From: a virus
Strand: one strand, 5' to 3'
Virus record (IMG/VR): IMGVR_UViG_3300027276_000037
Location: 1 to 6,445 of that record
DNA length: 6,445 nt
Positions 1 through 6,445 of the stretch are shown here, piece by piece. The notes under the pieces are model-generated. The model saw only the letters and a program-made list of their open reading frames with translations. It did not search any database and was not told where the DNA came from. Both the position numbers and the translations under genes were made by a program. Position 1 is the first letter of the stretch, and the number at the start of each line of letters is the position of its first letter.

Positions 1-74
1 ATGATCTGCTTCTATATATTATCATTTCTTTGTTGGGGGTTGCGGTCTTATGTCTGTTTATGAAGCGGTTTTAA
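1..74 (+). CDS. 3' end of a CDS entering from upstream (codon phase starts at nt 3), encoding a C-terminal membrane anchor DLLLYIIISLLGVAVLCLFMKRF
   Basis: This frame is open from the window edge to TAA at 72..74. It encodes a hydrophobic helix followed by a basic KRF tail, the same ending style as the 4218..5621 protein. It joins in frame with the truncated ORF at 6010..6445 if the sequence is circular. Confidence 0.4.
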   Translation, partial: DLLLYIIISLLGVAVLCLFMKRF

Positions 75-205
75 ATCTTGTTGGTGATATCCCTGTTGGT
101 TTTGAAATTATCGCTTGGGTTTTCTCCGCTATTGTCCTTATCTATCTTATTTGTTCTGCTTTTTCTATCATTGGTTCTGTTATCAATTATATAGCAGGGA
201 AGTGA
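50..205 (+). CDS. Small hydrophobic membrane protein, 51 aa (MSVYEAVLNLVGDIPVGFEIIAWVFSAIVLIYLICSAFSIIGSVINYIAGK), candidate minor virion or assembly protein
   Basis: ATG at 50 and TGA at 203..205. A G-run (35..39) sits 10 nt upstream as a weak SD. Codons are mostly T-ending, like the neighbouring genes, and there is one clear TM segment. It falls below the ORF-track length cut-off. Confidence 0.5.
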   Translation: MSVYEAVLNLVGDIPVGFEIIAWVFSAIVLIYLICSAFSIIGSVINYIAGK

Positions 206-209
206 TACT

Positions 210-371
210 TTGGATGCTTTTTTAATAGGTTTAGAATCTTCATGGACCTTTTTGGTTGAAGTTTTATCTAAGGTTTTCCAGACTTATACCACTGTCCCTA
301 TTTTTGTGGCTGTCTTTGCCCTTTGGGTTTTAGATAGATTGTTTCATATTTTTGATCTGTTAAAAGGGTAG
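210..371 (+). CDS. Small membrane protein, 53 aa, with a TTG start (MDAFLIGLESSWTFLVEVLSKVFQTYTTVPIFVAVFALWVLDRLFHIFDLLKG)
   Basis: This is the only long open frame between 195 and 371. TTG at 210 is preceded by AGGGAAG (195..201), and TAG lies at 369..371. There is one TM segment. The start is non-ATG, so confidence is lower. Confidence 0.4.
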   Translation: MDAFLIGLESSWTFLVEVLSKVFQTYTTVPIFVAVFALWVLDRLFHIFDLLKG

Positions 372-386
372 AAAGGAGGTTTAAAA

Positions 387-554
387 GTGTCTGCTTTACT
401 TACTGAATTGGGTTTAGTTGTAACTCAGGTTTTTACTTGGGTTGGTACTGTTGCTACTACAATTACTAGTACTCCGCTTTTATTGCTGACTACTGGTTTT
501 CTAGTGCTTGGTGGTGCCGTTGGTATTTTTGGCCGTCTATTGTCTAGAGGATAA
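387..554 (+). CDS. Major-coat-like protein, paralog 1, 55 aa (MSALLTELGLVVTQVFTWVGTVATTITSTPLLLLTTGFLVLGGAVGIFGRLLSRG)
   Basis: GTG at 387 follows a strong SD, AAAGGAGG (372..379), and TAA lies at 552..554. About 80 percent of residues are identical to the 575..763 product. The layout is Pf1-like: an amphipathic N-terminal half, a hydrophobic helix, and two Arg at the C-terminus. Confidence 0.7.
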   Translation: MSALLTELGLVVTQVFTWVGTVATTITSTPLLLLTTGFLVLGGAVGIFGRLLSRG

Positions 555-574
555 AAGGAAGGAGGTATTAAGGA

Positions 575-763
575 ATGGAAGGTGCTGCTATTACTATGTC
601 TACTCTTTTAGGTGATCTTTCAACTGTTGTTACTTCTGTATTCGGTTGGGTTGTTACTGTTGCTGAAACTATTACTGAGACCCCTTTGCTCTTGCTTTGC
701 ACTGGTTTTCTAGTGCTCGGCGGGGCTGTCGGTATCTTTGGCCGTCTGCTTTCCCGCGGCTAA
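575..763 (+). CDS. Major-coat-like protein, paralog 2, 62 aa
   Basis: This ORF is in the track. GGAGG (561..565) lies 9 nt upstream of ATG 575. It is a small protein with an acidic N-terminal part, a hydrophobic helix and the tail GRLLSRG. It sits just before a strong stem-loop, as major coat genes do in Ff-type phages. Confidence 0.8.
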   Translation: MEGAAITMSTLLGDLSTVVTSVFGWVVTVAETITETPLLLLCTGFLVLGGAVGIFGRLLSRG

Positions 764-766
764 GAT

Positions 767-807
767 GGAAGGGGGGCGCTTCAGCTTTAGCAAGCGCCCC
801 CCTTTCC
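767..807 (+). terminator. GC-rich stem-loop after the coat genes, a putative intrinsic terminator or attenuator
   Basis: GGAAGGGGGGCGCT (767..780) pairs with AGCGCCCCCCTTTCC (793..807). That gives 12 contiguous bp plus 2 more after a 1-nt bulge, with a 12-nt loop. There is no long U-tract, so termination is probably partial. Confidence 0.55.
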
Positions 808-825
808 CATGTATGAGGTGTTTTT

Positions 826-975
826 ATGAGTGATTTTTTAATAGCTCTTTTAGATTTATGTTTGTTCCCTTTTCAAAATACTTCTAATTTAATTATCTTT
901 ATCCCAACTGCTTGTGTGACAATCTTTTTCCTTTTTGCTGTTATTTCTCGTTTGGTACGAGGTGATTATAGATGA
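826..975 (+). CDS. Small membrane protein, 49 aa (MSDFLIALLDLCLFPFQNTSNLIIFIPTACVTIFFLFAVISRLVRGDYR)
   Basis: ATG at 826 follows GAGGTG (815..820). The TGA stop at 973..975 overlaps the ATG at 972 of the ATPase gene (ATGA), which suggests translational coupling. There is one long TM segment. Confidence 0.55.
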   Translation: MSDFLIALLDLCLFPFQNTSNLIIFIPTACVTIFFLFAVISRLVRGDYR

Positions 976-1697
976 AGGCTTTTTTCCTTTTTTTAACTTC
1001 TGTTCTTGCTTTCATGACTATTTATCATTTTTTAACTCGTAAATATCTTAACCCTTATAAACTTATTATGATTTTTGGTAAAAAGGGAAGTGGTAAGTCT
1101 ACTTTGCTTATTAAATTAGCCCTTGAATATATGAAAAAAGGTATTCCTGTTTTTTCTACCGAAAAAATTCCCGGTTGTTTCTTGATATCTCCGTCCGATA
1201 TCGGATATACCGAATTTCCTTCTAATTCCGTTATTCTGATAGATGAGGTAGGTATGATTTGGGATAATCGTGGTTTTAAGAATTTCGATACAAAAGTACG
1301 GGATTGGTTTAAGCTCCAAAGACATCGTAAAATCCGTGTTTATTTATTTTCTCAAACTTTTGATATAGATAAAAAAATTCGTGATTTAACTGATGAAATG
1401 TATCTTGTGGAAAAAAAGTTTAGGGTGTTTAGCTATGCAAAACGTATTATCAAACGCACTGTACTTAATAAATCGTCTGCGGAGGCTCCTTCTAAGATCG
1501 ATGAAGATTTGGTCTTCGATTCTTTACTTTTGTTTTGGTGTGGGAGTAGGCGTTTTACTTTCATCCCCAAATATGCAGGCTTATTTGATAGCTTTATTGC
1601 AAAGAAGCTAAAAGAAAGGGAGTTTGAACAAGTCCCGTTGAGTTGCCCAATAAAAGAACGCCGTAAATGGTTTAAGAGAAAAAATGTCAATCAATAA
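972..1697 (+). CDS. Zot/pI-like P-loop morphogenesis (assembly) ATPase with an N-terminal TM anchor, 241 aa
   Basis: Walker A is GKKGSGKST (1077..1103) and Walker B is VILIDE (1230..1247). These are followed by LQRHRKIRVYLFSQTFDIDKKIRDL, which matches the RH..(D/x)..Q..id..ir signature I associate with the Zot/gpI family. The N-terminal hydrophobic helix is MKAFFLFLTSVLAFMTIYHFL. Confidence 0.85.
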   Translation: MKAFFLFLTSVLAFMTIYHFLTRKYLNPYKLIMIFGKKGSGKSTLLIKLALEYMKKGIPVFSTEKIPGCFLISPSDIGYTEFPSNSVILIDEVGMIWDNRGFKNFDTKVRDWFKLQRHRKIRVYLFSQTFDIDKKIRDLTDEMYLVEKKFRVFSYAKRIIKRTVLNKSSAEAPSKIDEDLVFDSLLLFWCGSRRFTFIPKYAGLFDSFIAKKLKEREFEQVPLSCPIKERRKWFKRKNVNQ

Positions 1698-1950
1698 ATG
1701 CTGGATGTGTTGTTGTTCTTCTTGTTCTAATTATCGTTGTTACAGAATGTTCTATAAAGGTGCAAAGCTAAATCATTGCTTAAATTGTATGCGTGAAAAT
1801 ACGCCTCCGATAACGTCTTGTGATTTCTTCATACCAGATTGGCGTAAAAAGTTTTATAAGATTGTATGTAGGAAAAAGCGACGTGATGAGTTGATAACTC
1901 GTTTAGATCGGATAGAGGAGCTTCTAAGGGCCTTGACAAATGATAGGTGA
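1684..1950 (+). CDS. Cys-rich small protein, 88 aa (CxxC x3, putative zinc ribbon) with a basic helical C-terminus
   Basis: This ORF is in the track and overlaps the ATPase stop by 14 nt. The motifs are CWMC, CSSC and CLNC, followed by RKKRRDELITRLDRIEELLRAL. The SD is weak, so the start is uncertain (alternative ATG at 1702). It is the last gene before the terminator. Confidence 0.5.
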   Translation: MSINKCWMCCCSSCSNYRCYRMFYKGAKLNHCLNCMRENTPPITSCDFFIPDWRKKFYKIVCRKKRRDELITRLDRIEELLRALTNDR

Positions 1951-2044
1951 CATGTTACCATTAATTTACATCCAATTAAACAAAATCAGAATTTTGTAGA
2001 CGCATTTGTAAGTAATTGGAATCAAAATATGATAAATTTGCAAC

Positions 2045-2078
2045 AAAAAAAAGAGAGGTTTTAAACCTCTCTTTTTTT
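2045..2078. terminator. Bidirectional intrinsic terminator between convergent genes
   Basis: An A-run (2045..2051) is followed by the stem AGAGAGGTT (2052..2060) paired with AACCTCTCT (2064..2072), a 3-nt loop, and a T-run (2073..2078). This reads as stem plus U-tract on both strands. Confidence 0.75.
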
Positions 2079-2084
2079 ATGTAT

Positions 2085-2321
2085 TTAGATTTTGGGTAGA
2101 GGGAGTATAACGGCTTCGCTGCACTTGTCGGCCCATGCTGCAACTCTGTTAAGGGTATCTCTGGTAATGGCGTGTTCTTCTATCAGATTATCTAGTTTGT
2201 TTTCTACAGTGTCTAAACGCTCATGTATTGCTTTAAACTGAGTACCTATTTGGGATTCCATAGAATCCATGCGGGCGTTCATTTTTTGCAGTTCTTGTAA
2301 AATTAAGGTTTCGTTGTTCAT
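2085..2321 (-). CDS. Coiled-coil protein of unknown function, 78 aa
   Basis: This ORF is in the track. GAGGTG (complement of 2327..2332) lies 5 nt upstream of the ATG. There is a heptad-like helical sequence (LQELQKMNARMDSMESQIGTQFKAIHERLDTVENKLDNLIEEH). It has its own consensus promoter and is followed by a terminator. Confidence 0.7.
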   Translation of the reverse strand: MNNETLILQELQKMNARMDSMESQIGTQFKAIHERLDTVENKLDNLIEEHAITRDTLNRVAAWADKCSEAVILPLPKI

Positions 2322-2338
2322 CTCATCACCTCAAAACT

Positions 2339-2367
2339 AGTATACGGGTTAATTTTTTGCCTGTCAA
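2339..2367 (-). promoter_or_regulatory. Sigma-70/SigA-type promoter for the coiled-coil gene
   Basis: On the minus strand, the -35 TTGACA (complement of 2362..2367) is separated by a 17-nt spacer from the -10 TATACT (complement of 2339..2344). The predicted leader is very short and begins near the SD. Confidence 0.6.
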
Positions 2368-2432
2368 CGGCTTTTTCTTTTGTCTACCCCCGTAAAAGGG
2401 CAGTAGCGACGCGCTGACAGCCTCAACCTATC

Positions 2433-2467
2433 CCGGTTTTGCGGAGTGAATACGGAGCAAAAGCCGG
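2433..2467. other. Stem-loop in a GC-rich non-coding island downstream of the XRE gene
   Basis: CCGGTTTTGC (2433..2442) pairs with GCAAAAGCCGG (2457..2467) with a 1-nt bulge and a 14-nt loop that contains a direct CGGAG repeat. No U-tract follows on the minus strand, so it is not a classical terminator. Confidence 0.4.
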
Positions 2468-2482
2468 TGACCGATAAGCTTA

Positions 2483-2701
2483 TTATCTCGGCCAATCAAG
2501 CCCTTTAGGTAGCCCGAGGATATAGTCTGCACTGACATGATAAAATAGGCATAAGGTTTTAAGATGCTCTATTGGTAAGGGGTGTTTTCCTTTTTCATAC
2601 CTATAATAGTATTGTTTAGTTGTGTTTAGTATTTTTGCGATTTCTTCTTGTGTTAAATCTTTGTCAATTCTTAATTCTTTTAATCTTTCATTGTAATTCA
2701 T
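2483..2701 (-). CDS. XRE/Cro-CI family helix-turn-helix transcriptional regulator, 72 aa from the preferred start
   Basis: The HTH signature is LTQEEIAKILNTTKQYYYRYEKGK, followed by ADYILGL, which is typical of HTH_3/XRE proteins. The ATG at 2701 has GGTGA 8 nt upstream. The track ORF extends to 2755, but that ATG has no SD. Confidence 0.85.
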   Translation of the reverse strand: MNYNERLKELRIDKDLTQEEIAKILNTTKQYYYRYEKGKHPLPIEHLKTLCLFYHVSADYILGLPKGLDWPR

Positions 2702-2765
2702 AGCTAAATTCACCATCTTTATTTTGTTGGTTTTGCTTATTTTATCAAAAACCATATTTTATTAC

Positions 2766-2794
2766 TTGACAGTAATCATATATGATTATATTAT
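2766..2794 (+). promoter_or_regulatory. Consensus-like promoter for the rightward (replication and structural) operon
   Basis: The -35 TTGACA (2766..2771) is separated by a 17-nt spacer from the -10 TATTAT (2789..2794). The spacer is almost entirely occupied by palindrome O1. Confidence 0.6.
2773..2788. promoter_or_regulatory. Operator O1, a perfect 16-bp palindrome TAATCATATATGATTA
   Basis: I verified the perfect dyad by reverse complement. It lies between the -35 and -10 of the rightward promoter and covers part of the leftward -10. Confidence 0.6.
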
Positions 2795-2811
2795 TGTCTC
2801 ATGGTAGTCAT
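2785..2811 (-). promoter_or_regulatory. Candidate leftward promoter for the XRE gene, overlapping the rightward promoter
   Basis: On the minus strand, the -10 TATAAT (complement of 2785..2790) is perfect. The best -35 is ATGACT (complement of 2806..2811, 4 of 6) with a short 15-nt spacer. This element is weaker than the rightward promoter. Confidence 0.3.
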
Positions 2812-2820
2812 ATATGATTA
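2805..2820. promoter_or_regulatory. Operator O2, TAGTCATATATGATTA (one mismatch to O1)
   Basis: This is the second copy of the same dyad, 32 bp centre-to-centre from O1. It lies downstream of the rightward -10, near the expected transcription start. Confidence 0.55.
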
Positions 2821-2849
2821 TTACAAGTAAAAAAGGAGGAAGAAAAGGA

Positions 2850-3083
2850 ATGGAAGTAGTAGGATACAGAGCAATTAATTTTAGAGGTTCAGATGGGAAT
2901 ATGGTTGATGGTGTGACAATCTATTGTACTTATCCCTTGGATAAGGGTGAAGGAATCGGTACAGAACGGTTTTTCTTTTCCCGGCAAAAACTTGATAAAA
3001 GTGATTATCGCCCTAGTGTTGGTGATGATATTGATGTTACGTTTAATCGGTATGGTAAGCCCGATATGATCATCTGCAAATAG
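2850..3083 (+). CDS. Small beta-rich protein, 77 aa, first gene of the rightward operon; candidate ssDNA-binding (gpV-like) protein
   Basis: ATG at 2850 follows GGAGG (2835..2839). The track start at 2814 lies inside operator O2 and has no SD. The size, the predicted beta-rich sequence and the position next to rep resemble inovirus gene V, but I recognise no sequence motif. Confidence 0.65.
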   Translation: MEVVGYRAINFRGSDGNMVDGVTIYCTYPLDKGEGIGTERFFFSRQKLDKSDYRPSVGDDIDVTFNRYGKPDMIICK

Positions 3084-3123
3084 GGTGATCAAAATTTTAA
3101 CTGGCCAATGGGCTGTTAGGGAT

Positions 3124-3132
3124 ACTTGATAT
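3124..3132 (+). promoter_or_regulatory. Candidate plus-strand origin nick site, ACTTGATAT (contains CTTG/ATA)
   Basis: The site lies in the 75-nt intergenic gap immediately upstream of rep. It matches the core of the phiX174 origin (CAACTTGATATTAATAAC, as I recall it) and the pC194-family nick consensus CTTGATA. CTTGATA also occurs at 1181 and 2991 inside genes. Confidence 0.35.
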
Positions 3133-3158
3133 AGCAACAAATTGGTGTCACCTAAAAA

Positions 3159-4055
3159 ATGGTAATAGGGGAGTGGCGTGTTTTGGGATTCGATAGCGCT
3201 AAGAATGCGTTTTATTCTTCCTTGGGCGTCGCTCCCCTTGTTAGTTCTGTTTGTGGCTTAAATCTTTGTAGTGCAGATTTCAAGTCAAATGCCCGTGTAA
3301 AGGTCTATCGCGATTGCCGGTTGTTGCAAGTCTGTAATGATAATATCTTTGTAGATGGCAAAATTGAGGCTATAGACCGTAAAAGCGTCCGCAGATATGA
3401 GGTTCCCCCTAGGGGGCAAGCTGCTGACCCTGAACGTAGTTTAGAGGAATCTCAGCGTCGTGCTGTGTCAGCCGTCCGGGATATTACCCGGTGTAACCGT
3501 TTTGAGTATATGTTTACATGGACGCTGAACGATAAGTTAATTAATCGCTATAATCCGGATGAAGTGTATAAGAGGGTATCGTATTTCTTGCGTAATGCCA
3601 GCCGGCGTAAAGGATTCCGTTATGTGGTTATTCCAGAGTACCATAAATTAAGGCATGGGGAAGATTCCCCCGGTATACATTTCCATGGCCTTTGTAATTT
3701 GGGTAGCGTTCAAATCAAACGAGCGTTGTATAAAGATGGTTCCTTTCGTGTAGATAAGTCTGGTCGTTCTGTTTTCAATATGGTGGATTGGAAATTTGGA
3801 TGGTCAACATGTGTACCAATCGATGAAAATTATAATCGTGCTTGTAGTTACATAGTCAAATACATTACAAAATCTAAAAATAAGATTTTTGGTAAATGGT
3901 ATTTGTCTAGTCGAGATTTGCAAAAACGCCCTGATATTCTGTTTATTGAGCCTGTTGATTTTTATCAATTTAGAGATACTCAAAAAATTGCATCTGGTTT
4001 TCAGTATGAAACGAGGGTATTTAAAGATATAACGATTGTTAGCGAGGAGTTTTAG
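3159..4055 (+). CDS. Rolling-circle replication initiator (HUH endonuclease, two-tyrosine YxxKY type, phiX174 gpA/pC194-like superfamily)
   Basis: Motif 1 is FTWTL (3513..3527), motif 2 is IHFHGL (3675..3692) and motif 3 is YIVKYITK (from 3849). An alternative start is TTG at 3183, which has GGGGAG 9 nt upstream. ATG 3159 has only a weak SD. Confidence 0.9.
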   Translation: MVIGEWRVLGFDSAKNAFYSSLGVAPLVSSVCGLNLCSADFKSNARVKVYRDCRLLQVCNDNIFVDGKIEAIDRKSVRRYEVPPRGQAADPERSLEESQRRAVSAVRDITRCNRFEYMFTWTLNDKLINRYNPDEVYKRVSYFLRNASRRKGFRYVVIPEYHKLRHGEDSPGIHFHGLCNLGSVQIKRALYKDGSFRVDKSGRSVFNMVDWKFGWSTCVPIDENYNRACSYIVKYITKSKNKIFGKWYLSSRDLQKRPDILFIEPVDFYQFRDTQKIASGFQYETRVFKDITIVSEEF

Positions 4056-4057
4056 GA

Positions 4058-4192
4058 ATGCAATATATTTTAAGGGATGAAGATGAAATATTTTTATATA
4101 CTTCGGATGAATCTTTAGCGTGTGCGTATTTTGAGTTATATATGGCTTTGGATTGTAGTGTTGAATTGTTTGTTATCTCTGATGAAGATTAA
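4058..4192 (+). CDS. Small, highly acidic protein, 44 aa (MQYILRDEDEIFLYTSDESLACAYFELYMALDCSVELFVISDED)
   Basis: ATG at 4058 lies 8 nt after GAGGAG (4044..4049) and 2 nt after the rep stop. TAA lies at 4190..4192. It has 12 Asp/Glu against 1 Arg. It falls below the ORF-track cut-off. Confidence 0.5.
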   Translation: MQYILRDEDEIFLYTSDESLACAYFELYMALDCSVELFVISDED

Positions 4193-4217
4193 AGGATAGG
4201 GTAGGGGAGTGGTTGCT

Positions 4218-5621
4218 GTGAAAAAGTATATTATATGTGTTTTTATTTTTATTAGTCTTTTCACTGTGTCCGCTTCTGCTGCCGTTGTATATTCTGGCGT
4301 TGGTCAAGACTATTTTTCTGGTTTAGATATTGGTCAATTTAATGGAAAAGTAATTGTTTGGGGAAGAACTACTTCTAGTGGTACATTATCTGGTTCTTCT
4401 AATTCTTTTTCTTTAGATAGTGGTAACGGTGATATTTTATTTAGTGTTTCAGGTAAACCATATGTTGACTATGTAGATATGTCTTTTGTAAATTCAAATT
4501 ACTTTTTTGAATCTGGTCGTACTTATGTATTGTACTTTGAAATTCCTATAGATTCTGGCCAAACAAATAGAATTTTTCCTGCTTTGTTTAACCGTTCGAC
4601 GAATCGATCATTATCGTTAAAGGGTTATGATTTATTAGATAAATTGATTACTATTCAGGATTACAGTAGTTCTGTTTCATCTGTTTATAATTACAGTAAT
4701 CGTACTATGCGATTTAATTTAAGTTTTACTCCAACTGTTGATATAGCTGGTGATATATTTTTAAGATTAAGCTTTTCTTCTCCTGTGGGATTAGATTCGT
4801 TAGGCTGGTCTTATGATTCGCATCAATATATTTTAAAAAATCCTGTTATTCGCCGTTCATCCGGGTCAAATTCAGTAGATGTATATATTAATCAGGCTGC
4901 GTCTGAGATTGTAAATGCAGTGAATGATTTAAATCTTAATTTTTCTGCAATGGGTAATGCTTTACAGGACATTCTTTCATATATGACTGGTGATCAAGAA
5001 GCTATTTTAAATTCCACATATGATGAGCTTTATGCAATTCATTATTTGCTTAGTAATAATATGATTCCGGCAATTGTAAATGGTTTTGCTTCTCTGGAAG
5101 GCGCTGTGAAGCTTGGTTTTGCTGATACGGCTCTTGAGATTCAGGCTCAGACTTCTCAGCTTATTTTAACCTTAACGAATTGTTTTGAATCGTTAGAAAT
5201 TAAAATAGGGCAAGAATCTGATGATATTCAGTCTGCTATTCAAGCGCAGACTAATGCTATTTTAGCCTATTTGGAAAATGCTTTTTCACAGTCTAATTCT
5301 GGTGCTATGTTGGATTCTATAGGTGATTTGGAAAATACATATGCTCCTGCTGGTGCGGTAGAAGATGAGGTAATGAGCAGCATTGATAATTATTTACCTG
5401 ATATTGGCTATGATACTTTTTCAGTACCTGTAGGCGTCTTATCTGCTATGACTTGGACAGTAGGTAAATTTAATGTCATATGGGATGAGCTAGGGGCAGA
5501 TCTACAGTTTTTAATAATGCTTCCTTTGATGATCGGTTTAGTTCTCTTGCTGATTGGCCGTGGTTCGATGTCCTATATTATGTCTGGTTTAATGCGTCAT
5601 CGGAGAAAAGGTGATTCATAG
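4218..5621 (+). CDS. Secreted, C-terminally membrane-anchored large virion protein (pIII-like adsorption or minor coat candidate), 467 aa
   Basis: GTG at 4218 lies 8 nt after GGGGAG (4204..4209), although the track uses GTG at 4209. The signal peptide is MKKYIICVFIFISLFTVSASA. The N-terminal part is rich in Ser/Asn/Tyr, the middle is helical, and the C-terminal TM LIMLPLMIGLVLLLIG is followed by the basic tail RHRRKG. Confidence 0.85.
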   Translation: MKKYIICVFIFISLFTVSASAAVVYSGVGQDYFSGLDIGQFNGKVIVWGRTTSSGTLSGSSNSFSLDSGNGDILFSVSGKPYVDYVDMSFVNSNYFFESGRTYVLYFEIPIDSGQTNRIFPALFNRSTNRSLSLKGYDLLDKLITIQDYSSSVSSVYNYSNRTMRFNLSFTPTVDIAGDIFLRLSFSSPVGLDSLGWSYDSHQYILKNPVIRRSSGSNSVDVYINQAASEIVNAVNDLNLNFSAMGNALQDILSYMTGDQEAILNSTYDELYAIHYLLSNNMIPAIVNGFASLEGAVKLGFADTALEIQAQTSQLILTLTNCFESLEIKIGQESDDIQSAIQAQTNAILAYLENAFSQSNSGAMLDSIGDLENTYAPAGAVEDEVMSSIDNYLPDIGYDTFSVPVGVLSAMTWTVGKFNVIWDELGADLQFLIMLPLMIGLVLLLIGRGSMSYIMSGLMRHRRKGDS

Positions 5622-5839
5622 TGTTAGCTTTTTTAGAAAACCTTGTTTCTTTTGTTGTTGGTTTAGTTGATTTTTTCATTAATATTATAAAGTCGTTAAT
5701 TTATGCAATTACTCTTGTTCCGATCGGAATGACTTTTTCATCTAGCTTGGTTTTAATGCTTCCGGCTGTTATACAAGCATGTGTTTTAGCTGGTATTGCT
5801 TTAACTGTCCTATTTTTGATTTTGGGGAGGCATAGTTGA
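5621..5839 (+). CDS. Polytopic small membrane protein, 72 aa (pVI-like candidate)
   Basis: This ORF is in the track. GTG at 5621 overlaps the upstream TAG by 1 nt (TAGTG), and AAAGGTGA lies 6 nt upstream. There are two or three hydrophobic segments. Confidence 0.75.
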   Translation: MLAFLENLVSFVVGLVDFFINIIKSLIYAITLVPIGMTFSSSLVLMLPAVIQACVLAGIALTVLFLILGRHS

Positions 5840-5997
5840 TGGAGCAGATGTTAGGTTTTTTCATTGGGAAAATAAGTGATTTTTTGGGTATGCTTGCAGG
5901 TTTTCAAATTGTCTCCGGCATATCGTTTTTAAGTTTGGTTTTAGCTTTCTTGGTTTTTAATCTGTTGATTGTCAATTTTGTTCTCCGGGCAAAGTAA
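5839..5997 (+). CDS. Small membrane protein, 52 aa (MEQMLGFFIGKISDFLGMLAGFQIVSGISFLSLVLAFLVFNLLIVNFVLRAK)
   Basis: ATG at 5839 overlaps the upstream TGA (TGATG). GGGGAGG (5824..5830) lies 8 nt upstream, and TAA lies at 5995..5997. Confidence 0.6.
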   Translation: MEQMLGFFIGKISDFLGMLAGFQIVSGISFLSLVLAFLVFNLLIVNFVLRAK

Positions 5998-6009
5998 GGA
6001 AGTGTTTTG

Positions 6010-6445
6010 ATGATGAAGAAGGTGATTTGTTTTGGTTTGGTTTTTGTCTGTCTGGCTACAGTGGGTTATGCTTATGGCAGCACACCCCCTTCTAATCCCC
6101 GTGTTTCTGGCGCTTGTTTTATCGATTGTCGTACTGTTGAGCTTGGCCGTGTTACGTTATATTTCCCCGTTACATACCAATACGACTGTTTAACCTATTC
6201 TTCTAGCGGTAATCTGTTCAACCTTACCAATTCTACTATCACAGGGTTCTATTATGATTCTTCTTCTGTGGGGGATAGCCAATTAGCCGTCCGGTTTACT
6301 TCTTTTAATGAGCCGGAATATAGGTATGCTTACGAAAATGGCAATTATATCTCTTATACCTATGATAACCTTACCATTACCGAGATTCTTAATACCAATA
6401 TAGATATTGTAGAATCTTACGATGATCTTACTATTGTTCCCCGTC
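6010..6445 (+). CDS. Secreted protein with an N-terminal signal peptide, 3' truncated at the window edge (second virion or adsorption-type protein candidate)
   Basis: ATGATG at 6010 follows AAGGAAG (5997..6003). I translated by hand to the window end and found no stop. The signal-like N-terminus is MMKKVICFGLVFVCLATVGYAYG, followed by a Tyr/Ser/Asn/Thr-rich sequence. Confidence 0.75.
   Translation, partial: MMKKVICFGLVFVCLATVGYAYGSTPPSNPRVSGACFIDCRTVELGRVTLYFPVTYQYDCLTYSSSGNLFNLTNSTITGFYYDSSSVGDSQLAVRFTSFNEPEYRYAYENGNYISYTYDNLTITEILNTNIDIVESYDDLTIVPR

Follow-up and report, generated by a model that had tools for sequence, protein, structure and literature searches.

The genome of a filamentous-like phage in which neither a secretin nor an integrase can be recognized raises the question of how such an element leaves its host and how it enters the host chromosome. 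The window, i.e., the whole 6445-nt stretch that was analysed (positions 1-6445 of IMG/VR record IMGVR_UViG_3300027276_000037), is a complete circular genome, since the JGI contig L003 corresponds to window positions 1875-6445 followed by 1-1997 at 100% identity, with a terminal overlap of 123 nt. Closure into a 6445-nt circle also means that the element does not belong to a larger plasmid or ICE, a possibility that the sequence-only reading had raised. The window most probably represents a temperate filamentous phage (Tubulavirales, inovirus-like) of gut Oscillospirales (Clostridia) that uses a host Xer enzyme for lysogeny at a dif-like site. What is new here is the attP at 1975-2002, which explains the missing integrase.

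The inovirus-like nature proposed from the letters is borne out by profile searches for the assembly ATPase and the replication initiator, and the nearest relatives in databases are complete, circular genomes from animal faeces that are classified there as Inoviridae. The ATPase scores 26.1 bits against PF05707 (cut-off 20.3) and matches PHROG 197 ('Zot-like') at 1.8e-14; it contains the Walker A motif GKKGSGKST and an N-terminal TM anchor (residues 3-22), and is devoid of a C-terminal periplasmic domain. An FtsK, HerA or conjugative ATPase identity was rejected, since none of these families reaches its curated cut-off and only a faint TrbE match appears (16.5 bits vs 810). Searching with the Zot protein yielded 2664 homologues and, among the best 120, most lie on contigs of a few kb. 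In turn, the predicted rolling-circle Rep reaches 36.5 bits against PF23343 REP_ORF2-G2P (cut-off 27.8) and carries the HUH motif GIHFHGL and the motif YIVKY, being assigned by profile to the inovirus G2P family, with PHROG profiles in agreement; its best GenBank phage match shows only 32% identity, while that in Oscillibacter ruminantium GH1 reaches 54%. As anticipated, profile searches revealed no secretin or integrase domain in any ORF scanned; the scan covered all ORFs except a 53-aa one at 6032-6193, in overlap with the wrap-around gene, and some overlapping frames that are shorter still. The Bacillota-type host, also foreseen, proved right because prophage relatives occur in genomes of Oscillospiraceae and Lachnospiraceae, namely Yanshouia hominis BX1 (Zot 70%), Pseudoflavonifractor, Oscillibacter, Ruthenibacterium, Lawsonibacter, and Lachnospiraceae. 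Since such a host lacks an outer membrane, a secretin would not be needed.

Starts and stops overlap and are tightly coupled, with GGAGG Shine-Dalgarno sequences, GTG/TTG starts and a low local G+C of 31-45% (500-nt windows), just as described earlier; the genes do not all share one strand, as had been claimed, because XRE and the 78-aa protein are encoded on the minus strand (Table 1). The XRE switch itself is supported by its HTH_3 match, and its counterparts in the prophages L010, L028, L036, and L037 show 54-74% identity. The repressor gene faces an operon read to the right, and between them lies a control region containing two putative palindromic operators: each 32-nt direct repeat contains a 16-nt palindrome (TAATCATATATGATTA and TAGTCATATATGATTA), and a TTGACA-N17-TATTAT promoter (11/12 matches) is located at 2766-2794. 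The operon encodes an OB-fold, probably ssDNA-binding, protein and the HUH Rep that would start rolling-circle replication. The true start of the OB-fold ORF (2814-3083) is M13 (2850), at which most of 396 representative homologues begin. The AF2 model of this candidate ssDNA-binding protein (pLDDT 96.8) displays five strands and a short helix, and every Foldseek match to SSBs is sub-threshold (best PDB E = 0.08; Pf3 SSB 1pfs, TM 0.44; Thermus phage OH3 SSB, E = 0.019), as is that to an 'RstB-like' protein (E = 0.02). The intergenic region 1951-2084, folded as ssDNA, gives z = -6.6, and its hairpin is a candidate bidirectional terminator and/or ssDNA signal.

Table 1. Features of the circular 6445-nt genome, in window coordinates.
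Position	Strand	Feature	Remarks
1..74	+	168-aa wrap-around gene, final 24 codons and stop	
50..205	+	Small membrane protein, 51 aa	Single strong TM segment
210..371	+	Small membrane protein, 53 aa	TM segment
387..554	+	Coat-like protein paralogue 1, 55 aa	AAAGGAGG Shine-Dalgarno
575..763	+	Coat-like protein paralogue 2, 62 aa	C-terminal half resembles paralogue 1
826..975	+	Membrane protein, 49 aa	TM 18-46; stop overlaps Zot start
972..1697	+	Zot/pI-type assembly ATPase, 241 aa	PF05707, PHROG 197
1747..1950	+	Protein, 67 aa	Gene calls on L002, L003
1933..1961	+	Promoter-like TTGACA-N17-TACCAT	Points at attP
1975..2002	+	attP, dif-like	ATTAAACAAAA-TCAGAA-TTTTGTAGACG
2046..2078		Hairpin between convergent genes	Near-perfect, 16-nt arms, 1 nt between; folder pairs 15
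2085..2321	-	78-aa coiled-coil protein	Coiled-coil family matches, weak
2483..2755	-	XRE/Cro-type repressor	HTH_3 3.4e-13; PHROG 8 3.5e-20
2755..2820		Divergent control region	Two 32-nt direct repeats and promoter
2850..3083	+	OB-fold-like protein, 77 aa	Candidate ssDNA-binding (RstB/gVp-like)
3159..4055	+	HUH rolling-circle replication initiator, 298 aa	PF23343 REP_ORF2-G2P
4058..4192	+	Acidic protein, 44 aa	Not membrane-bound
4209..5621	+	pIII-like adsorption/minor coat candidate, 470 aa	Leader and C-terminal TM
5621..5839	+	Membrane protein, 72 aa, two TM segments	Homologues in L001, L017, L022
5836..5997	+	Membrane protein, 52/53 aa	40% identity, bajarodino virus 45 ORF
6013..6445	+	Signal-plus-anchor protein, 168 aa, first 144 codons	Called on L003 4139-4645

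The plus-strand block that follows encodes two signal-plus-anchor proteins, two coat-like proteins, six further small membrane proteins and the Zot/pI ATPase, which together would mediate filament assembly and extrusion across the cytoplasmic membrane of what are presumably ssDNA virions. The 470-aa protein, whose start is uncertain (4209, 4218, or 4266), retains its description as a pIII-like anchored protein, with a hydrophobic leader (residues 1-31), a TM segment (427-455), and a basic tail after it; it has no match in Pfam, NCBIfam or GenBank phages, and prophage relatives contain versions with 24-35% identity. The 168-aa gene spanning the arbitrary ends of the window had been missed; its product carries TM segments at 1-23 and 141-168, and relatives show 30-43% identity. 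The string of small membrane proteins was also confirmed, as seven proteins of 49-72 aa carry TM segments, the 44-aa protein being the acidic exception. Among them, the 51-aa protein has counterparts at the equivalent place of related genomes (30-65% identity in tblastn), the 53-aa protein at 210-371 is 60% identical to a bajarodino virus 45 ORF (L001 5526-5675), and the 49-aa protein also precedes Zot in relatives. The two putative coat genes are paralogues and contain a 149-nt direct repeat (417-565 vs 626-774, 70% identity). Paralogue 1 shows an acidic N-terminus, a TM segment (29-52) and the basic C-terminus RLLSRG, and is 85% identical to its bajarodino virus 45 counterpart. The coat-like pair stands, while the label 'Pf1-style' does not, as the coat-like proteins have no family match in Pfam or PHROG. 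We take the architecture to be closer to that of Pf3: it lacks an obvious cleavable leader and combines an acidic N-terminus and a basic C-terminus with a single TM segment; to our knowledge, there is no detectable sequence homology to Pf3, a phage of a Gram-negative host whose assembly system includes a secretin. Downstream of Zot, the 67-aa protein would gain a Cys-rich N-terminal extension, to 88 aa in total, with a start at 1684; it has no family matches in Pfam or PHROG and was not found in the relatives examined.

Regarding integration, attP combines a good left arm and centre with a degenerate right arm, and it is the only dif-like match in the window, where 0.01 would be expected by chance. 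Four samples (L002, L004, L046, and L047) contain a phage-host junction (attR) at 1997|1998, in which the phage part is identical to the window and the sequence beyond is a gene for a 350-aa Xer-family protein; attR reads ATTAAACAAAA-TCAGAA-TTTTGTTTAAT, a perfect palindrome. The opposite junction, attL, was found in L050, from the sample of L004, as 105 nt of non-phage flank, ATTGAACAAAA-TCAGAA-TTTTGT, and phage, and since arm position 4 differs (A/G), the crossover can be assigned to the interior of the site. The host site is a 28-bp 11-6-11 palindrome, and 37 nt separate it from the downstream gene for a Xer-family tyrosine recombinase; no empty attB of this host was recovered in searches. 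The prophages L010/L009, L028, L036, and L037 have the same arrangement: the site flanking the XRE side is degenerate, the one flanking the Zot side is a perfect palindrome, and a xer homologue comes next (47-57% identity in all xer-linked relatives). The outer arm bases of the site co-vary between genera. The phage copies in its attP the left arm and 6-bp centre of the chromosomal dif-like palindrome and, being without a recombinase of its own, inserts there, presumably through the adjacent host Xer-like enzyme. An integrase is absent because insertion takes place at a dif-like site beside a host Xer-type recombinase gene. This site may be the true chromosome dimer-resolution site, and GC skew vaguely hints that it might mark the replication terminus.

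Insertion could also proceed by RecA homologous recombination across a shared promoter-plus-site sequence, or by another host recombinase, which we regard as unlikely. Homology does extend beyond the 28-bp site in L028 (about 76 nt near-identical upstream) and L036 (about 43 nt), and the promoter-like sequence at 1933-1961 is similar to a host promoter-like sequence upstream of attB, this region sharing 40/90 ungapped matches with the L050 host left flank (shuffled mean 24, sd 4.2, max 38). However, L010/L009 and L037 have no flank homology outside a 17-23-nt core, the junction always falls inside the palindrome, and the 23 identical bases of this phage would be too few for efficient RecA recombination. 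Moreover, one conserved arm plus centre with the other arm degenerate is the attP signature of Xer-dependent IMEX (PMC5357621).

A defective or satellite rolling-circle replicon, or a relic of plasmid-like type, that no longer forms filaments and survives only in prophage or tandem-array form is considerably less probable. Circular assemblies could stem from tandem prophage copies, which are present in the relatives L015 and L029, and truncated relatives exist, e.g., L006, which retains only the coat-Zot part. Nevertheless, all modules of the window are intact, with no frameshifts and tight start/stop coupling, and contigs 100% identical to it cover the whole genome in two samples (L002, L003) and parts of it in others. 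Furthermore, viral-metagenomic workflows on faeces and saliva recovered close relatives as complete circular genomes (PMC11281440), and secretion of related Enterocloster inoviruses was shown experimentally (Burckhardt et al. 2023; PMC10061712).

The recombinase encoded next to the insertion site scores best against XerC (204 bits), XerA (189) and XerD (184), and stays below the cut-off of every Xer equivalog. Agathobaculum and Intestinibacillus carry its homologues as chromosomal genes under the name XerC, and on 0.45-1.5 Mb contigs they lie in plain chromosomal context with no prophage; the L007 copy is co-transcribed with dprA, and in L010 and L006 radA lies on the opposite side of the prophage. 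No palindrome adjoins the homologous xer gene in Intestinibacillus or Agathobaculum, and L011, L013, L015, and L021 carry the palindrome without an adjacent xer, so the link between gene and site is not general. That the recombinase is a phage gene of a longer, integrase-carrying variant of which the window is a deletion derivative is hardly credible, even if the 7.9-kb L002 holds both and Zot is directly followed by the recombinase gene in many relatives, since the att repeats enclose the phage and leave the recombinase outside, L002 contains the junction of 1997 with 1998 as well as that of 1997 with xer, and the prophage-free homologues, dprA and radA point to a chromosomal gene.

The group to which the phage belongs is already documented in faecal metagenomes (PMC11281440, PMC10061712, PMC6813254) and, thus, the term 'undescribed' applies at the species level only. 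GenBank holds 77 inovirus records with a Zot relative, at up to 72% identity, most of the listed ones measuring 5-7 kb. Those compared, namely bajarodino viruses 45 (PQ006152, recorded as a circular complete genome), 46, 63, 67, and 70, Dulem viruses 67-74, and the porcine Inovirus sp. MT135313, are of like size; identity is 54-72% for Zot and 74-88% for the coat paralogues, and the small membrane genes ahead of Zot come in the same order. In contrast, at most about 11% of the genome aligns at the nucleotide level, Rep does not exceed 32%, and the 470-aa protein is unmatched; in bajarodino virus 45, the closest relative, no XRE, OB-fold or Rep counterpart was detected. With a shared morphogenesis module and a different replication and regulation module, the genome is a mosaic. 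The Enterocloster inoviruses (PMC10061712) are also temperate phages of gut Clostridia; their genomes measure 6.5-8.5 kb, encode a pI/Zot homologue and are flanked by direct repeats, although their host family is Lachnospiraceae. Term searches of that paper yield no mention of integrase or recombinase and no account of how the repeats recombine.

Regarding the site, XerS/difSL of streptococci and lactococci (PMC1914069, PMC5357621) likewise joins a lone Xer-type gene to its site in a Bacillota chromosome. However, the recombinase here is no XerS equivalog (132 bits vs a 267 cut-off), the 28-bp site has a 6-bp centre, compared with 31 bp and an 11-bp centre in difSL, and the adjacency is missing in some related genera. 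Integration of the CTXphi type was ruled out because the window holds one site only. A close parallel is found in the Vibrio IMEX phages (VGJphi and TLCphi types), which use XerCD and dif (PMC5357621, PMC4246890), are filamentous and without an integrase, carry a single attP mimicking one dif arm and centre while its other arm diverges, and form prophages between a hybrid and a regenerated site, with arrays and tandem copies. Unlike these, the present phage has a Gram-positive host, in many hosts the site adjoins the recombinase gene, and the near-perfect 11-6-11 palindrome that serves as target suggests the action of a single recombinase and not of a XerC/XerD pair. Thus, with its single attP flanked after insertion by a hybrid and a regenerated site, this phage resembles a Vibrio IMEX in its behaviour, although its host is Gram-positive.

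The exact Zot and Rep proteins encoded in the window are present on the JGI contig Ga0079305_1005504 (L003, 6568 nt), which runs from window position 1875 to 6445 and then from 1 to 1997 at 100% identity, with a terminal overlap of 123 nt. The window is this contig circularised and rotated, and its 6445 nt fall within the range of small circular genomes (about 4.5-12 kb), tandem prophage copies being a possible source of the overlap. Since the contig closes on itself, a fragment of a plasmid or ICE is no longer an alternative, and the sequence-only reading was right to treat the whole window as one element. Tandem prophage copies are seen in a Dysosmobacter MAG (L015, about 6415 nt apart) and in an Acetatifactor MAG (L029, about 8127 nt apart).

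The gene set was compiled from an ORF listing, hydrophobicity and start-site analysis, and profile searches, and is collected in the table together with the recombinase gene of an integrated copy (contig L002).

Features of the circular phage genome (window coordinates) and of the adjoining recombinase gene
Feature	Position	Strand	Basis
51-aa membrane protein	50-205	+	hydrophobicity
53-aa membrane protein	210-371	+	hydrophobicity
Coat-like paralogues, 55 and 62 aa	387-554 and 575-763	+	architecture
49-aa membrane protein	826-975	+	hydrophobicity
Zot/pI ATPase, 241 aa	972-1697	+	PF05707, PHROG 197
67-aa protein (start 1747), or 88 aa (start 1684) with Cys-rich N-terminus	to 1950	+	
78-aa coiled-coil protein	2085-2321	minus	
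XRE repressor	2483-2755	minus	HTH_3, 3.4e-13
77-aa OB-fold-like protein	2850-3083	+	
HUH Rep	3159-4055	+	PF23343, HUH motif
44-aa acidic protein		+	
470-aa protein, leader and C-terminal anchor	4209-5621	+	
Membrane proteins of 72 and 53 aa		+	
168-aa gene, signal peptide and C-terminal TM	6013-6445 + 1-74		called on L003 4139-4645
350-aa tyrosine recombinase	L002 6624-7676		

The general interpretation as an inovirus of Gram-positive type is supported, with corrections concerning strand, a wrap-around gene, the start of the candidate ssDNA-binding protein, and the coat, which had been called Pf1-style. Two genes, XRE and that of the 78-aa coiled-coil protein, are encoded on the minus strand, contrary to the view that everything lay on one strand. 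Moreover, the arbitrary linearisation of the circle splits the 168-aa gene, whose relatives keep 30-43% identity; it was revealed by mapping onto L003 and was thus not visible from the window alone. Profile searches of the window ORFs found no secretin, integrase, transposase or conjugation domains, in agreement with the earlier remark on the first two, and none of the ORFs scanned (all except a 53-aa ORF at 6032-6193 and shorter overlapping frames) matched Phage_integrase, Resolvase or transposase families. Between XRE and the rightward operon, positions 2755-2820 contain two direct repeats of 32 nt that enclose one palindrome of 16 nt apiece (TAATCATATATGATTA and TAGTCATATATGATTA) and are probably operators.

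The ATPase matches PF05707 with 26.1 bits (cut-off 20.3) and PHROG 197 at 1.8e-14, and its Walker A motif is present, as for the pI/Zot-type morphogenesis ATPase by which Tubulavirales are recognised. No FtsK/HerA or conjugative ATPase family outscored the Zot matches, so that the original assignment, to be checked against those families, stands. The protein is short, with a sole, N-terminal TM and no C-terminal periplasmic domain. The pI proteins of Gram-negative phages have a C-terminal TM and a periplasmic domain, both absent here. Rep, in turn, scores 36.5 bits against PF23343 (cut-off 27.8) and contains the motifs GIHFHGL (HFH) and YIVKY of an HUH initiator. The two coat-like paralogues each combine one TM and a basic C-terminus with a strong Shine-Dalgarno sequence, and Pfam and PHROG profile searches returned no family for them. 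They derive from a 149-nt tandem duplication (417-565 versus 626-774, 70% identical). Among relatives, two coat gene copies are found in L009, L013, L015, L016, L031 and L035, and one in L011, L012 and L017. The 470-aa and 168-aa proteins display the architecture of adsorption or minor coat proteins, namely a signal peptide and a C-terminal anchor, with no homology to characterised pIII in profile searches or among GenBank phages.

The candidate ssDNA-binding protein required a new start. In an exhaustive search with ORF 2814-3083, most of the 396 representative homologues begin at residue 13 of the ORF, and thus the protein has 77 aa and not the full ORF length, while the proposed function remains plausible on structural matches that are all sub-threshold. 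AlphaFold2 on a 45-sequence alignment gave a model with pLDDT 96.8 and a strand-strand-strand-helix-strand-strand order of OB-like topology (the single-sequence model, at pLDDT 46, was useless). Foldseek found no PDB match to this model below E = 0.001, and the top of its sub-threshold PDB list consists mostly of SSB OB-folds, including the Pf3 SSB (1pfs, TM 0.44). Against viral models, the best matches were unnamed proteins and an Inoviridae sp. protein, followed below threshold by the Thermus phage OH3 SSB (E = 0.019) and an 'RstB-like' protein (E = 0.02). A PDB profile search with the 77-aa protein found nothing, and a word-indexed homologue search returned only the protein itself.

In GenBank phages, tblastn identified 77 inovirus records with a Zot relative, nearly all of those among the records listed being annotated as Zot. 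They comprise bajarodino viruses from rodent faeces, Dulem viruses from lemur samples, and porcine or human 'Inovirus sp.', the best-matching having 4.6-6.8 kb. This gut and faecal group, including the bajarodino viruses, is already documented (PMC11281440). The closest record, PQ006152 (bajarodino virus 45), is a complete genome, circular and deposited under Inoviridae, that shares Zot (72%), the coat paralogues (74-88%) and the order of the small genes, but has no detectable counterpart of Rep, XRE, or the 77-aa and 470-aa proteins. Among GenBank phages in general, Rep reaches at most 32% identity and the 470-aa protein is unmatched. This combination of shared Zot and coat genes with diverged or absent replication and control genes points to a mosaic, in which the morphogenesis module is common and the module for replication and control differs. 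A large protein collection contains 2664 members of the Zot family, and among the 120 best of these most lie on contigs a few kb long; IMG/VR relatives reach no more than 67% identity. The element is therefore a new species-level member of a documented gut inovirus group: the suggestion of an undescribed inovirus holds for the inovirus identity (Zot, Rep, circle) and for the species, but not for the group.

A scan of one genome per species yielded 30 loci, almost all in Oscillospiraceae and Lachnospiraceae, which supports the Bacillota-type host proposed from sequence and narrows it to gut Clostridia. The Oscillospiraceae loci include Yanshouia hominis BX1 (70%), Pseudoflavonifractor, Oscillibacter, Ruthenibacterium, Dysosmobacter and Lawsonibacter. 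In L006 (3487-5726), a truncated relative comprising a partial Zot fragment, small genes, two coat genes and Zot lies between radA and a xer-like gene, and a palindrome (GGTCAACAAAATAAAAATTTTGTTGACC) overlaps the Zot stop.

The one feature beyond routine annotation is the attP site and the evidence for Xer-type integration. Contig L002 (7887 nt) carries the identical phage, following the window exactly to position 1997 and continuing into the gene of the 350-aa tyrosine recombinase. The same junction is found in L004, L046 and L047, which together with L002 represent four samples and several assemblers; L047 and the window contig share one JGI sample. The right junction, attR, is ATTAAACAAAA-TCAGAA-TTTTGTTTAAT, a perfect 11-6-11 palindrome with the ATG of the recombinase 37 nt downstream. 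The phage site, attP (window 1975-2002), is ATTAAACAAAA-TCAGAA-TTTTGTAGACG, with the left arm and centre intact and a degenerate right arm; one such site occurs in the window, against 0.01 expected by chance. The left junction, attL, was recovered in L050, a contig of the L004 sample, where 105 nt of non-phage DNA precede ATTGAACAAAA-TCAGAA-TTTTGT and the phage follows from 1998 onward. Arm position 4 is G in attL and A in attR, a difference that indicates an attB of the form ATTGAACAAAA-TCAGAA-TTTTGTTTAAT (whole: ATTGAACAAAATCAGAATTTTGTTTAAT) and bounds the crossover by arm position 5 on one side and by position 6 of the right arm on the other. No empty attB for this host was recovered by exact-pattern scans, which used the right side of attP against metagenome and viral collections and the left flank of the host against the metagenome collection. 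In L046 (299-326), the left arm of attR has the host-type G (ATTGAAC) despite its phage flank; the phage may be a variant here, or else crossover or repair took a different course.

The same layout recurs in four related prophages (L010/L009, L028, L036 and L037), in which a degenerate site marks the XRE end, and the Zot end has a perfect palindrome with a recombinase homologue beyond it. Recombinase homologues are 47-57% identical across all xer-linked relatives. The palindromic site was found in 11 of the 30 genome loci; its inner arm AACAAAA is constant across genera, and the outer bases co-vary such that the palindrome is preserved (general form NAACAAAA-N6-TTTTGTTN). Three hallmarks of integrative mobile elements exploiting Xer (IMEX) can be recognised: one arm and the centre of the host site are copied and the other arm diverges, both in the window attP and in L010, L028, L036 and L037; hybrid and regenerated sites flank the element at a fixed locus (attR in four samples, attL in one, both ends in four relatives); and the scanned ORFs include no recombinase of the element's own. 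The GC skew of the site flanks, which are short and include no complete genome, tends to switch sign; the palindrome might conceivably be the dif site of the replication terminus. To the left of the prophage in L037, a 1.19-kb cassette (2260-3465) with a single 321-aa ORF (HNH-like CxxC...HH) lies between two degenerate dif-like sites. By analogy with Vibrio dif, this cassette and the prophage appear to form an array of elements at one site.

Sequence is also shared between phage and host upstream of the site. A promoter-like TTGACA-N17-TACCAT (1933-1961) lies just upstream of attP and points at it, and a similar TTGACA-N17-TACCAT occurs at equal distance from the site in the host left flank of L050 (reverse complement 47-75). 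The phage and host 90-nt stretches agree at 40 positions (shuffled mean 24, sd 4.2, maximum 38). Near-identical homology upstream of the site extends over about 76 nt in L028 and about 43 nt in L036, and is lacking in L010 and L037. We read the promoter-like element as a putative surrogate with which the phage would drive the downstream recombinase gene; the shared sequence also keeps homologous recombination in play as a less likely rival mechanism.

A phage-borne integrase can be dismissed for L002, since the att sites leave the recombinase gene outside the element and its homologues are chromosomal. In Agathobaculum and Intestinibacillus these homologues, 60-67% identical, bear the name XerC and lie on contigs as long as 1.5 Mb, away from any prophage. 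This placement and these contexts identify the recombinase as a host gene. In addition, radA and an amidase gene flank the opposite side of the prophage, and in L007 the recombinase gene follows dprA. The catalytic residues R, K, HxxR, H and Y are visible (GMRVSEL, GKGNKER, HKLRHT, LGHVS, IYTH), and the best model scores were XerC 204, XerA 189 and XerD 184 bits, all below every equivalog cut-off. From the adjacency of gene and site and this family assignment, we infer that strand exchange is performed by a host Xer-type enzyme. The palindrome adjoins the recombinase gene in L002, L006, L009, L017, L028, L036 and L037, and is present in L011, L013, L015 and L021 with no adjacent xer. A universal xer-site module is ruled out by the homologous XerC gene of Intestinibacillus and Agathobaculum, which has no palindrome upstream (L040 and L042-L045, 9840-10000). 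In both genera this gene diverges from a Macro-domain gene.

As ssDNA, the intergenic region 1951-2084 is predicted to fold strongly, at -25.1 kcal/mol (z = -6.6). The structure contains a long hairpin at 2046-2078, whose arms of 16 nt form 15 pairs, and an outer stem of TCCAATTA with TAATTGGA around attP. A motif of this region, GTAATTGGA, is also found to the right of attL in L010. A folded double attP of the CTXphi type is rejected: the window contains a single match, even at 3 mismatches in 23 nt or 7 in 28 nt, with no second inverted site, and the fold pairs the two arms of one palindrome and rebuilds no full site.

In the proposed life cycle, Rep would nick the replicative form to initiate rolling-circle synthesis, and the OB-fold protein would coat the plus strands. 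To judge from gene arrangement and repeats, XRE and the two palindromic operators (2755-2820) may set a switch between minus- and plus-strand transcription. By analogy with the families concerned, the membrane-anchored Zot ATPase would load coat protein onto DNA at the membrane, while the filament ends would be formed by the two anchored proteins together with the small membrane proteins, with no secretin needed. The double-stranded form would recombine at attP with the chromosomal palindrome, as the junctions support, and excision, or replication from an integrated or tandem copy, would presumably regenerate circles.

More broadly, we consider it an evenly balanced proposition that a large clade of gut Oscillospiraceae inoviruses consists of Gram-positive IMEXs that integrate at a palindromic 28-bp dif-like site by hijacking one Xer-type recombinase other than XerS, the site often lying directly upstream of the recombinase gene; that a look-alike promoter by attP keeps this gene expressed after insertion; and that the site serves as an integration platform collecting other cassettes, e.g., the 1.2-kb single-gene HNH-like element of L037. 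The genome alone is routine, one more species among many metagenomic gut inoviruses. However, attP, attL and attR have been recovered for one phage, and the same architecture is present in cultured strains (Pseudoflavonifractor-like prophages, relatives in Yanshouia hominis BX1), which renders Xer-type lysogeny of Clostridia filamentous phages, as in Vibrio, directly testable. Moreover, the palindromic site and single recombinase constitute a candidate dimer-resolution module in Oscillospiraceae, which would make it easier to define prophage boundaries and to assign hosts for the thousands of gut inovirus contigs that lack an integrase.

Term and full-text literature searches found no description of Xer-dependent integration of Clostridia inoviruses, nor was an Oscillospiraceae Xer system described in the literature searched. 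Roux et al. take canonical att sites to be direct repeats in a tRNA or beside an integrase gene, never using the words Xer or dif, and the Enterocloster inovirus paper reports flanking direct repeats only. The IMEX pattern is known in Vibrio, Xanthomonas and other Gram-negative filamentous phages (PMC5357621, PMC4246890). The window phage shares with them the lack of an integrase and the att layout, whereas its host is Gram-positive and its site is near-palindromic, which suggests a single recombinase. As in XerS/difSL (PMC1914069), the recombinase gene lies beside the site. However, the host enzyme is not XerS (NF003462, 132 bits against a cut-off of 267), this model being outscored by the XerC, XerA and XerD models, all below their own cut-offs, and the host site comprises 28 bp (11-6-11) instead of 31 bp with an 11-bp centre.

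Follow-up and report, generated by a model that had tools for sequence, protein, structure and literature searches.

The stretch of DNA analysed here (6,445 nt, hereafter the window) is a complete circular inovirus-like genome. Circularity was indicated by a 123-nt self-overlap of JGI contig L115 and by an ORF that begins at 6010, crosses the junction of the circle and runs on to position 72, with a product of 169 aa. The small circle carries a Zot/pI-like morphogenesis ATPase and a rolling-circle Rep, as is typical of Inoviridae genomes, and its Zot protein shared 72% identity with the one annotated in bajarodino virus 45. The closest GenBank records were Inoviridae from animal faeces (bajarodino virus 45, the Dulem viruses, and porcine Inovirus sp.), and prophage relatives were found in Clostridia, namely in an Anaerotruncus rubiinfantis assembly and in Lachnospiraceae and Clostridia MAGs. 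The window is a small filamentous phage of gut Clostridia. Its features are collected in Table 1, and at their centre stands a tandem pair of paralogous coat-like genes, here called P1 and P2. Besides these two, the ORF list of the window contained five ORFs of 49-72 aa with hydrophobic segments. Homologues of the two that precede P1 adjoin the coat-like gene or genes on the upstream side in single-copy loci and in the relatives L001, L114, and L126, and both ORFs are candidate minor tip proteins.

Table 1. Features of the 6,445-nt window, with the two coat-like genes divided into their parts.
Feature	Position	Strand	Remarks
Small hydrophobic ORF, 51 aa	50-205	+	ORF list
Small hydrophobic ORF, 53 aa	210-371	+	ORF list
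Shine-Dalgarno AGGAGG of P1	374-379	+	7 nt before GTG
P1, coat-like, 55 aa	387-554	+	GTG start, no leader; family HMM E=2.7e-32
P1 amphipathic N-half	387-473	+	codons 1-29
P1 C-half	474-551	+	codons 30-55; hydrophobic segment and basic tail GRLLSRG
Shine-Dalgarno AGGAGG of P2	560-565	+	9 nt before ATG 575
P2, coat-like paralogue, 62 aa	575-763	+	ATG start; family HMM E=1.4e-36
P2 extension, 7 aa	575-595	+	MEGAAIT, predicted disordered
P2 N-half	596-682	+	
P2 C-half	683-760	+	one residue (T/C) off the P1 C-half
GC-rich hairpin right after P2	765-810	+	15-bp stem; loop with GCTTTAGC
Hydrophobic ORF, 49 aa	826-975	+	directly downstream of the coat-like pair, followed by the Zot gene
Zot/pI-like morphogenesis ATPase	972-1697	+	Pfam Zot 7e-06; PHROG 197 Zot-like 1.8e-14
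XRE repressor	2483-2755	-	
G2P-type rolling-circle Rep	3159-4055		Pfam REP_ORF2-G2P 6e-09
470-aa protein	4209-5621		hydrophobic segment at N-terminus

Several observations concern the remainder of the genome and its integrated relatives. ENA contig L114 (ERZ27245803) matched the window at 100% identity for 6581 nt and diverged past window position 1997, where a module encoding a 350-aa tyrosine integrase takes over. Either one phage occurs in two forms, of which only one has the integrase, or the break lies at a site of attachment or recombination in the neighbourhood of 1997. A tyrosine integrase was also present in both L126 (GCA_023431215.1, contig JAEYXR010000052.1), a prophage with two copies of the coat-like gene, and L127 (GCA_052835165.1), a prophage with one; DUF6873 and MacB/FtsX genes adjoin both prophages, which suggests a common integration neighbourhood. 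The relative in Anaerotruncus rubiinfantis (L110/L111; GCA_040913545.1, contig JBDFUN010000022.1) is about 5.9 kb long, carries a single coat-like gene, and is integrated as two tandem head-to-tail copies, an arrangement that has been described for some other filamentous prophages. Within the window, positions 2755-2820 hold the near-perfect palindromes TAATCATATATGATTA and TAGTCATATATGATTA inside a 32-nt direct repeat; they lie between the divergent XRE repressor gene and a gene at 2814-3083, overlap the best promoter-like site (2766-2794), and are likely operators. A perfect 16-bp inverted repeat at 2046-2078, with runs of A and T at its flanks and convergent blocks of plus-strand and minus-strand genes on its two sides, looks like a bidirectional terminator.

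A preliminary description of the locus had aligned P1 and P2 without gaps, residue 1 of P1 against residue 8 of P2, and had counted 44 identical residues among 55; we reproduced this alignment. The last 20 residues, TGFLVLGGAVGIFGRLLSRG, were the same in both products, and 11 of the 20 codons differed, pair for pair as first described, the remaining 9 being the same in the two genes. Nucleotide identity between P1 and P2 was 109/165 overall and 25/55 at third positions. Thirteen base differences fell in the last 20 codons and every one was synonymous, where synonymous sites make up 18.7 of 60; the probability of this all-synonymous pattern under neutrality was about 3e-7, and it was therefore not due to chance. 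Selection on the pair was estimated by the Nei-Gojobori method. The dN/dS ratio was 0.27 for the whole gene (dS 1.07), 0.65 for the N-half (codons 1-29; dS 0.72), and 0.07 for the C-half (codons 30-55), in which dS was saturated at about 1.7. The low overall ratio and the very low ratio of the C-half at saturated dS agreed with the earlier proposal of an old duplication with purifying selection on both copies.

That the pair is neither an assembly artefact nor a recent repeat was also upheld, by independent assemblies, synonymous saturation, and orthology of the N-halves. An assembly artefact was ruled out, as the pair was 100% identical in ENA contig L114 and JGI contig L115. A recent duplication was ruled out by the saturated synonymous sites together with orthologues of the P1-like and P2-like N-halves in other genomes; N-half identity to the copy at the same position in L001 was 0.81, versus 0.64 between the two copies within the genome. 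In the short contigs L116 and L117, which came from other samples, a partial ORF is followed by P2.

The acidic residues of the two proteins numbered 1 in P1 and 4 in P2, as had been reported, and the arginines 2 in each. Base composition differed between the C-halves, with a GC3 of 0.58 in P2 (683-760) versus 0.27 in P1 (474-551) at a genome GC of 0.36, and no donor for the GC-rich C-half of P2 was found among the collected loci. The extension of P2 belongs to a recurrent form. A short, often acidic stretch, MEGxxxxM, precedes the conserved Met that opens the 55-aa core in the window (575-598) and in L031, L032, L056, L098, and L124, and is present in single-copy genomes too. ATG stood at the core-start position in 52 of 53 downstream copies; translation may start at two sites, or the extension may be removed.

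We examined the signals around the two genes. No hairpin was found in the 20-nt spacer between P1 and P2, and the hairpin right after P2 had a folding energy of -34.9 kcal/mol (z -4.0). A strong hairpin also directly followed the last copy in 50 distinct relatives (mean -30.8, background -12.2); in 38 of them, none of 30 random windows drawn from that locus was more stable, and T-runs followed many of these hairpins. Since no clear T-run follows the hairpin of the window, its role as a terminator is uncertain. The hairpin is probably a transcript-end or attenuator element. Given that each gene has a strong ribosome-binding site of its own, that the spacer lacks a hairpin, and that a strong hairpin follows P2, P1 and P2 are probably co-transcribed. 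Gene VIII of the Ff phages has a similar arrangement, with strong expression signals and then a hairpin. As a separate observation, the loop motif (G/A)CTTTAG(C/T) was common to about a dozen lineages despite variable stems, including the window (765-810), L005, L009, L045, L049, L054, L065, L074, L087, and L104. A sequence-specific role of the loop as packaging signal, origin, or nick site, besides termination, is possible.

The number of copies was surveyed in 126 related loci and the window. Loci were collected with Zot, the coat-like protein, and exact protein look-up as seeds; a narrower alignment was used for the locus search, the wide one being too diverse, and all ORFs of the collected loci were scanned with the family HMM. 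Two full tandem copies were present in 70 loci, corresponding to 58 distinct pairs, and in 10 further contigs the second copy was cut by the contig end, which brings the loci with a tandem pair to about 80 overall. A clean single copy away from contig ends was found in at least 20 loci. Among 9 complete GenBank genomes, in which copies were counted from the scan because tblastn of P1 was too insensitive (2 records), three had two copies, five had one, and one had none detectable. The pair was also seen in one prophage of a bacterial assembly, and the Anaerotruncus rubiinfantis prophage had a single copy. The pair is thus widespread, yet single-copy relatives are frequent and clean. It follows that the second copy is dispensable and that a one-subunit coat is workable in this phage family, and any claim that the pair is obligatory is weakened. 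The preliminary description had considered that one copy might be decaying in related genomes; a tblastn search of 41 single-copy loci found no decayed copy with a frameshift or stop.

Recombination between copies left several traces. When the single gene of L082 and L108 was compared with the two-copy loci L099 and L094, the HSPs from both copies overlapped by 140 nt, which indicates that a repeat unit is gained or lost by recombination between copies, with the caveat that L082 and L108 may reflect assembler collapse. Contigs L042, L053, L060, L062, L077, L083, L086, L088, and L091 end inside the second copy, and in L070 the break is a circular wrap. Assembly evidently fails at the repeated 3' half; copy number is therefore underestimated, and some contigs with one copy may be collapsed. 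In the close relatives L033 and L036 the order of the genes is reversed relative to window positions 387-763, with the P2-like copy upstream and the P1-like copy downstream, which fits unequal recombination in a tandem array.

We further compared the two halves of the genes within and between genomes. Within each pair, the 25-28 residues from a conserved Pro to the end were identical or had at most 4 differences. Summed over genomes, amino-acid differences between own copies affected 42 of 1480 codons in the C-half and 633 of 1581 in the N-half (29 residues). The C-half occurred in more than a dozen sequence types across genomes, and its amino-acid identity was 0.97 within genomes versus 0.78 between them. 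The identical C-termini had been ascribed to strong purifying selection. Such selection is part of the explanation but does not suffice alone, in that the C-half co-varies within genomes and differs between genomes (58 pairs). In 12 of 65 genomes, the two C-halves were closer to each other in nucleotides than either was to any other genome. Synonymous C-half differences formed a continuous range, from 1 to 18 of about 25 codons per pair. Nucleotide identity of the C-half was 0.99 in L094 (with an exact run of 65 nt), 0.97 in L103, and 0.96 in L065, and that of the N-half in these same genomes was 0.47-0.78. Throughout the 65 genomes, N-half nucleotide identity never exceeded 0.78, whereas that of the C-half reached 0.99.

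For 97 of 106 copies, some genome with another C-half had a more similar N-half than the copy's own paralogue did, so the two halves of the gene have different histories. In the larger super-clade, the N-halves formed two types that split 31 pairs (Ward clustering, k=3; sub-clusters of 35 and 36 copies). Two global N-half types were considered and rejected. At the deepest split the paralogues co-clustered by super-clade, and the types separated only within a super-clade, so that one ancient duplication or a few are both compatible with the data.

The window holds the most synonymously diverged of the pairs. Its C-halves had a nucleotide identity of 0.72 and 10 codons in common versus 9.0 expected from genome codon usage, and its synonymous sites were saturated. 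Homogenisation at the nucleotide level, synonymous sites included, was absent in the window pair and present in L094, L103, and L065. Active recoding against recombination was rejected as a cause of the codon differences, as the 10 identical codons of the window are not below the 9.0 expected at saturation. For all pairs together, 920 identical codons were observed versus 547 expected, which represents residual homology. These sequence comparisons indicate concerted evolution of the 3' half, probably by gene conversion, combined with purifying selection; the pattern is the one that recurrent conversion confined to this half, with later synonymous drift under strong purifying selection, should leave.

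The positions of the differences between the N-halves were also examined. AlphaFold2, run with a 57-sequence alignment, predicted P2 as a single helix over residues 8-60 with a mean pLDDT of 87.9 and the 7-residue extension as disordered. Over 53 pairs, N-half positions 1, 4, 5, 8, 11, 12, 16, 18, 19, 22, 23, 25, 26, and 30 were highly identical between paralogues, and positions 2, 3, 6, 7, 10, 17, 21, 24, and 28 were of low identity. In the same pairs, Fourier analysis of the paralogue differences gave a power of 5.9 at 100° per residue and at most 1.7 at other angles. According to this periodicity, one face of the N-helix is kept, and residues on the opposite side either vary freely or are driven apart. 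The 11 replacements of the window fell inside an arc of 160° (mean resultant length 0.72, P about 1e-4 to 5e-4). The divergence in charge noted earlier for the N-terminal halves was true in the window but was lineage-specific and not a family trait. The downstream copy was more acidic than the upstream copy in 18 of the 53 pairs, equal in 21, and less acidic in 14, and a systematic charge asymmetry between copies was therefore rejected. What the family does share is divergence on one face of the helix. Divergence of the exposed face may reflect neutral drift where constraint is absent and not selection for heterogeneity, and this counts against the reading of two coat species. We found nothing pointing to a switching mechanism for antigenic variation, which had been offered as one explanation of the pair.

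The assignment of P1 and P2 as coat proteins was based on anatomy and context. Both are short (55-62 aa) and form one long helix with an amphipathic N-part, a hydrophobic segment from about residue 30, and a basic tail; the tail GRLLSRG carries two Arg, and R50 was near-invariant among 24 diverse family members. A strong ribosome-binding site and a hairpin directly after the gene provide a context of high expression. P1 and P2 had no match among the curated coat families of Pfam or PHROGs, and in NCBIfam they gave matches far below the cut-off only. A profile search of the PDB with P1/P2 returned one chance-level match (E=1.6), hhalign of the P1/P2 family with the Pf3 coat gave a probability of 2.5%, and Foldseek with the predicted coat-like structure returned 0 hits. 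As all homology tests were negative, P1 and P2 were classed as coat-like by anatomy, outside any named coat family. Their homologues in the GenBank Inoviridae records are labelled 'hypothetical protein'. From architecture and context we infer that P1 and P2 are major coat proteins; they fit the inovirus major-coat class, and most resemble the leaderless coats of the Pf3 type.

The reading we favour, though by no means firmly, makes P1 and P2 a pair of major-coat subunits, expressed together and suited to a single lattice; their identity as coat proteins and their joint assembly are both deduced from the features above. Both proteins would enter the host membrane leaderless, with the N-terminus out and the basic C-terminus in. 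The Zot/pI-like ATPase would then polymerise P1 and P2 around the ssDNA into the same filament. The 26-residue C-half would serve as transmembrane or inner-layer helix with two Arg facing the DNA, and because the C-half and the buried face of the N-helix are interchangeable, either subunit should be able to take a given place in the lattice. The subunits differ on the solvent-exposed side of the N-helix and in the short tail of P2, which would give a mixed particle surface. The duplication is old, and the 3' halves are probably kept alike by repeated gene conversion and purifying selection, the last homogenisation in the window genome being long enough ago for synonymous sites to have saturated. 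Two coat species in the virion, as the preliminary description had proposed, are plausible on this evidence and fit the predicted anatomy. The benefit of the pair may be either coat dosage or surface heterogeneity. A broader version holds that a widespread clade of gut Clostridia inoviruses builds heteropolymeric filaments from subunits with identical inner halves, the surfaces being selected to be distinct and the cores held identical by recombination and purifying selection; we put this forward tentatively, as somewhat less probable than its contrary.

Alternatively, the two genes may encode equivalent coats of which the second only raises supply, with neutral differences on the helical face and a mixed virion as a by-product. 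Such a dosage duplicate would be in keeping with exposed positions that vary between orthologues too, with a charge difference that is inconsistent across the family, and with single-copy relatives that are viable and frequent, and the gain and loss of copies by recombination is visible in the overlapping HSPs described above. We nevertheless regard it as unlikely. The N-halves were never homogenised in the 65 genomes in which C-halves reached near-identity, and the two kinds of N-half recur as orthologues in clades whose C-halves differ. The distinctness of the N-halves weighs weakly here, however, as divergence alone can block conversion, without selection.

Slightly less probable is a division of labour, in which one protein is the bulk coat and the other is specialised, whether to cover one filament end like CPm of the closteroviruses, as an assembly primer or adaptor beside the tip proteins, or as an exclusion factor that stays in the membrane. 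Two N-half types that are kept distinct, the extra flexible N-terminal tail on P2, the neighbouring putative tip-protein genes, and the different start codons (GTG in P1, ATG in P2) would suit specialised roles. The equally strong Shine-Dalgarno sites, however, suggest comparable high expression, and the buried face and C-half are interchangeable, as mixing throughout the lattice would require. Moreover, the gene order is flipped in L033 and L036, and some lineages have cleanly lost the second copy. Least probable, at long odds, is that P1 and P2 are pVII/pIX-like tip proteins or an assembly cofactor and that the real coat is encoded at 50-205, 210-371, or 826-975, since, for all the missing homology to curated coat families or solved coat structures and the five other ORFs of similar size with hydrophobic segments, P1 and P2 are the best coat fit among the small ORFs (amphipathic N-helix, hydrophobic core, two-Arg tail, and one helix of about 53 residues), own the strongest Shine-Dalgarno sites, and are followed directly by a conserved hairpin, as is gene VIII of Ff.

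Co-assembly of P1 and P2 into one filament would bear on how inovirus capsids are viewed. These capsids are treated as homopolymers in structural models, in phage-display design, and in the annotation rules for metagenomic inoviruses. A two-subunit coat, if true, would mean that the lattice tolerates, and possibly exploits, mixed surfaces in nature. Dual-display designs for phages of Gram-positive hosts could take it as a ready-made model, and it would provide a compact case of concerted evolution limited to one domain in an ssDNA virus. On the practical side, GenBank lists the coat-like genes as 'hypothetical', and the repeat often interrupts contigs, so that copy number is under-called. To our knowledge, described inoviruses carry one major coat gene, whereas the phage family of P1 and P2 usually carries two. 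A search of one literature collection returned no natural inovirus described as having two major coat genes, no paper on 'bajarodino', and no proteomic or structural data on the coat of this phage family. The sections of a large inovirus survey that give coat families do not mention paired copies (PMC6813254).

Among known systems, the nearest in form is the g8p/pVIII class of inovirus coats, above all leaderless ones such as that of Pf3 (PDB 1IFP). Coats of this class share with P1 and P2 a length of about 45-60 aa, a single long alpha-helix, an amphipathic and partly acidic N-part, a hydrophobic core, and two basic C-terminal residues; the gene likewise lies beside the Zot/pI ATPase and has a strong ribosome-binding site and a hairpin after it. 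P1 resembles the Pf3 coat also in having no signal peptide, but P1 and P2 have no detectable sequence homology to it.

Filaments built from two coat proteins are known from more distant viruses. The archaeal Adnaviria (Lipothrixviridae and Tristromaviridae) have heterodimeric major capsid proteins (PMC12282232, PMC6105669). As proposed for P1 and P2, their filament is made from two paralogous, or at least two, major capsid proteins with genes side by side. They differ in belonging to an unrelated realm with A-form dsDNA and another fold, and their paralogues have diverged over the whole length, with no identical half. Closteroviruses have a tandem duplication of the coat gene, CP and CPm, with both products in the particle, and CPm coats only a short terminal segment. 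These are plant RNA viruses, and the CP/CPm pair shows no concerted evolution of one gene half.

The engineered type 88 vectors of Ff carry a wild-type and a recombinant gene VIII in one genome and yield hybrid virions (PMC4523942). Such hybrids show that the inovirus lattice can accept two subunits with a shared core and a different surface (PMC4523942). The type 88 arrangement is artificial, with the recombinant subunit making up the smaller part of the virion coat, whereas the P1/P2 pair is natural, ancient, and conserved. In type 88 vectors, the second gene VIII carries altered codons that keep recombination low. The only likeness of the window pair to such recoding lies in the neutral saturation of its synonymous sites. 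If the two-subunit reading of P1 and P2 is true, the window phage and its relatives would be the natural counterpart of the type 88 display phage and the first case of a two-subunit inovirus capsid.
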